From positions 115,542-179,541 of the forward strand of contig CAZHVK010000001.1 of NCBI GenBank assembly GCA_964535955.1: DNA of 64,000 bases. The letters are read 5' to 3'. Under the pieces are notes generated by a model. The model made no database searches. It was not told the origin of the DNA and saw only the letters and a program-made list of their open reading frames with translations. The number at the start of each line of letters is the position of its first letter. The stretch's first letter is position 1. This DNA is from an uncultured Methanosarcinales archaeon (GTDB lineage Archaea > Nanobdellota > Nanobdellia > Woesearchaeales > CAXGTL01). Made by a program: the position numbers and the translations under genes. Shown in pieces: positions 1 through 64,000 of this stretch.

Positions 1-204
1 CCAAATATGATAAAAGATATTGGATTTCCTGCTTATTATGCTAAAGATATGATAAAAGGGATACAAAGATTATTAAAAAACAAAAAAATGCAGAAAAAAT
101 TAGGTAAAGAAAGCAGAAAATGGTTTTTAGACAAAGCTGGTGCATGGGAAATTGCTGCTAATAAATATATTAATGCATTTTATAGATATCTAGGTGCAAA
201 ATAA
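1..204 (+). CDS. Glycosyltransferase family 4 (GT1 fold), C-terminal fragment; the 5' end lies outside the window
   Basis: The frame is open from nt 1. The C-terminal motif ...KLGKESRKWFLD..WEIAANKY... is typical of the C-terminus of GT4 glycosyltransferases. Confidence 0.45.
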   Translation, partial: PNMIKDIGFPAYYAKDMIKGIQRLLKNKKMQKKLGKESRKWFLDKAGAWEIAANKYINAFYRYLGAK

Positions 205-207
205 ATC

Positions 208-774
208 ATGAAACAAATCTTTACAATGGATGTTGAAAAAGAAATTAATGCTGGTGTTAAGTTTGCTAAATCATTGGCTAAAAAGAAAATAATTGGAGAG
301 TTTTATGTCTGTGGTTATTTAGTTGAAAAATTTCCTGGCAAAGTCAAACAAATAGCAAAGTTAGGGCACATTATTGGAGGGCATGGTTATAATCATGAAG
401 ATTTTGCAAAACTTAGTTATAGAAAAGCTAAGAAAATAATTAAGAAAACAATAAATGTTTTTGATCTATGTGGTATTAAAATTATTGGTTGGAGATTTCC
501 TGGTTTTAGTTTTAGAAATAATCAACTTAAAATATTAGTCAAATATGGATTGTATGATTCTTCTATAAGGGATAAGCAGTTGAAGAAGTGGGGTAATTTT
601 ATATTTTTGAGGAATTGGTTGAGGAATTTTAAAAGAGGAATCATATTTTGGCCGAGCATATTTCCAAAGAATCTTATAGAAAAACCCTGGAGTCATGCTG
701 ATACTAATGAAAAACAGTTTAAAGATATTAACAAAAAGCAAGGAAGATTAGTTCTTCATTGTTATAATAGGTAA
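208..774 (+). CDS. Polysaccharide deacetylase-like (NodB homology) protein
   Basis: GHIIGGHGYNHEDF fits the NodB H-x-x-x-x-H metal-binding motif and FTMDVE resembles the TFDDG motif. The gene sits inside a glycan-biosynthesis cluster. Confidence 0.45.
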   Translation: MKQIFTMDVEKEINAGVKFAKSLAKKKIIGEFYVCGYLVEKFPGKVKQIAKLGHIIGGHGYNHEDFAKLSYRKAKKIIKKTINVFDLCGIKIIGWRFPGFSFRNNQLKILVKYGLYDSSIRDKQLKKWGNFIFLRNWLRNFKRGIIFWPSIFPKNLIEKPWSHADTNEKQFKDINKKQGRLVLHCYNR

Positions 775-783
775 AACTAAAAA

Positions 784-1722
784 ATGGGATTAAATGAAGT
801 AAAGAAAAATTTTGTATTTTATTATAAAGATGATATGAGGATCTTTCTAGGTTATGTTCTATTTATCATGAGAAGGTTTTTGTCTCTTCCAAAAAGAAAG
901 TTTATGAATCTATTTGTAAGAGATGCTGGTAGTAGCAAATATAAAAAAGTGATAAAAGATAAAGAAAAAGTTATCAGAGATGTACTTGGTAAGAAGATGG
1001 TACTTCCTGTATCTGATAAAGGTTTGTCCAGAGATCTAATCATACATGGAATCAGAGAACCACATTGTGTTGAAATAATGAAAACAATTATTAAAAAAGG
1101 TATGAACATTGTTGAGGTTGGTGCAAACATTGGTTATTTTGTGCTTCAAGAACACATCATACTTGGTAATAGTGGGACAATATATGCAATTGAACCTAAT
1201 CCTCTTTCAATGCAGTATCTAAAGAAAAATGTTAAACTTAATTCTATGAAAAATGTAAAGACATTTAATATAGGTGTTAGTGATAGGATGGGTGAAATGA
1301 CATTTTTAATGTCTAAAAAATGGAACCTGAGTAGGTTTCAAAATGAGAAACAAACTAATACAAGTGATGTGTTAAAACAAGTAAAAGTAAAGATAAAAAC
1401 ACTTGATTCTCTTTTTGCAAATAAAAAAATTGACCTTATTAGAACTGATATTGAAGGATATGAGTATCAAATGATAAAAGGTTCTGAGAAAGTATTGTCA
1501 AATTGTAAAAATTTGATTATATTCCTAGAATTCCATCCATATATGTTAAAGAAAAGTCAAAGAAGAGAGATGGCTGTTATTTTAAAAAAATCTGGGTTTA
1601 AAATAAAGACTGCATTTTTGCAAGATCCTAATAATTGTAGATATCTTAAGAAATTTACTTTTAAAGATATGGCTGGTAAAGCTTATTTTTTTCCTTTACA
1701 TCTTGTGATGGAAAAGAAGTGA
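784..1722 (+). CDS. FkbM-family SAM-dependent methyltransferase
   Basis: VEVGANIGYF...IYAIEPNP...NV matches the FkbM-domain pattern (vDvGAn.G......v.afEP.p). Confidence 0.55.
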   Translation: MGLNEVKKNFVFYYKDDMRIFLGYVLFIMRRFLSLPKRKFMNLFVRDAGSSKYKKVIKDKEKVIRDVLGKKMVLPVSDKGLSRDLIIHGIREPHCVEIMKTIIKKGMNIVEVGANIGYFVLQEHIILGNSGTIYAIEPNPLSMQYLKKNVKLNSMKNVKTFNIGVSDRMGEMTFLMSKKWNLSRFQNEKQTNTSDVLKQVKVKIKTLDSLFANKKIDLIRTDIEGYEYQMIKGSEKVLSNCKNLIIFLEFHPYMLKKSQRREMAVILKKSGFKIKTAFLQDPNNCRYLKKFTFKDMAGKAYFFPLHLVMEKK

Positions 1723-1774
1723 TAGATTTAATCTAAACAATTATCTAGATAATTGAATGATTAAATGGTAATGG

Positions 1775-3010
1775 TTGATTAAAATGTTGATATATTTATA
1801 TTCAAGAAACCTGGGATTACGAGGAGGAGGAGTGATAAGTAGTCTTACAACTAAGAAATATGTTAATCTATTTGGACATGAATGTTTGTCTTTTACAAAC
1901 ATTAATGAGCTGAGGTCTGCAATTATCAGGAAAAGACCAGATCTAATTCTTCATCATAATATTGTTAATATGTATTCTGTTCTAAGAATTTCTAAGAAAT
2001 ATAAGATTCCATTGATTATTACTGTGAATGGATTGATAACGTGCGGCAGAGGGTTTCATTATATGCCTGATAAGTCTGGGTTTGGAAAAGTCTGTAAAAG
2101 ATGTTCTGTTTATCAAATGCTAAAGTGCAGTATAATTGGTGAGAAAGGAATTAAAGATGATCTTTTTTTAAAAATTAAAAAAATATTAAGTGTTGTGTAT
2201 AGGTGGTTGAAGATAAAGCTTAGAATTTATTGTTTGAATAAAGTAGATGCTATTATTGCAATTGATGAAACATTGAAAAAAGTATTGATCAGAGGAGGGA
2301 TCAGGAATAAAATCTATGTATGCCCTCAACCTATTGATGATGATTTTTTAAAAGTGTCTAAGAAGGTTGTAAAAGCAGATGGTGAAGAACTTCAGAGGAA
2401 TGAAAAGGCAATTAATCATTTTTTTAAGACAAAAAAAAAGAAAATAATATTGGGTGCTGGATTGTTTGTTGAAAAAGGTGCTCTTGTTTTTCTTAAAGCT
2501 TTTAATGAATTGCAAAAAGAAGGAGAAAAAGAAAAAAAACAAAAACAAAGTAAAGTGCAGGATGTTGAGGTCTTTGTGATCGGTAAAAAACATGAATATG
2601 TTGATTTGTCTGTGTTTAAACCTTATATGAAGAAAAATGTTTTTGTTACTGGTAAAGTTTCTCTTGATGAAATGAAATTATTCTATAAAAATGCTGATTT
2701 TATGGGATACATCTGTCTATTGCCTGGTGCATTTGGAAGAGTGTGGGTTGAAGCAATAATGCATAAGTGTGCTATATTGTGTGTTAAGAACCGTGGTGGT
2801 CCTAATGATTTTCTTGTTCCTAATAAAGAAGCTCTTTTTGTGAATGAAAATATTGAGGCATTGAAAAAAGGCATTGTCAAGCTGTTAGATGATGATAAAT
2901 TTAGAAAAAAGATTGCAATAAATGGATATAAGTATGCAAAAAATAATCTTGTTGCTTCTGTTGTTGTGAAAAGATTGGATGAGATTTATAAGGATGTTGT
3001 TAAGGATTAA
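1775..3010 (+). CDS. Glycosyltransferase family 4 carrying a Cys-rich and a K/E-rich insertion
   Basis: The C-terminal half (GKKHEYVDL...FVTGKVS...LLPGAFGRVWVEAIMHKCAILC...GYKYAKNNL) is a typical GT4 fold. A low-complexity EKEKKQKQSK insertion is present. Confidence 0.55.
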   Translation: MIKMLIYLYSRNLGLRGGGVISSLTTKKYVNLFGHECLSFTNINELRSAIIRKRPDLILHHNIVNMYSVLRISKKYKIPLIITVNGLITCGRGFHYMPDKSGFGKVCKRCSVYQMLKCSIIGEKGIKDDLFLKIKKILSVVYRWLKIKLRIYCLNKVDAIIAIDETLKKVLIRGGIRNKIYVCPQPIDDDFLKVSKKVVKADGEELQRNEKAINHFFKTKKKKIILGAGLFVEKGALVFLKAFNELQKEGEKEKKQKQSKVQDVEVFVIGKKHEYVDLSVFKPYMKKNVFVTGKVSLDEMKLFYKNADFMGYICLLPGAFGRVWVEAIMHKCAILCVKNRGGPNDFLVPNKEALFVNENIEALKKGIVKLLDDDKFRKKIAINGYKYAKNNLVASVVVKRLDEIYKDVVKD

Positions 3011-4190
3011 TTATCTTGTTGTGCTGTTCATAGAATTCAATAATTGCATTTGTTATATAGTCTAATTCTTCTTCTGTAATATAAGCATCTATTGGTAAGC
3101 TTAGGATCTTGGTTGATATTTGTTCTGCAATTGGAAAATCACCTTGCTGATAGCCTAAGTATTCAAAAGCTTTTTGAAGATGAAGTGGTTTTGGATAATG
3201 GATTGATGTTGGAATCTGTTTTTGTTTAAGATATGACACCAAATTATCTCTATCTTTGACTTGAATTGAATACTGGGCCCAGACTGACTTATTGTTTTCT
3301 TTTATGTATGGAAGTATGATAATATCTTTACCTGATTCTTTATCTGATAATTGTTTTAGTTTTGTATTGTAATAATCTGCTGCTTTGTTTCTTTTGTCTA
3401 TTTCTTGATTTGTGAATGTTTCTAATTTTGCTAATAAGATTGAAGCTTGGATTGTATCAAGTCTTGCATTTGTTCCAATCATTGTGTGATTGTACTTTGT
3501 TATCTGTCCATGGTTGATGATCCTTCTAATATTTTCTGCGAATTCATAATTATTAGTAAAGATCATACCTGCATCTCCATAACAACCTAAAGGTTTTGCT
3601 GGAAAAAATGATGTGGTTGAGATATCACCTGATGAACATGACTTCTTTCCACCGAAATCTGCTCCAAATGATTGGGCAGCGTCTTGGATAACAAACAGAT
3701 CATATTCTTTGGCTATCTCTTTTATCTTATCATAGTCTGCGCATTGTCCAAATAAGTCGACTGCAATGATTGCTTTTATCTTGTTTTTTTGAATTAATTG
3801 TTTTGTCAATTGGTCTGTAGGGTTTTGTAGAAATTGTTTTACCTTATTTGGGTCAATATTATAAGTTTGTGGATCAATGTCTACAAAAATTGGTGTTGCA
3901 CCTAATAATGTGATAACTTCTGCTGTTGCTATAAATGTAAAAGGTGTTGTGATTACATAATCTCCTTTTTTTATGTTTAAAGCAATAAGTGCTATTAATA
4001 ATGCATCTGTGCCTGATGAAACACCGATTGCATTTTTTGTGTTTGTGAAATATTGGCATTTTTGTTCTAGAATCTTTATCTCTGGACCATTGATGAACTT
4101 AGCATGTTGAAGTACTTTGTTGATATTATCATCTATGTGTTGCTTAAGAAATTTGTACTGTCTTTTGAGATTGCAAAATTCGATTTTCAT
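3000..4190 (-). CDS. DegT/DnrJ/EryC1/StrS-family PLP-dependent sugar aminotransferase (WbpE-like)
   Basis: The family pattern runs throughout: GATPIFVDID, DAAQSFGA, and the SFFPAKPLGCYGDAGM lysine motif. Confidence 0.85.
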   Translation of the reverse strand: MKIEFCNLKRQYKFLKQHIDDNINKVLQHAKFINGPEIKILEQKCQYFTNTKNAIGVSSGTDALLIALIALNIKKGDYVITTPFTFIATAEVITLLGATPIFVDIDPQTYNIDPNKVKQFLQNPTDQLTKQLIQKNKIKAIIAVDLFGQCADYDKIKEIAKEYDLFVIQDAAQSFGADFGGKKSCSSGDISTTSFFPAKPLGCYGDAGMIFTNNYEFAENIRRIINHGQITKYNHTMIGTNARLDTIQASILLAKLETFTNQEIDKRNKAADYYNTKLKQLSDKESGKDIIILPYIKENNKSVWAQYSIQVKDRDNLVSYLKQKQIPTSIHYPKPLHLQKAFEYLGYQQGDFPIAEQISTKILSLPIDAYITEEELDYITNAIIEFYEQHNKIINP

Positions 4191-4233
4191 TTTTGCTCTA
4201 CCGATTAATTGGCGGCAGTTTCATTTTTACTTT

Positions 4234-4836
4234 CTAAACTTTTTCTTCAATTGGTGTAAAACTAATTCCTACGAATTTGTATGTGCTGTGACAACTTGTG
4301 CATTCTAGTATCTGTTCTTGTTCTGAAAATGTTTCTTTTGTCAAAACAATGCCACATTTGCAGACCCAGCCTTTATGTTTTGCAGGTGTACCTAAAAATA
4401 ATGCATAATCTGGAACATCTTTTGTGACAACTGCACCTGCTCCTATCAATGAATATCTGCCTAAAGTGTTGCCGCATATAATGGTTGCATTTGCTCCTAT
4501 TGTTGCTCCTTTTTTTACTAGTGTTTTTTTGAACTCATGTTTACGTTCAATAAATGATCTTGGAATAATAACATTTGTAAATACCATTGAAGGACCACAA
4601 AAAACATCGTCCTCTAGTTCCACACATTTGTAAACAGAAACATTGTTTTGTATCTTGCACCTGTTGCCTATTTTTATATCTGGTCCGATTGATACGTTTT
4701 GACCAATGACACAATTATTACCTATTGTTGAACCTGAGAGTATATGAGAAAAGTGCCATATCTTTGTGCCTTTACCTATGTTTACATTATCATCAATGCA
4801 TGATGATTTATGGACAAAGTAATCTTGATTTTCCAT
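4234..4836 (-). CDS. Sugar N-acetyltransferase with left-handed beta-helix hexapeptide repeats and a C-terminal CxxC..CxxC zinc ribbon
   Basis: Repeated [LIV]G-x-x-x-x-I hexapeptides (IGNNCVIGQNVSIGPDIKIGNRCKI). The C-terminal KCGIV...CTSCHSTY motif forms the zinc ribbon. Confidence 0.75.
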   Translation of the reverse strand: MENQDYFVHKSSCIDDNVNIGKGTKIWHFSHILSGSTIGNNCVIGQNVSIGPDIKIGNRCKIQNNVSVYKCVELEDDVFCGPSMVFTNVIIPRSFIERKHEFKKTLVKKGATIGANATIICGNTLGRYSLIGAGAVVTKDVPDYALFLGTPAKHKGWVCKCGIVLTKETFSEQEQILECTSCHSTYKFVGISFTPIEEKV

Positions 4837-4838
4837 TT

Positions 4839-5837
4839 TTAATCTATTGCTCCTTTAAAATTTATATTTTTTAATAAAAATTTATGTGAATTTGGTTTCA
4901 CTCCTATAGGAACTGCTTTTCTTATGTTATAGACTAGTTCAATAGAAGGCCTGGATTCTTTTATTCCAAAACCTTGCCCTTGTAAGATGTTTTGATAAAC
5001 CTTTGTATGCAAGTCTGTAAAGCCTTGTGAAAACTGTACCTCTTCATTGTTTATCTTGATTGATCTGAAGGCTTTGTTTTGTTTGTTTTCCTGATTTTGT
5101 TTTTTATTCTGTTCTGGAAGATCATCTTTGTCTAAAGATAAAAACCATTTGACTTTTGCTTTTTCTAGTTCTAAGTATCCTGACATTTTTTTATTATCTT
5201 TATAATGTACTTCTAAATTAACTGGTTTTCCAAAGATCCAGACCAGCATATCAAAAAAATGAATACCTATGTTTGTTGCAATTCCACCTGACTTTTCAAG
5301 ATGGCCTTTCCATGAAGTAAAATACCATCTTCCTCTTGGTGTGATATAAGTTAGGTCTATGTTATACTTTATCTCATTAAATTCATTGTCAATCTTATTT
5401 TTCAATGCAATTATTGAAGGATGAAGTCTTAACTGAAGCACTGTGTAGACTTTTTGACCATATTCTTTTTCTAATTCTTCTAATTGGTCTAGATTCCAAG
5501 AATTTAAAACCAAAGGTTTCTCACAGATAGGTGTTGCACCAATTCTAAAAGCAAATCTAATATGAGCATCATGAAGATAATTTGGTGAGCATATACTAAC
5601 ATAATGTATTCTTTTTTCATGACCAAGTCTTTTTAATTTTTCAGCATGTCTATCAAATCTTTCAAATTCTGAGAAAAAATGCACATCATCAAAATATCTA
5701 TCAAGGATTCCAACAGAATCAGCAGTATCAAGTGCTGCGATTAGTTTATTCCCTGTTTCTTTTATAGCTTTTAGGTGCCTTGGAGCAATATAACCTGCAA
5801 CACCTATAAAAGCAAAGTTTTTTTGTATGTTTTGCAT
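4839..5837 (-). CDS. Gfo/Idh/MocA-family NAD-dependent sugar oxidoreductase (WbpB/WlbA-like UDP-GlcNAcA 3-dehydrogenase candidate)
   Basis: N-terminal Rossmann motif FAFIGVAGYIAPRHLKA and the Gfo/Idh/MocA fold. It is adjacent to the DegT aminotransferase and the acetyltransferase. Confidence 0.8.
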   Translation of the reverse strand: MQNIQKNFAFIGVAGYIAPRHLKAIKETGNKLIAALDTADSVGILDRYFDDVHFFSEFERFDRHAEKLKRLGHEKRIHYVSICSPNYLHDAHIRFAFRIGATPICEKPLVLNSWNLDQLEELEKEYGQKVYTVLQLRLHPSIIALKNKIDNEFNEIKYNIDLTYITPRGRWYFTSWKGHLEKSGGIATNIGIHFFDMLVWIFGKPVNLEVHYKDNKKMSGYLELEKAKVKWFLSLDKDDLPEQNKKQNQENKQNKAFRSIKINNEEVQFSQGFTDLHTKVYQNILQGQGFGIKESRPSIELVYNIRKAVPIGVKPNSHKFLLKNINFKGAID

Positions 5838-5990
5838 TTTAGAAAAAAAGAGTTATCCTGTGTTTATAAATTTTGTGTAGTTTATTTATTATTATTTTCT
5901 AAAATAGAGATTACAGTACTCATATACTCTATAAAACATGATATTGATAAGCATAATATTAATAAACAAATAGGGTTTCCAAGATACAAA

Positions 5991-6716
5991 ATGATAACTA
6001 TCTTTGTTCCTGTATATTATGAGGAGAATATATTAGAAAAAAACATACTATATCTTAATAATTTTCTTAATAAACATTTTCAATCTTTGAGACAGAAATA
6101 CCAAATAGTGATTTTAGATAGTAATAGCAAGGATAATACACCAAAAATCGCAAAGAATTTAGGAAGGAAATATAAAAATATCAAATATTTGAATAATCCT
6201 AAAAGAGGCAAAGGTATTGCAATTAAAGAAGCATCATTAGGAATCAAATCGGATTTTTATTCTTTTATTGATATTGATGTGCCAATTAAATTAGAAGAAT
6301 ATGCTGCAATTGTTCAGCAAGTTGTTGACTGTAAAACTGATGTATGCATTGGTTCGAAATATGTTAAAGGATCTTTTTATAAAAGACCATTAAAAAGGAT
6401 CATTGGTTCTAAAGTGTTTAATCTTATTGCTAGGACATTTTTGAAATTACCTGTCAAAGATATATACATGGGAGCAAAAGTTTGGAATAAAGATGTAAAT
6501 AATTATGTTTGGAGTAAGGTTGAAGATGATAAGTGGTTTTTTGATATAGAATTTCTTTATTATGCAAATATGAAAGGATTTAAAATCAAGGAAATGCCTG
6601 TAACATATAAAGAAACAAGAATTGATTCAAAGCTTAACTTTTTAAAGGTAAGCACATTATTTTCAAAAAAATTAAGTAAATTGATATTAAAGCACATGAT
6701 GAAAAAAAATAAATAA
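5991..6716 (+). CDS. Glycosyltransferase family 2 (Dpm1-like dolichyl-phosphate hexose synthase type)
   Basis: The GT2 core is ITIFVPVYYEE...VILDSNSKDNT...FIDIDV (DXD). The ORF track begins at 5775, inside the convergent oxidoreductase gene; the internal ATG at 5991 (MITIFV) is the plausible start. Confidence 0.65.
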   Translation: MITIFVPVYYEENILEKNILYLNNFLNKHFQSLRQKYQIVILDSNSKDNTPKIAKNLGRKYKNIKYLNNPKRGKGIAIKEASLGIKSDFYSFIDIDVPIKLEEYAAIVQQVVDCKTDVCIGSKYVKGSFYKRPLKRIIGSKVFNLIARTFLKLPVKDIYMGAKVWNKDVNNYVWSKVEDDKWFFDIEFLYYANMKGFKIKEMPVTYKETRIDSKLNFLKVSTLFSKKLSKLILKHMMKKNK

Positions 6717-6722
6717 AAATAA

Positions 6723-8159
6723 ATGAGAAAGAATAAAATGAATGAAATAATTGACCAAAATCCAAAAATAGGAGAAAGAGAACAGGAAAATAAAATAAGT
6801 GTTAAAAAAGATTTATTTGACAGGATAAAGCAAATGAAAGGGGCTATCCATTTAGTTTTAATAGCTACAAAGCCTGACATAATTAAACAAGCTCCATTGA
6901 TTCTGGAATTGAGAAAAAGGAATGAAAATATTGTAATAGTCCATACTGGGCAGCATTATGATTGGAACTTATCCAAAGGAATGGAACAAGAATTTGATAT
7001 TCACCCTGATGTAAATCTAAATGTTCATGGAAAGACATTATATGAACAACAGTCAAAAATCATAGGCAGGTTTGGAAAAATAGTGGATGAAATTAAGAAG
7101 ATTAATAAAAAAATTGTTCCTTATACATATAGTGATACAACTAGTGCTGTTGCTGGTGGTGTTGCTAGTTTTGCAAATAGGATTGCAGTTGCTCATGTTG
7201 AAGCAGGACTTAGGACAATGAGTCCACCAAGAGAAATCCTTACAAGTTTATTATATAATAGGAATATTGTTGATTATTATGAAGAATTAAAAAATCCTGA
7301 AGGATGGAAAAAAGGAAGTTATGAACCTTATCCTGAACAGTTTGACAGCCGAGCTTCTGCACCATCAGCTGGAGTGCATCTTGCTCCTACTGAGCTTAAT
7401 AAAAATAATTTGATAAATGAGGGATATGATAAAAAAAGAATATTTGTTGTTGGAAATCCTGTTTCAGATGCAATTGGATTTGCAAAAGAAAGAATAGATC
7501 AAAGTCAGATATTCAAGGAATATCCTATATTAAAGCAAGGTAATTTTATAAGATTCTGTGTTCATAGAAGAGAAAATGTTTCATCTAAGCATAGGTTTAA
7601 GTCAATAATACTAGCAATGATTGAATTGATTAAAGAAGGTAAAAATATTCTTTTTATCTCATTAGGTGCAACTGAAAAAGCATTAAAAGCATTTGAATTA
7701 AAAGAAGAGATTGTGGAATTGAACAAAGAATATGAGAATTTTATTTATTCACCTGTATGGCCCAGTTATATTGATGTGATTGCTGCTATGCAAAAATGTA
7801 GTGTAATTGCAACTGATTCTGGGAGTATACAAGAGGAAGCTAACATACTTGGAATTCCAGGAGTCATTTTAAGGTTTAATTCTGATAGACCTGAGACTGT
7901 TTTTGCAGGATCAAATATAATTGCACCTCCTATGAAAAAAGAGATTGTCTACAGAATAATAAAAGAAATTCATGAAAATAGGGAACTTAACAATAAAATG
8001 GCAAATAGTCCTAAACTTTATGGTCAGGATGTTGGTAAAAAAATAGTTGATGTTGTTAATGGTATAATGAGTGAAGGGCCATTGTTTGAACTACTTGAAC
8101 ATGAAAGATTAGGTTTTTCTAAATTTGATATGTGGGAGAAAGGTGGGATTGATTGGTGA
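6723..8159 (+). CDS. UDP-N-acetylglucosamine 2-epimerase (non-hydrolysing, WecB/MnaA family) with insertions
   Basis: Hallmark HVEAGLRT motif plus ATDSGSIQEEANILGIPGVILRFNSDRPE. The protein is about 100 aa longer than usual because of inserts. Confidence 0.8.
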   Translation: MRKNKMNEIIDQNPKIGEREQENKISVKKDLFDRIKQMKGAIHLVLIATKPDIIKQAPLILELRKRNENIVIVHTGQHYDWNLSKGMEQEFDIHPDVNLNVHGKTLYEQQSKIIGRFGKIVDEIKKINKKIVPYTYSDTTSAVAGGVASFANRIAVAHVEAGLRTMSPPREILTSLLYNRNIVDYYEELKNPEGWKKGSYEPYPEQFDSRASAPSAGVHLAPTELNKNNLINEGYDKKRIFVVGNPVSDAIGFAKERIDQSQIFKEYPILKQGNFIRFCVHRRENVSSKHRFKSIILAMIELIKEGKNILFISLGATEKALKAFELKEEIVELNKEYENFIYSPVWPSYIDVIAAMQKCSVIATDSGSIQEEANILGIPGVILRFNSDRPETVFAGSNIIAPPMKKEIVYRIIKEIHENRELNNKMANSPKLYGQDVGKKIVDVVNGIMSEGPLFELLEHERLGFSKFDMWEKGGIDW

Positions 8160-9882
8160 ACACTACAAAATTGTGTTCTTTGTTTTGATATATTGTAAAG
8201 AAACCTATACTGTTAAAGTCTGATTTTGTAATTGTATTAAGATATATAAACTTCTTTGTTTTATTATTGAATATGTTTTGGTTTATGATTATATAATTTA
8301 CATTATATTTTTTTATGATGTTATTGATTGTTTGTAAGTCGTTATCAGGCAGCATTACTGCTTTTCTAGAAGTATAAAAATTAACTTGAGCAGGAAGAGA
8401 TGTCATGATAATATCATCTTGATTTGTATTTTGTAATACCCAATCTGCTTCAGGAGAATAATTTTGGTATGATGGAAGAGTTGATAATCTATAATTCATA
8501 AATGTTATGAAATAAAGACTAAATACAATAATTATAATGATTGTGATTATTAGAATGATATATGAAGATTTGTTAATCAATGTTTTGATTGTGTTTACTA
8601 TTTTTGATTTTGATTTTTTGCAATATCTCAATAAGGTATAAATTATTAGAGGAGTAAGTAAAATCAGGATTGGAGTAAAATATCTTGGTTCATAATGAGA
8701 TCTTATTGTGAAAAAAATTGATAATAAGTAGAATGTGAGGATTGAAAAGTCAAGATATATTCTTATTCCTAATTTAAAGGTTTTTCTTAATCTTAACAAG
8801 ATTAATGATGATATGAATAAAAATAATGTTATAAGATTTGTAAAAAAAAGATAAATTTGGCGTAATGTGAATATAATTATATTATTCCATGAACAAGAAA
8901 GATTTGTATGAGGTAAATATCTGATTATATGTTCTTGTAAAGGAGTTCTAAATCCTGAACATTTATAGATTAAATCAGGAAGTCCTGAATAAGGGGATGA
9001 AACAAAAGTATTGAATAAAAGAGAGTTTCTTAGAAAAAAAGGAAGCAAGATAAGAAAACATGTTAGTAATGTTAATGTTAAAGATATTATGAATCTGTGT
9101 CTGTTTGTTGTTTTGTTTGTTCTTTTGTTTGTTGTTTTGTTTGTTGTTTTGTTTGTTGTTTTGTTTGTTGTTTTGTTTGTTGTTTTTATTCTAAACTTTG
9201 ATAAAGTAAATAAATACATAATAGAAAGACATAGCATTGCAAAGATTGCAAAGATACCTGCATATTTTTGTAAAAAAGTAAATGCCAATATAATTCCTAA
9301 TATGAATGGTATTGTTGTTTTGGATGATGTTGTGCCAATAGTTGTGACAAGTTTTACAAAAAAATAAACACTTAATAATAATAAAATGTAAAACAAAGGT
9401 TCTGTCATTGCGTATAGAAAGTAATAACTAAATAAAAAATAAGGATTAAAGATTATAATTAAGCTTGAGAAAAATGCAATTGTTTCACCAAAAATGTCTT
9501 TTGTAATGAAATAAAAGAGGATTGCAAATATGAGAAATAAAATAATATTAATAATTTTTGTAGAAAAAACACTTATTCCAAAGATTAAATAGCTTAATGA
9601 GATTAATATTGGGAAAAAGATAACTCTTACATCTTCTGGGTGAGTTATGGTGTCATAATCTTCATAGTAATATAAAATAAAGTCATTAGTAATGCCTTTT
9701 CCTGATAATATGTTTTTTGCTGTTGCTGAAAAAATTCCTGGATCGCTTCCAATGCCATTATTGTTTGAAATTATGTTTAAATAAATTGAGAATAAGATTA
9801 GGATAATCAGCAAATATGATAAAAATAATTTGGTATTCTTTTTGTGCTTTTTTCTTTTTTTGTTGTTTTTCAGAGATTTCAT
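8119..9882 (-). CDS. Polytopic membrane protein, putative GT-C-fold (ArnT/PMT-like) glycosyltransferase; carries a (KTTNK)n low-complexity loop
   Basis: More than 10 predicted TM helices in the N-terminal two thirds and a soluble C-terminal domain. A KTTNKTTNKTTNKTTNKTTNKRTNKTTN loop is present. Position within the agl cluster is suggestive, but the family assignment is tentative. Confidence 0.4.
   Translation of the reverse strand: MKSLKNNKKRKKHKKNTKLFLSYLLIILILFSIYLNIISNNNGIGSDPGIFSATAKNILSGKGITNDFILYYYEDYDTITHPEDVRVIFFPILISLSYLIFGISVFSTKIINIILFLIFAILFYFITKDIFGETIAFFSSLIIIFNPYFLFSYYFLYAMTEPLFYILLLLSVYFFVKLVTTIGTTSSKTTIPFILGIILAFTFLQKYAGIFAIFAMLCLSIMYLFTLSKFRIKTTNKTTNKTTNKTTNKTTNKRTNKTTNRHRFIISLTLTLLTCFLILLPFFLRNSLLFNTFVSSPYSGLPDLIYKCSGFRTPLQEHIIRYLPHTNLSCSWNNIIIFTLRQIYLFFTNLITLFLFISSLILLRLRKTFKLGIRIYLDFSILTFYLLSIFFTIRSHYEPRYFTPILILLTPLIIYTLLRYCKKSKSKIVNTIKTLINKSSYIILIITIIIIIVFSLYFITFMNYRLSTLPSYQNYSPEADWVLQNTNQDDIIMTSLPAQVNFYTSRKAVMLPDNDLQTINNIIKKYNVNYIIINQNIFNNKTKKFIYLNTITKSDFNSIGFFTIYQNKEHNFVVFTNQSHLSPTYQI
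9107..9190. repeat. 15-nt tandem repeat (about 5.5 copies of tttgtttgttgtttt) inside a CDS, encoding (KTTNK)n on the minus strand
   Basis: The repeat is directly visible in the sequence. Confidence 0.9.
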
Positions 9883-10024
9883 AATAAATTCATTGCTTTG
9901 ATTAGGTTATATAAAGATTTATAGTCAAAAATGTATATGTTATAATAGAAATGTTTTTATAGTGTGCTCAAGTCTTTTGAAAAAAAGTAATAAAAAAGAA
10001 TAAAAACAATAAAAGTTATGAAAA

Positions 10025-11053
10025 ATGATAAAAAATATTGTTTCAAGTGTTAAGGATAGAGGAATAATAGGGACGGGTAAAAGATTTGTATCTGTCTACC
10101 TAAATAAGATTCTATTAAAATATCCTGATTTAATATGGTATCCTGATGATCTAATGGTTGAACCATCTAGTATATGCAACTTAAGGTGCCCTTTATGTTC
10201 TAATAAAGATATGAAAAGAAAAAAAGGCTCAATGACCTATGAACAATTCAAGTATATTGTTGATAAATATCCTAGAAAAATAAAAAGAATGATTATTGGC
10301 AATAGTGGTGAGCCATTGGTTAATAAAGATGTTTTTAAGATGGTTAAATATGCATCTTCAAAAGGAATAAAAGTTAGTATACCTACAAATGCTACACTAT
10401 TTGATAAATTTAGTGTTGATGAAGTCTTGAATTCTGGTTTATATGGTACAAATATCTCATTTGATGGTGCATCTAAAAAAACATTTGAAGAGTATAGAGT
10501 TGGATCTAATTTTGAAAAAGTTCTGGAAAATGTTACTAAACTTTGTCATGAAAAAAGAAAAAGAGGTTTAAAATATCCAATAATTACTTTGCAGTTTTTA
10601 GTTATGAAACATAATGAGCATGAAGTAGAGGCTATGAGGGAATTATCTAAAAAAATAAAACCGGATTATTTGTTTTTTAAAAGTCCTGCTTTGTGGACTA
10701 CATTAACTGATGATAATAGAGAAGAGTTAGCTGAAAAATGGCTTCCATCTGATAAAAGATTTTGGAGATATAATAAGGATTTGATTATAAAAGATCCTGT
10801 TAAACTGTGTCCTTTTGTATTTGATAAAATAGTTATACTTTGGAATGGAGATGTCTGTTTATGTTGTTTAGATTTTGAAGGTGAATTTATATTTGGAAAT
10901 GTTTTTGAGCAGAGTTTTAAAGAAATACTTTGGGGTAAGAAAATGCGCAGGATCAGGAGATCTGTTGTTGACGGCAAGCTAGATTTCTGCAAAGAATGTG
11001 ATTTAGTCAATAAAAAAACTTTTGGTGAAATTGTTGAGTATAAGGACTTATGA
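10025..11053 (+). CDS. Radical SAM enzyme with a C-terminal SPASM/twitch Cys cluster
   Basis: The CNLRCPLCS motif is the CxxxCxxC radical SAM signature. The C-terminal CPFVFDKIVILWNGDVCLCC....FCKEC is the auxiliary cluster domain. Confidence 0.8.
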   Translation: MIKNIVSSVKDRGIIGTGKRFVSVYLNKILLKYPDLIWYPDDLMVEPSSICNLRCPLCSNKDMKRKKGSMTYEQFKYIVDKYPRKIKRMIIGNSGEPLVNKDVFKMVKYASSKGIKVSIPTNATLFDKFSVDEVLNSGLYGTNISFDGASKKTFEEYRVGSNFEKVLENVTKLCHEKRKRGLKYPIITLQFLVMKHNEHEVEAMRELSKKIKPDYLFFKSPALWTTLTDDNREELAEKWLPSDKRFWRYNKDLIIKDPVKLCPFVFDKIVILWNGDVCLCCLDFEGEFIFGNVFEQSFKEILWGKKMRRIRRSVVDGKLDFCKECDLVNKKTFGEIVEYKDL

Positions 11054-11082
11054 TTATGATTGATCTGGGATTGATTTAAGAT

Positions 11083-12729
11083 TCAGAACTTTAATAAACT
11101 TTTAATTCTATTTTTAACATCTTTTAGTATTTCATAATCTTCTTTATTCAAGCATCTAAATATAAGAATAAAGCTTACATAAAGAAATAAAAATAGTATA
11201 AATAATGCAGAAAGATTAAAAACAGTTCTTTGATCAATCATAGTAAATAAATAATAAACAATTGTGAATGTAACAGCACCTACAAATATAGTTTTAATCT
11301 GTTTTATTTGGAAAGGACTTATCTTTGTAAAATAATAAGATTGAATGCCACACAAGAATCCATAAATTAACAGACTAACAGATGTGGAAATTGCTCCTCC
11401 AACAATACCTCCAAATGAATCTGTTCTTGGAATCAACCAGTAGCTAAGGATTATGTTTACTACTGCAGCAATTGCTAAATTGATCATTAAATGTTTTGAT
11501 TTTTTAAGAACTTTTAATGTTTGTGCAGAGATATTAAAAATATGATAAATGAAATAACTTGCTGCTAAGATTATTAAAGGAATATAACCGGGAATATATT
11601 CAGAACCAAATAATATTTTTATAATTTGTCTTGCAAAAATTATTATTATTAAAACTAGTGGTAAATTAAAAACAAACACCCAATTAATACTTGTTTTGAA
11701 TGTTTTTTTAAATGAAGCAAAATCTTTTTTAGCTAATAATTCAGTCATCACAGGCAAAAATAGCACGACAATTCCTCCAGGAATTATAGAGATTAATGTT
11801 GCTGTAGGTAATGCTGCATTATATATTCCTACTTCTGCCTCTGTTCTAAAATAACCCATAATAAGTGTAGCTGTCCAAACCATTACTTGAGTTATTAATG
11901 TGCACATCATTAAAGGAAAAGAATATGATAAAATAGGATTCATTCTAAAATCTTTTATCTTGAAATGAGTTTGTGTTTTATTTGATTTTATTGATTTTAA
12001 ATCTTTTTTAGATTTCTTAGAGATAGGATCTAATAATTTGTTTTTAATAATATAAAATGAAATGATTGCTGTTGAGGCAATTGCAACTACATATCCAATT
12101 GCTGCACCAATTACTCCTAAACCAAAAAATAATAATATTAATGTAAACAAGACTTTAACAAAATTCTCATTGATGTTTTTTGTAAAAGAAAATGACTTTG
12201 CGTCTTTGATAGCTCTGATTGCTGCTAAAAATACATTACTTATAACTAGTAAGGGTATTGTGAGAGCAAGAATCTTTAAAATAGGTATTAGATTTGAGTT
12301 TTTGAAAAAATAAATAGAGATTTCATTAGAAAAAATGTATACTATACCTGCCATTATTACTGAAAAAATTACAGATATTCTTAGTGAATTGATAATAAGT
12401 GCTCTGATCTTGTTAATTTGTTTTTTGCCAAGATAATAAGAAACATATCTCAAAACACCTTCATCTAAGCCTAACAAAGAAATAAAACTTACAATTCCTG
12501 TTACTGCTAATGCTAAAGAAATAAGACCATATTCTTCTGTGCCTATCCTTGCAACAATCATACGATAAATATAACTTAATAATTTAGAAATAACCATTCC
12601 AATAAATACATAAAAAGCTCCTTTAGCAATGGTTTTAGATGCATGATTATGTTGATCTTTGCTTTGCTTGTCTTTGCTTTGCTTGTCTTTGCTTTGCTTG
12701 TGCTTTTGTTTATACTTTGTATTGGTCAT
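11083..12729 (-). CDS. Wzx-like oligosaccharide flippase (MOP/polysaccharide biosynthesis protein family) with an N-terminal (KQSKD)3 repeat
   Basis: About 12-14 TM helices of Wzx/MATE-like architecture. The start is conserved as AKGAFYVFIGMVISKLLSYIYRMIVARIGTEEYG. Confidence 0.7.
   Translation of the reverse strand: MTNTKYKQKHKQSKDKQSKDKQSKDQHNHASKTIAKGAFYVFIGMVISKLLSYIYRMIVARIGTEEYGLISLALAVTGIVSFISLLGLDEGVLRYVSYYLGKKQINKIRALIINSLRISVIFSVIMAGIVYIFSNEISIYFFKNSNLIPILKILALTIPLLVISNVFLAAIRAIKDAKSFSFTKNINENFVKVLFTLILLFFGLGVIGAAIGYVVAIASTAIISFYIIKNKLLDPISKKSKKDLKSIKSNKTQTHFKIKDFRMNPILSYSFPLMMCTLITQVMVWTATLIMGYFRTEAEVGIYNAALPTATLISIIPGGIVVLFLPVMTELLAKKDFASFKKTFKTSINWVFVFNLPLVLIIIIFARQIIKILFGSEYIPGYIPLIILAASYFIYHIFNISAQTLKVLKKSKHLMINLAIAAVVNIILSYWLIPRTDSFGGIVGGAISTSVSLLIYGFLCGIQSYYFTKISPFQIKQIKTIFVGAVTFTIVYYLFTMIDQRTVFNLSALFILFLFLYVSFILIFRCLNKEDYEILKDVKNRIKSLLKF
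12654..12705. repeat. 15-nt tandem repeat x3 (gctttgcttgtcttt) encoding (KQSKD)3 at the flippase N-terminus
   Basis: The repeat is directly visible in the sequence. Confidence 0.9.
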
Positions 12730-12794
12730 AATATTGCTAGAGAATAAGAAACAGTTTATAAATATTTAGTAAGTCAAAGCTTGGCAAAACCCTT

Positions 12795-13532
12795 TCAAAC
12801 CTCAAGCAAAAAGAAATAATGATATCTGTTTAAAGGGTTATTGTAAGTTTTTATTATATTAAATCCTTGTCTTTTGAATTCTTTTTTTATTCTTTTTAAT
12901 GAATTCCCTTTTCTACCAATTTCCCAATAATGATCTCCTTTAAATTTGTGTTTTTTATAGAGGGCAAATTGGAATTTTAGAAATTTCCTACCAATAATTG
13001 GCAAATCTGTGAAAAAGACAAATCCAATATGAGAATAAGGTAATGAAATTAAGACATATTTTTTTGCTACTTTTTTTATCCCTTGTAATGCTTTTGAAAA
13101 ATCAGAAAATGGTATATGTTCAAGTACTTCACAACATGAAACAAGATCAAATTTCTTATTTTTTAATTTTGTATTACTAATATTTCTTACATCACAAACA
13201 ATGTCTGGATCTAAAACTTTATTGATGTCTGCTGTAGTTACTTTTATATTTCTTTTTTTTAAATAATCTGAAACTGTTTTATTTCCACAGCCTATTTCTA
13301 AGACTGTTTTTAGTTTGTGTTTTGGTTTTGTTTTGGATTGTAGTTTTGTTTTTTGTTTGGTTCTTGTCTCTAGAATCAACCTAATTTGGTCATAATAAGA
13401 AATAAACCTTACTAAACTATCATAATTATCATAGTATGTTGATTTGTTATTGACTATGTTTTTATCTAGATTTTTAAATTGATTTTTACTTATGTTTTTG
13501 TATTTATTTTTAGATTTCATCATTAAAATCAT
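12795..13532 (-). CDS. Class I SAM-dependent methyltransferase
   Basis: Motif I is VLEIGCGNKTVSDYL with an acidic motif II downstream. A K-rich low-complexity insertion is present. The 5' end overlaps the AglB stop by 4 nt (ATGA). Confidence 0.6.
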   Translation of the reverse strand: MILMMKSKNKYKNISKNQFKNLDKNIVNNKSTYYDNYDSLVRFISYYDQIRLILETRTKQKTKLQSKTKPKHKLKTVLEIGCGNKTVSDYLKKRNIKVTTADINKVLDPDIVCDVRNISNTKLKNKKFDLVSCCEVLEHIPFSDFSKALQGIKKVAKKYVLISLPYSHIGFVFFTDLPIIGRKFLKFQFALYKKHKFKGDHYWEIGRKGNSLKRIKKEFKRQGFNIIKTYNNPLNRYHYFFLLEV

Positions 13533-16500
13533 ATCACAGTAACGTCTGTTAGATTAGCATGAACATAACTTTTTAACAAATACTCTGGTCTTTGAGTCAG
13601 GTTTTCTGGATAATCAATTTCCCAAATTTTTAGTGGGCCTAATAATCTTCCATTGTATGAAACAACATTGCCCAAATTCATTCCTGATTGTTGATTAATG
13701 CTTTCAATTGCTGGATGTTGTTGGCTTAAAGCTAGTTTGAATCCATCTGTAGAATATCTTGGATTTTGTTGTTCAAATAAGAAAAGATTAACCCATAATG
13801 AATGCAAAGCATCATGACCAAGATAAAGACCAGCACCATTAGGATTAAATCCATTGTTATTTATAGTTGGGATAATCATAAAACAATTATCTAATCCTGG
13901 TTCATCGAAATAAATTATGTTTCCCTGATAATAAAGACATTGTATTGGAACCTGAACAGGCTGTTGACCATCTTGAAAAAGTAATGTATATGGTTGAAGA
14001 ATTTGCATATCTGTTTTAGTTTGTCCATCACTTGTTGTTAATTTAATACTCTTAGTAGGAATATAAACATCTTTCACTGCAGAGACTCTTGCCGAATATT
14101 TGAAACCATTCCATTCAATATCTTCATCATTTGCTGCAATTCCTTCATAAATCATTGTTACCCCATCCCTTGTTTCTTTTGTTAATTGTGGATTATTATT
14201 AAAAGTAGGTATCCAAGTATATCTATCATAATCTGCATCTGAACCAATTGATGAATAAGCTCCTATTTTTCCTATTTCATCTGTTATAACCAAGAAGTGT
14301 GTTGCATTGTGCATGTTTAAAAATTCTAATGCTTCTGTTTGATCTTGTGCCATTAATGCATGCCTACCCATAAGATGGTTCCAATATCCAATCCAATTTC
14401 CACCATCTGTTACAGTGGTTCTTTCACCACCTGTCTGAACCCAATAACCATAATCCCACCAATGTGTGAATACTGCGTCTTCTGAAGTATTTTCCCTCAT
14501 CCATTTTCCTGCTAATTGCCATTGTTGATCATAGCTTGGTCCTGTAATCCTTGCCTGGCCCATGCTTTGTGCTGCATAATTAATTACAAAACCATTTTTA
14601 TTAATAAAAGGTGCTTTGTTAATAAGAGGGATTGCATTAACAGTAGATGCAAAAGGCCAAAATACTATGATTAATATAACAACTAAAAAAATCACTGCAG
14701 TAATTTTATATACCTTATCCTTACTATTCTCTAATAATTTTTTTGTTTGAGATATTAAGAAGAAAATAGAATAGCCAACCAAGATTGAAGTAATTGGTGC
14801 AAGCATCAAAATAAGTCTTAAAGCACTTCTTGCTGCAACTAACATCATAATAAACCAAATCATAATAAAAATATATTTTTTGTCAATGAGTTTAATTCTA
14901 CTATATTTTTGTTTGTCAAAATAGAATAAATAAAAATAAGATAATAATATTAAAATCACAAATGCTATAAAAGAACCAATATAAACTGTTTTTGATAAAT
15001 AGGTTTCACCATTCCAAACAGGGCTTTCTCTTCTATATCTACTCATTGTAAATAAAATTAAAAATAAACCATAGATAGTTGTGTAAACTAATGAATGAAC
15101 GCATAATGATTCCTTTTTAAGAATAGGTTTTAAAGTATAATAAAATAAAATTAATGCTCCTACAAAAAATAAAAGTATGAAAGGCCAAGTGAATTCACCG
15201 ATCCAATTGGTAAAATAAGGCTGATGAGATTCTGCAACTGTTAATCCCCATCTTGATTTTCCAAAAGGGTTTATCATGTCTGTAAAAACAGCATTGATTT
15301 TCATCCAGACAAAAGCAGGGTTAAAAATAATAGAAGTGCCTATTATTGATAATATTGCTGAGATTATTATACTAAAAATACCCACAGGTAGTTTTCTGCT
15401 TATTTTTTCTTTTATTTTGAGAAGATCTAATTTAAACAAAAGGAAATCAAGAATAGCAATTAATGAAACAAAAATGGCAAAGCTTGCACTAAATGATTTT
15501 ATTAATCCATAGATTCCACCAAATTTGTTTGTTATAAATCCCATCAATATAATCATTGGTATTACCCAAGACATTGATAAATAAAAATCTTTTTTAGTAA
15601 ATTTATTTAATAAAATCTCAACAAGAATAAAACCTGCAAATAACATCAAAGTAAAGTTAACACCACCCCAAGTTAAACCCATAAGGCCTGTTGCTATACC
15701 TGAAAATAGTCCTAATAAGATTATTTTCCAAAAAACCTTAGATTTCCAACCAATAATGAAAAAATAAAATGCCATGTACATAAGCATAAGACCAAGAGAT
15801 TCTTTATCAGAAAAACCAGCCATTGTTCTGTAAAGATAAGTTGGAATCACTGTAAGTATTAATGTTGAAATAAGTGCTACTTTTTTGTTGAATAAATTCT
15901 TTATAATTAAGAAAAAGAATATTAAACTAACAGCAAAACAAATAGGTGGGTAAAGTATATCTGCAAATTCAATTGTTATATTTGAATTGAATAAATTAAG
16001 AAATTTGTATAAATAAACAATAAATTTTGAAAGAAATACTGTTTCTCTATTCATATCAGCACCAAAAGGATAATATCTCATTACATCCATAGCATAAAGT
16101 TGTCCATATTCTACTATATATTTTGCATATCTTAAAAATAAGTGTGGATCTAAAGCTAAAGGTATATATTTATTTGTTGTTATATCTCTTAATAAAGGAA
16201 GATTCTGTAGTCTAACTGCAAGTCCTGAATTAATTATGTATAATAATGCAATGTAAAAATATTTTTTATAATAAATTAGAATAAATGATATTATTGGCAA
16301 TATAATAAAAAATGAAATATAACTAAATTTTGTTAATGGTAATGGTATAAAGATATCAAAAAAAAATAAACTTGTTTTTTGAAACTTATACAAATAATAA
16401 CCATATAAGATAATTAGAAAAAATAATGAATAAAATAAATTTCTTGAGTCTTTTTTGATGAATTCAACTAATTGTGCTTTTCTTTGATTAAAATCTAATT

Positions 16501-16738
16501 GTTTTGATTCTTTGCCTGATTTTTGGCTTTGTGATGTTTCTGATGACTCAATCGTTGGGACTATTTCCTCTTCAACTTCTTTTGTAAAGAAGTTTTTGAT
16601 TGAAGAGACAAGTTTTTCTTTTTTTTGGTTTATTGCTTGGTCTGATTTATCTATGATTGTATCTTTTTCTTTGTTTTCTTGTTTGTCTTCTTGTATATTT
16701 CCCATATTTTCTGTTTTTATTTCTTTATTTTCTTCCAT
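13529..16738 (-). CDS. aglB: Archaeal oligosaccharyltransferase AglB (STT3 family)
   Basis: 13 or more N-terminal TM helices, the catalytic WWDYG motif (THWWDYGYWVQTGGERTTVTDGGNW), and a large C-terminal periplasmic domain. Confidence 0.9.
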   Translation of the reverse strand: MEENKEIKTENMGNIQEDKQENKEKDTIIDKSDQAINQKKEKLVSSIKNFFTKEVEEEIVPTIESSETSQSQKSGKESKQLDFNQRKAQLVEFIKKDSRNLFYSLFFLIILYGYYLYKFQKTSLFFFDIFIPLPLTKFSYISFFIILPIISFILIYYKKYFYIALLYIINSGLAVRLQNLPLLRDITTNKYIPLALDPHLFLRYAKYIVEYGQLYAMDVMRYYPFGADMNRETVFLSKFIVYLYKFLNLFNSNITIEFADILYPPICFAVSLIFFFLIIKNLFNKKVALISTLILTVIPTYLYRTMAGFSDKESLGLMLMYMAFYFFIIGWKSKVFWKIILLGLFSGIATGLMGLTWGGVNFTLMLFAGFILVEILLNKFTKKDFYLSMSWVIPMIILMGFITNKFGGIYGLIKSFSASFAIFVSLIAILDFLLFKLDLLKIKEKISRKLPVGIFSIIISAILSIIGTSIIFNPAFVWMKINAVFTDMINPFGKSRWGLTVAESHQPYFTNWIGEFTWPFILLFFVGALILFYYTLKPILKKESLCVHSLVYTTIYGLFLILFTMSRYRRESPVWNGETYLSKTVYIGSFIAFVILILLSYFYLFYFDKQKYSRIKLIDKKYIFIMIWFIMMLVAARSALRLILMLAPITSILVGYSIFFLISQTKKLLENSKDKVYKITAVIFLVVILIIVFWPFASTVNAIPLINKAPFINKNGFVINYAAQSMGQARITGPSYDQQWQLAGKWMRENTSEDAVFTHWWDYGYWVQTGGERTTVTDGGNWIGYWNHLMGRHALMAQDQTEALEFLNMHNATHFLVITDEIGKIGAYSSIGSDADYDRYTWIPTFNNNPQLTKETRDGVTMIYEGIAANDEDIEWNGFKYSARVSAVKDVYIPTKSIKLTTSDGQTKTDMQILQPYTLLFQDGQQPVQVPIQCLYYQGNIIYFDEPGLDNCFMIIPTINNNGFNPNGAGLYLGHDALHSLWVNLFLFEQQNPRYSTDGFKLALSQQHPAIESINQQSGMNLGNVVSYNGRLLGPLKIWEIDYPENLTQRPEYLLKSYVHANLTDVTVI

Positions 16739-16744
16739 ATAAAA

Positions 16745-17305
16745 TCAACTCATTACACCTAAAAATTGATAAACAAATCTTTCTCTTAGTACTGTTAAAT
16801 CATAATTGTTTTGACTTTGAATAATATAACACATATTCTGTTTAAATATCTTTGATTCATTTCCACTTCTGATTAAAATAACTTCTGCAGAAGCGTCATC
16901 ACAATTAACCAAAGGAAGTTCATTATCTGGACAAGCCTTTTCTTTTATGCATGAAAATTGTGGCCGAATATTGTTTTGGTAAAACAAAGAAGCTAAATAG
17001 TTCATTGTAAAGCTTTTGTCAAGTTCTTTGTCCTCTTGATCATAAGCAAGATATATTTTTTGTCCTGTTATTGAAATAGGAGTTGAGTTCATCATTTCAA
17101 TATCTTTTGGCAGATAGTTAAATACCATCTTTTGATTGTTTATTGTCACATCCCAACCATTTTGTGAAGGGATGAATTTAAAACCATTATATTCTTCTTC
17201 ATTAGTTCCTGATGCTTTCCACATTCCAAAAACACTAAGTACCATAAGAATTAGAATAAATAATGCAACATTCTCTTTTCTTAAGATTAATCTTTTTTTT
17301 CCCAA
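16745..17305 (-). CDS. Hypothetical membrane-anchored protein encoded immediately upstream of aglB and probably co-transcribed with it
   Basis: N-terminal TM or signal anchor (LFILILMVLSVFGMW). No recognisable domain. Confidence 0.4.
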   Translation of the reverse strand: MGKKRLILRKENVALFILILMVLSVFGMWKASGTNEEEYNGFKFIPSQNGWDVTINNQKMVFNYLPKDIEMMNSTPISITGQKIYLAYDQEDKELDKSFTMNYLASLFYQNNIRPQFSCIKEKACPDNELPLVNCDDASAEVILIRSGNESKIFKQNMCYIIQSQNNYDLTVLRERFVYQFLGVMS

Positions 17306-17378
17306 ATTCTTTCCACCTAATAAAGTATTTGTTAAGTGTTGGAAGTATGATTTCTTTATAAAGTTTACTTTTTACAGT

Positions 17379-17487
17379 ATGTGCATGGTTCGTTCGTACT
17401 TTCAATGTGATACTATCTGCAATAGAAAGTCCTGACAGTCTTACGAAATAGCAGGTACTCTCTAGTCTTAACAGACACCATGCACAT
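17379..17487. repeat. Intergenic inverted-repeat-closed structured element, copy A (putative ncRNA or MITE-like)
   Basis: An 11-bp perfect terminal inverted repeat, ATGTGCATGGT ... ACCATGCACAT. Internal conserved motifs TCGTTCGTACTTTCAATGTG and GTCTTAACAGAC. The element is flanked on both sides by the direct repeat ACTTTTTACA. Confidence 0.6.
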
Positions 17488-17492
17488 ACTTT

Positions 17493-18743
17493 TTACAATA
17501 TGTTTTTTATAAAATATAAATACTTTGGTTCTTTTAATAGTATTTTTATCAGCAGAGTTGTTATGTAATCTCTGTCATATTTACTTAATAGTTTCTTTAT
17601 CTTAGGCTGATTTGTTAGTTTGAATAAATAATCATAATCCTTGTTTGTGAATTTGTCAAGTGTTTTTCTTATGATAAGGTGAAGTAATAAATCTTTGTTT
17701 AATAGCTGATTGCATAATTTTAGATAGGATTTATTATTTTTGATTGATTTTGCTAAAGCTTGTGCTGCTAATAATGACTGAATTATACCACCTGCTGTGG
17801 TTGCTTTGATTTGGGTTGCTGCATCTCCTATAAGATATAATTGTAGATTTCTCTTTTTCCTGTAAATCAGGGCTCTTGGATTGTATATAGGTATAAGCCC
17901 TGCTTGGTAGTCTATGATTATACTATTTTGTTTGTTTTGTTTGTTTTGTTTGTTTTGTTTGTTGTTTATTAATCTTTTTTTGTTATTGATTTTGATATTG
18001 TGTGTTTTCTCAATTTTATTGATAAAATCATTGAAGACTTTTTTTTGATTCTTATAACAAGCAATTCCAACTCTTGCAATTGTGTCTGATTCTGGGACAA
18101 ACCATGCAAAACCTTTTTTAAGAGGGTAAAATTCAAGAGTATTCTTATTTTTTATATTTATTTTTATCCTAACTTGGATACCTATGAGGAATTTAGGATA
18201 TAATTTATGATTAATTGCCTTTGAAACTATACTTTGTGGACCGTCTGCTCCAATGAGATGATTGGTTGTGCATAATAGATTTTTGTTCTTGGTCTTTAGA
18301 ACAATTGTTTTATGATGTGTATTTTGTAGACGATGAAACCCTTGAAAATTGTGATTTAAGTAAATTTTTACTCCCAAATCTTGTGCTTTTTTAGATAAAA
18401 ATTGGTCGAATTTAGCACGATCCAGGACCAAATTTGGTTGATTTAGTTTAATTGTGATATATTGAGTGTTTGGTGAAACAATCTTTGCAAATTTAATCTT
18501 ATTTTTAATTAAGTTTTTTGGTAATTTTATAATTTTATTAATAGAATTCGTCACCAAACCAGTACATTTGACAGGAATTCCAATATTATTGTGTTCTTCA
18601 AATACTGAAATCCTGTGATTTGTATTTTTTGCTAGTAAATATGCAGTATACAATCCAGCAGGTCCTGCTCCAATAATTGCTACATCTGTTTTTAATGTTT
18701 TAGATATTCTTGTTCTTGGTTTTTTTAATGGTTTTTTATACAT
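17493..18743 (-). CDS. Geranylgeranyl reductase family FAD-dependent oxidoreductase (archaeal lipid saturation) with an (NKQ)n insertion
   Basis: FAD-binding motif VAIIGAGPAGLYTAYLLAK and the GGR-family fold. The NKQNKQNKQNKQN insert is encoded by a 9-nt microsatellite. Confidence 0.8.
   Translation of the reverse strand: MYKKPLKKPRTRISKTLKTDVAIIGAGPAGLYTAYLLAKNTNHRISVFEEHNNIGIPVKCTGLVTNSINKIIKLPKNLIKNKIKFAKIVSPNTQYITIKLNQPNLVLDRAKFDQFLSKKAQDLGVKIYLNHNFQGFHRLQNTHHKTIVLKTKNKNLLCTTNHLIGADGPQSIVSKAINHKLYPKFLIGIQVRIKINIKNKNTLEFYPLKKGFAWFVPESDTIARVGIACYKNQKKVFNDFINKIEKTHNIKINNKKRLINNKQNKQNKQNKQNSIIIDYQAGLIPIYNPRALIYRKKRNLQLYLIGDAATQIKATTAGGIIQSLLAAQALAKSIKNNKSYLKLCNQLLNKDLLLHLIIRKTLDKFTNKDYDYLFKLTNQPKIKKLLSKYDRDYITTLLIKILLKEPKYLYFIKNIL
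17928..17966. repeat. 9-nt tandem repeat (tttgttttg) x about 4 encoding (NKQ)n within the GGR gene
   Basis: The repeat is directly visible in the sequence. Confidence 0.85.
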
Positions 18744-18772
18744 AGAGCATGGGTAAAAGAAAGAATATATAA

Positions 18773-21712
18773 TTATTTCTCTTTATTTGTTATTTTACTT
18801 CTTTTTTTATCTATTATAATCAGAATAATCAGAATAGTAATTCCAAGTCCTATAAAATATAAATATTCTTTAATGTAATCAATAAAATAGATTATAGTAT
18901 AGATAATTGCTGCAAGTAATATTATCCAAATAAGAATTTTAAACAAATTTGTTTTTTTTGTTGATTTGTTTGATTTCTCAGGCTTTTTTTCTTTTTTTGA
19001 CTTTTTTATTTTTTTTGTTTTTAATTCTTTTCTTGCTTTTTTTTTCATGTTCTTTTGTTTTACTTTTTCTTTTGATTTTTTTTCTTTTTCTTTACTTTTT
19101 TTGCCTTTTTGTGTCTTTGAAGTTTTTCTTTGTTTGTTTGTAATAAAATTAATAATTAAGATTAATACTACCAAAATAACAAAACCAAGAATAACATAAT
19201 AAAGATAAGATGAGTAAGAAGAACTATATTTAAAAAAGAATTGCTTAATAGAGGTTGCATTTAATTTAGGCTCAGTTGTTCTTATTAGAGATTGTCCAAA
19301 CTCTGTTTCTTTTGTTGTCTTTGTTTCTTCGCCTGTGTCTAATTCTTCTCCTGTGTCTAATTCTTCTCCTGTGTCTAATTCTTCACCTGTGTCTAATTCT
19401 TCACCTGTGTCTGGTTCAAAGACATCCTTGGTAACATCGTCTGTAACATTGTCGGCAATACCTAATCCTTTCTGAGTATAAGAAGAAAAATTTAACACTT
19501 TATTTATATTAACTATTACATGGGAACTAGAAAAATACAAACCAATTAGAATTAGTAATATTATTACAAAAAAAAGAATTATCTTAAGATATTTCCAAAA
19601 TTTTCCTGTTTTTTTAGGTTTTTCTAATTCTAATCTATATCCTTGCCCAAGATGTTTGTCATTAAAACTTAATTCTAGGTCAGACATAAAACCTTTTGGT
19701 TTTTGTTTGGGTTTCTGTTTTGATTTCTGTTTTAATTTCTGTTTGGGTTTTTGTTTAAGTTTTGATTTAGGTTTTAATTTCTGTTTGGGTTTTTGTTTAA
19801 ACATTAATTTCAGTTTAGCTATTATTAGGCTGATTATGTTTTTTCCTTTCCTTTTTTGTGTTTTTCCTGCTTTGTGTTGTAATTTTTTCTTGTCTTCTTT
19901 TGATTTTGTTTTTCCTTTTATTTTTTCCTTTTCTTTACCTTTTCCTTTTATTTTTGGTTTTTGTTTTTCTTCTCTAATAAAATATGTTGTTGAACCTATA
20001 ATGATCAGGATTATAATGACAATAATTATTATTAAAACCAAGATGTCTGCTCTACTTAATCCTGCTTCTTTTTCCATAATTAATTTAGTTGAATAAGTGA
20101 AATTGTTTGTGTTTGCTAAAAATAAAGCTTCAAACTTGTCTTGAGAAGTATTTGTAGGAAGGATGACATTTATGTTAACAGTTGAATTTTCATTAGGATT
20201 TATTGTTACTTCATCTTGTTCTAATGAAAACATATCACTTGGTTCAATTGCAAGATCATATGTTGATTTTAAAACACCTGTGTTCTGAATATCTAATGCT
20301 AAAGATGTTGTATTTTCATTTATTATGAACTTATCTTTAAGAGGTGTAATATCATAACATTGATCATCTGAAATTGTTTTGATAGTTATGCTTTTCTTTA
20401 TTTCTAAGTCTGGATTTGATTTTGATTTTATTATGACTTTATTAGAAGTATAATAATTTTCTTCAGGAGTTGTTATTATGTTAAATTCTGCTTCTGAATT
20501 CTTTGGAACAGAAATAGATTCTTTTTCAAGTTTAGATGAATTGTCACCTTCTAATTCTAATTCAAAATCAGTATCTAAATCAGCATTATTGATTATTTTT
20601 ATTGGTATACTTGTTGGTACCTTGTTGCAAGCTTTTAGACCTTCCGGAACAATAATATTAAAATCATAACATTCATTTATGGTTAGATTTGTATTAAATG
20701 TTTTTTTAAAAGAAGCTTTATCTAATTTAATTGTGAATGTTGTAGGATATACTCCTTTTGAATCTTTACTTGGGTGAGAAGTAAAATTAAGTTCATATCC
20801 TGTTTTAGGGCCTAAAGTGATTTTTTTAAATGGTATATCTATAAAATTTGGACCTTCAACAGAAAGAATAAATGATGCTTCACTATCTTCATTATTTTTT
20901 ATTTGTATGAGTTCTGTGTATTTTTGTTGTTCACAAAAACTGTATTCTTCATCAATGTCTGCTGAAAAATCAAACTTAGGGATTACATTTGTCTGAAAAT
21001 AAGTGGCCGCTTTTAGTTTTGTCTTATCTGTTTTTATAATTAATTTAACAGTTTCAGTTCCAAAATAATCACAAGATGGTTTAAAATAGACTATTAATGA
21101 TTCCTCTTTACCTGGTTGTAAGGTGAAAGATTTCTTGTTTATTGAAAAATATTCCTTTATCCACCACCGAGGTTTTATTTGAATATCAAAATTTTCTGAA
21201 AAAGAACCAATATTTTTGATTTTAAACTCATAAATCAAAGACCCGCATGAAGAGATTGTTTGATTAGAGTTTATTGGTGTTACTTTTATATTACTGCATC
21301 TGTTGATATTGACAGTTTTAGTCAACCTTTTTTTATAATTATTCTCATCTGAAACAATAGTATCTAATATAAAGGATCCTTGCTTGTCACAAGGGGCCTG
21401 TATAACATTATATATTATTTGCTCTTTTCCTGACCCTAACAAAATGGTCTTAGGATTAATATTTGAGAATTCAGCAGCTTTATTCTGATTAGAAATTTTA
21501 TAAGTATGGCTTAAATATCCTTTGTTTTTTATTTTTAGTTCTTCTACTATATCTGAACATTGGCAGAGGTTGATTTCCTTGTCCTTTGAGGTTAATAAGA
21601 AGTCTTCTGATGCTAAAATTAGTGAAGAAAATGAAATTAATGTAATAAAAGATAGGATTATAATTAAATAAAAACTAGAAATTCTATTTAGTCTACCAAC
21701 CCCATAACTCAT
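18773..21712 (-). CDS. Large (979 aa) cell-envelope protein: signal/TM anchor, multiple beta-rich extracellular domains, internal TM helices separated by very K-rich loops, and a (DTGEEL)5 acidic repeat
   Basis: N-terminal hydrophobic segment. Repeated beta-sandwich-like segments (CARDB/DUF11-like patterns such as NIKVTPINSNQTISSCGSLIYEFKIKN). Several TM helices are flanked by KxK-rich stretches. Confidence 0.5.
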   Translation of the reverse strand: MSYGVGRLNRISSFYLIIILSFITLISFSSLILASEDFLLTSKDKEINLCQCSDIVEELKIKNKGYLSHTYKISNQNKAAEFSNINPKTILLGSGKEQIIYNVIQAPCDKQGSFILDTIVSDENNYKKRLTKTVNINRCSNIKVTPINSNQTISSCGSLIYEFKIKNIGSFSENFDIQIKPRWWIKEYFSINKKSFTLQPGKEESLIVYFKPSCDYFGTETVKLIIKTDKTKLKAATYFQTNVIPKFDFSADIDEEYSFCEQQKYTELIQIKNNEDSEASFILSVEGPNFIDIPFKKITLGPKTGYELNFTSHPSKDSKGVYPTTFTIKLDKASFKKTFNTNLTINECYDFNIIVPEGLKACNKVPTSIPIKIINNADLDTDFELELEGDNSSKLEKESISVPKNSEAEFNIITTPEENYYTSNKVIIKSKSNPDLEIKKSITIKTISDDQCYDITPLKDKFIINENTTSLALDIQNTGVLKSTYDLAIEPSDMFSLEQDEVTINPNENSTVNINVILPTNTSQDKFEALFLANTNNFTYSTKLIMEKEAGLSRADILVLIIIIVIIILIIIGSTTYFIREEKQKPKIKGKGKEKEKIKGKTKSKEDKKKLQHKAGKTQKRKGKNIISLIIAKLKLMFKQKPKQKLKPKSKLKQKPKQKLKQKSKQKPKQKPKGFMSDLELSFNDKHLGQGYRLELEKPKKTGKFWKYLKIILFFVIILLILIGLYFSSSHVIVNINKVLNFSSYTQKGLGIADNVTDDVTKDVFEPDTGEELDTGEELDTGEELDTGEELDTGEETKTTKETEFGQSLIRTTEPKLNATSIKQFFFKYSSSYSSYLYYVILGFVILVVLILIINFITNKQRKTSKTQKGKKSKEKEKKSKEKVKQKNMKKKARKELKTKKIKKSKKEKKPEKSNKSTKKTNLFKILIWIILLAAIIYTIIYFIDYIKEYLYFIGLGITILIILIIIDKKRSKITNKEK
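19330..19420. repeat. 24-nt tandem repeat x5 (cctgtgtctaattcttc[a/t]...) encoding (DTGEEL)5
   Basis: The repeat is directly visible in the sequence. Confidence 0.9.
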
Positions 21713-21807
21713 TTGTTGTACCTTTCATTCTTTTTTGATTTATCAAATAATTAAATAATAAAAATGTTTAAAAAAAGAAAATAAAAAAAAAATTAAAAGA
21801 TCAAAGC

Positions 21808-23169
21808 TTAGTAATAACTTTTGTCTTCTTCTTCTAGGTCTTCTTCATCTTCTCTTAATTTATTGAAACCAATGATTAAACCTAAAAGCACTAACAAAAT
21901 CACTAAAACAATTAATCCTATTTCTAGCACTCTTCTGAAGCTTACTTTTTGTTTAGCTGCACTAGCAATACTTAGTTCAGCTGCTTCTTCTTTAACAACT
22001 TTTCCTTCAGAGTCTTTTACTTTGATTGAAACTAATTGTTTTCCTGAAGGTGCATCTTCTCTTGCAGTTGCAAGTACTAAAACAGTTTTTGTTTTTCCAG
22101 CTTCAACAACAACTGAAGTTTCTTGTGCTTTTACTTCGGATGCCCAATCTCCTAATGCTTCAGTACTTATAACAAATGCTTTTGAAGTATCAGCATTATT
22201 GCTTATAACTACTGGGAATGTTGCAACTCTTTGTGATTCAGTTAAAACTTGCATTCCACTGATAACATTAACAGCTGTTTCTTTTGCTTGAGCTTCTTCC
22301 TTACACAAGTCTAAGTCTGACTCAACAACAGTGATTGTTCTTTCTTCTGTTTCTGATTCATCACCATCATCAAACTTAACTTCAACTTCTACTGTGTATT
22401 CTCCTGCTTTTGTGCATGGATCAACTTCGAATGTAAGTGGTTCTGTTGATGCATCTTCATCATACTTAAGTTCTGATAATAACCATGTTGAATCCATTGC
22501 ATTATCTAAACCTGGTATTCTTGCAATAACTTTGATGTCATCTTCTACTGAATCAAATTCACCGATGTTTTCTAGTCTCACCTGAACAGTTAATAGATCT
22601 CCTGCCATTACTCTTGACTCAGGGTGTAACATGATATCTTTGATCTTTATCATGTGATCTTCTTTTGGTGAAACAACTATCTTGAATGTTCCGTCTAGTG
22701 CTTTACCTTCATTATTGAATAATTCCATTTTTTGATTTTCTTGGAACAAATCAATAAATAATGTAGCTTCTGGAACTTCCAAATCTAAATCATCTGGTAG
22801 AGTTAATCTTGCTACTACGTTTTCTACACCACCATTTGCTTTTATATCAAGCTTCATTGTGTCTTCAATTCCTTCTTCGTCATCATCATACCAAATGTAA
22901 ACTCTCATAGTTACATCTTCTACGTCTACATTGTCAGTATTTTCTAAAGTCATTTCTATTTCTATTTCTTCCCCTCTATCAACGTGTGCAGTACGTTCTC
23001 TATCTGATCCTAGTTTCATATCTACTCCGTCAATTAATAGTTCATCTAAAATTAATTTTCCGGATAGACTTGTTGTTTCTGCAGCTGATTCATCAGCGAT
23101 TGCAAAAACACTTAGTACAAAAATGCTTATTAGCAAAATTGTCAATCCTAAAATGTTTTTTATCTTCAT
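21808..23169 (-). CDS. Acidic secreted surface protein (S-layer/surface glycoprotein-like) with an N-terminal signal peptide and a C-terminal TM anchor
   Basis: Signal peptide MKIKNILGLTILLISIFVLSVFAIA. Very acidic beta-rich body. C-terminal anchor IGLIVLVILLVLLGLIIGF plus an acidic tail. I chose the start at 23169 because a GGAGGG SD lies 8 nt upstream; the ORF track extends to 23247. Confidence 0.55.
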   Translation of the reverse strand: MKIKNILGLTILLISIFVLSVFAIADESAAETTSLSGKLILDELLIDGVDMKLGSDRERTAHVDRGEEIEIEMTLENTDNVDVEDVTMRVYIWYDDDEEGIEDTMKLDIKANGGVENVVARLTLPDDLDLEVPEATLFIDLFQENQKMELFNNEGKALDGTFKIVVSPKEDHMIKIKDIMLHPESRVMAGDLLTVQVRLENIGEFDSVEDDIKVIARIPGLDNAMDSTWLLSELKYDEDASTEPLTFEVDPCTKAGEYTVEVEVKFDDGDESETEERTITVVESDLDLCKEEAQAKETAVNVISGMQVLTESQRVATFPVVISNNADTSKAFVISTEALGDWASEVKAQETSVVVEAGKTKTVLVLATAREDAPSGKQLVSIKVKDSEGKVVKEEAAELSIASAAKQKVSFRRVLEIGLIVLVILLVLLGLIIGFNKLREDEEDLEEEDKSYY

Positions 23170-23495
23170 TTTTAATATCCCTCCAACACGAGTTTTAAAG
23201 ATCTTAAATCTTTTCAAACCATATATTATAAAAGTAAACATACCCAATATTTAAACTTTTCTATTTTAAAGTAATTACTTTTAATAACCATTTAGGAGTT
23301 ACTATTGACATAATATGTATTATTTGATCTTTCAATCAATTAATAATCCCCTGGCAATATATAGTTATTATCTTACACCTCATTTTTGTGTGATTGATAA
23401 TCATGATTCTGATTATTCTTTTCCTCTTTTTTTTATTTTTTCTTTGTTTTTTGTTTTTGTGTAATCAATGAAAAAATAATAATAAAATAATGAAA

Positions 23496-25397
23496 TTAAA
23501 TAACTTTTATTCTTCTTATCTTAACTCTTTGATCAGTTCCTGTTGAGATAATTATCCTCATTTCATATGTTCCTGGCATTGTTTTTTCAGGTATTTTAAG
23601 GACAACTTCTTTTGTTAACATGTCGTCATCATCTATTTCAAATGGACCCATTTCTTCTACAAACCCTAATTTTGGTGCTATAATGTGAAGAACTGCTTGA
23701 TCAATGTCTTTTGCTCTTTCTTTTGCAAAATTAACTGAAACATCTACTTTGTCTCCAGGTTTGAAATAAACTTGATTATCATTAGTCTTTATTCTACCTA
23801 CAAATAAATCTCTTTTAGCTGAATCAACAGCAGTGATTGTTACTGTATCTGAAGAAGTTAATTCTCCATCTGAAACTGTTAATTTAAAGACATATTCTCC
23901 TGTTCTTTCTGGTGTAAAAGATGCACGAGCTTGGTCAACATTGTTCATAGTCACTGTTTCTGGACCATCTTCAAATGTCCATTCATAAGTTAACATTGGA
24001 TCAAAAGGATTTGGATCGTATGAACCTGTACCATCTAATTTAAACAATACATCAACTACAGCTTCTTTATCATTTCCTGCATCTGCTACAGGTCTTGTGT
24101 TAATTGCATCCTCACCTGTAACTACAACATTAAACTCAGCCACACCTGCTAAACCTTGGTCATCAAAAGCAACTATTTGCAAAAGATGTGTGCCTGCTTT
24201 TGTGTAATAATGAGATTTATCAAAGTTGTATGATGCTGAGTTAGGAGTAAATTCTTCTGATTCACCATCTCCATAATAAATTATAACTGCCTCAATTAAT
24301 GTATCATCTGTAACTTGACCATTAAATGAAACTTCTAAAGGAGCATCTCCTTCTAAAGGACCTGCTGTTGCAGTAACTTCTGGTCTTTGATTATCTGGAT
24401 CAATTGAAACTAGAAAGTTTGTTACATAAACAACTGCGCCTTCTTGATCAGGTGCATATTCAAATCTTTCTGTTTTACCATTATTAATAACTTCACATTC
24501 CCAATGTTTTACTGCTGCATTATAATTACAAGTAGTATCAAATTGATTATTATGTTCATTTTGTCCTGATAAAGTACATGTACTTTTTTCTATATCACAG
24601 ACATTTAAATTTCCATCTAAAAAGAAATAATCTTTGTCTTTGTGATAACCTTCTGCTGAATGTTCAACTGCATAAGCCCTATTAGCATTAACTACAAAGT
24701 TTGCATTAGGTGTTCCTGTCTTAACAATACCACCTAAATCAACTGTTACTGGTTTTATGAATGCTTCTGTATTATAATCTTTTGCAGATGTTTTAACAGT
24801 GAATTGTGTTATAGCAGGAACTGATGTTTGTGCATCATCTGTTGGTTCTTGTGTATCTTCTTCTGTTTGGTCATCTGTTTGTTCGTCTGTTTGTTCGTCT
24901 GTTTCTTCTCCTGTTAAAGGTACTAAGAAATTTGTTACATAAACAACTGCGCCTTGGTCAGGTGCATATTCAAATCTTTCTGTTTTATCATTATTAACAA
25001 CTTTGCATTCCCAATGTTTTACTGCTGCATTGTAATTGCAAGAAGTAACATAATTATGATTATGATCATCATTACCTGTTAATGAACAAGTTGCTTGTTG
25101 TATATCACAAGTATCAAGATCACTGTCTAAAAAGAAATAATCTTTGTCTGATTTATAATTATCTGCTGAGTGTGTGACTGCATAAGCTCTGTCAGCACTA
25201 ACAGCGAAATTTGCATTAGGATTTCCTACTGCTTTAATTCCACCTAAATCAATATCACACGGTTTAATGAATTGTTCTGTGTTATAGTCTTTTGCAGATG
25301 TTTTAACAGTAAAAGTTGAGTATGCTGCTAATGCACCTGAAGCAATGACTATTGAAATCACAAGAAACATAAAAATCATATATTTTAGTTTTGCCAT
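23496..25397 (-). CDS. Secreted protein with two tandem copies of a novel domain of about 140 aa, separated by an acidic T/E/D/Q linker, followed by two PKD-like domains
   Basis: Signal peptide present. An internal duplication runs FTVKTSAKDYNTE.FIKP...NYNAAVKHWEC.V.NN.KTERFEYAPDQ...VVYVTNFLV. PKD motifs include WTFEDG...GEYVFKLTVSDG. The start at 25397 has a GAGAGGT SD upstream. Confidence 0.55.
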   Translation of the reverse strand: MAKLKYMIFMFLVISIVIASGALAAYSTFTVKTSAKDYNTEQFIKPCDIDLGGIKAVGNPNANFAVSADRAYAVTHSADNYKSDKDYFFLDSDLDTCDIQQATCSLTGNDDHNHNYVTSCNYNAAVKHWECKVVNNDKTERFEYAPDQGAVVYVTNFLVPLTGEETDEQTDEQTDDQTEEDTQEPTDDAQTSVPAITQFTVKTSAKDYNTEAFIKPVTVDLGGIVKTGTPNANFVVNANRAYAVEHSAEGYHKDKDYFFLDGNLNVCDIEKSTCTLSGQNEHNNQFDTTCNYNAAVKHWECEVINNGKTERFEYAPDQEGAVVYVTNFLVSIDPDNQRPEVTATAGPLEGDAPLEVSFNGQVTDDTLIEAVIIYYGDGESEEFTPNSASYNFDKSHYYTKAGTHLLQIVAFDDQGLAGVAEFNVVVTGEDAINTRPVADAGNDKEAVVDVLFKLDGTGSYDPNPFDPMLTYEWTFEDGPETVTMNNVDQARASFTPERTGEYVFKLTVSDGELTSSDTVTITAVDSAKRDLFVGRIKTNDNQVYFKPGDKVDVSVNFAKERAKDIDQAVLHIIAPKLGFVEEMGPFEIDDDDMLTKEVVLKIPEKTMPGTYEMRIIISTGTDQRVKIRRIKVI

Positions 25398-25566
25398 TTT
25401 TATATTACCTCTCATAGTTTTTCATTATATTAATTTATGATTGTAAATTGTGTTGATTTTTGTTGTTTTATTTAAATTTTATGTTATTGCTTTTATTCTT
25501 TGTTGTTCTGTTGTTGCTATATTATAATAATACTATTATATTAAATAAATCAAAAAAATAAAAAAA

Positions 25567-26283
25567 TTAAAATGGATACTTTAAGTCTCCATCTCCTTTA
25601 CCTGAATCTGAACCAAAATCTGGTACTGTTGCAGGTGTTGTTGTTCCTGGGTCATTATCCTTATCAAAGAATATTTTATAAATACCCCAAGCACCTAGGA
25701 CTCCTACTCCTATTTTTTCTCCATCTGACAAATTATCCCAAAATGAACCTTTCTTGTCTGGTCCTGGAGTACTTGTTGAAGCAGATGAACCACTTGTACC
25801 ATAGCCCATTGTTTTTATTAATAAACCCATTTCTGTGTAAAGGTCATCTTGAAAATCTTCACCGATTTCAAAAGTATATGAAAACATTCCTGGAGCATTA
25901 GTTTTTTTATCATCTTCTAAACATGAAACATTGATTTCTTCACCATCATATTCAAAGTTTCTTGATCTTAGAATTTTCTTTTTCATTTTAGCAAAATCTG
26001 TTAATTTCAAACCTAAATAATGAGGTATTCTTGCTCCTTGTGCATTTGTTACAAATGTTCTATATTTAGCATTAGACATTAATCCAACAATTCCTTGAAG
26101 AACTTTTTCTTCTTTGTCTTCTATTTCTCTTGTTTGGTTTTCAACCTTAATAGATCCATTTTCTGCTGCTTTTGCTGGTGTTATATAACCAAGCATAGGA
26201 GCTACTAACATTGATAATGCTAGACCATAACCTAATATTGTATTTTTTATTCCTTTTGTATATTCCATATATTTCCCCTCCAC
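25567..26283 (-). CDS. Secreted hypothetical protein with a Gly/Ser/Thr-rich C-terminal tail
   Basis: N-terminal signal peptide (LGYGLALSMLVAPMLGYITPAKAA). No recognisable domain. Confidence 0.45.
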   Translation of the reverse strand: MEGKYMEYTKGIKNTILGYGLALSMLVAPMLGYITPAKAAENGSIKVENQTREIEDKEEKVLQGIVGLMSNAKYRTFVTNAQGARIPHYLGLKLTDFAKMKKKILRSRNFEYDGEEINVSCLEDDKKTNAPGMFSYTFEIGEDFQDDLYTEMGLLIKTMGYGTSGSSASTSTPGPDKKGSFWDNLSDGEKIGVGVLGAWGIYKIFFDKDNDPGTTTPATVPDFGSDSGKGDGDLKYPF

Positions 26284-26557
26284 ATAAATTACTATTTCAA
26301 TATACTATATTCTCTATCTCAAATCTCTTTTTAATAACTCCCCCTTCTTTTATAAAATTAGCATGAACATATTTTGATATATGCTGAAACGTGCTATTTA
26401 GGAAGTAAATCAAATGTAATATATAAAGCTTTCGGTATGTTAGTATGCAAGAGTAGTTAATATGTGGTTAAATTTTATTACTGAAATCATGTAACACTAT
26501 GAAAATATGCCATTTAAATGTGATTTAAAGCAGCTTAAAAAGCCATTTTAAAGCCAT

Positions 26558-28873
26558 TTAAAGAGCTATTGAAGACCTTTTATTAGATGAAGGCTTTGTG
26601 AAATCAATATGAACTACTTTTTCTTGTGAAGATAAGATTAATTTTTCTAATGAGGTTTTGTAATGATCTAATAATCTAATTCCATGTTCACGAGGATTTT
26701 CTTTATAGTCATCAAGAATAATTGAATATAAATCTGATAATGATTCATAATCCTTATCTTTATTGTTTGAAAAGAATAATATTTTTGATAAAAATCTTCT
26801 AAAGATGTTTGTAAATGGTAATTCTGAAAATGTTCTTTCTACTTCTTTTGGATCAATCTGTTTTTTTACTTCAAGGTATAATTCTCTTAAAACATCAGAG
26901 TCTATTTGTTTATTTAATTCAAAAAATAATCCTTTGAATTCATCTTGATCTGTTGTTTTTAATAATTCTGCGAATTTATCTGAACCAAGAACTCTGTTCA
27001 TTGCAATGATTTGTTCGTCTGTTTGTTTTATTCTTTTTTTTGCTTCATCTATCATTTCTTGTTTTGTTTGTTCATCATCTAAATTATTGTTTGAAGAATT
27101 TGTTTGATTTTTTTTTGATTTAAACACATTAAAGATTTTATTAAAAAATTTTGATTCTTCTCTATTTTCAACAAGGTCTTTTAAATTTGTTAAATATGTC
27201 TGTTTTTGTTTAAACAAATTATTTATTATTGGAAGAGCTTTATGCCAATAAGAAGATGAAATTTTTGACAATCTTCTAATTTCTTCACAGTATTCAATTT
27301 CCCCAAGATCAAAAGCTGAAAATCCTAATTTTGTTTTAATGTGTTCAATAGTAGAAACTCTATCTTCTTCACAATCAGGTTTATATTTTTCTTCAACCCT
27401 TCCACTCATGATAAGAAACTTAGGATCAAATTTATTTCTTAATTTGAGTATGGTATTTATCATTGTTCTTCCTTTTATTGATTTTTCTAAATAAGACATC
27501 AAACTAAGATTGACTATATTATTGGAATATTTATAAGCAATTTCACCATCTTGTTTTATTATATTAACTAAATTTGATTTAAAATCTTGATATTTTTTTT
27601 CAGGGTCATTTTGTGTAGTTATCAAGGCATAATTATTCTCTTCATAATAGGCATTACTATTACTATTATTATTGGTTTCAATTACTGATTTAAGATAAAT
27701 AATTATCTTTGAAAGAAGTTGAGAGGAATAATTTCTATTTTGTATTACTTTAGATAATTTAGTCATATTGTCTTTATGAAATTCTTCTAGCAAAAATCTG
27801 ATAAGGAATGGCGATTCCTCATAAGTTTGTTCTTTTTCATGCAATCTAAATATATTTTTTACTATCAAATTCTTTTTATCAAAATCTCCTAAATACTTTT
27901 TGATGATTTTAGTAGAAAAACCTAGTTCGAGTAAAGCTTCAATCTTTTCAGAATTATCATAATCCACTGATTTAACAGTATTCATTGTCTGATCAAAAAA
28001 TTCCTTTGAAACTGCTTTTGTTTTTTTTAATAATATCTCATCTAGTGATGAAATTTCTAACTCAGCACTTAGATTTTCATTCTCAGAAACCTTATTATAA
28101 TGGTGAACAAAAAAATCTGTTAATGATTGAGCATTGTTTATCATTAAATAAGATTTAATCTCTGAAATCATAAATAATTGAATTAAGGTTTTTATTGAAT
28201 CTTTTTCTTTATCAAAAAGAGATTTATCTTTATGTAGAAAATAACAATAATTATCCTTCAAAGGTTCTTTTTTTGCAAGTTCCTCAAGTGTTGATCTTTG
28301 ATTGTCTTTGTAATTTTTAATGTCAAAAACAGATGAACAATATTTATTATAATGTTTCTTATGTGTTCCCATAATAGAAGTTATTGTTTTATCTTTTCTG
28401 TCTGCAAAAACAAAGTATAAATCAGCAAAAATATCTGTACTTGGTGGCAAACCACCTTGAAAAGTTAGTAAAAAAGTAATGTTTTTATTTTTTCTTTCTC
28501 TAGCTGTATATTCTATTTCTTTTTGCATAATACTTTCTAATTTTTCTGAATTGCCCATCCTAATTGTCTTTGCACCTGCAATATATTCTATTTTAGGTTC
28601 TGCATTAGGATTGTCTAAATCAAGATGTGCTAAATCAACATCAATTGAAACAAAATAAGGAAGAAGTTCTTTTCTTACATTACATCCTGCATCTTTAAAA
28701 TCAGGATTATTTAGACAATAATTATAACAATCAGAAGTTATTGTCCTAACAGTGTTTTCTGCTGTAACTGTTTTTCCTTTATCACCATCACCAGCAATAA
28801 TAACAGTTGTAACTTTAACATCATTAGAATTAATATAATCAGTATTTGTTTGTGATGATGCATAGTCTAACAT
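26558..28873 (-). CDS. Large (771 aa) hypothetical protein with a putative N-terminal P-loop (GDGDKGKT)
   Basis: VTTVIIAGDGDKGKTV fits beta-strand plus Walker A GxxxxGKT. A possible Walker B follows at FVSIDVD. The rest is alpha-rich with no recognisable family. Confidence 0.4.
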   Translation of the reverse strand: MLDYASSQTNTDYINSNDVKVTTVIIAGDGDKGKTVTAENTVRTITSDCYNYCLNNPDFKDAGCNVRKELLPYFVSIDVDLAHLDLDNPNAEPKIEYIAGAKTIRMGNSEKLESIMQKEIEYTARERKNKNITFLLTFQGGLPPSTDIFADLYFVFADRKDKTITSIMGTHKKHYNKYCSSVFDIKNYKDNQRSTLEELAKKEPLKDNYCYFLHKDKSLFDKEKDSIKTLIQLFMISEIKSYLMINNAQSLTDFFVHHYNKVSENENLSAELEISSLDEILLKKTKAVSKEFFDQTMNTVKSVDYDNSEKIEALLELGFSTKIIKKYLGDFDKKNLIVKNIFRLHEKEQTYEESPFLIRFLLEEFHKDNMTKLSKVIQNRNYSSQLLSKIIIYLKSVIETNNNSNSNAYYEENNYALITTQNDPEKKYQDFKSNLVNIIKQDGEIAYKYSNNIVNLSLMSYLEKSIKGRTMINTILKLRNKFDPKFLIMSGRVEEKYKPDCEEDRVSTIEHIKTKLGFSAFDLGEIEYCEEIRRLSKISSSYWHKALPIINNLFKQKQTYLTNLKDLVENREESKFFNKIFNVFKSKKNQTNSSNNNLDDEQTKQEMIDEAKKRIKQTDEQIIAMNRVLGSDKFAELLKTTDQDEFKGLFFELNKQIDSDVLRELYLEVKKQIDPKEVERTFSELPFTNIFRRFLSKILFFSNNKDKDYESLSDLYSIILDDYKENPREHGIRLLDHYKTSLEKLILSSQEKVVHIDFTKPSSNKRSSIAL

Positions 28874-28973
28874 TTTTTTTTGACATTTTTTGTAATTTTT
28901 AGTTATTGTTTTTGTTTATTTGTTAATCAAAAATAAATTATAAAAAAAATAATAAAATAATAAAATAAAAAAA

Positions 28974-30956
28974 TTACTCCATAATGCTTTCTTCTAAAGC
29001 TTTGTAAGCTTCTTCACATTCATTGATTAATTCTTTGTTGTCTGCTTTTTTCTGTTCTAGTTCAGTGCTTACTTGTTGTAGTTCTACTGTTGTTTCTCCA
29101 AGTTCTGTTTCTACTTCCTCTGTTCTTTTTTCAAGTTCTTGTAAACTAATCTTTCCTTGGTCATACAATCTTCTATTTTTGTCTCTTTCTTTTCTTAATG
29201 TAGTTGTTTGTTTTTCAAGTGTTTGTTTTGCTCCTTGGAGTTCGCCTACATTTGCTGCTAATTGTTTTTCTTGTTCTTTTAGTGCATCTATGTCAGTTTG
29301 TAAAACATCAATTTTTTCTTCTTGTGTTTTCTGAATACCTTCAACTCCAGTTCCAACTTTAGTAACAGCAGTACCAACACCTGCAACCTTAGTACCTACA
29401 CCCTCAACCTTAGTACCTACACCAGAAACTGCAGTAGAAACTTTTCCTGTTTCTGTTGTTACAGTTGTTACAACTTTTTCTTGAACATTTTTTTGTCCTT
29501 GTGCTAGTTCTGTTTTTGTTTTTCCTAATGAACTTAAGAAACTAGGACCATAGATTATACCAGCAGTCAATAGTACTCCTGATAGAACCAAACCTGCTCT
29601 TCCAAAATACTTAACAATTGTGCTATTTTCTTTAACTTCTCCAACAACTTTTTCCTCAGAATCAATAACTTGTTCTTTTGTTTCTTCTTCCTGGACAGAA
29701 ACTTCACCAAGTACATTTACTAATCCACCAAGATCTTCTAAACCATTAAGTCTAGCTTGTTTGAATTCTTTTTCTCTTTGTTTGCCTTGTTTTTCTTTTT
29801 TTACTTGTTCTGTTTCTTCTTGTCCATCATATTCTAATAAATTTTGATTAAGTGCAGTTATCTGTTCAATTAATAATTGCTTTTTTTGGACATAATTCAT
29901 ATTAATTGTAGCTAATCTTCCAAACCTATCTTCTAAAACTTCTAAATTCTGATGTGTTCTTATCTTGTGTTTATCTTGTTCAAAATATTCAACTCCATCT
30001 TTACTTGTACTGTTTTGTGGAAGATTTTTTGCGATTAGCTTTAATCTGTCATCAAACTTATATTTTGATGTTTTAAATGCATCAATCATGTGTTTGATTG
30101 GATCTTTTTTAATCTCCTTAACCATTTTCTTTGTTATCTCTTGGCCAGGATTCAAGATCTCTGCAACAGACATTACTAATGCTTCTGCTTTTTCTGGGTT
30201 ATCCTTTTTAAGTTCTTTGAATTTATCTTCAAGTCTTTGTGTTTCATCTGTTTTAAATCCATCATAAACCTTAACATATGTTTTATTAAGATTGTCTTCA
30301 TATAATCCAGAGAAATCTGTTCGAAGATCATCAATTGTTTTATCTCTTTCCATTATATCAACAAGACCTGGCTTATTCATTGGATCTTTTTCATCACCAA
30401 GATAAACAGTTAGATCACTTGCTAATTTGCTTAATCCTTTGTCTTTATATAATTGTGCATAATCACTTACTAGATCATTAACACCTTCTGTATATCCATT
30501 TTCTTTTCTATAAAGAAGTAATGATACTGCTGTTCTTAATCCTGTTTCATCTTTTCCAATGCCTTTAAATTTACTCGCTAAGAATTTAAGTGCTTTATAC
30601 CAAGGATCTGTTTTAAGTGTTTTTAATATTGTTTCATTATCAGCACTTTCACAAAGTTTTTTTCTTTTTTCCATGTCTATAAAATTTTCTTCTGGAAAAT
30701 ATTGCATGCTAATTGCATTTGCAACTTGTTTTTGAATAACTTCATCAACATTTGCATCTTTGTACAAAGCTTTTGCAAATAATTCATTGAATCTGATTCT
30801 GTCGTATGGTTCTCTTTCTGGTGTGCCCAAACCTTGTGCTACTTTTCTTTGTGTATCTTTATCTGTGTTTTTTAATATTTTTAAAATTTTGTCTGCTTCA
30901 CTAGAAGCATATTTTGTTTTCTTCTTTCCTAATCCTAACATATTAATCCCTCCCAC
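28974..30956 (-). CDS. Membrane-anchored coiled-coil protein with N-terminal annexin-like repeat(s), a (VGTKV)-type G/V/T repeat and a C-terminal coiled coil
   Basis: KGIGKDETGLRTAVSLLLYRKEN...DYAQLYKDKGLSKLASDLTVYLGDE matches the annexin repeat pattern (KGxGTDE..L..IL..R ... Y..lY...L...I..e..Gd). GLGTPE is also present near the N-terminus. A TM helix is VLSGVLLTAGIIY. A heptad-rich tail follows. Confidence 0.45.
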   Translation of the reverse strand: MGGINMLGLGKKKTKYASSEADKILKILKNTDKDTQRKVAQGLGTPEREPYDRIRFNELFAKALYKDANVDEVIQKQVANAISMQYFPEENFIDMEKRKKLCESADNETILKTLKTDPWYKALKFLASKFKGIGKDETGLRTAVSLLLYRKENGYTEGVNDLVSDYAQLYKDKGLSKLASDLTVYLGDEKDPMNKPGLVDIMERDKTIDDLRTDFSGLYEDNLNKTYVKVYDGFKTDETQRLEDKFKELKKDNPEKAEALVMSVAEILNPGQEITKKMVKEIKKDPIKHMIDAFKTSKYKFDDRLKLIAKNLPQNSTSKDGVEYFEQDKHKIRTHQNLEVLEDRFGRLATINMNYVQKKQLLIEQITALNQNLLEYDGQEETEQVKKEKQGKQREKEFKQARLNGLEDLGGLVNVLGEVSVQEEETKEQVIDSEEKVVGEVKENSTIVKYFGRAGLVLSGVLLTAGIIYGPSFLSSLGKTKTELAQGQKNVQEKVVTTVTTETGKVSTAVSGVGTKVEGVGTKVAGVGTAVTKVGTGVEGIQKTQEEKIDVLQTDIDALKEQEKQLAANVGELQGAKQTLEKQTTTLRKERDKNRRLYDQGKISLQELEKRTEEVETELGETTVELQQVSTELEQKKADNKELINECEEAYKALEESIME

Positions 30957-31206
30957 TATAATTATTTATTATTTATTCAGTCTTTAGACTAAACCTAAAT
31001 ATTGTCTAACACCTATTTTGTAGAATACTAATATTACAATATCATATGGGAATATGTACTAGTTTATAAATATTTCTATATTCACTACTGGCCAATAAAG
31101 ATAAAAATCTTGAAATATAGGCAAATTTATAAATATAACATACACATACTATATAGTATAGGTATTAATTAGATGTTTGGAATAAATATATGTAGGGGTT
31201 GAGTTA

Positions 31207-31343
31207 AAGGAGGAAGACAAAAATGATGCCAGGAATGAATATAAACAAACTTTTACAAAGTTTGATCAAAGGTAGTGAGGCATTACGCTTTGCTTCAGCC
31301 ACACAAGGAGGAAGACAAAAATGATGCCAGGAATGAATATAAA
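31207..31343. repeat. Direct duplication of a 39-nt translation-initiation segment (AAGGAGGAAGACAAAAATGATGCCAGGAATGAATATAAA) at 31207-31245 and 31305-31343
   Basis: The two 39-nt copies are exactly identical and lie 98 nt apart. Confidence 0.9.
31223..31324 (+). CDS. Putative 33-codon upstream ORF (MMPGMNINKLLQSLIKGSEALRFASATQGGRQK). It shares its first 7 codons with NAC, and its TGA stop overlaps the NAC ATG (ATGA)
   Basis: Created by the duplicated SD-plus-start segment. It has the same strong SD (AAGGAGG) as the downstream gene. Confidence 0.3.
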   Translation: MMPGMNINKLLQSLIKGSEALRFASATQGGRQK

Positions 31344-31665
31344 TCCACGTATGATGAAGCAAGCTATGAAAAAGATGGGTATGAAGCAAGAAGAAGTTGA
31401 TGCTAAAGAAGTTATCATAAAATTAGAAGATAAAGAATTAGTATTTCATAATCCAAGTGTGAGTAAAGTGAATGTTATGGGGCAGGAATCGTACCAAGTT
31501 TCAGGTGATTTTGAGGAACGTGGTTTAGATACAAAAGCTGAAATTAATGAAGATGATATAAAGGTTGTTATAGAACAATGTGGTTGTAGTGAAGAAGATG
31601 CTGAGAATGCAATTAAAGAAGCTGAAGGTGATCTTGCTAAAGCAATTATGAGCCTAAAAGGATGA
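31321..31665 (+). CDS. nac: Nascent polypeptide-associated complex protein (archaeal NAC alpha)
   Basis: Typical archaeal NAC N-terminus MMPGMNINPRMMKQAMKKMGM, the NAC domain, and a C-terminal UBA-like tail (EEDAENAIKEAEGDLAKAIMSL). Confidence 0.85.
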   Translation: MMPGMNINPRMMKQAMKKMGMKQEEVDAKEVIIKLEDKELVFHNPSVSKVNVMGQESYQVSGDFEERGLDTKAEINEDDIKVVIEQCGCSEEDAENAIKEAEGDLAKAIMSLKG

Positions 31666-31710
31666 TAAGTAAAGAAAAGAAAATAAAGATTAAATAAAAA
31701 AATAAAGATA

Positions 31711-32226
31711 ATGGAACAACATAATTTGTCAAAAGAAGAAGCAAAAAAGTATCTTAAGTCTGCTGATAGAATCTTGTTTACTACTTATCCCTTGGTTAAT
31801 GATCCTAAGTTACTACTAAAAGTTATGGATAATATCTTTTTAGGCATTACAAAAACAATTGCTGCATTGCTTTATTATGAAAAGATGAAAAATAGAGTTC
31901 CAGAATTCAAAGATACTTTTGACTCAAAAATGGATATATTCAGAAGAAAATGTCTGCTGCACTATAACTTAGATCCAAATTATGTTAAATTTATTTTGGA
32001 TGTGAAAGGAATAATAGTACAACATAGGAAAAGTCCTGTCGAATTTGTTAAAAATGATAAATTTGTCATATGTTCGAATGATTATAACATGAAGTCAATT
32101 AGTTATGAAGATGTGAAAATCTTCTTAAAAAAAGCAAAAGTTTTTTATGGTAGAATAGAAAATATATTATTAAAAGACAAAAAAACAATAAAAAAGAGTA
32201 TTATTAGAGGTATGCAATATGATTGA
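31711..32226 (+). CDS. Hypothetical protein
   Basis: ORF with coding-like composition. No recognisable motif. Confidence 0.35.
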   Translation: MEQHNLSKEEAKKYLKSADRILFTTYPLVNDPKLLLKVMDNIFLGITKTIAALLYYEKMKNRVPEFKDTFDSKMDIFRRKCLLHYNLDPNYVKFILDVKGIIVQHRKSPVEFVKNDKFVICSNDYNMKSISYEDVKIFLKKAKVFYGRIENILLKDKKTIKKSIIRGMQYD

Positions 32227-32713
32227 ATCATTTTCAGATGCAAATGAAGAACTAAAAAGAGTAGATCACATGATCTTTGTTAGTTTAAAATATACAAGGA
32301 CCATGGATGTAATTGTTAATATAATAAGGAGAATGATTAATTGTACCGATTCTTTGATTTCTCTTTATCTTAAATATGCAGAAGAAAATAATATGTTAGA
32401 TGAAAAGATTCCTAAAAATAAAGCATTAAAAGCTGAGTTATTGAAAAATACTTTTTCTCAAGATAAAAAAATAATAGAAATGACTGATTTTTATATGTGG
32501 CTAAGAAAAATATTAAGGGCTAAACATGATAAAGTTAAAGAGTTTAAAAGGCATGTGGCTTTAGTGACTCAAATCAAACACAATAATCAAATAGAAGAAA
32601 TACAAATAGGTATAGACCAATTAGAAGAATTATATATCACAAAATTAAAACAATATATGAAAATGGCAAGTGAGTTGATAAAAAATGGTTCAAAAAAAGA
32701 GGAAAAAAAATAA
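32219..32713 (+). CDS. Hypothetical protein (alpha-helical, K-rich C-terminus)
   Basis: The ORF overlaps the upstream gene by 8 nt, which is an operon-like arrangement. Confidence 0.35.
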   Translation: MIESFSDANEELKRVDHMIFVSLKYTRTMDVIVNIIRRMINCTDSLISLYLKYAEENNMLDEKIPKNKALKAELLKNTFSQDKKIIEMTDFYMWLRKILRAKHDKVKEFKRHVALVTQIKHNNQIEEIQIGIDQLEELYITKLKQYMKMASELIKNGSKKEEKK

Positions 32714-33224
32714 ATCAAAAAAAATAAGAACAAAGAAAAAGGCTAAAAAAATAAAAACAAAGATAGTAAAGATGAATAAACCTTTTAAAGTCAAAAGTGA
32801 TTTTAAAGTAAAACTTAAGACAACACCATTAAAACAATATAAACAACAAGCAAATAAAGTAACTTACTGGTGTGCTCTTGTTGTAATAACTACATGTAAT
32901 TTGTTAGCAGCAATGTTCTTGGTTCCATTCTTGATGTTATTATCACAATGGCCTATGTATATCTTAGTTGTATCTATTGCATTGGTGTTTGGTTTGTTGT
33001 TTAATCTGATAATAAGAGATATTGATATTGAAAAGAGTCACCATGTGTTAGCTGTTGTATTTATTCCAATAGTTACAATTATTAATTTGTTTTTGATGAC
33101 AGTCATTGCTAATAAGATGGATATTGTTTTGAGTTTGGGTATTAGACATAATCCATTTGTGATAAGTTTATTGTATGCAGTAGTGTTTTTATTGCCTTAT
33201 GCATGGAGTATGAGGAAAAAGTAG
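32685..33224 (+). CDS. Hypothetical small membrane protein (K-rich N-terminus followed by about 4 TM helices)
   Basis: Hydrophobic segments such as VTYWCALVVITTCNLLAAMFLVPFLMLL. The true start may be internal (MNKPFKV). Confidence 0.35.
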   Translation: MVQKKRKKNKSKKIRTKKKAKKIKTKIVKMNKPFKVKSDFKVKLKTTPLKQYKQQANKVTYWCALVVITTCNLLAAMFLVPFLMLLSQWPMYILVVSIALVFGLLFNLIIRDIDIEKSHHVLAVVFIPIVTIINLFLMTVIANKMDIVLSLGIRHNPFVISLLYAVVFLLPYAWSMRKK

Positions 33225-33315
33225 AAGGAGTAGTGAACTCACAAACTTCTGCCTAACTAACAAGAGTGGGTGGAGGGGAAGTGGGTTTGGTGGGTTATAA
33301 TAGTAACAATCACAT

Positions 33316-33482
33316 GGCGGCAATGGTGTAGCCTGGGACCTTGCCTTTGACCTTATCTAAGGTATTGGTGGGTAACAGCACAGGGGACTGTGGACTATCA
33401 TTGGATAGATATCCCCTAGGCCGAGTTCAAAATAAATAATCAGATAATGAAGATTAATATGAAAGTCTCGGTTGCCGCCCCA
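33316..33482 (+). tRNA. tRNA-His (anticodon GTG) carrying three putative introns (D-loop about 33339-33377; canonical 37/38 at 33394-33410; T-loop 59/60 at about 33432-33465). G-1 and CCA are genomically encoded
   Basis: Spliced exons give a 74-nt cloverleaf. Acceptor is GCGGCAA/TTGCCGC with the His-specific G-1 (33316) opposite discriminator C73. U8 is present. D-stem is GTGT/GCAC with loop AGCCTGGGA. Anticodon stem is GGGGA/TCCCC with loop CTGTGGA (U33, GUG, G37). T-stem is CCGAG/CTCGG with the canonical T-loop TTCAAAT. The 3' end is CCA followed by a T-run. A TTATAATA TATA-like box lies upstream. Intron boundaries are approximate. Confidence 0.7.
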
Positions 33483-33502
33483 TTTTTTAAAATTTAGTTT
33501 TT

Positions 33503-33922
33503 GTGAAAATGCAAATAACAATCAGTATTAATACAAAAGAAAAACAGCAGTTTGTTGATGTTACTTCTCATGTTCAGAAATTTGTTGAAGATTCTAAAAT
33601 AGATGCAGGAATCTGTCATGTTTTTACACCGCATGCAACAGCTGCGATAGGTGTTAATGAAAATGCTGATCCAAATATTGCCTCTGACTTTTTTGTGGCT
33701 TTGAACAAGATGATTATTCCTAATGATAATTATCTGCATGATAAAATAGATAATAATGCTGCTGCTCATATTGCAGCAATTATTATAGGGCCTAGTGAGA
33801 CTTTTCCTGTAAAAGATGGGAAATTAGTGCTAGGAACATGGCAAAATGTGTTTTTAATTGAATTAGATGGTGGAAGAAAAAGAAAAGTTATTATTGATTT
33901 GATTAAAGGGCAAGTGAAATAG
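33503..33922 (+). CDS. YjbQ/UPF0047-family protein (secondary thiamine-phosphate synthase-like)
   Basis: The family pattern runs full length (VDVTSHVQKFV...GICHVFTPHATAAIGVNENADP...NAAAHIAA.IIGPSETFPV.DGKLVLGTWQ.VFL.ELDG). Confidence 0.8.
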   Translation: MKMQITISINTKEKQQFVDVTSHVQKFVEDSKIDAGICHVFTPHATAAIGVNENADPNIASDFFVALNKMIIPNDNYLHDKIDNNAAAHIAAIIIGPSETFPVKDGKLVLGTWQNVFLIELDGGRKRKVIIDLIKGQVK

Positions 33923-33927
33923 AGTGG

Positions 33928-34416
33928 GTGAAATATATGACAACATGCAATATGTGTGGTTTGAATGCTGAAATGCTATATGTTATTTCCTTAGAAGGAA
34001 GTGATTTGAAAGTATGTAAAGGTTGTAGTTCTTATGGAAAAATTAAAACAATTATTGAACCTGTTGTTAAAGAAAAAAAGAAAAAAAAACTGGAAAAAGA
34101 AAGATTTGAAAAACCAGAAATAGAACTAATTCAAATGGTTGTTTCTAATTATAGTGTACTTGTTAAAAATGCTAGAGAAAGAAAAGGGTTGAAACAAAAG
34201 GAAATTGCAAAACTAATAAATGAAAAAGAATCTGTTATTCATAAGATAGAATCTGGAAATCTAAAACCTTCAATTAAGCTTGCAGAGAAATTAGAAAGAT
34301 TTTTTAGAATTAAACTAATTGAACAGCATGAAGAGATTCATGCTTCAAAAACTAAAAAAGCTGAAGCAGGAGAAGGATTGACAATAGGAGATATGATCAA
34401 GATTAAGAAAAAGTAA
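33928..34416 (+). CDS. mbf1: Archaeal multiprotein-bridging factor 1 (aMBF1): N-terminal zinc ribbon plus C-terminal XRE-type HTH
   Basis: Zinc ribbon CNMCG...CKGCSSYGK. HTH ARERKGLKQKEIAKLINEKESVIHKIESGN. Confidence 0.8.
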   Translation: MKYMTTCNMCGLNAEMLYVISLEGSDLKVCKGCSSYGKIKTIIEPVVKEKKKKKLEKERFEKPEIELIQMVVSNYSVLVKNARERKGLKQKEIAKLINEKESVIHKIESGNLKPSIKLAEKLERFFRIKLIEQHEEIHASKTKKAEAGEGLTIGDMIKIKKK

Positions 34417-34479
34417 ATAATTAGTGTTTTTGTTTATGTTGATTTTTGTTTGTTCTTATTGTGTGTTTTGTGCTTTTGT

Positions 34480-35205
34480 TTATTGTTTTTCTTCTCCACA
34501 TTCTTCATTATCTATTTGTAGTTTGTTTTGTTCTATTAATCTATTGACTAAACCTTGAATTTGATCATAAGATTGAACATCTTCTAGTTTTATTTCCTCA
34601 TCCACCAAGATTGTTGGTGTTTCTTCTATTTCAAATTGTTTTATAAAAATATTAATCATAGAAACATTCATATCTATTGGCAAAGGTATTAACATAACTT
34701 GGTGCCCATAATCTTCTTTGATTTCTCTTAAAATGTCTGATTGTGTGAATTGTTTTTGTTTTTCTTCTATGTCAGGCTCATTCCTAAAAAAATAAACAAG
34801 ATTAATATAATCTGGATTGCACTTTTCTTTTAAGACCATGTTGTTAAGCCAAAACTGCGTCTTTAGTAAAGCATGTCTTTTTTTTTCAAATGTCATTTCA
34901 CCTGTTAAAGCATTTGAATCCTCATAAGAGTCTATTTTTTTACCTAGTTCATATATTTCATCTGAAAATATTATGTTTTCTTTTATTGCGAGACCACACT
35001 CTTCTTGTTCTATGTTTTGATAATACATGCTTTGGATTCTTGCATCCTGCCATTGAAGTTCTATATCCTGGTATCTTTCTTCAATAGAAGAAATTCTTTG
35101 CTCCTCTAAAATATAACCCAATAAAATACCTAACATAAAAATTACTAAAGTGTATATGGCAGCTTTGATGAATATTGGTTTATAATTTTTTGTCATTGTT
35201 CTCAC
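34480..35205 (-). CDS. Hypothetical membrane-anchored extracytoplasmic protein, the first gene of the second GT cluster
   Basis: Single N-terminal TM (AAIYTLVIFMLGILLGYIL). No recognisable domain. Confidence 0.4.
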   Translation of the reverse strand: MRTMTKNYKPIFIKAAIYTLVIFMLGILLGYILEEQRISSIEERYQDIELQWQDARIQSMYYQNIEQEECGLAIKENIIFSDEIYELGKKIDSYEDSNALTGEMTFEKKRHALLKTQFWLNNMVLKEKCNPDYINLVYFFRNEPDIEEKQKQFTQSDILREIKEDYGHQVMLIPLPIDMNVSMINIFIKQFEIEETPTILVDEEIKLEDVQSYDQIQGLVNRLIEQNKLQIDNEECGEEKQ

Positions 35206-36443
35206 CAGGTTATGTCTCTAATTATTATTTTGTAAATTGAATGAATCAATAAAATTGGGAAAAGTGCAACATATATAAAAAGATATAGAAAAAAGCTCAT
35301 GCTTATTACAGGAATCTTTGTATGAACCTTCATTGTCTTTAGTGCGTAATAAAGTGTTATAATAACAATTATTAAAAATACAATTGCAAAAAAAGTAAAA
35401 CTATTAGGCAAGATTACAAACTCACCAAAATAAAAAGGATTATTCTGTGTGATTATTGAATTTTTTGTTAAAAAATAAATTGATACAAATTTCATAGAAA
35501 ACATATAAACTATTACTGAAAGGCCCATTAGACTTAAGATTAATGACCCTAAAAAAAAAGGAGCTACAAACATTCCCATCATACCATATATTCTTCTAAA
35601 AATTAAATCTCTATGTTTATATGCTGTTTGCAAACCACCAATATCCCACCTAATTCTTTGGTTCCACCATTTTTTTATTGTCTTTGGAACAATTGTAAAA
35701 GATCTTGCACTTAAACACATCTTGATATCATAACCTTTTTTTAACAAACGCCATGCTATCTCAATATCTTCAGTGATATTGCTTGAATCAAAACCTCCAG
35801 AAGCCAGAAAAGTTGTTTTTCTGTACATACTAAGTCCACCAGGAGTAACATAGACGCTACTAATATATTGTAATAATTTTCTTCCCCACGCAATTAAAGT
35901 ATATTCTATTGCTTGAAGCTTTTCTAAAATGTTTTTTGGACTTTTAACTAATACTGATGCTGTAACAGCTGCCACAGTTGGGTCTTCAAAATAAGGTATC
36001 ATCTTTAAAAAAGCATTTTTATCTACATAAGAATCTGCATCAATTACTGCTAAAATATTACCTTTTGCAATCTTTGCTGTTTGATTAAGAGAATCTGCTT
36101 TACCACTATTCTTCTTTGAAATTATTTTTAGATTTGTTATTTTTTTTTGATCTTTAAATTTTTGTATTCTTTTTAAAGTGTCGTCTGTTGAACCATCATC
36201 AATGGCAATTACTTCTAATTTATTTTTAGGGTAATTACATGAAAGAATGTTTTTGATTGTCCCTACTATTGTATCTTGTTCATTATAGGCAGTTGTAAGT
36301 GTTGTGATTTTTAGAAATGTTTTTTTGGCAACAGGATCGTCGAATAATTGATCTTTTCTTTGGAAAAATAAAATTAAAAATATAAAAGAAAGATATAATG
36401 ATACTAATATGAAAAATAAATATATAATTGTAATTATTTCCAT
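35202..36443 (-). CDS. Processive family-2 glycosyltransferase (cellulose/chitin synthase-like) with C-terminal TM helices
   Basis: DXD motifs (AIDDGSTDDT, VIDADS) and the Q-x-x-R-W motif (WNQRIRWDIGG). N-terminal TM plus four or more C-terminal TM helices. Confidence 0.75.
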   Translation of the reverse strand: MEIITIIYLFFILVSLYLSFIFLILFFQRKDQLFDDPVAKKTFLKITTLTTAYNEQDTIVGTIKNILSCNYPKNKLEVIAIDDGSTDDTLKRIQKFKDQKKITNLKIISKKNSGKADSLNQTAKIAKGNILAVIDADSYVDKNAFLKMIPYFEDPTVAAVTASVLVKSPKNILEKLQAIEYTLIAWGRKLLQYISSVYVTPGGLSMYRKTTFLASGGFDSSNITEDIEIAWRLLKKGYDIKMCLSARSFTIVPKTIKKWWNQRIRWDIGGLQTAYKHRDLIFRRIYGMMGMFVAPFFLGSLILSLMGLSVIVYMFSMKFVSIYFLTKNSIITQNNPFYFGEFVILPNSFTFFAIVFLIIVIITLYYALKTMKVHTKIPVISMSFFLYLFIYVALFPILLIHSIYKIIIRDITW

Positions 36444-36659
36444 GTTATCAACCTGTTTTTATTGAAAATGTATATTATTTATGATGGAAGTATTCATGAC
36501 ATATAAACTTTGTTACATAAATCTATATAAGGTGTTTTGTTTTCATAAGTATAAAATATAGAGGATTAGGGACATTAAATTATAGAGTTTGCAAAATAGA
36601 TATTAGAATGAATGTTATTTAAAAGGAAATTATTAAAATAAATATTATAAGGTGATTAA

Positions 36660-37373
36660 TTGATATCAATAATTATTCCAACATTAAATGAAGAAAGATT
36701 TATCCAAAGATTATTAGAATCAATAAAGAAACAGAGTTTTAAAAAATTCGAAGTTGTAGTTGTTGATTCAAGTGATAATAACAAAACTATCAATATTGTA
36801 AAAAAATACTCAAAATTCTTTAAATTGAAGATAATTAAATCAAAAAAAAACACTTCTTTTCAAAGAAATATAGGAGCTAAAAAATCATTGTATGACCTGC
36901 TTGTATTTGTAGATGCTGATTCTATTTTAAAAAAGAATGTTATTAAGAATATTGTAAAAGAGGTAAAATATAAAAAAATAAGTTCTGGAGCAGCATATAC
37001 TTACGCTTTAAGTAACAAGATTTTATATAAATTATATTATTTTATATTTAGAATCTATACAACTATTTTTTACAGACTTGATGGAGTAAATGGGGGCTTA
37101 ATTTTCTGCGAGAAATCAATTCATAATAAGGTTGGAGGATTTGATGAATCAATAGTACTTGCAGAGGATTATGAATATACAAAGAAATTAATCAGAAACT
37201 CAAAATTCAAATTAATGAATAATCTAGTGGTAAAAACATCAATAAGAAGATTTGATCATGAAGGTAAATTAGTTTTACCAATTAAATTGATTGCAGCAGG
37301 ATTATATAGAATACTTTTTGGAGACATAAAAAATGACATATTTAGATACAAATTTGGAATGTTTAATAAATAA
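36660..37373 (+). CDS. Glycosyltransferase family 2
   Basis: IIIPTLNEE...VVVVDSSDNNKT...FVDADS GT2 motifs. The track start is a TTG preceded by a GGTGA SD. Confidence 0.7.
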   Translation: MISIIIPTLNEERFIQRLLESIKKQSFKKFEVVVVDSSDNNKTINIVKKYSKFFKLKIIKSKKNTSFQRNIGAKKSLYDLLVFVDADSILKKNVIKNIVKEVKYKKISSGAAYTYALSNKILYKLYYFIFRIYTTIFYRLDGVNGGLIFCEKSIHNKVGGFDESIVLAEDYEYTKKLIRNSKFKLMNNLVVKTSIRRFDHEGKLVLPIKLIAAGLYRILFGDIKNDIFRYKFGMFNK

Positions 37374-38187
37374 TAAAAAAATAATCAGAAAAGAAATAAC
37401 TAGTTTTGATAATGTCAGAATTTCTTATTTGTTTAAGAAAAGTAAGAATAAAAAATCATATTTAATATTTATCCATGGTTTGACAGGTAGTTTTAATTCA
37501 TGGAGGAAAATTATCCCTTATTTTATCAACAAAGATTATGGAATTATTGCTCTTGATTTAAGAGGGCACTTTAGTTCTGAAAATTATCCTAATGATTATA
37601 GTTATTCTGCTTGTGCAAAAGATATTAATGAAATCATGAAAAAGGAAAAGATTGGAAAGGGTGTGTTTGTAACTCATTGTTATGGTAGCTTTATTGCATT
37701 TGAATTTCATAAGATGTTTAGTAAAAAGATTAAAGCATTAATATTATGTTCTAGTGATTATAAACATGTATTAAAAAGTATGTATGGTATAAATACTCAT
37801 ATTTTTAGAAAAAAAATAATGATAATCTTAAAATTTGTTGGTAAATTATTTAGAAAAAAAGTAAAATATAATCCTTTGAAAATGTCAAGAACTAAAAGAA
37901 AATATTATGAATTTAGGAATCATTGGCAAACTGTGATTAATATGCTTCAAGAGTCTTTTGATTGTAATTATGAAGAAATACTAAAAAATGTGGATGTTCC
38001 TACAACAATAATGGTTGGAAAGTATGACATAATAGCATGTAAAAAAAGATCAAGACAAATGCATAAATTGATTAAAAATTCTAAATTTAAAATTATAAAA
38101 AATGGTGAACATTTTATAATTACATTAGCAAGTGAAACTGTTAATAGGATTGTTGATGATTTTATAGAAAAGAATGGGCTAAATTAG
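37333..38187 (+). CDS. Alpha/beta hydrolase fold protein
   Basis: The HG motif is FIHGLTGSFNSW. The nucleophile elbow THCYGSF may carry a Cys nucleophile. A C-terminal catalytic His lies in GEHFII. Confidence 0.55.
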   Translation: MTYLDTNLECLINNKKIIRKEITSFDNVRISYLFKKSKNKKSYLIFIHGLTGSFNSWRKIIPYFINKDYGIIALDLRGHFSSENYPNDYSYSACAKDINEIMKKEKIGKGVFVTHCYGSFIAFEFHKMFSKKIKALILCSSDYKHVLKSMYGINTHIFRKKIMIILKFVGKLFRKKVKYNPLKMSRTKRKYYEFRNHWQTVINMLQESFDCNYEEILKNVDVPTTIMVGKYDIIACKKRSRQMHKLIKNSKFKIIKNGEHFIITLASETVNRIVDDFIEKNGLN

Positions 38188-38281
38188 AAATGTTAAAAAA
38201 TTACTGAAAAAATTACTGAGAAAGTTATTAGCAAAATTGCCAAAAATGTTGTTTTAAATATTGGTCTGATTATTATGCTAA

Positions 38282-39694
38282 TTATACTTGTTCTGGTTGT
38301 TCTATTTCTTGTATTACTTGCCATATACCAAATTCATTTGTTACATATATTTTTTTAAATTTTCCTTGAAATGGAAGTAAAAACAATAAACCTTCTTCAT
38401 CAGATGTCCAAAGCTTTTGTTTCATTCTGGAACTAATATAAATATAATCAATATCATTTTTATCTAATAATTCAGATACTTTTGAAAAGTCTCTTGATAA
38501 AAAAAGAATTTCTGTATCTGGATTCAAAGTGTAGAGATCATTAATTGTTTTTCTTTCTGCAAAATATTGAACCCAAAGACCACTTTCAACATCTGAAAGT
38601 ATTATTGAATCTACAGATGTTCTTTTCTCAATTTCAAATATTGCTGATTTTATTTCTTGGTTAGGTAAAGATTGACTTAGCCTATTTGTATAAGAGATTG
38701 TTGTAAACAGCAGACCACAGATTAAAACAATCAATGTTAAATCCCTAACAATTTCAAGGTTCCAATCATATTTTATTAGTTCGTTTAGGGCAATTGCTGC
38801 AAAATAACATAAAATGAAGTTAAGAAAAATATTAGAATATTGTCCTAAGTAAATAAAACTTAAAAATAATAAGAAAATTACAAAATATAAAGAAAGATAT
38901 TTTTTTTTATTTTTCCAAGTGAAGGTGAGTCCTATTGCAAAAAGTAATAATATAAAAATACTATGGCCTAGTTCTGCTCCAAACCCAATTATAAATTTTA
39001 AGATGAATATTTTATTTTCTAAAATATCTAGATTTTTAACAGGGAAATAAAATAATGTGGCGAACATTATAAAACAAATGAAAATGATTTTCTTAGTTCT
39101 TTTATCATCTTTGTAATATATAAAATATAATAATAGAATTATCATACTTAAAATTGTTTCAAATATGCCTAAAAAAGGGACAATTATGAATGATATTAAT
39201 GGTAAAAATGAATTATTGAATTTTATAAGAACATATATTAAAAGAAGAAGAATTAGTGTAGACAAAATATATTGATTAGATATAGTTGAAATAAAGATAT
39301 AAATAGGAGATAGAACAACCAATATACAAGTAGTGAAATTAAGAGATCTTTTAATTTTTATTAAATCTAATGTTTTAAAAAAGATTATTATTGTTATTAA
39401 ACCCAAAATGACTGGTAAAATCTGGGATGTGAATTCTAGATTATTGAATATTTTATCTACAATTGATAATAAAATCTGGTAAGGAGAGGAATTGTATATA
39501 AATAATGGATTGAATGATTTTGCTTTTATTGCGTGAAAATAAGAACTGTTCCCAATCATTATGCCTTCATATTTTATTGATCTTACTAAAAAAATAATAG
39601 ATGATATAATTACCTGAAATAGGATAATTATTTTAAGTGAATGATTTTCTATAATTTTTGGAATTGTATTTTCTTTTGTCATGTTAGCCTGCAA
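38282..39694 (-). CDS. Polytopic membrane protein, putative GT-C-fold glycosyltransferase (N-terminal multi-TM plus C-terminal soluble domain)
   Basis: About 11 TM helices followed by a soluble domain of about 120 aa. A paralogous gene sits next door. Placement is in the GT cluster. Confidence 0.4.
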   Translation of the reverse strand: MQANMTKENTIPKIIENHSLKIIILFQVIISSIIFLVRSIKYEGIMIGNSSYFHAIKAKSFNPLFIYNSSPYQILLSIVDKIFNNLEFTSQILPVILGLITIIIFFKTLDLIKIKRSLNFTTCILVVLSPIYIFISTISNQYILSTLILLLLIYVLIKFNNSFLPLISFIIVPFLGIFETILSMIILLLYFIYYKDDKRTKKIIFICFIMFATLFYFPVKNLDILENKIFILKFIIGFGAELGHSIFILLLFAIGLTFTWKNKKKYLSLYFVIFLLFLSFIYLGQYSNIFLNFILCYFAAIALNELIKYDWNLEIVRDLTLIVLICGLLFTTISYTNRLSQSLPNQEIKSAIFEIEKRTSVDSIILSDVESGLWVQYFAERKTINDLYTLNPDTEILFLSRDFSKVSELLDKNDIDYIYISSRMKQKLWTSDEEGLLFLLPFQGKFKKIYVTNEFGIWQVIQEIEQPEQV

Positions 39695-41193
39695 TTTAAA
39701 AATTTGTATACTTTGATTTGATCTTCATTATAAACAAGTTCGAAACATTCTTTATCATCTTTATAATGGATATCCTTAATTTGATAATTATCCCTTTCTT
39801 CTGATGTAATAATAATATATTTTATTTTATATTTATTAATTAATCTAATCGCTTCTATTTCCATGTTTGTTTGATAAATTGTTTTTATATCATTTATTAC
39901 TATTTCAGGATTTTCTATGTAAAGAAAATTATTATCAAACACATTTTTTCTTTCTGAAATTGAATTAATAGCATGACCAAACTTTAAGCCTGATAATATT
40001 ATATCTCTGCTTTTAGTGGAATTATTTACCCATTTAAATAGCCTTATTTCCTCCTCAGATGGAAGGTTATTCAATTTTGAGTTGGAAAGATTTATTGTTG
40101 AAATTAAAGAAGTTAAAAGAAAAATAAGAATTATTAATGTAAAAATTTGTTTCTTAAATTTTGCTGCTTTTGTTTTATCTATATATTTTGATATGTGAAG
40201 TAAGATTTTACTTGAAAGAATCACCATAATAATTCCAATATATGAAACACCCAAAGCAGGACTTATTAATTTGAATACAAGCAATAAGAAAATTGAAATG
40301 GCAAAACTTATAAGTTTATAAGAATCTACATCCTTTTGTTTTAATACTTGTTTTGATATTGACCATATACCAAAAATCAAAGGAATTATGCCAATATAAT
40401 AAATGTATTTCAAGATATCTAAGCTTGTAAATTTAATATTTAGTATATTTTGAGGAAGATTATACCATATAATCAAAGGACCATGAAGGAGGATTGCTTT
40501 TTTGTATATTAGAAATAAAGTCCATGCAATAAAGAATACTGAAAATAAAATTATTTCTATTTCTGATTTTTTAAGTTTGATGCTTTCTATCTTTGTTAAA
40601 AAAAGATAAAATAATAATCCAATTACTAATAATAAAGAAGTTCCATGCACTAAAGGAAGAATTATTGTTATGATAAGAAAAAGATTAATATACTTTTCTT
40701 GATTTATCTTCATCAGACAGTAAAATGCAAGAAGAATAAGTAAAAAAGAAATTAATTCTGGTGATAATGTAAATAAAGATAATGAGAAAAAAATAGGAAT
40801 CAAAATTGAAATAAAAGCTGTTAATAAAGAAATATTTTTATCTCTTGTTAAATGAAAACTGATTAAATAAACAATAAAGACAATGATGGAAAGTAAAATG
40901 CTTGGTATTATCTTGCCTACTAATGTAATTGGTATAACTAGACCAAATAAAGCTAGAAAGTAGTAATACAAAGGTGTTGAAATGATTATTCTGCCTGAAT
41001 AACTAAGATCATCATGGATCAAGGGTCTTAGGGTTTGTTTTATGTGTTCTATTTGTCTTAAGTCTTGGTATGAATCATAATCAAAGTTAGGATTCTGGAA
41101 TGAGAAATAAAGTCTTAAGCTTAATGATAATAGAAATAAGAATAGTAAGATATATTTATATTTGTGTTTCTTGAAATGGTTGCTTTCCCCCAT
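39679..41193 (-). CDS. Polytopic membrane protein, putative GT-C-fold glycosyltransferase (paralogue of the upstream gene)
   Basis: Same architecture as the neighbour. The two genes overlap by 16 nt. Confidence 0.4.
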   Translation of the reverse strand: MGESNHFKKHKYKYILLFLFLLSLSLRLYFSFQNPNFDYDSYQDLRQIEHIKQTLRPLIHDDLSYSGRIIISTPLYYYFLALFGLVIPITLVGKIIPSILLSIIVFIVYLISFHLTRDKNISLLTAFISILIPIFFSLSLFTLSPELISFLLILLAFYCLMKINQEKYINLFLIITIILPLVHGTSLLLVIGLLFYLFLTKIESIKLKKSEIEIILFSVFFIAWTLFLIYKKAILLHGPLIIWYNLPQNILNIKFTSLDILKYIYYIGIIPLIFGIWSISKQVLKQKDVDSYKLISFAISIFLLLVFKLISPALGVSYIGIIMVILSSKILLHISKYIDKTKAAKFKKQIFTLIILIFLLTSLISTINLSNSKLNNLPSEEEIRLFKWVNNSTKSRDIILSGLKFGHAINSISERKNVFDNNFLYIENPEIVINDIKTIYQTNMEIEAIRLINKYKIKYIIITSEERDNYQIKDIHYKDDKECFELVYNEDQIKVYKFLNCRLT

Positions 41194-41237
41194 ATATATA
41201 GAGAATAAGGTTGAGAGTTTATATAGTTTTTGGGTTT

Positions 41238-41825
41238 TTAAGATATATCTCTTTTTCTTTGTTTTATTAGATGTTTGAAATATTGTTTTATTTTTTTTGA
41301 ATAGAATTTCCTACCACTATCTTTAAAATCTTTGTAAAAGATCAATGACTGTTTATAAAAATCTTTTTTATTTTGTTTTGTGAATTTCCTTACAATATCA
41401 AAACCTTTTTTTGTATAAATCCAAATAAAATCAAAATTATTGAATATTTGGAGAACAGGTTCATCTAAGAAATTCTTACCAAATGCCCAATCATCATGCC
41501 TTTTTATTAGTTTTTTTATTGTTTTTATCTTGTTTTTAGAGTATTTTAGTTGAGTTAAGATTTTTTCAGCTATTTTTGCTCCTTCTAAAGAATGTAGTTT
41601 TCTTATGTTTAAATTGAATGGGTCTGAATTTTTTGGAACTTTTGAATAACCAACATCATGTAATATTACAACTGGCATAAGGATGTCAAGATCTATTTGT
41701 TTATCATGTTTGTCTATGAACTTAGGCACTGTTTTGTATAACCATTTAATGTGTTCAATATCACCTTTTCTGCCTTTTTTGTAGTATGGCAGTGCTTTTT
41801 GTAAGAGTTTTTTGTATTTTTTCAT
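41238..41825 (-). CDS. HD-domain metal-dependent phosphohydrolase
   Basis: H..HD motif (VVILHDVGY) with downstream HSLEGAKIAE and HDDWAF. Confidence 0.6.
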   Translation of the reverse strand: MKKYKKLLQKALPYYKKGRKGDIEHIKWLYKTVPKFIDKHDKQIDLDILMPVVILHDVGYSKVPKNSDPFNLNIRKLHSLEGAKIAEKILTQLKYSKNKIKTIKKLIKRHDDWAFGKNFLDEPVLQIFNNFDFIWIYTKKGFDIVRKFTKQNKKDFYKQSLIFYKDFKDSGRKFYSKKIKQYFKHLIKQRKRDIS

Positions 41826-41909
41826 TTTATGTTAACATTTTTTGTTTTATCATTTATATAGGTTTTGATTATAGAAATCAATAAATAGTAGTGATTTTTC
41901 TTTTTATGT

Positions 41910-42575
41910 ATGTCTTATACTAAAATAATATCTTCAGGAAGTATTGTGGTAGATGATTTGTTAGATGGTGGTCTTGATAAAGATAAGATTACTTGTGTGT
42001 ATGGGGAAGCTGCTGCTGGCAAGACAACATTGGCAATATTAGCTGCTGTTGAGTGTGCTGCTTTAGGAGGCAAAGTTTTGTTTATTGATTCTGAAAATGG
42101 GTTTAGTACTGAAAGATTTAAACAGCTAAGCTGTGATAATTTGGAACTATTAAAGAATGTGTTTGTTGTTAAGATTAAATCTTTTTATGATCAATTACAG
42201 AAATTAAAGTTATTGGGTGAAAGTTTTTCTAAGTTTAGTTTGATAATTGTTGATACTATTGGTAATTTTTATCGTAAAGAGGTTGTTAAGGATATATTTG
42301 CTAATAAACAATTGGTTCATCAGTTCAATATATTAAAACAGATCGCTGATGAAAAAATTCCAGTGTTAATCACTAACCAAATCTATACTGACCCCAAAGA
42401 TAAAAGTGTGCAAGTTGTTGGTGGTAAAATTGTTAAGAATAATGTTGATTGTTTGATTCAATTGGTTAAGTTGAGTTCTGGTAATCGTTGTTGTGTGTTA
42501 AGAAAGCATCATGTGATTAAAGAAAAAAAAGAAAAAGGATTTAAGATTGTTGAAAAGGGGTTTATTCCATTATAA
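41910..42575 (+). CDS. radB: RadB-type recombinase paralogue (RecA/RadA superfamily, KaiC-like core)
   Basis: Walker A is GEAAAGKTTLAI and Walker B is LIIVDTI. The 221-aa size is typical of archaeal RadB. Confidence 0.7.
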   Translation: MSYTKIISSGSIVVDDLLDGGLDKDKITCVYGEAAAGKTTLAILAAVECAALGGKVLFIDSENGFSTERFKQLSCDNLELLKNVFVVKIKSFYDQLQKLKLLGESFSKFSLIIVDTIGNFYRKEVVKDIFANKQLVHQFNILKQIADEKIPVLITNQIYTDPKDKSVQVVGGKIVKNNVDCLIQLVKLSSGNRCCVLRKHHVIKEKKEKGFKIVEKGFIPL

Positions 42576-42577
42576 AT

Positions 42578-43135
42578 TTATGCTTCTGTGACTGCTTCAG
42601 TTAAGTCATCTTCTTTTTGTACAATGAATTCCAAATCATCCATATGTTCAAGAAGTTTTATAGAGGCTTCTGTTTTTGATGCATCTTCTACTCCTTCATA
42701 TGCTTTTTGTGCTACTGCTTTTATCCTAACACAATCATAAGGATAATCTCTTTCATCATAAAAATCTAGAACAGTGTAAATAAAAATTGGAGAACCAGCA
42801 ATAGTTTTTTGAAAAGTTCTTCCTTTTGCTCCGCCTTCAAGCATATAATCTTTTAATGTTTTTGGTCCTTGTTTTAGTTTATCTTTATCAAGTATTAGTT
42901 TTGCTTTAAGTATGCCTAAAGCAAGTTTGTCAGGATCTTTTATTCCTTCAACTACTGCAACTAGTTTTGAATGTTCACCGCCTTCACCACCACCATAATT
43001 ACTATAATGCCAAGTGTAAACATAATGACCATCTACTTCTTCATGAACCACTGACATACGATTACCATCTTCTAAAGTAATTCCATAACCATTTTGTCTT
43101 TTTTCTATTTTTCTAGCTTCTGTTTCTTGCTCCAT
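42578..43135 (-). CDS. Conserved hypothetical protein
   Basis: I chose the ATG at 43135 because a GGAGGT SD lies 7 nt upstream; the track start at 43150 would place the SD inside the CDS. Confidence 0.4.
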   Translation of the reverse strand: MEQETEARKIEKRQNGYGITLEDGNRMSVVHEEVDGHYVYTWHYSNYGGGEGGEHSKLVAVVEGIKDPDKLALGILKAKLILDKDKLKQGPKTLKDYMLEGGAKGRTFQKTIAGSPIFIYTVLDFYDERDYPYDCVRIKAVAQKAYEGVEDASKTEASIKLLEHMDDLEFIVQKEDDLTEAVTEA

Positions 43136-43203
43136 TTTAATAACCTCCAAAATAATCTAAGAACCTCTTTTTAATAAAAGAAAATAAATAAAATATATAA
43201 ACC

Positions 43204-43809
43204 TTACTCTTCAGTAAACTCTTCCAATCCTGGAAACTTGTCTCCTTCTTTAATCAAACCTTTTCTTGTCATGTATTCTTTTGCAATTATGTAAAATATT
43301 AATCCTAATGACTTTTTACCTTTGTTATTGCATGGAATGACTAAATCAACATTATTAGATTGGTTATTTGTGTCACATAATGCAATTATTGATATGCTCA
43401 TTCTAACTGCATCTTCGACAGCATTTCTGTCTGGCCAAGGATCTGTTGAGAATAAGATCTTTGGTTCTGTAAATCCATCTAATAAAGGGTTTGTTAAGAT
43501 TCCAGGAGGATACCTGCCTGGATAAGCTTTTGTGCCTATTAAATCTGCAAACTTGTTAATAGCTTTCCAACCATTCTCTCTTCTTGAAATAAGCATTATT
43601 TCATTTGGTTCAAATTGTGTTAGAAAATTTATGGCTAATCTAATTCTTTCATCTATTTTTTGAAGATTTAAAACTGATAAACCATCTGGTCTTGTTTTGT
43701 ATATGAATTTTTCCATATATTTTGTTTTGAATTTTGTTCCAATATGAATACCTGCTTTTAGGTATTGATCAGATGGTACTAAAAATTGTCTTTGTTGTTG
43801 AGCTGCCAT
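43204..43809 (-). CDS. rps2: 30S ribosomal protein S2 (uS2)
   Basis: The archaeal uS2 pattern runs throughout (QFLVPSDQYLKAGIHIGTKFKT..., GRYPPGILTN). Confidence 0.9.
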   Translation of the reverse strand: MAAQQQRQFLVPSDQYLKAGIHIGTKFKTKYMEKFIYKTRPDGLSVLNLQKIDERIRLAINFLTQFEPNEIMLISRRENGWKAINKFADLIGTKAYPGRYPPGILTNPLLDGFTEPKILFSTDPWPDRNAVEDAVRMSISIIALCDTNNQSNNVDLVIPCNNKGKKSLGLIFYIIAKEYMTRKGLIKEGDKFPGLEEFTEE

Positions 43810-43836
43810 GTTAATTTCACCTTTTATATTTTATTA

Positions 43837-44000
43837 CATGTGTATGGTTCGTTCAAACTTTCCATGTGTCATATCATTGCTTGGAAGGCCTTGTAGTTTT
43901 ACAATTTGTGTGGGTTTTCACTTGTCAGAAATGGGACATTTCTGATCATGCTCATGAATCTACGATTCATGACAGGCCTTAACAGGCACCATACACATGT
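43837..44000. repeat. Intergenic inverted-repeat-closed structured element, copy B
   Basis: A 13-bp perfect terminal inverted repeat, ACATGTGTATGGT ... ACCATACACATGT. Internal motifs are TCGTTCAAACTTTCCATGTG and GGCCTTAACAGGC. Three internal perfect hairpins are present. Both sides carry the flank TTTTATTAC. Confidence 0.6.
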
Positions 44001-44133
44001 TTTATTACAGTAGAATCATATTCATACTGTATTTATTATCAGCCAATACAGTGTTTGTCTTAAGTCCACGTATGTGCTTTACTTAAGATAGGCTAATGTA
44101 TGTTGGTAGAGGGGTTTGGTTTATAAATGTAAC

Positions 44134-45204
44134 TCAGAATTCACTCAACTTCTTTTCCTTCTCTTTAAAAGTGATTATCTTTGTTGAGCCACCATATCCT
44201 TGGAGTTTTTCAACCTTTATGAAATGACCTTTTTCTAGTTTATCAATGTGTCTTGTGAAGGATTTATAAGATAAGTTTCCACCTGTGTCTTCATAGATCT
44301 TGTATAGATTGCCTATCTTTGAATTAGGGTTTTCTTTTACAATGTTTAATATGAACTGAGTGTTGTCAACTAAATCTTTTTTATTTTTTACAGAAAATTC
44401 ATCTAATTTTCTTATTGCTTCTTTGACATGTTCTATGGTTATTGTTTTACTACTTTTGTCTTCTGCTGAATTACCAGATTCTCTCATTAGATATAAACCA
44501 GACCTTATGTCCTGCATTAACCATGTTTTTTCTGCAATCAAATTAAATGCACCATCATTCCAAACATTGCTTACAAATGCATATTTTAATCTGTTTTTTA
44601 ATATGCCTACTGTTTCTGATTCATTATATGATTTGAATTCAAGAAATTCACCTGTTAATCTTGATTTTAATCTTGAGTCTAAGTTGTTGAGATATGTCTT
44701 GTAATTGCTTATCAATATTAAACATGATCTGTAGATGTTTTCTAATATAAAGTATAAAAAGTCAAAATCATCTAATTTGTCTATCTCATCAAAACAAAAT
44801 ACTGTACCTACTTTGTTTAGCTTTTCTTTGATAATTTTAAAAAGTTCATGTGTTTTTTTATTTTGTATGAATTTGTAATCTAGTTGGTCGCAAATCTGGC
44901 AGATTATCTTATGTGATGAATTGTGTGTCCAACAATTTATGTAAATTGGTATGATTTCATCTGTTTCCTGTTCTAATTCTTTGAGAACATGTTTTGTTGC
45001 AACTGTTTTGCCAACACCTGGTAACCCATATAACATTAAGTTTCTTGCATTTCTTTTCTGAAATAATGGTTTTATTGAATTTGCTATCTTGTGCTGTTCT
45101 TTTTCTCTGTATGGTAAAAGTTTTGGAATATAGTCATAGTCAAGTGCAACTGTGTTTAAGAAAAGTGATTCATTGTCCTTTAACATGTTGTCGAATAAGC
45201 CCAT
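44134..45204 (-). CDS. orc1/cdc6: Orc1/Cdc6 replication initiator (AAA+ plus C-terminal winged helix)
   Basis: Walker A is LMLYGLPGVGKT, Walker B is FCFDEID, and a wH domain follows. Confidence 0.9.
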   Translation of the reverse strand: MGLFDNMLKDNESLFLNTVALDYDYIPKLLPYREKEQHKIANSIKPLFQKRNARNLMLYGLPGVGKTVATKHVLKELEQETDEIIPIYINCWTHNSSHKIICQICDQLDYKFIQNKKTHELFKIIKEKLNKVGTVFCFDEIDKLDDFDFLYFILENIYRSCLILISNYKTYLNNLDSRLKSRLTGEFLEFKSYNESETVGILKNRLKYAFVSNVWNDGAFNLIAEKTWLMQDIRSGLYLMRESGNSAEDKSSKTITIEHVKEAIRKLDEFSVKNKKDLVDNTQFILNIVKENPNSKIGNLYKIYEDTGGNLSYKSFTRHIDKLEKGHFIKVEKLQGYGGSTKIITFKEKEKKLSEF

Positions 45205-45255
45205 TTTATGTTTGGTAGAAGTTTATGGTTTATAATAATTTTGGTGATTTAGCAA

Positions 45256-45371
45256 TAATAAAACCCTTTCGTTCGCATGCTCAATGCAATTATTATGATA
45301 ATTTGAGCAACTGTTATATTCTTATGAATTGAACTCATGCTCACTGGCCTTAACAAGCAAGGGTTTTATTA
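45256..45371. repeat. Intergenic inverted-repeat-closed structured element, copy D
   Basis: A 13-bp perfect terminal inverted repeat, TAATAAAACCCTT ... AAGGGTTTTATTA. Internal motifs are TTCGTTCGCATGCTCAATG and GGCCTTAACAAGC. It lies directly upstream of the orc1/cdc6 start. Confidence 0.55.
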
Positions 45372-45374
45372 GAA

Positions 45375-45692
45375 TTATTGCACTCTTCTACCACAAAATG
45401 GACAGAAGTGATAGTTCATAGGCATGTGAACTTTGCAGTCATAGCAATATACTGTTTTTTTTCTTGCTAAATGTGCTTTGTGTGGTTTATGTGGTTTTTT
45501 GGATTTTTCTTTTTTGTGTCTTCTGGATTCTTTCATGCCTGTTATAAACCATTTTGCAATCCCATAAACAACAAAAATAATCCCTAAATAGAAAAATGCA
45601 GAATAATTAAATTGATCTGTTGTAATAAAGTGAGAAATAATTGTAACAATTGCTCCTATTATTATGAATGCAAGTGGGTGGATTGAGACCAT
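45375..45692 (-). CDS. Small membrane protein with a C-terminal zinc ribbon (CxxC...CxxC)
   Basis: Two TM helices followed by CYDCKVHMPMNYHFCPFCGRRV. Confidence 0.5.
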   Translation of the reverse strand: MVSIHPLAFIIIGAIVTIISHFITTDQFNYSAFFYLGIIFVVYGIAKWFITGMKESRRHKKEKSKKPHKPHKAHLARKKTVYCYDCKVHMPMNYHFCPFCGRRVQ

Positions 45693-45715
45693 ATATTTTT
45701 TCCTCTTTTTTTTAA

Positions 45716-45759
45716 ACGCACAGACTTCCGAAGAAGTCTATGCGCATCACCTTTTTTTT
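45716..45759. promoter_or_regulatory. GC-rich imperfect hairpin (12-bp stem, CGAA loop) followed by a 9-T run, about 25 nt upstream of the Zn-ribbon gene start
   Basis: ACGCACAGACTTC-CGAA-GAAGTCTATGCGC followed by TTTTTTTTT. This is hairpin-plus-T-run terminator-like geometry on the plus strand. Confidence 0.4.
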
Positions 45760-45800
45760 TAAAAAATTACCTCGAGGTAAGTGTGAATTAATAATCTTTT

Positions 45801-45913
45801 ATGAAACTCCTTCGCTCAAACTTTCCATGTGTTGTATTCTTTGCTTGGAAAGTCCTGATCTTTTGACAATAAGATTGGTTTTCGCTGGCCAGTAATACTG
45901 GCAGGAGTTTCAT
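45801..45913. repeat. Intergenic inverted-repeat-closed structured element, copy C
   Basis: A 10-bp perfect terminal inverted repeat, ATGAAACTCC ... GGAGTTTCAT. The internal motif is TTCGCTCAAACTTTCCATGTG. An internal hairpin is GCCAG-TAATA-CTGGC. Confidence 0.55.
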
Positions 45914-45923
45914 TACTATTTTG

Positions 45924-47207
45924 TTATTTTTTCTTAATAACTTTTTTTCCATTCATATAATTCCACAAAGCTTTTGGAATCTTTATTGAGCCATCTTTTT
46001 GCTGATTGTTTTCAAGTATTGAGACTAAAGCCCTGGATGTTGCAATCACTGTATTGTTCAGTGTGTGTGCATAATATTTATTGTCTTTGTCTTGGATCTT
46101 TATGTTTAATCTTCGTGCTTGTGATTCTTCCATGTTTGTTAATGAACCTGCTTCTATGTATTTCTCTTGTCTTGGTGACCAAACTTCTAAATCGCATGAT
46201 TTTGCTTTTAAATCTGCTAAATCACCTGAACACATTTCTAATATTCTGAATGGAATTTTGAATTCTTTGTAAAGGTCTATAACAAAGTTAAGCATTTTAT
46301 CATACCATTTATAAGAATCTTCTGGTTCGCAAATAACAATCATCTCCTGCTTATTGAATTGGTGTGTTCTAAATATTCCTTTTTCATCAATACCATGTGA
46401 TCCTATCTCTTTTCTAAAACACATAGAATAAGCTGTTTGTTTTACTGGAAGATCTTTTTTATCTAAAGTTTTGTTAATGAATTGTCCTATAAGCGGATGT
46501 TCTGATGTTGCTATCATGAACAAGTCTTCACCTTCAATCTTATAAGACATTTGTTCTATCTCTGCATGAGAATATACACCTGTTAAAATGCATTCTCTTA
46601 TCATTAATGGAGGCTCCACATATAAAAAATCATGTTTAAGCATAAAGTCTCTTGCAAAATTAACTAATGCCATGTTTAATAATGCAATATCACCTTTCAT
46701 ATAATAGAAACCTTTGCCAGATGTTTCTGCTGATGTGTCAAAGTCAAGCATGCCTAATTGTTCTCCTAATTCTACATGGCTCTTTACTTGGAATGAAAAT
46801 TTCTTTGGCTCCAGAAACCTTTGAATTTCTACATTCTGAGAATCATCTTTGCCAATTGGAACACTTTTATGTATTATGTTTGGTATTTTATACATAAATT
46901 CTTTGATTTGTGTCCTTAGTTCTTTTTCTTTGAATTCTATTTTTTCTATTTCTATTGGAATTTGTTTTGCTTTTTTTTTTAATTTTTGAAATTCTGATTC
47001 TTTTTTGTCTTTTTTTGCTTTATTGATAAGTTCTGAGACTTTATTTCTCTCATGCCTTAATTTGTCTAATTTTTGTTTTAAAGAACGCCATTCTTTGTCT
47101 AATTTTTGTACTTTGTCAACAAAAGGAAGTCTATCATCTTGAAACTTTTTCTTAATATTGTCTTTAACTGTTTTAGGAGTATTTCTTATAAGATTGATAT
47201 CAATCAT
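45924..47207 (-). CDS. serS: Seryl-tRNA synthetase (class II)
   Basis: N-terminal coiled-coil arm and class II motifs (FRKEIGSHGIDEKGIFRTHQFNKQE; GSLTNMEESQARRL). Confidence 0.9.
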   Translation of the reverse strand: MIDINLIRNTPKTVKDNIKKKFQDDRLPFVDKVQKLDKEWRSLKQKLDKLRHERNKVSELINKAKKDKKESEFQKLKKKAKQIPIEIEKIEFKEKELRTQIKEFMYKIPNIIHKSVPIGKDDSQNVEIQRFLEPKKFSFQVKSHVELGEQLGMLDFDTSAETSGKGFYYMKGDIALLNMALVNFARDFMLKHDFLYVEPPLMIRECILTGVYSHAEIEQMSYKIEGEDLFMIATSEHPLIGQFINKTLDKKDLPVKQTAYSMCFRKEIGSHGIDEKGIFRTHQFNKQEMIVICEPEDSYKWYDKMLNFVIDLYKEFKIPFRILEMCSGDLADLKAKSCDLEVWSPRQEKYIEAGSLTNMEESQARRLNIKIQDKDNKYYAHTLNNTVIATSRALVSILENNQQKDGSIKIPKALWNYMNGKKVIKKK

Positions 47208-47268
47208 TTATCTATCACCAATGTTATGTTGTATGCTATTATATATAAATGTTATTGTAGAAAGTGTG

Positions 47269-47318
47269 TTGGTAGTATTGGTAGTGTTTGTACAGTTTGT
47301 TGGTAGTTTATTGATAGT
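47269..47318. promoter_or_regulatory. Three direct TTGGTAGT repeats (plus a TTGATAGT variant) in the divergent serS/hypothetical intergenic region
   Basis: Seen at 47269, 47278 and 47300. This is a possible transcription-factor site array. Confidence 0.3.
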
Positions 47319-47419
47319 ATATTGTTATAATATGCATATTTGTATTTGTTTGTATTGAAAATACCATTGTTTTTTAGGAATGTTTATAAATTTGATTAAA
47401 CTATTAAATTACTATTAAA

Positions 47420-48109
47420 ATGGTAAAAAAACTTGAAGAAGTATTGTGTTGGGATGATTTTAAAGAGATTAATAGAAAATTAAATAATTTTTCTAGATTT
47501 GATCTTAGTAATTTCTGTGTTCATCTTCTTGTCACCTATGGTAAACATCGTTCTGTTGAACTTGAGACAAAGAAAACACTTGATAATGAATTTGCAGAAT
47601 CATTTGAAGGTTCAAGAAATGGAAATAAAAATTATCAGATCCTTAATAATGGAGATAGAACTAAAGTTCTTAGAAGAGCATTTCAGATGAGAAATGAACA
47701 TATATCAAAAAATAGATACTTTTTATCAAAAATATATGGAGATGTTGGATGGGTATATGCTGCTGGAAACTGGCTTTTAGCATATGGTGATGATTTTTAT
47801 AAAGATGTAGAAGATGGTCTAAAATCTAAAGGAATTATATTTAGGTTTATAGGAAATGAAAAATCTATTTTTTTAGAATGTTATAATGGTTCTAAGAAAA
47901 GAGATTATTGTGAAATTACAACTCATAATTGTTTAGATCCTGAAGAAATTCTTGCTGAAAAAGATATTATTGTTGAAAATTTTAAAAAACCTGAATTTTT
48001 TCCTTTTTGTGAAAAAATAAGACATTTATTTGAAAACTATGAAAAAATGCATTGTATTATGTTAAAAGGTAAATCTAAACCCTTAACTCAAGATTGTCAT
48101 TATTCTTGA
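47420..48109 (+). CDS. Hypothetical protein
   Basis: ORF with coding-like composition. No recognisable domain. Confidence 0.35.
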   Translation: MVKKLEEVLCWDDFKEINRKLNNFSRFDLSNFCVHLLVTYGKHRSVELETKKTLDNEFAESFEGSRNGNKNYQILNNGDRTKVLRRAFQMRNEHISKNRYFLSKIYGDVGWVYAAGNWLLAYGDDFYKDVEDGLKSKGIIFRFIGNEKSIFLECYNGSKKRDYCEITTHNCLDPEEILAEKDIIVENFKKPEFFPFCEKIRHLFENYEKMHCIMLKGKSKPLTQDCHYS

Positions 48110-50006
48110 TTGCTTGTGAAATTATTTTACCAGGCTCTGAATTCCTTTTTAATCTTATTATTCCTTTTTTATTGACTTTTACTGATAAAACATATTCATC
48201 ATCAACATAAACATCAATGTTTTCATTAGAAAAATCAGAATCTATTTTTAAAACTAAGTTTCTTTTGGCAAATCTTGGTTCAAAATCTATTACTTGTTTA
48301 TTATTCTTATTTTCTTTTCTCTTTTTCCCAGCAAGTTCTTGTATATCTATGCTAAGTCCTAATGATCTTTCTAATTTTTCAATATTTTTTCCATCTTTGC
48401 CAATTATTCTTGCAATATTTTTTTTAGGTATAAAAATCTGGCACCTATTTTGGTTTATTAGTTCAACTTCTGCATCATCTACATATGCTAAGATATATCT
48501 TTTTATTGAATCTTCAACTAACCTTGTCACACCTGATTTTTGTTTTTGTTCTTGAACAGGTATAACCATTGTGTGTTCACCATATGAATATATCTCGAAT
48601 TCTAGTTTGCCTGTTTCAAAATCATTAACAACAACTACTGGTCTTGCAAGATCAGCTTCTGTCATACCTGACGGTACTTTGACAGTCATCTTAAGGTTTA
48701 GTACTTTTTCTACTTGACCATTTTTTATGAACACTACTGTATCAACTACTTGAGGAATAACACCCATTTCTATTCTGCCAATGAATCTTTGAATTGCATC
48801 AATTGGATTTGTTGCATGAACAACACCCACCATGCCAACACCTGCTAATCTCATGTCTGTAAATAATGCAAAATCCTTTGTATTACGCATCTCATCAAAC
48901 ATTGTGTAATCTGGTCTTGAGAGGAGAAGTATGTCATGTATTTCTTCTGATGTTCCTCTTGTTATGGAATATTGAGTTATTGAATCTGAAAGCATTAAGT
49001 CTCTAGGTGCTTCAACTGTTTTTACTATTTTGTCTTTTGATGCAAAATATTCTGCTAATGCTTGTGTAAATGTTGATTTTCCCATTCCTGGTGATCCTGC
49101 TATCAACATACCTTCTGCTTGTTTTGCAATTCTTTGTTTTAATTTTTCACTTAGTTTGTAATCTTTTAATTCTAGTTTTTTTACTGGCCGAACTGCAGTG
49201 ATTTCCCATGAATCTGAAAATGAAGGTTTTGTGATAACTATTCTATAATTAGCTAACTGTACTATTGTTGAACCTTTTCTTGAAATCTCTATAAAACCAT
49301 CTTTTCTCATGCCTGTCTGTTCAACAATTTCATTTGCTATTTCTTTAACTTGGTCTCTATCTAGTACTGTTTTGTCTGCTATTAGAAATTCCCAATTACC
49401 TGGCATACCTTTTTTTGCATATGTTGGCAGGTTTTCCCTTATATGAATACTCATTGTTGTTTTGTCAAAATATTTTTCTAGTATGATTGGTTTTTCTGTT
49501 TTTTCAAATTCTATGAATATTGTGTTAATTCCTTTTGATTGTGCTACTTTGCTCTGGACTTTATCAGCTGTGATCAATGTAGCTTTTTCTTCAAATGCTA
49601 AGCTTCTGATCATTGCATCTATTTCACCTGACTTTGCTCTGCTGATTGCAAACTCCTGCGGTCTTTTGCCTTTATATATTATCTTAAATTTGTGTTTTGT
49701 TGATAGTTTTCTTAGTTTGCTTATCTCTTCAAGCCCTAAATAACCTGTTTCTCTGTTCTGGTTTGCTTGGTGTTCAAGTTCTGCTAGCACTGCTTCGTGA
49801 AATATTAGGTTTGTTATCTTTATCTTTTTGTTTTTTAGTTTTTTTGAGAGAATTCCTTCTATTATGACCGAAGTATCTGGAACTAGTTTGTTTATGATTA
49901 GTTTTTTAGTTTTAGTTTGTTTTGTGTTCTGGTTTTTTTGTTTTGATTTTGTTTTTTTCATTTTATCTTTATTTTCTTGTTTTGATTTTGTTTTTTCATT
50001 TTTCAA
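48075..50006 (-). CDS. PIN-domain P-loop ATPase with a C-terminal KH domain (PilT/PhoH-like archaeal family), K-rich N-terminus
   Basis: PIN domain (LVPDTSVIIEG...E..). Walker A is LIAGSPGMGKST. KH motif is RIIGKDGKNIEKLERSLGLSI. Confidence 0.7.
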   Translation of the reverse strand: MKNEKTKSKQENKDKMKKTKSKQKNQNTKQTKTKKLIINKLVPDTSVIIEGILSKKLKNKKIKITNLIFHEAVLAELEHQANQNRETGYLGLEEISKLRKLSTKHKFKIIYKGKRPQEFAISRAKSGEIDAMIRSLAFEEKATLITADKVQSKVAQSKGINTIFIEFEKTEKPIILEKYFDKTTMSIHIRENLPTYAKKGMPGNWEFLIADKTVLDRDQVKEIANEIVEQTGMRKDGFIEISRKGSTIVQLANYRIVITKPSFSDSWEITAVRPVKKLELKDYKLSEKLKQRIAKQAEGMLIAGSPGMGKSTFTQALAEYFASKDKIVKTVEAPRDLMLSDSITQYSITRGTSEEIHDILLLSRPDYTMFDEMRNTKDFALFTDMRLAGVGMVGVVHATNPIDAIQRFIGRIEMGVIPQVVDTVVFIKNGQVEKVLNLKMTVKVPSGMTEADLARPVVVVNDFETGKLEFEIYSYGEHTMVIPVQEQKQKSGVTRLVEDSIKRYILAYVDDAEVELINQNRCQIFIPKKNIARIIGKDGKNIEKLERSLGLSIDIQELAGKKRKENKNNKQVIDFEPRFAKRNLVLKIDSDFSNENIDVYVDDEYVLSVKVNKKGIIRLKRNSEPGKIISQAIKNNDNLELRV

Positions 50007-52018
50007 TACAACCTCAACAAATGCACAAAGAACAACTTAAACTTGCCCCAACCTGTCACATTTTCTAGATTAATAGTGATTTGTTCCTGAGTTTTATAAA
50101 CATTGCCTTTATCATCTTTGTATTCGACAATGATGTTGATTATGTTTTCTTCTGCACTTAGTTCTTTTGCTAAGATGTTATTAAAATTCATATTTATATC
50201 TGTTTTTGCTATGTTTATCTGTGTTTCACGTTCTAGATGTTTTCCTTTGATGAAAATATTAACATCTTCTGGGTCTGAAAATGACATCTTTTTCACCGAG
50301 ACCCCGATGTTGAATACATCATCAATGTTTGCTGTTGTGGGGTGTTCAATGTTAGTGATTTCTAATTGAGGTTTGTCTAATAAAATATATTTTATATCTT
50401 GTTTTTTGAAAACATCATTATTTCTTAATGTTATTGTTAATTCTTTATTACCTGGTTTTTTGTTTTCATTATTAAGTATGAATTCTTCTGTGTGTTCTTG
50501 TGTAATGCCTAGGTCAAAGGTTTTACAATCTTTTTCTAGGCAAAGGTTTAAGTTTTTCAGAATTGTGTTACCTATGTTTTTTATTTTACAACTTGCTTTT
50601 GCTGTTTGATCATTATAAAATTTATCTTTTTCCAATTCACAAAGTAATTCTACATTTGTTGAATATGTTTTTTGTTTTTCCTCTTCAAATTCATCTACTA
50701 TTTCTTGTATTTTTGATTTAGTGAAAACAGGATCGTCTTCTGTTGATTCAAAATATGTTGAAGAACTGCTACCACTTGTTGTAATTACTGTTATTGGATA
50801 TTTATAGATTGTTCTTGCTTTTATTGTTTTTGGGGTTTTCATTACAAAACCGATTGTTTTTTGTTCATATGGTTTGAGAATGACTGTTTTTCTATCATTA
50901 TCAACTTCAAGTTCTTTTGGTCTTGAGATTAATAATTCTGTTGCAACATAATATTTTTTTCTATTCTTAATATTAACTCTCACAAGGTTGTATGAGTCAG
51001 GACCAATATTTTCTTTTTCAGGTAAAGCATCCATATAAAAAAGATTAAGATGATTTTCTTCTATATTTTCAATATCTGTTTCTATATTCAGTTTTGTTGT
51101 CTCAATATCCAAGCCATAAGATAACCATGAATAAGAAACAGATGATTTGTTAGTATTAACAGAATCTCCTAATTTAATATGAGATGGATCAATATAACCA
51201 AATTGGCCATAAGTTACATCAAATGGTACCCAACCATATTCAGGGAAATAAACTTCTGCCCATGCATGAGATACAAAATCTTCATACTGAGGAAGATTAG
51301 AATAAGCAACACCATATGAATATTTTGCAGGAATGTTTAATGACCTTAACATTGAGAGAAATAAGGTAGTTAGTTCATCACACACACCTCTTTTATTTTT
51401 TAACACCCATAAAGCATCTTGTGTTCCTTCTGCAGTTAGTGTGTCAAGATCATAATTGATGTTGTCTTTTATCCAGTCTGCAATCTTAACAGAAACAATG
51501 TATAAATCATCTTCACCTTCAATTATTTCTGATGCTTTTTGTATTATCAACTTGTTATCTGATTTAATTGTTTGTGTTGGCTGTAAATACATATGAACTT
51601 CTTTTTGTATATCATCCTGGTCCAATGGAAAATCTATTTTCTTTGTTATTTGTTTTATTTGATTACTTGTTCTTATTTTTGCTTTTATATAAAAATCAAG
51701 CTCTTTTTCTTTAGTATCTTTCCAAGTAAAAGCCATACTATCAGCAGATTCTTTACCATTAGAAGGTATATCAGAACTAATTATTAGTTGCTGAAAACTT
51801 TCATAAGGTTTTAGTTTTAATATAGCATTTAACTCTGAAACTTTGTGGTTTTCTTTTTCAGGAATAATGTTTATTGATGAATAAATATATAAGTTAGAGG
51901 TAATAATTGAGTTCTCAAAGTCATATGCTTCTGCTTCTTCTTCTGCTGTAACTGATAAGGCTAAAGCTAATAGAATTATTAAAATAAATAAAAGTAATGA
52001 TTTTTTAAATTTTATCAT
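50003..52018 (-). CDS. Secreted transglutaminase-like (Cys-His-Asp) domain protein
   Basis: Signal peptide present. Core residues are GVCDELTTLF (Cys), HAWAEVYFPEYGW (His) and VPFDVTYG (Asp). Confidence 0.7.
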   Translation of the reverse strand: MIKFKKSLLLFILIILLALALSVTAEEEAEAYDFENSIITSNLYIYSSINIIPEKENHKVSELNAILKLKPYESFQQLIISSDIPSNGKESADSMAFTWKDTKEKELDFYIKAKIRTSNQIKQITKKIDFPLDQDDIQKEVHMYLQPTQTIKSDNKLIIQKASEIIEGEDDLYIVSVKIADWIKDNINYDLDTLTAEGTQDALWVLKNKRGVCDELTTLFLSMLRSLNIPAKYSYGVAYSNLPQYEDFVSHAWAEVYFPEYGWVPFDVTYGQFGYIDPSHIKLGDSVNTNKSSVSYSWLSYGLDIETTKLNIETDIENIEENHLNLFYMDALPEKENIGPDSYNLVRVNIKNRKKYYVATELLISRPKELEVDNDRKTVILKPYEQKTIGFVMKTPKTIKARTIYKYPITVITTSGSSSSTYFESTEDDPVFTKSKIQEIVDEFEEEKQKTYSTNVELLCELEKDKFYNDQTAKASCKIKNIGNTILKNLNLCLEKDCKTFDLGITQEHTEEFILNNENKKPGNKELTITLRNNDVFKKQDIKYILLDKPQLEITNIEHPTTANIDDVFNIGVSVKKMSFSDPEDVNIFIKGKHLERETQINIAKTDINMNFNNILAKELSAEENIINIIVEYKDDKGNVYKTQEQITINLENVTGWGKFKLFFVHLLRLY

Positions 52019-52020
52019 AA

Positions 52021-53853
52021 TTAACCCTTTTTAAATAATAGTTTATCTTTTTGTTTGTCTTCCTTTATCTTGCTTCTTTTTAAAAGCTTCTTTTGCTGTA
52101 GAAGTATTAATTTAGTTAAAAACTTTTTGGAAATTAATTTTTGTAAAACTATTATTAAGACCAATAAGATAATTACATAAATAGAAATATAATATAATTG
52201 GCTCAATACTGGTTGAATTCCATACTTTAATCCTATCTTTAAAAAATTAGCACTCAATATCAAAGGAGAATATCTTATTATATTTCTTATTGCTTCAGGC
52301 ATCATACCAATAGGAATTATTATATCTGATAAAAATAAGAATATCGTGCTGATTGAAACTGCAGCAATTGCAGATGTTTCTTCTGTTTTAAACATTTGTC
52401 CAATAATAATCCCTATAAAAGAAAATAAAGAGATTATCAAAATAATATAAGGTAGCATCTTTAAAGTAGGAATAATTATTTGAATATTAAATAATATAGA
52501 TGAAATAATTACAATAACAAAGATCTGTAATAATACAATAAGAAGGCATGTTAAGTAATAACCCAATAAAAATATAATATCATCAACAGGAGTAATCTTG
52601 TTTCTGAAAAAAGCAGGGCTTTTCTTTTCCATCATGACTAAACTAGTGGAAAGAAGAATGCTAATAAACATAATAATTATCACTAAAAGATTTGGAAATA
52701 ATCCTTCTAAATAAGTGATCTCACTTTCAACCCCTCTGATGTCTGTTTTTATAGGACTTACGATCTTGTCTGCATCTGTTATCTGGATGCTTCCTATATT
52801 TTCATCTATTTTTTTAAAAGATTTATCTATTTCATTGATGTTTTCATTTACAGAATTTATTTTTTCTTTAATTTTATCTAGTTTGTCAGTAATTTTGCTT
52901 CTTGATGAAGCAACATCATTTATCTTATTTTTTGTTTTTTCAATGTTTAGATTGATATCTTTTATAAGTAACTTTAGTTCTGTGATTTTTTTGTCTGTAT
53001 TTGTTTGTTGATCTTCTATTAATGTATTTGCTTCATTGACTTTTGATTGAGTAGTATTTATTAGATCTTTTATGTCTGAAATTGATGCTGAATTTTCTTC
53101 TGATTCTAATGATTCTACATCTGATTCTATATCTTCTAGATGAGATGATATATCTACAAAATATGCTCCTGCTTTTTCTATTTCATTATTTTGTTTTTCT
53201 ATCTCATCTAATTTTGTGCTTGTTTCAGTTGTCTTAAAATCATTTGTGTTTATACTAATGTCCAAAGAATTAAGATCAATTTTTATTTGTTCTAGCTTAT
53301 CTGTGGAATCTTTGTTTAATTTTTTTATTTCAGATAACAAAGGTTTTTTATTGAATATTTCAACCCTTGTACTTTCAAGTTTTTGAAGAAGTGTATTTGT
53401 AAGATCCATTGAGATTTCTTTTGATTTCTCAGAAAATTTACTTGATAATGCTTCAATTATAATAAAGACCATATTAATTCTTGAATTATCAACATAAAAT
53501 GTTAAAGTATTGTTGCCAATACCTTTTTCTAAGTCAAGGTTTGGTGGAAAAATAACACAAGCATTTAGTTTGTTTATTTTTATCTTATTTATACAATCAA
53601 GTTCAGAAGATGTTTTTTCAACATTGTACTGTTTTTCACTTAATTTATCAGTAAAGATATTAACAGTATCTGTGTACTCTTCTGAATAAACACCAATGTT
53701 CAATGCCATTGAATTTGTATTGTTGAATGCAATGCCTAATAATAATATTAAGAATAATGGGCCAAGTATTATAATAAGTGATGAAAATTTAGATCTTAAA
53801 AGTAGTTTGAAGTTTTTTTGAATAATTTTGATGAGTGGAGTGATTTGTTTCAT
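52021..53853 (-). CDS. ABC-2-type transporter permease with a large extracytoplasmic coiled-coil domain (YhgE/Pip-like)
   Basis: N-terminal TM, a coiled-coil domain of about 300 aa, then 5 C-terminal TM helices. It is paired with the upstream ATPase. Confidence 0.7.
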   Translation of the reverse strand: MKQITPLIKIIQKNFKLLLRSKFSSLIIILGPLFLILLLGIAFNNTNSMALNIGVYSEEYTDTVNIFTDKLSEKQYNVEKTSSELDCINKIKINKLNACVIFPPNLDLEKGIGNNTLTFYVDNSRINMVFIIIEALSSKFSEKSKEISMDLTNTLLQKLESTRVEIFNKKPLLSEIKKLNKDSTDKLEQIKIDLNSLDISINTNDFKTTETSTKLDEIEKQNNEIEKAGAYFVDISSHLEDIESDVESLESEENSASISDIKDLINTTQSKVNEANTLIEDQQTNTDKKITELKLLIKDINLNIEKTKNKINDVASSRSKITDKLDKIKEKINSVNENINEIDKSFKKIDENIGSIQITDADKIVSPIKTDIRGVESEITYLEGLFPNLLVIIIMFISILLSTSLVMMEKKSPAFFRNKITPVDDIIFLLGYYLTCLLIVLLQIFVIVIISSILFNIQIIIPTLKMLPYIILIISLFSFIGIIIGQMFKTEETSAIAAVSISTIFLFLSDIIIPIGMMPEAIRNIIRYSPLILSANFLKIGLKYGIQPVLSQLYYISIYVIILLVLIIVLQKLISKKFLTKLILLQQKKLLKRSKIKEDKQKDKLLFKKG

Positions 53854-53858
53854 TTTGA

Positions 53859-53898
53859 TTTGTCAAAAACATCTGTTTTTGATCATGATCAAAATTCC
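53859..53898. promoter_or_regulatory. Conserved palindromic upstream element TTTGTCAAAAAC-N9-TTTTTGATCATGATCAAAA, copy 1, about 33 nt upstream of the permease start
   Basis: Perfect 12-bp palindrome TGATCATGATCA. An element matching at 32 of 34 positions lies upstream of dnaG. Confidence 0.5.
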
Positions 53899-53912
53899 AT
53901 TAGAAGTATTGG

Positions 53913-54842
53913 TTACTTCTTATGACATTTTGACATTTCTAAAGCTTTGAAAAGTGTTGTTAAATTTGCATGTTTGGATGGTAATGATTTTTTTATGTCT
54001 TTAACAGAAGCGCATTTTATGATCCTTCCATTCTTAATAATAGCAACCCTATCACAAATCTCTTCCATGTCGTCCAAGAAATGAGAAGCTATGATGACTG
54101 TAATCCCTTTTTTTTTAATCTTTAATATTAAACTAAGAATTTCCTCTCTTAAGATTGGGTCAAGATCTGCAGTTGGTTCATCAAGTATAATAAGTTCTGG
54201 TTTATGTATCAAAGCGCAAATTATACCTAAACGTTTCTGCATTCCAAATGAAAGTTCTTGTGCTAAAGTATGTTTACTTTGTTCTAATCTTGTTAATTTA
54301 AGTAATGCATTTGCATTTGCTAGTATAACAGAATGAGAAATATTATACAAAGAACCAAAATGTTCTAGATTTTCTAATGCTGTTAGTTTAGGATAAAAAC
54401 TTGGTTCTTGAGGGGCAAAACCTATTTTTTGCCGCATTAATGCTAAATCCTTGTTTGATTCAATCAGTTTATTTCCGTGATTATAATATATTTTCCCAAA
54501 ATCTGCATAATGAAAACCTATGATAAGATTTAGCAAAGTTGTTTTACCTGAACCAGACATACCGATTAATCCAAAGATTTCTTTTTTTTTAATGCTTAAG
54601 TTGATGTTCTTAAGAATTTCTTTGTTATGAAACTGTTTGTTTAGGTTTTGTATTTTGATTATTATGTTTTTGTCTGCTTTTGATGTTTGTTTTTTTAGTG
54701 TTGTTTTCTTTGTTTTGTTTTGTTTACGATTTCTTTTTGTTTCTTTTTTTGTTTTTTTAGTTTTTAATCTTTTGTGTTTTGTTTTAGACTTCTTTTTAGA
54801 ATTACTACTACTAAGATTCCTCTTTTTTCTTTTCTGTTTCAA
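53913..54842 (-). CDS. ABC transporter ATP-binding protein with a K/R-rich N-terminal extension
   Basis: Walker A is GMSGSGKTTLL, the signature is LSFGMQKRL, and Walker B is LIILDEPT. Confidence 0.85.
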   Translation of the reverse strand: MKQKRKKRNLSSSNSKKKSKTKHKRLKTKKTKKETKRNRKQNKTKKTTLKKQTSKADKNIIIKIQNLNKQFHNKEILKNINLSIKKKEIFGLIGMSGSGKTTLLNLIIGFHYADFGKIYYNHGNKLIESNKDLALMRQKIGFAPQEPSFYPKLTALENLEHFGSLYNISHSVILANANALLKLTRLEQSKHTLAQELSFGMQKRLGIICALIHKPELIILDEPTADLDPILREEILSLILKIKKKGITVIIASHFLDDMEEICDRVAIIKNGRIIKCASVKDIKKSLPSKHANLTTLFKALEMSKCHKK

Positions 54843-54994
54843 TCTAATATATATTTTAGTGTCTATATATATAAAGGTTTCTTAAGATAATTGTCCCCTA
54901 CTTATAATAAAAAAACATACAAAAGCTTTATTTAGTGTGAAATTTATCATATATGATATATATTAAACTATTATTATGCTAGGAGGTGTATTTG

Positions 54995-56098
54995 ATGGAA
55001 GATTATATTGAGATAATGCCAAAAACAGAGACTGTTTCTGACAAAACAGAAGTTTCTGTTGAACCTAAACAGGTATTGGATAAACCAAAAAGAAAAAGAA
55101 AGATAAAAGTTAGTAGGATTCTTATGGTTATTGTGGTTGTATTGATTTTATTTGCAGGAGTTTATTATGATCAAACTGTTTCTTATGCTAATAAATTAAT
55201 GAAAACAACTGGATTAGCAGGAATAACTATGGTAGAAGGTGATGAAAATACTGCTGCTATTGTTGGTGATGCAATAATATCAATGGATGAACTTAATGAG
55301 GAATATAATAAGATTCCAGAAATGGTGCAGGCGTTTACACCAAAATCAAGGATATTAGAGAGTATGGTTAGTCAAAAAATGTTGTTAAAAGAAGTTGAAG
55401 AAAAAGGAATTAATGTTGATGATGAAAAAATCAATGAAAGAATTAATGAAATCAAGCAAACAAATAATTTAAATGATGAAGAATTTGAAGCAGCATTATT
55501 AGAAATAAACCTAGCTCTGGAAGAATATATAGCAAAAACAAAAGATATAATTGCTATTGAAAATTATCTGGATGATTTTGTTTTCAAAGAGATTATAACA
55601 GGAGATGAAGAAATAAAAATATATTATAATGAAAATATAAATCTTTTTGAAAAAAATGAAGAAGTAACAGCTGCGCATGTATTAATCTCATCAAGCGATA
55701 GAAGTGAAGAAGAAGCTTTAGCAATTATACAAGCATTAAAACAAAGAGCTGAGAAAGATAATTTTACATTTATTGTTAAAGAATATTCAGAAGATCCTAG
55801 CAAAGAAATGAATAATGGTGTTTTAGTATTTGAAAAAGGTCAAATGGTTGCAGAGTTTGAACAAGCTGCTTTTAATTTAAATGTTGGGGAAGTTAGTGAA
55901 CCTGTAAAAACAGTTTATGGTTATCATTTAATCAAATTATTAGGTAAGGAAGATGCTAGAACACTGGAATTAGAAGAAGTTAAGGATGAGATTAAAGATT
56001 TGATAGAAAATGAAGAAAAGGAAGAAGCATTAATAACATATTTAGAAGCTTTAAAAGAAAAATATGATGTTGAAATCTTTTATTCTGATGAAATTTAA
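54995..56098 (+). CDS. Membrane-anchored parvulin-type peptidyl-prolyl isomerase (PrsA/SurA-like)
   Basis: N-terminal TM followed by the PpiC domain (AAHVLISS...GYHLIKL). The ATG at 54995 has an AGGAGGTG SD 6 nt upstream; the track used a GTG at 54986. Confidence 0.75.
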   Translation: MEDYIEIMPKTETVSDKTEVSVEPKQVLDKPKRKRKIKVSRILMVIVVVLILFAGVYYDQTVSYANKLMKTTGLAGITMVEGDENTAAIVGDAIISMDELNEEYNKIPEMVQAFTPKSRILESMVSQKMLLKEVEEKGINVDDEKINERINEIKQTNNLNDEEFEAALLEINLALEEYIAKTKDIIAIENYLDDFVFKEIITGDEEIKIYYNENINLFEKNEEVTAAHVLISSSDRSEEEALAIIQALKQRAEKDNFTFIVKEYSEDPSKEMNNGVLVFEKGQMVAEFEQAAFNLNVGEVSEPVKTVYGYHLIKLLGKEDARTLELEEVKDEIKDLIENEEKEEALITYLEALKEKYDVEIFYSDEI

Positions 56099-56149
56099 TT
56101 TTTTATTTATTCTTTTTTTTATTTGATTTTTATTTATTATACCATCAGA

Positions 56150-56515
56150 TTAATTAGTCTTTGCTCTGAATGCATCGATCAAATAAATTAGAATAATTGG
56201 AACTAGGCCAAAAGCCAGATGGCTGATAACATCGTGAGGAATGTGTTCTATAAATGAGATATAAGGAATCTCAAATATTGTATTAAATGCTGGTGAAAGT
56301 AGTATAATTCCACAACAAATTACAATTACAGACTCTATTGTTTCTCTCCATTCAACCATTTTTATGCCTTTTTTGTAAAAGATTTGAACATCATGAACAA
56401 ACCATGAAGTACTGAATAACCTCCAAATATAACACATATTATTGAAAATTCTGATTCGTAAAAAAATGAAAATATATTTGTGAAGAATGTATAATGTTTT
56501 GATAACATAATGCAC
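56150..56515 (-). CDS. Hypothetical small membrane protein
   Basis: Two or three hydrophobic segments. Weak call. Confidence 0.3.
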   Translation of the reverse strand: MHYVIKTLYILHKYIFIFLRIRIFNNMCYIWRLFSTSWFVHDVQIFYKKGIKMVEWRETIESVIVICCGIILLSPAFNTIFEIPYISFIEHIPHDVISHLAFGLVPIILIYLIDAFRAKTN

Positions 56516-56688
56516 ATTGTAAAAACTAGGATAATAAATTGTATAAACTCAAGCCATGTGAATTTACTGTCTGAAGGTGTGGTTGAACCAAACATTGTTT
56601 AATTTATGTGGCAAGTATATTTAAAATTAACTTAAATTATTGCTAAAAAGTAAGAAAAAATAAGAAAAAAAAGTAAAAAAAATAAGAT

Positions 56689-57966
56689 CTACAATTCATT
56701 TAATGTAACAATATTCAGTCTAGTATCTCTCTTATTGATTCTTGAGTCCATTGCTACTACAAACTTAATGTTTTTATTCTGCTCTAATCCTTTTATTAAA
56801 GCTCTATCAATGCTACCATCAAATACAACTGCAAAAACATTTGTACCTAAGTTACTTATTGTAGATGAGATTTCTGATATAGGAACCTTACCTAAAATAT
56901 TTAACTTATCATCAAGTATGTAACTACCCCTTGTACCTATTAAATCTTCTAGCATTTGTTTAAATGATTTTTTTTGTTTATCATCTAAACTAATTTTAGC
57001 TGCTGGAGGTCCTGCTTGAGATCTTTGTTGATAACTAGATCTTTGATAACTTGATTTTTGGTAAGGTTTTCTTGAATCTTGTCTTCTGTATGACTGTCTT
57101 TTACCACCATTCATTGACTCTGTTGTTGCATCTAGATTGAATTCCATTTTTGCTTGTTCTGCTGCTACTTTGCTTCTCAATGCTTTATGAATTTCTTTCT
57201 TAGTTATTTCTTCAACTTCTTTTCCGTCAGGTGCTTTTGTTACAAAATCAATGTCTGCGACATTTAAGATTTCTTTTATGATAAGGTTACCTCCCCTATC
57301 TCCATCTGTAAAAACAGTCATAATCTTTTCTTTACTTAGACCAATAATTGATTCTGGTATTGATGTTCCATTTATTGCTATTACATTCTTAAAACCATGT
57401 TTTAATAAATTAAGAACATCTGCTCTTCCTTCAACAATTATAATATCATCACTTTCATCAACACTAGGACCTGCAGGTAGCCTGTCTTTACCATATTCTT
57501 GTATTTCCATTACTCTTACAGAATATGCTACTTCATCTGCTAGTTCTTGAGAATCTGGCATTACTTTGTCCATTAGGTTTTTTAGTAATATTTTTGCTCT
57601 GTCAATAACAAACTGTCTTTTGCTAACTCTAACATCTTCAATGTTTTGTACTTGAATCTTAGCATTACAAGGTCCAATTCTTTGAATAATTTCTAATGAA
57701 GCAGCTACAATAGATGTTTCTGCTTTATCTAAAGAACTCGGAATTAATATTGTACCTGTTGTTTTACCTGATCTTGTTTCAGCTGTTACTTCTATTCTAC
57801 CGATTCTACCTGATCTTTGAAGTTCTCTAAGTTCTAAATCTGCTCCTAACAAGCCTTCTGTTTGACCAAATACTGCTCCTATTACATCTGGTTTGTCTAC
57901 AACTCCTTCTATTTGGATGTTTGCATGAACAATATATTTTGCTGATACTGGGCTAATTTTAGCCAT
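56689..57966 (-). CDS. dnaG: Archaeal DnaG-type primase (TOPRIM)
   Basis: TOPRIM motif [28 protein letters not shown] and [10 protein letters not shown] chose the ATG at 57966 (MAKISP...); the track used a GTG at 57975. Confidence 0.85.
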
Positions 57967-57983
57967 TTTTATCACTCTCCTAG

Positions 57984-58036
57984 TTTGTCAAAAACTTTGT
58001 TTTTGATCATGATCAGAAATCCTTGATTTCTGACAA
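57984..58036. promoter_or_regulatory. Conserved palindromic upstream element, copy 2: TTTGTCAAAAAC-N8-TTTTTGATCATGATCAGAAA ... TGACAAA, about 44 nt upstream of dnaG
   Basis: The same 12-bp palindrome TGATCATGATCA with 32/34 conserved flanks. The outer arms TTTGTCA/TGACAAA are also symmetric. Confidence 0.5.
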
Positions 58037-58592
58037 ATTTGATAGAAAAAGCTCTCTAACTTGATTCCAAATAATGTGTTTTGTGAATAAGTAAACATGA
58101 TTTTGCCTTTTCTATCTATTTAAGAACAAGTTTTAAACCGTAATTTTAACTAATTTCCAACTCTTTTTTTGCTTTTAAATGATTAAATGAATATGATTTG
58201 CGGTTTTTTTGACTTGTTCTATTGTTTTTAAGCCTATTTTGACTTTCTTTGTTCTTTTTAAACTTAATTTATGATTTAATAAGCATAAAAGGTTTGTTGC
58301 CTGAAGCACTAACTCCCAGGGTTCATTGCTCGCCTTATGCGTTAGCTCCATTGAGCACTCTCGTGTCAGGCTGTATTATGCAAGAGTATCTTTAAATCAC
58401 TGTTGTTCTTTGTTGAACAGCTCATAAAAGGACCCATTTGCATAAATTGTGCGATGATATATGGTAGGTAGAGGTGGTTAATAAATGTTTGGTTTTTTGT
58501 GGTTTTTGTCATCACTTGAAGGTAATGACTTATAGAAAGATTTATATAGTGGTGTGTGTTGCTTTTTACTATATAATTATATAGTGAGGTAA

Positions 58593-59006
58593 TTGAAGAT
58601 GAAAGACACATATAGAGTTAATGAAGATGGTGAAACATTAAGTGCTAGGCTTGTTAAAGGTGATGAGGGTAAAACTATTGAGATAATGTATACAAAAAGA
58701 AATGGTGATTATCAAGTTGGTTTGTATAAAGGTGGAGTTGAACAAAGTACAAGAGCAGTATTTGCAGATGAAAGTCAACCTATGCAGAATTCTGATGGTA
58801 ACAGTTTTTTACAAATGTATATAGCTGCTTATGATAAGTTAGGTCCTAAGTTAAGGGAACAATTACCAGCTGAATGGTGCAGTATTCTTGGTTCATGGCT
58901 TAAGAAGAGTGGTTATAGAAAAGCAATTGATTCTATGAAAAAAGAAGTTGGTGAAGATGGTGCACAAATATTAGAAAATTTGCCAAAGATTATTTTTGGG
59001 TTGTAG
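58593..59006 (+). CDS. Hypothetical protein, first gene of a compact 4-gene plus-strand operon
   Basis: A GAGGT SD lies upstream. Local GC is higher than in the neighbouring genes. Confidence 0.4.
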   Translation: MKMKDTYRVNEDGETLSARLVKGDEGKTIEIMYTKRNGDYQVGLYKGGVEQSTRAVFADESQPMQNSDGNSFLQMYIAAYDKLGPKLREQLPAEWCSILGSWLKKSGYRKAIDSMKKEVGEDGAQILENLPKIIFGL

Positions 59007-59024
59007 TTAGGAGGTTTTTAGAAA

Positions 59025-59429
59025 ATGATAATAAAAAATGGATTTAAGAAGTTTGGTAGTTATGAATTAGATGTTGTAAATGAAGGTTCTAATAATCACA
59101 GAGGATTAATAGGCACAGTTGTTGCAAAAGGTGCTTATGCTGAAGATTCTGAACCTAATGTTGGTTCTGCATATAATTTTGGTCTTAATCAACCTAATCT
59201 AAAGAGAAAGATTTCAAAATGGGCTAAAAAAAATTGTGTTGTAATGGATGAAGATAATAAATATGAATGTGCTCTTGTTGATGGTTTAGTTGATCTTGTT
59301 CAACAAGGTAGTAAAGAAGGAGCAAGGATTGCTGTTATAAAAGGGTTTTCATTTGATAGTCAAAAGATACCTGCTCGTGTTGATGATTCAAGGTATTATG
59401 CATTAATACATGCTGAGTTGTATAAGTAG
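59025..59429 (+). CDS. Hypothetical protein, operon gene 2
   Basis: A GGAGG SD lies 9 nt upstream. The gap to gene 1 is 18 nt. Confidence 0.4.
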   Translation: MIIKNGFKKFGSYELDVVNEGSNNHRGLIGTVVAKGAYAEDSEPNVGSAYNFGLNQPNLKRKISKWAKKNCVVMDEDNKYECALVDGLVDLVQQGSKEGARIAVIKGFSFDSQKIPARVDDSRYYALIHAELYK

Positions 59430-59441
59430 ATTTGTAATAAA

Positions 59442-59756
59442 ATGACAGACAAAATAAAAATCTATAAAGAAGAAATTCAACATGGTGATAAAGTATGTTC
59501 TTGTGTTATTATTGAGCATAGTGATGGAGCAGATAGGTTTGATATTGCTAAACAAGCTGTTGATAGTGGTTTGATTGATTATTCTAGTGATTCTGAGAAA
59601 GAACAGATATATCAATTGATTCTTCAGGAAAGAAGGGTTGAGCCTAAGAAACAAAGTAATGATAAAAAAGATATAAGTCTTACTGAAAGGCTTAAACAGA
59701 AAAGGCAAAAAAGAATTAAGGAAAAACCCCAGAGAAATTTTGATTATAAGGGATGA
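59442..59756 (+). CDS. Hypothetical protein, operon gene 3 (acidic N-terminus, K/R-rich C-terminus)
   Basis: The gap to gene 2 is 12 nt. Confidence 0.4.
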   Translation: MTDKIKIYKEEIQHGDKVCSCVIIEHSDGADRFDIAKQAVDSGLIDYSSDSEKEQIYQLILQERRVEPKKQSNDKKDISLTERLKQKRQKRIKEKPQRNFDYKG

Positions 59757-59772
59757 AGGATGGAAGATAAAA

Positions 59773-60501
59773 ATGATCCCACTCTTCCTTAAAAAACACA
59801 AAATCTCTAAGTTCTTTAGTGAATTGTTTAACACAAAAAGAAGTAAAAAAGTAAAAAAAACATTAGACAGATTCATCCAACAAATATATTGGGGAGATGA
59901 TTTAACAGTTGAACAGTCTAGAAAGAATCTTGGCAAAGGGTTGGTAGAGATTGTTAAATATGGACAGCATTCTTCAAATGGAATATTGATTACTGGTGAT
60001 GGGTATTTCTTGACTGCTGAACATTGTGTTACAGATGGATTAGTAGGTGCACAGATAAGATTGTTTAATGGTAATCTGTATCCTGTTGAAAAGATTTGTG
60101 GATATGTTCCTAAAGAAGATATTGCTCTTGCAAAAGCAGATATTCCATATAAATGTATTCCAATGGAATACAGAATCTATAATACTAATAAATTAGGAAA
60201 AATGGCTGTTGCTACAATGACCAGAAGATATGGTAAACTGATTGTAAAGTATGGTTTTGTTACAAGAGAATGGAACCCTACTCCTACATACAAAGGTGGT
60301 CTTGAAGCTGTTATGTATCCTAACCAGTTTACAATGGATATTGAAGCTATACCTGGTGATTCAGGAGGGATAATTGTTAGTGAAGATGGAAGATTGGTTG
60401 GTATTTTAAGTGGTGGCCATGAGAAAATATTAACTGGTGCTGGTGTAAAGATAATAAGTGCTTTGGAATTAGTTGATAGGTATAAGAGGAAGTTGAGATG
60501 A
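59773..60501 (+). CDS. Trypsin-like (S1/chymotrypsin fold) serine protease, apparently cytoplasmic
   Basis: Catalytic triad: His in LTAEHCV, Asp in DIALAKAD, Ser in GDSGGII. No signal peptide. I used the ATG at 59773; the track used a TTG at 59740. Confidence 0.65.
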   Translation: MIPLFLKKHKISKFFSELFNTKRSKKVKKTLDRFIQQIYWGDDLTVEQSRKNLGKGLVEIVKYGQHSSNGILITGDGYFLTAEHCVTDGLVGAQIRLFNGNLYPVEKICGYVPKEDIALAKADIPYKCIPMEYRIYNTNKLGKMAVATMTRRYGKLIVKYGFVTREWNPTPTYKGGLEAVMYPNQFTMDIEAIPGDSGGIIVSEDGRLVGILSGGHEKILTGAGVKIISALELVDRYKRKLR

Positions 60502-60553
60502 ATGAATTTTTATTAACAAACCTTTAAATACACTTATTCTATTATAACTTTGT

Positions 60554-61255
60554 ATGACAAAGAAAACCAAAGAAATATGGAAAGTTTACAAAAATGTATT
60601 TTCAGAGTTTACACTTAGGACTGTTTTTAAACTTAGTTCTGAAGGACATTTTGATGAATTAAAGTCGCCGATTTCAATTGGTAAAGAAGCTAATATATTT
60701 ACAGCTTCGAAGGGAAGGGGTTTGGTTATTGTTAAGATCTATAGGTTGGAAAGTTGTAATTTTAACCAGATGTATAATTATATTAAACAAGATGTAAGAT
60801 ATGTTGGATTGAAAAAGCATAGAAGACAGATAATATTTTCCTGGGTGCAAAGAGAGTTTAGGAATTTGTTGATTGCTCGTGATGCTGGTTGTAATGTGCC
60901 TAAACCAATTGCTTTTAAGAATAATGTTATTGTTGAAGAATATTTAGGTGATGATAATCCTGCACCTATGCTAAAAGATTCTCATGTTAAGAATAAAAAG
61001 AAATTCTTTGATGAAGTTGTTAAAAATATGAAAAAGATGTATAAAAAAGGATTAGTTCATGCTGATTTATCAAAGTTTAACATTTTAAATTGTAGAAATA
61101 AACCTTATTTTATTGACTTTTCTCAAGCAACTACATTAAGAGCTTCTGAAGCTGATATGTATTTGAAAAGAGATATAAAGAATGTATGTAACCATTTTAA
61201 GAGATTGGGTTTGAAAGTTGATGTTGATAAGGTTTATAAAAAAATCACTAAGTGA
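60554..61255 (+). CDS. RIO-type serine/threonine protein kinase (Rio1-like, short form)
   Basis: The STGKEANxY-type ATP-binding loop appears as ISIGKEANIF. The catalytic loop is LVHADLSKFNIL. The metal-binding motif is IDFSQA. Confidence 0.7.
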   Translation: MTKKTKEIWKVYKNVFSEFTLRTVFKLSSEGHFDELKSPISIGKEANIFTASKGRGLVIVKIYRLESCNFNQMYNYIKQDVRYVGLKKHRRQIIFSWVQREFRNLLIARDAGCNVPKPIAFKNNVIVEEYLGDDNPAPMLKDSHVKNKKKFFDEVVKNMKKMYKKGLVHADLSKFNILNCRNKPYFIDFSQATTLRASEADMYLKRDIKNVCNHFKRLGLKVDVDKVYKKITK

Positions 61256-62105
61256 TTTCATATAATTTTCTCAATACTCTTAATTTTTTATAACCATCTG
61301 CATCTAAGAATTGGTTTAGAAAATTAACATATTCATTGTCTTTGTTTAATATTTCATGTTTTCTAGAAGCACTGCCAATTATTGTATCTAAACCATTTTT
61401 CATTGCTAATGTTAAGAATGCATTTTGCAAAGGTAATTTTGTTTTTTTAGGTAATTGTTGTGTTAGGTTTGATAACCCTACTAACATATGTGTTTGTTGT
61501 AATTCTGGATCTAAGTTTATCATTTTTATTGTATCTAAAACAATGTTTATCTTGTTTTCATAATCAGATGCAAGAACTATTGCGCCTGGGTCAAAGAATA
61601 TATGTTCTGGTTTAAAATCATAGTCAAGTGCTTTATTATACAATCTTTTTGCTGTTTGATATGATTCTTTTGCTGTTGTGTTTGTGTGAAGGCGTGAATT
61701 TTCTAATCTTTCTGAAATAAGAATAACAACTTGACAAGGTTTCTTTTTTCTTAAAGAAAATACAGCATCTGATCTTGCTTCTGTTGCAGAATTTAAGATT
61801 GGTAAACCATTTGATTTGTCAATATTATATGCATCTAAGCCTGCTTGTAGTTTCAAAGGATTTGCATCATCTATTGACAATGGTATTGTTGTTATTGATT
61901 GTATTGATTTAATTATTATTTCTAATTCTTGTTTAGGTGATAATCCAACATTAACATCAATATAATGTGCACCTTTTATTGCTTGTTTTTTAGCAATTCT
62001 TTGTATTTTTGCATAATCATGTGATTTTAGAATCTTTTCTATTTTTGATAGACTTGCATTGATTTTTTCACCTATTATTGTTAATCCTTTTAATGGCATT
62101 ATCAA
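61248..62105 (-). CDS. Pterin-binding domain protein (MtrH/MetH pterin-binding-like methyltransferase)
   Basis: IIGEKIN (the GERIN motif), GAHYIDVNVGL and IPLSIDDANPLKLQAGLDAY...ILNSAT match the pterin-binding (DHPS-like) TIM-barrel pattern. Confidence 0.6.
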   Translation of the reverse strand: MIMPLKGLTIIGEKINASLSKIEKILKSHDYAKIQRIAKKQAIKGAHYIDVNVGLSPKQELEIIIKSIQSITTIPLSIDDANPLKLQAGLDAYNIDKSNGLPILNSATEARSDAVFSLRKKKPCQVVILISERLENSRLHTNTTAKESYQTAKRLYNKALDYDFKPEHIFFDPGAIVLASDYENKINIVLDTIKMINLDPELQQTHMLVGLSNLTQQLPKKTKLPLQNAFLTLAMKNGLDTIIGSASRKHEILNKDNEYVNFLNQFLDADGYKKLRVLRKLYEIT

Positions 62106-62187
62106 GAATTGGTTTAATATTCAATATATAAGGATTATTAGGATATAATAGTTAGATTTAAAAAAACATCCTACTTCTACCTATATC

Positions 62188-62733
62188 ATGGAAGAATTCA
62201 TATTCGAACTAAAGATACCAAAAGAAAGAATAGCTGTTTTAATAGGTAAGAATGGCGAGATAAAGAAAGAGATAGAGGAATCTACAAAAACAACATTGGA
62301 AATTGATTCTAAAGAAGGAGATATTTTTATTACTGGTAAAGATGGTTTGAATATATTTACTGCAAAGCAGATAATAAGAGCAGTTGGGAGAGGTTTTAAT
62401 CCTGAAATCGCTTTATTTTTATTAAAACATGATTATGCATTTGAATTAGTTGATATAGGAAAATTTGCAAAATCAAAGAGCTCAGCAAAAAGATTAAAAG
62501 GGAGAGTTATTGGTAAGGAAGGAAAGTCAAGAAAAACAATTGAAAAATTAACAGATTGTTACATAAGTGTTTTTGGAAAAACAATTGGTATAATTGGTAA
62601 GGTTGAAGAATCAAAAAATGCAAAAAGAGCTGTTGAAAGTTTGTTGAAGGGTTCGAATCATTCTAATATTTTTAGGTGGTTGGAGAATAAGAGAAGACAG
62701 TTGAAGCAAAGAGAGTTTGAAGATAAAGTTTAA
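62188..62733 (+). CDS. aDim2/Pno1-like KH-domain protein (small-subunit rRNA maturation factor)
   Basis: Two KH modules: RIAVLIGKNGEIKKEIEE and KGRVIGKEGKSRKTIEKLT. Size and layout are typical of archaeal Dim2. Confidence 0.75.
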   Translation: MEEFIFELKIPKERIAVLIGKNGEIKKEIEESTKTTLEIDSKEGDIFITGKDGLNIFTAKQIIRAVGRGFNPEIALFLLKHDYAFELVDIGKFAKSKSSAKRLKGRVIGKEGKSRKTIEKLTDCYISVFGKTIGIIGKVEESKNAKRAVESLLKGSNHSNIFRWLENKRRQLKQREFEDKV

Positions 62734-63668
62734 TAATTCTTTTTTATTATCAATGTTGTTATCTTTTTAATAAAATCAAAATTATTTCTAATATCATCGA
62801 CTAGTTCATAAAATTCATTAATATCCTTCACATCAAAGTCTAGATGGATGTCATATTTGCCTACTTGTTTTATAAAATAATTTATTTGTCTTTTGTTTTT
62901 ACAATAATTTACTAATCTATTGTAATCTTCTTGTTTATGTTTTTGTAGTGTGATAAGTGCTGTGCATGGTTGAAGATTGAGTTTGGCTAGGTTAAGTGTT
63001 GTCTTAAACCCAGAGATTACTTTTTTTTGTTTTAATGACTTTATGTTCAAGATTACTGATTTTGATGTTGTGTTGAGCTTTGCTGCTAGAGTGATAATTT
63101 TGTTTCTTGAGTTAGTTCTTAATAGTTCAATTAATTTAAAATCTTTCTCTGATAATGATTCTTTTACATGGTCTAAATTAACTGTTGTAAAAAATTCCCT
63201 ATCTTTTGTTTGTTCTAAAAAAGATTTGCTAATTGCAAATGCATTGGTGACCATTGAAACATCTTTTTCAAGAATATGTGGTGAGAGTTCTAGAAGTGCA
63301 TCATACATATCTAGTTTCTCTTTGTGATCAAGAATCTTAAAACTTAATAAAAGATCATATTCACCTTCTGCAAAAGTGTTCCAAACACAGCATTTGTATT
63401 TTTTTAATGTGTTTTTTATCTGATCTGCTATTTCTTTGTTTAATTTGTTTAGTTTTATATGAACAGGATTAATACTATAACCTATTTTTGTATAATTTAT
63501 CTTTGTATTGAATTTAATGATTATCTTTTTTTTAATTAATCTATTAATTATCTTGATAACTCCTTGTGTTGAAAGTCTTGCTTTTTTTGCAATCTGTCTT
63601 GATGATATTCTGCAATCTTGTTCTAACAAAGATATTACTTTTTTTTCTGACTTGTTTAATTTGTACAT
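62730..63668 (-). CDS. Transcriptional regulator with two tandem Lrp/AsnC-type modules (HTH plus RAM, twice)
   Basis: The N-terminal HTH is KVISLLEQDCRISSRQIAKKARLSTQGVIKIINRL. A second HTH at FKLIELLRTNSRNKIITLAAKLNTTSKSV is followed by a RAM-like domain. Confidence 0.6.
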   Translation of the reverse strand: MYKLNKSEKKVISLLEQDCRISSRQIAKKARLSTQGVIKIINRLIKKKIIIKFNTKINYTKIGYSINPVHIKLNKLNKEIADQIKNTLKKYKCCVWNTFAEGEYDLLLSFKILDHKEKLDMYDALLELSPHILEKDVSMVTNAFAISKSFLEQTKDREFFTTVNLDHVKESLSEKDFKLIELLRTNSRNKIITLAAKLNTTSKSVILNIKSLKQKKVISGFKTTLNLAKLNLQPCTALITLQKHKQEDYNRLVNYCKNKRQINYFIKQVGKYDIHLDFDVKDINEFYELVDDIRNNFDFIKKITTLIIKKNY

Positions 63669-63774
63669 ATTATTGAATTATGTTTAAATTATATATAAAT
63701 GTTTTGATATTTAGTTAATAATGTCTACTTTTTATGTAAAAAGGTTGATATAGTTAGTTTAGTATCTATATTAT

Positions 63775-64000
63775 ATGAAAATAGAACTTAAACAAAAATT
63801 AATAGAAATTGCAAAACAAAGAATAAGCAATAAAGATCCTTCACATGATTTTGGACATACAATGCGTGTATTAGATAATGCCTTGTTGATTGCCAAATAT
63901 GAAGGAGGTGATCTAGATGTAATCATACCAGCTGCATTGTTTCATGATTTGGTTGTTTATCCTAAGAATTGTCCTAGATCTAAGTTTGAAGAAATTGAAA
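63775..64000 (+). CDS. HD-domain phosphohydrolase, N-terminal fragment; the 3' end lies outside the window
   Basis: MKIELKQKLIEIAKQRISNKDPSHDFGHTMRV...AALFHDL is the H..HD signature. The frame is open to the window end. Confidence 0.5.
   Translation, partial: MKIELKQKLIEIAKQRISNKDPSHDFGHTMRVLDNALLIAKYEGGDLDVIIPAALFHDLVVYPKNCPRSKFEEIE

Follow-up and report, generated by a model that had tools for sequence, protein, structure and literature searches.

The near-identical motif upstream of dnaG and of an ABC-2 permease gene is a double-hairpin repeat of about 50 bases, which has recently inserted in intergenic DNA of this DPANN archaeon, and not a shared regulator site. Of the options raised in the first-pass annotation, it is the "repeated small element" that is borne out: the motif belongs to a dispersed family with three copies in the window, that is, the whole stretch of 64,000 nt that was analysed, and with empty sites in relatives. 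In our view, each copy is probably a miniature palindromic mobile DNA element of the non-autonomous type.

Three copies of a double-hairpin repeat

The motif had been described as near-identical at dnaG and at the permease gene, and two such copies are indeed present, both on the minus strand, which is the strand of these genes; the exact TGATCATGATCA sites in the window are the centres of these two copies (Table 1). With up to one mismatch, TGATCATGATCA has four matches in the window compared with 0.40 expected, and four matches were reached by no shuffle. The ATG at 53853 is 32.5 nt and that at 57966 is 43.5 nt from the respective centre, in agreement with the 33-44 nt proposed earlier for the distance between palindrome and start codons. 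The proposed identity of 32 out of 34 positions does not hold as an ungapped match; about 31 of 34 aligned columns are identical and a 1-nt indel is present. Together with a substitution, this indel separates the two copies in the loop of the hairpin TCAAAAAC-AGAT/AAA-GTTTTTGA, and because of it an ungapped 33-mer pattern matches one copy only. A size of 34 nt is also too small for the element, as the insert is 54 nt long for the dnaG copy and 75 nt for the permease copy. Using a covariance model, exactly three copies were found in the window, with the next best match at 15 bits.

Table 1. Positions of the repeat copies and their parts in the window
Feature	Position	Strand	Remark
Copy 1 (ABC copy), 75 nt, TGTCA to TGACA	53861..53935	-	covariance model 45.2 bits
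Copy 1 hairpin H1, TCAAAAT..31-nt loop..ATTTTGA	53889-53933	-	
Copy 1 centre	53880-53891		
Copy 1 hairpin H2, TCAAAAAC-AGAT-GTTTTTGA	53863-53882	-	
Copy 2 (dnaG copy), 54-nt inserted segment TTTGTCAGAAATCAAGGATTTCTGATCATGATCAAAAACAAAGTTTTTGACAAA	57984..58037	-	70.7 bits; empty sites in relatives
Copy 2 core, TGTCA..TGACA	57986-58035	-	
Copy 2 hairpin H1, TCAGAAATC-AAG-GATTTCTGA	58013..58033	-	9 bp stem, 3-nt loop
Copy 2 central 12-bp perfect palindrome TGATCATGATCA	58004..58015	.	
Copy 2 hairpin H2, TCAAAAAC-AAA-GTTTTTGA	57988..58006	-	8 bp stem, 3-nt loop
Copy 3, diverged	43923..43974	+	covariance model 71 bits
Outer 163-nt structured insertion carrying copy 3	43838..44000	.	orc1/cdc6 - rpS2 spacer

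Copy 2 is placed 17 nt 5' of the dnaG ATG (57966), between a conserved TTTTTCTATCAAA box and a Shine-Dalgarno sequence, and its central palindrome overlaps the feet of H1 and H2, leaving TCATGA as the linker between the hairpins. Because the Shine-Dalgarno sequence GGAGAGTGAT lies between the element and the ATG, the dnaG transcript is not leaderless, an option that had been considered before. The permease copy had been assigned to a promoter region, but it does not precede an independent promoter and is found between the stop codon of the ATPase and the start codon of the permease. The last codons of the ABC ATPase, from within the ...EMSKCHKK(stop) tail, derive from copy 1, whose second hairpin has its outer arm in this part of the gene. 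The loop of copy 1 H1 contains a nested hairpin, AGAAGTA-ACCAA-TACTTCT, as well as the ATPase stop codon. Copy 3 reads TGTCAGAAATG-GGA-CATTTCTGA-TCATGC-TCATGAATC-TAC-GATTCATGA-CA with TGATCATGCTCA as its centre, and its H2 stem departs from the other window copies by compensatory changes. The outer insertion around copy 3, delimited by a direct repeat, GTAATAAAA, and by inverted repeats (ATGTGTATGGT / ACCATACACAT), has fold z-scores of -5.7 and -5.9.

The full unit can be written as (A)TG-(TCAGAAAT..loop..ATTTCTGA)-TCATGA-(TCAARAAC..loop..GTTYTTGA)-CA, in which TCAGAAAT/ATTTCTGA are the feet of H1 and TCAARAAC/GTTYTTGA those of H2. The minimal form measures about 48-56 nt: two short and perfect hairpins, with the palindromic TCATGA linker between them, are bounded by TG...CA.

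Distribution in related genomes

The comparison of filled and empty sites comprises only four cases, the junctions of which fall in A-runs, and for each of the three window copies a site without a copy exists in a close relative. At dnaG, the window has tctatcaaa[54 nt]ctaggag and the empty site in L244/L245 (DnaG 87%) reads tctatcaaacagtttaaggagg. The element is also missing upstream of dnaG in L281 (DnaG 82%), and the flanking promoter-proximal sequence is conserved at the empty sites of both the 87% and 82% relatives, one of which was shown to have the same gene order. Contigs of the same species (L120-L122 and L280) contain the element at this site. For more distant relatives (84% and 69% identity; L246, L248 and L250), the dnaG loci that were fetched yielded no copy. 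At the ABC ATPase/permease junction of L244, the 87% relative, the two genes overlap (ATGAATAG) without an insert, whereas the window has an insert of 75 nt. The orc1-rpS2 spacer is 324 nt long in the window and 168/169 nt in L252/L253, making the window spacer 155 nt longer; the 87% relative has only a 19-nt remnant in this spacer, and such a remnant is present in L252 and none in L253. L253 itself carries copies elsewhere, flanking serS, where neither the window nor L252 has the element. Apart from insertions, the gene order of the window and of L244/L252 is unchanged.

The same architecture was identified at about 37 distinct loci on Woesearchaeota/Nanoarchaeota contigs. A 17-mer present in 119 genome loci is part of the full architecture in 10 of 10 DPANN loci and in 0 of 109 others, and approximately 35 of 120 metagenome matches are true family members. 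A lack of conservation in related genomes, which the first-pass annotation had named as evidence against its proposal, is seen at orthologous positions, whereas the motif family as such is widespread in related lineages. The L126-type copy is common to seven loci, and since these fall into at least five different flank contexts, it is multi-copy in different contexts; UBA12459-type loci have at least five copies. The neighbours are unrelated housekeeping genes without a common function, with 4 of the ~37 copies adjoining a DEAD-box helicase gene, and copies are oriented either way relative to genes, with no rule. They occupy spacer classes in accordance with the shares of spacer bases, at distances of 5 to more than 200 nt from start codons, and are also found at gene 3' ends and in one convergent spacer. 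Family members differ in arm spacing, that is the loop length, which can be as short as 3 nt and as long as 67 nt. Outside the loops, the core is at least 90% conserved, compared with 44-57% identity for the adjacent DEAD-box helicases, and it persists nearly invariant over backgrounds of 27-50% GC; such strong conservation could also mean host-level constraint. In two related genomes, copies cluster within 14 kb of orc1/cdc6.

Stem covariation, insertion signature and alternative explanations

Stem cells are paired in 96.8% of cases. Changes on both sides affect seven pairs and 21 cells and one-sided changes none, a value that was attained in 0 of 500 shuffles. The covariation involves only Watson-Crick changes without G-U intermediates, G-T and A-C mismatches are equally rare without strand bias, and the covariance model scores are nearly equal on both strands. 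The stems are maintained as perfect DNA palindromes via compensatory change. The ends of the element, TGTCARRAAY ... RTTYYTGACA, are complementary at about 8 of 10 positions and can be read as inverted repeats, a consequence of two similar palindromes with feet only 2 nt from the element ends. Among 38 copies, no excess of direct repeats of 2-5 nt over flank-shuffled controls was found at any boundary offset, providing no sign of a target-site duplication. On the H1 side, the 5' flank favours TTTGANA, and position -1 is an A for 21 of 28 copies (p = 3e-5), with an unconstrained 3' flank; the asymmetry between the flanks has a p value of 0.054, and the L253 copies and window copy 2 do not fit TTTGANA. 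The junctions of two window copies are compatible with a 3-4-nt duplication (AAA/CAAA).

The element encodes no transposase, either within or adjoining. Those window ORFs that were scanned against Pfam yielded no transposase or recombinase domain and no Y1 transposase, no such enzyme recurs near the ~35 elements outside the window, and neither TnpA nor TnpB of the IS200/IS605 type was detected in the window or any fetched locus by Pfam and a crude motif scan. Rfam 15 gave no match in the window at gathering score, and only chance-level matches with E up to 10 over 53800-58700. A tyrosine recombinase fragment is located 950 nt from the L052 copy.

The first-pass annotation had suggested a shared operator; in this reading, a dimeric factor would bind TGATCATGATCA and the outer TGTCA/TGACA half-sites and co-regulate dnaG, the ABC-2 permease and other genes. 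A perfect 12-bp palindrome close to two start codons and a core that is strongly conserved between genomes would suit such a function, as would the 31 gene starts, compared with 16 stops, that face family copies, although this excess is due to spacer length. The proposal fails because the 87% and 82% relatives have no element at the orthologous dnaG site and the 87% relative has none at the ABC junction either; likewise, no copy was found in the dnaG loci fetched from the 84% and 69% relatives. With arms spaced 3-67 nt apart, in both orientations and without a fixed position relative to promoters, with copies at gene 3' ends and in a convergent spacer, and with functionally unrelated neighbouring genes, a common operator is highly improbable. 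The same very low probability applies to a functional RNA, where selection at the RNA level would maintain a double hairpin in the 5' UTR or between cistrons as a REP-type mRNA stabiliser, processing site or riboregulator. Such a role would agree with the stable hairpins, the covariation that preserves them and the placement of the dnaG and permease copies for transcription with the downstream gene, but not with the absence of an orientation preference relative to flanking genes, of G-U intermediates, of strand asymmetry among mismatches and of an Rfam match, the nearly identical scores of both strands, or the missing copies at orthologous sites.

One might also regard the repeat as a deletion derivative of an IS element, with TG...CA inverted terminal repeats and moved in trans by the cut-and-paste activity of a DDE transposase. 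The TGTCAR.../...YTGACA ends, matching as inverted repeats at 8 of 10 positions, are in accordance with this, and a MITE census lists one Woesearchaea genome with a high density of such elements, 105 per Mb (PMC11602168). In addition, the L126-type unit occupies the middle of an element of ~190 nt, whose 27-nt inverted repeats match at ~20 of 27 positions and which is adjoined by an IS with a DDE_Tnp_1 gene, and a 418-nt element with identical 17-nt terminal arms is present in L165. However, the ends of the L126 IS are unrelated (CCCAACTTTGACAGTT) and this IS is an interruption of the larger element, not what defines it, the constraint on the flanks appears to be one-sided, a target-site duplication is absent in 38 copies at every boundary offset, and the inner arms, which a MITE would not need, are as well conserved as the outer ones, leaving a DDE-type origin quite unlikely. 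Even less likely is a recombination site of the dif/hix/attC kind, where a recombinase would act on the core ATTTCTGA-TCATGA-TCAARAAC and site pairs would bound cassettes or invertible segments. Here, the core is built as such sites would be, with a 6-bp spacer between two inverted arms, and H2, when read as TGATCAAAAACC..GGTTTTTGA, may resemble the half-sites of Hin hix (TTATCAAAAACC). Pairs of copies bracket single genes (GalT in L201/L109, serS in L253) and the dnaG-to-ABC-ATPase block in the window, flanks are partly like the opposite element end, and the recombinase fragment near the L052 copy could be added to this list. Against this, no recombinase was found among the window ORFs scanned or recurs near elements, the gene order of the window and L244/L252 is the same except for insertions, the attC core motifs RYYYAAC/GTTRRRY are not present, a fixed crossover site is incompatible with the repeat because H2 loop lengths vary, and a 50-bp double-stranded circle seems physically implausible.

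For the miniature mobile element that we favour, we tentatively propose, at somewhat less than an even chance, a single-strand movement in trans similar to that of IS200/IS605 and an origin of the long loops by secondary insertion. To this end, the element would fold as a single strand and be moved by an IS200/IS605-like (HUH, Y1) "peel-and-paste" enzyme in trans, inserting 3' of a TTTGANA-like target, as might be the case for the 52-bp "terminal-only" PATEs of haloarchaea. The long "loops" of some copies may have arisen when other sequences inserted secondarily in the palindromes. Any effects on dnaG and the ABC operon would be by-products of insertion and not a designed regulatory circuit: copies are probably co-transcribed, giving a 5' UTR hairpin (dnaG) and an intercistronic hairpin (ABC), and the insertion in the latter case may have lengthened the ATPase C-terminus and uncoupled the overlapping ATPase/permease reading frames. 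Several observations weigh against the mobile-element reading, namely the missing autonomous partner in the fetched loci, feet only 2 nt from the ends, the small number of filled/empty comparisons, the high conservation of the core and the copies next to DEAD-box helicase genes. The persistence of the perfect, covarying hairpins and of the core between divergent hosts could instead reflect a transposition of hairpin DNA in DPANN archaea by an undescribed enzyme, an idea raised because no TnpA, RAYT or DDE partner was seen and the feet are 2 nt from the ends, or a cruciform/hairpin domesticated by the host, at which a conserved Woesearchaeal protein would act and which may be connected with replication because of the proximity of copies to orc1/cdc6 in two related genomes; both are unlikely.

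Comparison with known elements

Integron attC sites were considered and rejected, as the arms TCAARAAC/GTTYTTGA have purines where pyrimidines are required, the neighbours are housekeeping genes and there is no integrase. Correia and MITE-type elements are likewise small, intergenic, often near gene starts, likely co-transcribed and present or absent between relatives, but have a fixed TA or other target duplication and a DDE transposase, neither of which was seen for the double-hairpin family. Bacterial REP/BIME/REPIN sequences, which depend on RAYT, are also short extragenic palindromes, often in adjacent pairs and between operon genes, sometimes mosaic and non-autonomous. The double-hairpin family differs by its archaeal host, low density (3 copies per 64 kb) and lack of a detected RAYT; the GTAG/GGAG 5' tetranucleotide of REPs is missing and feet are preceded by (A)TG or TCATGA instead. 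Whereas REPs are species-specific, the double-hairpin core is conserved across deeply divergent genomes.

IS200/IS605 elements such as IS608 and ISDra2, which are moved by the HUH Y1 transposase TnpA, have subterminal hairpins, produce no target duplication and insert on the 3' side of a short target. The ISDra2 target, TTGAT, is reminiscent of the TTTGANA flank, and a single-stranded circular intermediate would suit a 50-nt element. In IS608, hairpins and cleavage sites are separated by 19 nt (left) and 10 nt (right), in contrast to 2 nt in the double-hairpin family, and neither tnpA nor tnpB is linked to its copies in the fetched loci.

The closest known relatives are the haloarchaeal PATE and SMR elements, including the 52-bp terminal-only derivatives of IS605-type elements. 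PATEs of Haloquadratum walsbyi have near-terminal palindromes and no target duplication, their 52-bp terminal-only forms are seemingly mobilised, and their palindromes are themselves targets of small repeats (PMC3119063), a situation comparable to the 3-67-nt "loops" described here. Both groups are archaeal, too short for a protein, have a palindrome near each end and no target duplication, insert in a strain- or lineage-specific manner with a minimum of ~52 bp, and keep their palindromes conserved across genera. They are not related in sequence, and the feet 2 nt from the ends and the hairpins abutting via the palindromic TCATGA set the double-hairpin family apart. PATEs are defined as being without terminal inverted repeats and have IS605-type parents, whereas the ends of the double-hairpin family are inverted repeats and neither a parent nor TnpA was found for it in the fetched loci and window. 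SMR elements of Haloquadratum are 80-110 bp long, with inverted terminal repeats unrelated to known transposons, no target duplication and a strong target preference, SMR-A aiming at PATE/IS605 palindromes (PMC3119063). They resemble our family in small size, inverted ends and the absence of target duplication, and differ in sequence and in target, as the double-hairpin family lands in ordinary intergenic DNA beside a TTTGANA-like flank. The double-hairpin family itself is new, while the kind of element is already known.

Anatomy of the double-hairpin unit

Two minus-strand copies of the palindrome TGATCATGATCA, which the first-pass annotation had placed upstream of dnaG and of an ABC-2 permease gene, were confirmed by exact matches at 53880-53891 and 58004-58015, both in the orientation of dnaG and the ABC genes. 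With up to one mismatch allowed, the window holds four matches to this 12-mer against 0.40 expected, a number reached by no shuffle. The near-identity of the two copies also stands, but not as the ungapped 32 of 34 positions originally described, as they differ by a 1-nt indel and a substitution in a hairpin loop (TCAAAAAC-AGAT/AAA-GTTTTTGA); because of this indel, an ungapped 33-mer pattern matches one copy only. In both copies a second hairpin is found on the far side of the palindrome, and the full unit reads TG-[TCAGAAAT..loop..ATTTCTGA]-TCATGA-[TCAARAAC..loop..GTTYTTGA]-CA. Of the two, the dnaG copy has the minimal form (50 nt, loops of 3 nt), and the first hairpin of the ABC copy has a 31-nt loop that holds the stop codon of the ATPase gene, with its outer arm lying within the last ATPase codons. 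Sixteen family members were used to build a covariance model, which found exactly three copies in the window (71, 70.7 and 45.2 bits) and no further match above 15 bits, and single hairpins of this type were not seen elsewhere in the window beyond chance. The third copy, located in the spacer between orc1/cdc6 and rpS2, is diverged (centre TGATCATGCTCA), and its second stem has been altered through compensatory substitutions.

Positions of the double-hairpin copies, their neighbouring genes and other features in the window
Feature	Position	Strand	Remarks
ABC copy (copy 1)	53861-53935	minus	
dnaG copy (copy 2)	57984-58037	minus	inserted segment
Copy 3	43923-43974	plus	
Archaeal DnaG (Toprim)	ATG at 57966	minus	neighbouring ORF
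ABC ATPase		minus	neighbouring ORF
ABC-2 permease	ATG at 53853	minus	neighbouring ORF
Structured insertion carrying copy 3	43838-44000		bounded by ATGTGTATGGT/ACCATACACAT inverted repeats and the 9-nt direct repeat GTAATAAAA; fold z ~-5.7
Structured non-coding core, ~170 nt	58285-58455	minus	inside the ORF-free gap 58038-58592 upstream of dnaG
Exact 39-nt duplication AAGGAGGAAGACAAAAATGATGCCAGGAATGAATATAAA	31207-31245 and 31305-31343		NAC-domain gene at 31321-31662
12-nt tandem repeat (TTGTTGTTTTGT)n	9081-9204		within ORF 8122-9882 (PMT_2 glycosyltransferase-like)

Across the family, the loops are 3 to 67 nt long. Most copies have the two hairpin types in the same order, GAAAT then ARAAC, which gives the element a polarity. 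Its parts are modular, since some members possess the variant centre TGAGCATGCTCA, in which the palindrome is retained, others have a centre split by ~90 nt of other hairpins, and the same arms also enclose a 418-nt non-coding element (L165, a locus fetched from outside the window). When 16 minimal copies were aligned, Watson-Crick pairing was seen in 96.8% of the stem cells, and changes are two-sided at seven pairs (21 cells), with no one-sided change. The observed covariation was reached by 0 of 500 shuffles, and the pairing was lost when the 3' partners were slid. Mismatches are rare across 38 copies, with G-T not commoner than A-C, and the covariance model scores both strands nearly equally. 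The likeness of the two strands, the two-sided changes and the lack of a G-T excess therefore indicate that the hairpins are maintained as DNA palindromes, and there is no sign of one transcribed strand in the structure of the element.

Several other readings of the structure were considered. A C/D-box or H/ACA RNA, a BHB intron or an attenuator, judged by eye, did not agree with the box sequences and bulge geometry, and the strand signature is absent; no known RNA family matched. A long REPIN-like single hairpin, in which the outer arms would be paired, is contradicted by copy 3, in which covariation is confined to the individual small hairpins and does not link the two outer arms. Restriction-site avoidance or a Dam-type signal was rejected, as the window counts of GATC, TGATCA and CATG are as expected.

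Filled and empty orthologous sites

L244/L252, the closest relative found, is collinear with the window over dnaG, PPIase, ABC ATPase, permease, transglutaminase, PIN-ATPase, serS, orc1 and rpS2, and its DnaG and Orc1 proteins are each 87% identical to those of the window. Its dnaG upstream region reads tctatcaaaCAGTTTAAGGAGG..ATG and lacks the element, whereas the filled site in the window reads tctatcaaa[TTTGTCAG...TTGACAAA]CTAGGAGAG..ATG, and the next 50 nt upstream are almost identical in the two. The site is also empty in a second relative (L281, 82%) and filled in same-species contigs of other samples. A Shine-Dalgarno sequence is retained between the element and the ATG, so that the dnaG transcript is not leaderless, as had been contemplated; the dnaG copy, with a conserved TTTTTCTATC box on one side and the ribosome-binding site on the other, is probably transcribed within the leader.

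The ATPase and permease genes overlap in L244 (ATGAATAG) and are 75 nt apart in the window, where the ATPase has a new C-terminal tail compared with L244. The ABC copy thus appears to have turned an overlapping gene pair into two genes with a hairpin-rich spacer between them and to have rewritten the ATPase C-terminus. The orc1-rpS2 spacer measures 324 nt in the window versus 168 and 169 nt in two relatives, and the additional DNA consists of a structured segment of 163 nt; this segment carries copy 3 and looks like a separate MITE with the double hairpin inside. Of this insertion, L252 has a 19-nt remnant and L253, a TARA relative, nothing. Conversely, L253 has two copies bracketing serS (7936-7986 and 9441-9491), one good and one decayed, both detected by the covariance model, at sites where the window and L252 lack the element.

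The double-hairpin copies are insertions that differ among close relatives, and not conserved regulatory sites. The first-pass annotation had offered two readings, a shared operator or a repeated small element. The operator is unsupported, as the orthologous sites in close relatives lack the element; the second reading is supported by the multiple copies and the insertion differences. A misleading regulatory clue, namely that dnaG and the ABC-2 transporter are co-regulated via this motif, is thereby removed from the annotation. The copies could also serve as a natural experiment in how very small genomes cope with DNA inserted between a promoter and the ribosome-binding site or within overlapping operon genes.

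Three further features of the window were observed. The structured core upstream of dnaG is strongly conserved, and its block GCCYG.CAYGAGAGTRCTCAA..GAGC...GCAATGA.CYTGGGAGTTAGTGYTTCRGGC hardly varies among four relatives, all of which retain a 508-582-nt gap at this position. RNAalifold gives 48 pairs for this core, 12 with compensatory changes, and, read in the orientation of dnaG, several invariant G-U pairs; Rfam gave no match at E up to 10, and the core is a candidate for an undescribed ncRNA or leader. The 39-nt duplication, with its copies 98 nt apart, spans the ribosome-binding site and first codons of the NAC-domain gene. The 12-nt tandem repeat has ~8 copies and, read on the coding strand, would give a short repeated peptide.

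Distribution and neighbourhood of the family

Based on its DnaG and Orc1 homologues, the window organism is a Woesearchaeota-type DPANN archaeon. A scan for TGATCATGATCAAAAAC with one genome per species gave at least 119 loci. Among the matches listed, 10 came from Woesearchaeota/Nanoarchaeota-type MAGs, including one contig labelled Methanosarcinales, and the full two-hairpin architecture was present in 10/10 of these and in 0/109 others. A structured pattern scan of metagenomes yielded 120 loci, ~35 of which have both stems of at least 7 bp, the remainder being chance matches. No family member was found in IMG/VR viral contigs, and a viral or plasmid origin was rejected, as the architecture is absent from all 27 IMG/VR loci in which the pattern or the 16-mer occurs. 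A search of the published literature for the element's sequence gave no relevant match. The family seems to be limited to DPANN genomes of the Woesearchaeota/Nanoarchaeota type, which, to our knowledge, belong to organisms that cannot be cultured. One carrier contig has a GC content of 50%. Contig CAYWFN010000035.1 (28% GC), labelled 'uncultured Methanosarcinales archaeon', has a canonical Woesearchaeota-type copy and is possibly a mis-binned DPANN contig. Defined as TGTCAGAAAT..ATTTCTGATCATGATCAARAAC..GTTYTTGACA, the family is compact and easily searchable, and could serve as a marker of strain-level variation, as a binning check (one carrier contig being labelled Methanosarcinales) and as a handle toward its mobilising enzyme.

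The copies lie beside housekeeping genes that are unrelated to one another (dnaG, ABC transporter, orc1/rpS2, TGT, TFB, GalT, rubrerythrin, ThrRS, Sua5, PGI, methyltransferases, glycosyltransferases and DEAD-box helicases), and the polarity of the element is unrelated to gene direction. Its H1 side, that of the first hairpin, faces 17 gene starts and 6 stops, and its H2 side 14 starts and 10 stops. This excess of starts is due to longer spacers, as the occupied classes (13 tandem, 8 divergent, 1 convergent) match the shares of spacer bases (54%, 31% and 15%); a promoter association was therefore rejected, as nothing of the excess is left when spacer length is taken into account. Direct repeats flanking the element were not seen, whichever boundary offset or repeat length was tried. 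The H1-side flank has the consensus TTTGANA, with A at -1 in 21/28 copies (p = 3e-5), and the H2-side flank is unconstrained.

A DEAD-box helicase gene adjoins 4 of ~37 distinct elements (L070, L111, L192, L213), more often than expected by chance. The hosts are deeply divergent, with helicases 44-57% identical, and distances and orientations to the element vary. Two of these four copies also adjoin intron-containing tRNA-Gly-like genes (L070 5237-5495 and L111 24-146), which read GCGCCGG...CCGGCGCA and have anticodon loops, read by eye, of CTTCCAT and TTGCCAA; ARAGORN called neither, and the L070 gene appears to enclose the element. Two copies in inverted relative orientation bracket a GalT-like gene (L201, 1875-1925 and ~2960-3066), and copies cluster near orc1/cdc6 in two related genomes.

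Mobility and likeness to known elements

The double-hairpin unit is a DNA element that is non-autonomous, occurs in multiple copies and shows insertion polymorphism, and its hairpins are under selection; we consider it likely to be a miniature palindromic repeat that is mobile, rather than an operator. No transposase, integrase or resolvase domain was found in the window ORFs scanned, and in the surroundings (up to 4 kb) of ~35 elements from other loci, which contain 137 ORFs, no transposase or recombinase family recurs; the only recurrent neighbour families there are DEAD-box helicases (4) and SAM methyltransferases (4). A crude motif scan of all fetched DNA gave no IS200-TnpA motif. The same arms placed 150-4000 nt apart, as expected of an autonomous parent, returned only the 418-nt version in L165 and chance pairs. 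The only DDE IS seen (L126 3261-4827; 1567 bp, perfect 16-nt inverted repeats CCCAACTTTGACAGTT, DDE_Tnp_1 transposase) is inserted in the left part of a ~190-nt repeat carrying the double hairpin, and was rejected as the parent since its own ends are unrelated to those of the element.

The element would transpose as a folded single strand, which fits better than cut-and-paste of duplex DNA, because no target duplication is seen, the constraint appears to lie on one flank only, each end has a palindrome, the ~50-nt unit is too short for circularising as a duplex, and other small elements appear inserted in palindromes. Its core is far better conserved than neighbouring proteins such as the adjacent helicases, and such conservation would follow if the element is active, is strictly constrained in sequence and spreads horizontally. 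In view of the adjacency to helicase and tRNA-Gly-like genes and the clustering near orc1/cdc6, we assign a small probability to a host-level role or an undescribed mobilising enzyme.

A Woesearchaea genome is among the most MITE-dense archaeal genomes in a MITE census (PMC11602168). Compared with characterised IS200/IS605 ends, the hairpin feet of the double-hairpin element are only 2 nt from its ends and the ends read as inverted repeats; in addition, no TnpA was found for it in the window or the fetched loci. For these reasons, we put forward IS200/IS605-like single-strand transposition tentatively, as a possible route that we do not favour outright. The closest documented case are the PATEs of Haloquadratum, which have near-terminal palindromes and no target duplication, include 52-bp terminal-only derivatives of IS605-type transposons that were apparently mobilised, and contain small mobile repeats inserted in their palindromes (PMC3119063). 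The double-hairpin repeat forms a new family within an already known kind of element.

What the first reader, a model, noticed from the sequence alone, without database searches (positions are those of the whole stretch)
58593..60501. Compact four-gene operon ending in a cytoplasmic trypsin-like protease, with locally elevated GC
Four plus-strand genes with 12-18 nt spacers, each with a GGAGG-type SD, encode three proteins of unknown family (137, 134 and 104 aa) and an S1-fold serine protease with an intact His/Asp/Ser triad and no signal peptide. By eye, GC in sampled stretches is about 35-37%, against about 20-30% in neighbouring genes. The operon follows a GC-rich intergenic island (58290-58460). 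The makeup suggests a horizontally acquired module, perhaps a defence, toxin or proteolytic regulatory system, or a prophage remnant.
Basis: partly seen in the sequence, partly recalled or inferred. Interest (0 to 1): 0.5.

Follow-up and report, generated by a model that had tools for sequence, protein, structure and literature searches.

The report
Species-specific protease cassette beside conserved sRNA
A small archaeon of the Woesearchaeota (DPANN) group carries four extra genes found in this arrangement only in this species: one working-looking intracellular trypsin-type protease and three proteins with no relatives anywhere; nothing links them to virus defence or to a prophage, and the GC-rich patch in front of them is a separate, widely conserved guide RNA for ribosomal RNA modification.

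Summary
The four plus-strand genes are real, tightly spaced and code for soluble proteins. ORF4 is an S1 serine protease with an invariant His84/Asp116/Ser197 triad. It belongs to a rare family found almost only in DPANN archaea (48 clusters). ORF1-3 match nothing in billions of proteins.

The GC elevation is real but small: 32.3% against 28.1%, not 35-37%. It lies in codon positions 1 and 2, because the proteins are rich in Gly and Arg. GC3 and synonymous codon usage match the host.

Synteny does show an insertion. In most relatives rio1 lies 90-460 nt from the RNA gene next to dnaG. Here 2.1 kb of cargo fills that gap. Close relatives carry unrelated cargo there.

There is no integrase, tRNA gene, att-like repeat, viral homologue or defence-system match. 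Protease homologues elsewhere stand alone in varied contexts.

Best reading: a lineage-specific accessory cassette in a slot prone to gene turnover. A functional link between the protease and the ORFans is unproven.

The "GC-rich island" is a two-hairpin H/ACA-type guide sRNA on the minus strand. It is conserved upstream of dnaG in 76 related loci and shows strong covariation. Interest is low to moderate.

The parts
58570..58590 (+). AT-rich TATA-like element (TATATAATTATATA) followed by the Shine-Dalgarno motif GUGAGGU, upstream of ORF1. Inferred promoter and ribosome-binding site of the cassette.
   Evidence: Read from the sequence. The block is conserved in L012 and L013, where it precedes different genes. 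Promoter function is inferred, not shown.
58599..59006 (+). ORF1, 135 aa. Soluble ORFan: predicted N-terminal beta-sheet and C-terminal helices.
59025..59429 (+). ORF2, 134 aa. Soluble ORFan with a strong AGGAGGU Shine-Dalgarno motif.
   Evidence: Only a self-hit. Codon score 0.527. AF2 model unusable, pLDDT 35.
59442..59756 (+). ORF3, 104 aa. ORFan with a small N-terminal domain and a Lys/Arg/Glu-rich tail. No Shine-Dalgarno motif.
   Evidence: Full phmmer search of 1.84 billion representatives finds only itself. Codon score 0.338.
59773..60501 (+). ORF4, 242 aa. Cytoplasmic S1 (chymotrypsin-fold) serine protease of a DPANN-restricted family. Conserved N-terminal helix (L..FIQQ.YWG), then the H84/D116/S197 triad.
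   Evidence: Pfam Trypsin_2 and Trypsin above threshold. 48 homologue clusters at 25-50% identity. Invariant triad. Best solved relatives are Jep (6.5e-6) and DegQ/DegP/HtrA (~1e-4). No hydrophobic N-terminus.
58295..58445 (-). Context, not part of the cassette: a two-hairpin H/ACA-type guide sRNA, which is the 'GC-rich island'. Hairpin I 58445-58376, ACA 58374-58372. Hairpin II 58371-58299, ACA 58297-58295. A TATA-like box lies at 58478-58487.
   Evidence: Covariance model R1 finds it in 76 dnaG loci, always on the dnaG strand. 90.9% of cells are paired against 72.9% when shuffled, and 32 of 36 pairs show double changes. K-turn GA pairs are present in 73-74 of 76, and ACA follows hairpin II in 59 of 76. 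The pockets are complementary to the 23S A-loop and to helix 69.

Best explanation
The region is a lineage-specific accessory gene cassette. It sits in a slot prone to gene turnover in an AT-rich Woesearchaeota (DPANN) chromosome. The slot lies between two conserved units: the H/ACA sRNA-dnaG pair on one side and rio1-KH on the other.

The four genes are probably transcribed together from a promoter region that close relatives also have, where it drives other cargo. This is inferred from spacing and conservation.

ORF4 is a catalytically competent, soluble, intracellular S1 serine endopeptidase without a PDZ domain. Its family is small and almost restricted to DPANN archaea. Its homologues occur as stand-alone genes in unrelated neighbourhoods. 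It therefore most likely works on its own as a cytoplasmic regulatory or quality-control protease, not as one component of a fixed multi-gene system (inferred).

ORF1-3 are genuine protein-coding genes restricted to this species. Their function is unassigned. They are either fast-evolving or recently arisen accessory proteins. Any role as substrates, inhibitors or partners of the protease is speculative.
For: Gene reality and host-like usage:
- Long ORFs in a 28% GC genome.
- In-frame codon scores at the 48th-84th percentile of the window's genes, with negative scores in nearly all other frames (highest 0.04).
- GC3 typical of the host.
- The excess GC comes from Gly (8.9% vs 4.7%) and Arg (4.9% vs 3.1%), with fewer Ile, Phe, Asn and Leu.

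Protease.

ORFan status.

Insertion in a variable slot (distances worked out by hand from the coordinates):
- Among 20 relatives with the divergent arrangement, the distance from rio1 to the sRNA is under 500 nt in 15. It is about 2100 nt here.
- L013 (DnaG 84% identical) has two unrelated genes there. L012 starts a third, different gene.
- L037 has a PIN-MazE pair, TrmB and asparagine synthase. L063 has metabolic genes.

The protease stands alone elsewhere: seven homologues sit in seven different contexts.

The cassette is fixed in the species: contigs from at least 8 samples carry it at >=99.97% nucleotide identity.

The surroundings are housekeeping genes.
Against: - Co-transcription is not shown. 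A T5 run lies in the ORF1-ORF2 spacer, and ORF3 has no Shine-Dalgarno motif.
- The tight packing of four genes, and their joint fixation across samples, would also fit a functional unit.
- The absence of homologues for ORF1-3 prevents any test of co-occurrence.
- The population is nearly clonal, so selection on ORF1-3 could not be measured.
- No structure was predicted for ORF4, and no substrate is known.
Confidence: 0.55

Rival explanations
1. The cassette is a dedicated conflict module (anti-virus defence or toxin-antitoxin-like). The protease would be the effector, and one or more ORFans would act as sensor, inhibitor or pro-toxin.
For: - The slot is variable, with different cargo in close relatives.
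- In L037 the same slot holds a PIN-MazE pair.
- ORFans that evolve fast are typical of conflict genes.
- Weak PADLOC hit of ORF4 to the protease domain of RT-Protease_XI (4.6e-5).
- One homologue (L095) lies near NERD and MazG-like genes and has a tandem paralogue.
Against: - No component other than the generic protease domain matches any PADLOC model.
- The slot also holds plain metabolic genes in L063.
- Protease homologues have no conserved partner.
- The surrounding genes are core information-processing genes.
Confidence: 0.15
2. The protease matures or degrades the co-encoded small proteins. ORF1-3 would be its substrates or a pro-form, making this a self-contained proteolytic regulatory unit.
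For: - Tight operon-like spacing.
- ORF3 has a long, charged, probably disordered tail (read from the sequence).
- The family has a conserved N-terminal helix that could dock partners.
Confidence: 0.1
3. The cassette is a remnant of a virus or an integrated mobile element.
For: It is a species-specific insertion made mostly of ORFans.
Against: - No hits for ORF1-3 in IMG/VR or in GenBank phages, and only one 26% hit for the protease.
- No significant PHROG hit for ORF1-3 (best E 0.03).
- No integrase or transposase within 20 kb.
- No tRNA gene in 64 kb.
- No flanking direct or inverted repeats.
- Host-like codon usage.
Confidence: 0.07
4. ORF1-3 are not real genes but chance ORFs or decayed remnants. 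Only the protease would be functional.
For: No homologues anywhere. The ORF2 model has very low confidence.
Against: - ORFs of 104-135 codons are very unlikely by chance at 28% GC.
- In-frame codon scores equal or exceed the genome average, and the other frames score near zero or negative (highest 0.006).
- Shine-Dalgarno motifs precede ORF1 and ORF2.
- Independent gene callers predicted all of them.
Confidence: 0.05

Closest known systems
HtrA/DegP/DegQ (S1C) and staphylococcal Jep/Spl (S1B) serine proteases
   Same: Chymotrypsin-fold domain with the His-Asp-Ser triad in that order and a GDSGG motif. These are the best solved relatives by sequence: Jep 6.5e-6, DegQ/DegP/HtrA about 1e-4. NCBIfam gives weak HtrA-type hits.
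   Different: No PDZ domain, no signal peptide and no membrane anchor. Only 242 aa. A family-specific N-terminal helix (L..FIQQ.YWG) precedes the protease domain. All NCBIfam scores are far below the cut-offs (about 20 bits against 400-800). The family is restricted to DPANN archaea apart from one 'bacterium' record.
Protease domains of defence-associated reverse transcriptases (PADLOC RT-Protease_XI)
   Same: Weak similarity to the C-terminal trypsin-like domain (E 4.6e-5).
   Different: There is no reverse transcriptase here or nearby. The PADLOC model describes a single-gene fusion. The similarity is at the level of the generic S1 fold.
Nanoarchaeum equitans H/ACA box sRNA (159 nt; PMC3491384) and Haloferax volcanii sR-h45 (PMC7075261). 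These relate to the GC-rich island, not to the cassette.
   Same: - Two hairpins, each with a K-turn, separated only by an ACA hinge and followed by a terminal ACA. The length is about 150 nt, as described for N. equitans.
- The pocket of hairpin II pairs on both sides of an unpaired UAUA in 23S helix 69. This is the 'UNUN' arrangement shown experimentally for sR-h45 stem-loop 2.
   Different: - Hairpin I is predicted to target the 23S A-loop, not the site guided by sR-h45 stem-loop 1.
- No Rfam family matches.
- The fixed position upstream of dnaG has not been described in the papers read.

Membership tests
Peptidase family S1 (Pfam Trypsin_2 / Trypsin) | Profile match above the curated threshold | tested here: met
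   Trypsin_2 scores 47.4 bits (cut-off 27.6). Trypsin scores 38.7 bits (cut-off 20.6).
Peptidase family S1 (Pfam Trypsin_2 / Trypsin) | Catalytic triad His-Asp-Ser in that order, with Ser in GDSGG | tested here: met
   H84, D116 and S197 are invariant in 37 aligned family members. Residues confirmed in the ORF4 translation.
Peptidase family S1 (Pfam Trypsin_2 / Trypsin) | Double beta-barrel fold | not tested
HtrA/DegP subfamily (S1C) | One or more C-terminal PDZ domains and an export signal or membrane anchor | tested here: not met
   No PDZ hit. The protein ends about 45 aa after the catalytic Ser. No hydrophobic segment. NCBIfam scores are about 20 bits against cut-offs above 400.
Known anti-phage defence systems (PADLOC-DB 2.0) | Matches of the component genes to the models of a defined system | tested here: not met
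   ORF1-3 give no hits. ORF4 gives only weak domain-level hits: RT-Protease_XI 4.6e-5 and PDC-M35A 0.01. DefenseFinder was not available.
Prophage or integrative element | Integrase or recombinase, att-like flanking repeats, a tRNA target, virus-like genes | tested here: not met
   no tRNA gene; no flanking repeats; no integrase within about 20 kb; no viral homologues.
Horizontally acquired island, judged by composition | GC3 or codon usage that departs from the host genes | tested here: not met
   GC3 is 0.126-0.226 against 0.187 +/- 0.038. Synonymous-codon z scores run from -1.29 to +1.00.
Accessory insertion, judged by synteny | Absent from the orthologous position in related genomes | tested here: met
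   No relative of ORF1-4 in any of the 80 dnaG loci. The rio1-sRNA gap is under 500 nt in 15 of 20 relatives. L013 has different cargo.
Archaeal box H/ACA guide sRNA (for the GC-rich island) | Hairpin made of a lower stem, a large internal loop (the pocket) and an upper stem, supported by covariation | tested here: met
   36 pairs, 90.9% paired, 32 with compensatory changes. Controls with slid partners give about 40%. Caveat: the alignment was fitted to the model.
Archaeal box H/ACA guide sRNA (for the GC-rich island) | K-turn or K-loop (tandem sheared G.A pairs with a 3-nt bulge) above the upper stem | tested here: met
   In hairpin II, GA is present on the 5' strand in 73 of 76 sequences, and 'C-stem + 3 nt + GA' on the 3' strand in 74 of 76. 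Hairpin I has UGA / GUGA in the same geometry.
Archaeal box H/ACA guide sRNA (for the GC-rich island) | ACA (ANA) box just 3' of each lower stem, about 15 nt from the top of the pocket | tested here: met
   ACA lies within 5 nt of hairpin II in 59 of 76, and ANA in 2 more. The other 15 are mostly NNCA. In the window the spacing is 15 nt for hairpin I and 16-17 nt for hairpin II. Up to 17 is tolerated experimentally (PMC7075261).
Archaeal box H/ACA guide sRNA (for the GC-rich island) | Both pocket strands complementary to rRNA on either side of an unpaired UN | tested here: inconclusive
   - Hairpin I: 6+6 bp around UC in the 23S A-loop. This is the top site in three archaeal rRNA operons, and shuffled guides reach it in 4 of 200 trials.
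- Hairpin II: 4+6 Watson-Crick bp around UAUA of helix 69, recurring in all three operons, but the score is not exceptional (shuffled guides match the observed top score in 32 of 200).
- The rRNAs are from other archaea, not from this genome.
Archaeal box H/ACA guide sRNA (for the GC-rich island) | Expression, binding by Cbf5/Nop10/Gar1/L7Ae, and pseudouridine at the predicted sites | not testable with these tools
   Needs RNA-seq, RNP reconstitution or pseudouridine mapping.

The most novel reading that the evidence does not exclude
The four genes form a previously unknown protease-based conflict system specific to DPANN archaea. [quoted passage not shown] It would be carried in a hotspot that exchanges such cargo between lineages.
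Probability: 0.1. Interest if true: 0.6.

Novelty: new member of a known kind. Interest (0 to 1): 0.25.

Why it matters
The result is mainly a clarification.
- A region that looked like a foreign island is an ordinary lineage-specific accessory cassette.
- Its composition signal comes from amino-acid content, not from foreign origin.

Two modest results could be reused:
1. A small family of PDZ-less, signal-less S1 proteases, almost restricted to DPANN archaea. Their intracellular proteolysis is hardly studied.
2. A two-hairpin H/ACA-type guide sRNA that is not in Rfam and sits upstream of dnaG in 76 of 81 dnaG loci searched (the window and 80 related Woesearchaeota/Nanoarchaeota genomes). Gene callers currently lay a spurious 58-aa ORF over it. 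A covariance model for it would improve the annotation of DPANN genomes and predict pseudouridines in the 23S A-loop and helix 69.

Tried and rejected
- Rfam, at gathering thresholds on the whole window and at E<=10 on 57950-58650: no family for the island.
- ARAGORN: no tRNA gene in 64 kb.
- Bacterial promoter and terminator scan: no more sites than in shuffled sequence, and not suited to archaea.
- phmmer of ORF1-3 against all 6,772 ORFs of the fetched loci, against each other and against the window: nothing. So they are not paralogues and are unrelated to the cargo in relatives.
- PDB sequence search for ORF1-3: nothing below E 0.7.
- Viral contigs and GenBank phages: nothing for ORF1-3. 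The protease has one 26% hit in IMG/VR and none in phages.
- dN/dS on ORF1-3: impossible, because eleven contigs of the species differ by at most 2 bases.
- Target scan of the sRNA pockets on E. coli rRNA: nothing clean. No rRNA genes in the dnaG loci. No contig holds both the sRNA and a 23S gene, so guide-target covariation within one genome could not be tested.
- Readings of the island considered and dropped: SRP RNA, RNase P RNA, C/D box sRNA, split tRNA. There are no Rfam hits and the motifs do not fit. A leader peptide or 58-aa protein was also dropped, because the reading frame is not conserved in L012 and L013.
- Literature searches for H/ACA RNAs in DPANN and for Woesearchaeota S1 proteases found nothing specific.
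Full report
**Observation**

The window is AT-rich (28.1% GC) and archaeal. DnaG primase, RIO1 kinase, a Krr1/Dim2-type KH protein, an Lrp/AsnC regulator and Orc1/Cdc6 surround the finding. The closest DnaG relatives are Woesearchaeota/Nanoarchaeota MAGs: 87% (L012), 84% (L013), and 60-69% for the rest.

Four plus-strand ORFs are present as described:
- ORF1: 58599-59006, 135 aa
- ORF2: 59025-59429, 134 aa
- ORF3: 59442-59756, 104 aa
- ORF4: 59773-60501, 242 aa

The spacers are 18, 12 and 16 nt. Only ORF1 (GUGAGGU) and ORF2 (AGGAGGU) have clear Shine-Dalgarno motifs. ORF4 has a weak one and ORF3 has none. No protein has a hydrophobic segment.

**Composition**

The cluster is 32.3% GC against 28.1% for the window. 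That puts it in the top 0.7% of 1909-nt windows, so a local rise is real.

Per gene, GC is 0.305-0.335, against a mean of 0.288 (sd 0.030, max 0.340). GC3 is 0.184, 0.126, 0.190 and 0.226, against 0.187 +/- 0.038.

A codon model trained on the other 50 genes scores ORF1-4 in frame at 0.553, 0.527, 0.338 and 0.372. Other genes score 0.369 +/- 0.135. The alternative frames score near zero or negative (highest 0.04). Synonymous-codon z scores are +0.73, +1.00, -0.09 and -1.29.

The extra GC comes from amino-acid content: Gly 8.9% vs 4.7%, Arg 4.9% vs 3.1%, and fewer Ile, Phe, Asn and Leu. So the genes are real and use host-like codons. Composition gives no evidence of recent foreign origin.

**What the proteins are**

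ORF4 passes the Pfam thresholds for Trypsin_2 and Trypsin.

It has 48 homologue clusters at 25-50% identity, nearly all 217-286 aa long. The few that sources name are Nanoarchaeota, plus one 'bacterium'.

In an alignment of 37 members, N69, G77, T81, H84, C85, D116, G195, S197 and G198 are invariant. A family-specific N-terminal helix (L..FIQQ.YWG..L....S..NLE.GLVEI) precedes the protease domain.

The best solved relatives are S. aureus Jep (6.5e-6) and DegQ/DegP/HtrA (about 1e-4). There is no PDZ domain and no export signal.

ORF1, ORF2 and ORF3 match no family in Pfam, NCBIfam, PHROGs or PADLOC. They have no homologues apart from themselves in the 5.8-billion-cluster database, or, for ORF3, in a full phmmer scan of 1.84 billion representatives. 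They also match nothing in PDB, viral contigs or GenBank phages. They are not paralogues of each other.

**Context and synteny**

Eleven contigs of the same species, from at least eight samples, all carry the cassette wherever they reach it. They are at least 99.97% identical. The cassette is therefore fixed in this population, and selection on it cannot be measured.

Among 80 related dnaG loci, none encodes a relative of ORF1-4. Many keep the divergent arrangement KH-rio1 / dnaG.

I combined the tblastn coordinates with the sRNA positions. The distance from the rio1 start to the sRNA is 90-463 nt in 15 of 20 such relatives. It is 700-3865 nt in five others, and about 2100 nt here.

The larger gaps hold unrelated cargo:
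- L013: two genes with no Pfam family.
- L037: a PIN-MazE pair, TrmB and asparagine synthase.
- L063: PRTase, a hydrolase, PRPP synthetase and a GNAT.

In L012 and L013 the promoter and Shine-Dalgarno block that precedes ORF1 is conserved, but it is followed by different first genes. So this is a slot prone to gene turnover with mixed content, not a dedicated defence island.

The cassette has no flanking repeats. There is no tRNA gene in 64 kb and no integrase nearby.

Seven protease homologues examined in other genomes sit in seven unrelated neighbourhoods with no recurrent partner.

**Interpretation**

The best-supported reading is a lineage-specific accessory cassette. Its one assignable product is an autonomous cytoplasmic S1 endopeptidase of a DPANN-restricted family. 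The other three genes are genuine ORFans, probably co-transcribed with it.

'Defence, toxin or prophage' has no positive evidence beyond a generic protease-domain hit in PADLOC (4.6e-5). A coupled proteolytic or conflict system cannot be excluded, because ORF1-3 have no homologues with which to test co-occurrence. I give those readings about 0.1-0.15 each.

**The GC-rich island**

The block at 58290-58460 (42% GC) is conserved at the nucleotide level upstream of dnaG in L012 and L013, with compensatory changes. It folds better on the dnaG strand, where many G-U pairs form.

A covariance model built from seven sequences finds it in 76 dnaG loci. It is always on the dnaG strand and lies upstream of dnaG, about 110-510 nt in loci where both are complete. 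The model finds nothing in 460 kb of unrelated rRNA contigs.

Of 36 modelled pairs, 90.9% of cells are paired against 72.9% when shuffled. 32 pairs show double changes. Controls with slid partners fall to about 40%. The alignment was fitted to the model, which favours the structure.

The RNA has two hairpins. Each has a lower stem, a large internal loop with nearly invariant strands, a 5-bp upper stem, a K-turn (GA/GA with a 3-nt bulge, present in 73-74 of 76) and a small apical stem. Each is followed by NACA. ACA follows hairpin II in 59 of 76 sequences. Hairpin I is present in 45 of 76.

This matches the description of the single H/ACA sRNA of Nanoarchaeum equitans: 159 nt, two K-turn hairpins and an ACA-only hinge (PMC3491384).

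A metagenome scan recovered archaeal 23S genes, three of them in complete operons. On these:
- The hairpin I pocket pairs 6+6 bp around an unpaired UC in the A-loop. This is the top site in all three operons, and shuffled guides reach it in 4 of 200 trials. The site is seen in at least 43 LSU contigs.
- The hairpin II pocket pairs 4+6 Watson-Crick bp around the unpaired UAUA of helix 69. This is the UNUN arrangement shown for H. volcanii sR-h45 stem-loop 2 (PMC7075261). The site recurs in all three operons, but its score is not statistically exceptional.

These rRNAs are not from this genome.

The island is therefore most likely an H/ACA guide sRNA gene paired with dnaG. It is not part of the cassette and is not a mark of acquisition. 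Gene callers place a spurious 58-aa ORF over it.

**Verdict**

The cassette is an ordinary accessory insertion with a new member of a known enzyme class and three ORFans. Interest is about 0.25. The sRNA is a useful by-product.

Noticed in passing
window 58295-58445 (minus strand); also L012:192-384, L013:9634-9826 and 73 other dnaG loci: A two-hairpin H/ACA-type guide sRNA that is not in Rfam. It is conserved upstream of dnaG across Woesearchaeota/Nanoarchaeota, with strong covariation, K-turns and ACA boxes. Predicted targets are the 23S A-loop and helix 69.
   Followed up: yes
window 58175-58351 (minus strand): Public gene calls predict a 58-aa ORF here (e.g. L001 3911-4087, L098 3622-3798). 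It overlaps hairpin II of the sRNA, and its reading frame is not conserved in L012 or L013. It is probably a spurious call.
   Followed up: partly
window 61248-62105 (minus strand): A gene for a pterin-binding-domain protein (Pfam Pterin_bind, 1.5e-18) lies between rio1 and the KH gene. In L013 and many other relatives those two genes are directly adjacent. This is a second lineage-specific insertion, about 100 bp from the first.
   Followed up: partly
window 58508-58529: A palindrome (GTCATCACTTGAAGGTAATGAC) lies between the sRNA promoter and the cassette promoter. The equivalent position in L012 and L013 reads GTCACTTTAAAGTGAC. It may be a regulator-binding site in the divergent promoter region.
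   Followed up: no
window 58000-58019 and 58207-58266: A 13-nt palindrome (TTTTTGATCATGATCAGAAA) lies just upstream of the dnaG start. An imperfect 30-nt tandem duplication lies between the sRNA and dnaG. Both are in the dnaG leader or promoter region.
   Followed up: no
L095:6001-7587 (CP064996.1, 943-kb genome labelled 'bacterium'): The only family member with a non-archaeal label occurs as a tandem pair of S1 proteases. It sits next to NERD, MazG-like, RHH and DNA-methylase genes, a neighbourhood that looks more like conflict genes than any of the archaeal ones.
   Followed up: no
L037:6037-6752: In this relative the same rio1-sRNA slot holds a PIN toxin and MazE-like antitoxin pair. This shows that mobile addiction modules can also land there.
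   Followed up: partly
window 1-64000: There is no tRNA gene, no rRNA gene and no Rfam family at gathering threshold anywhere in the 64 kb.
   Followed up: no
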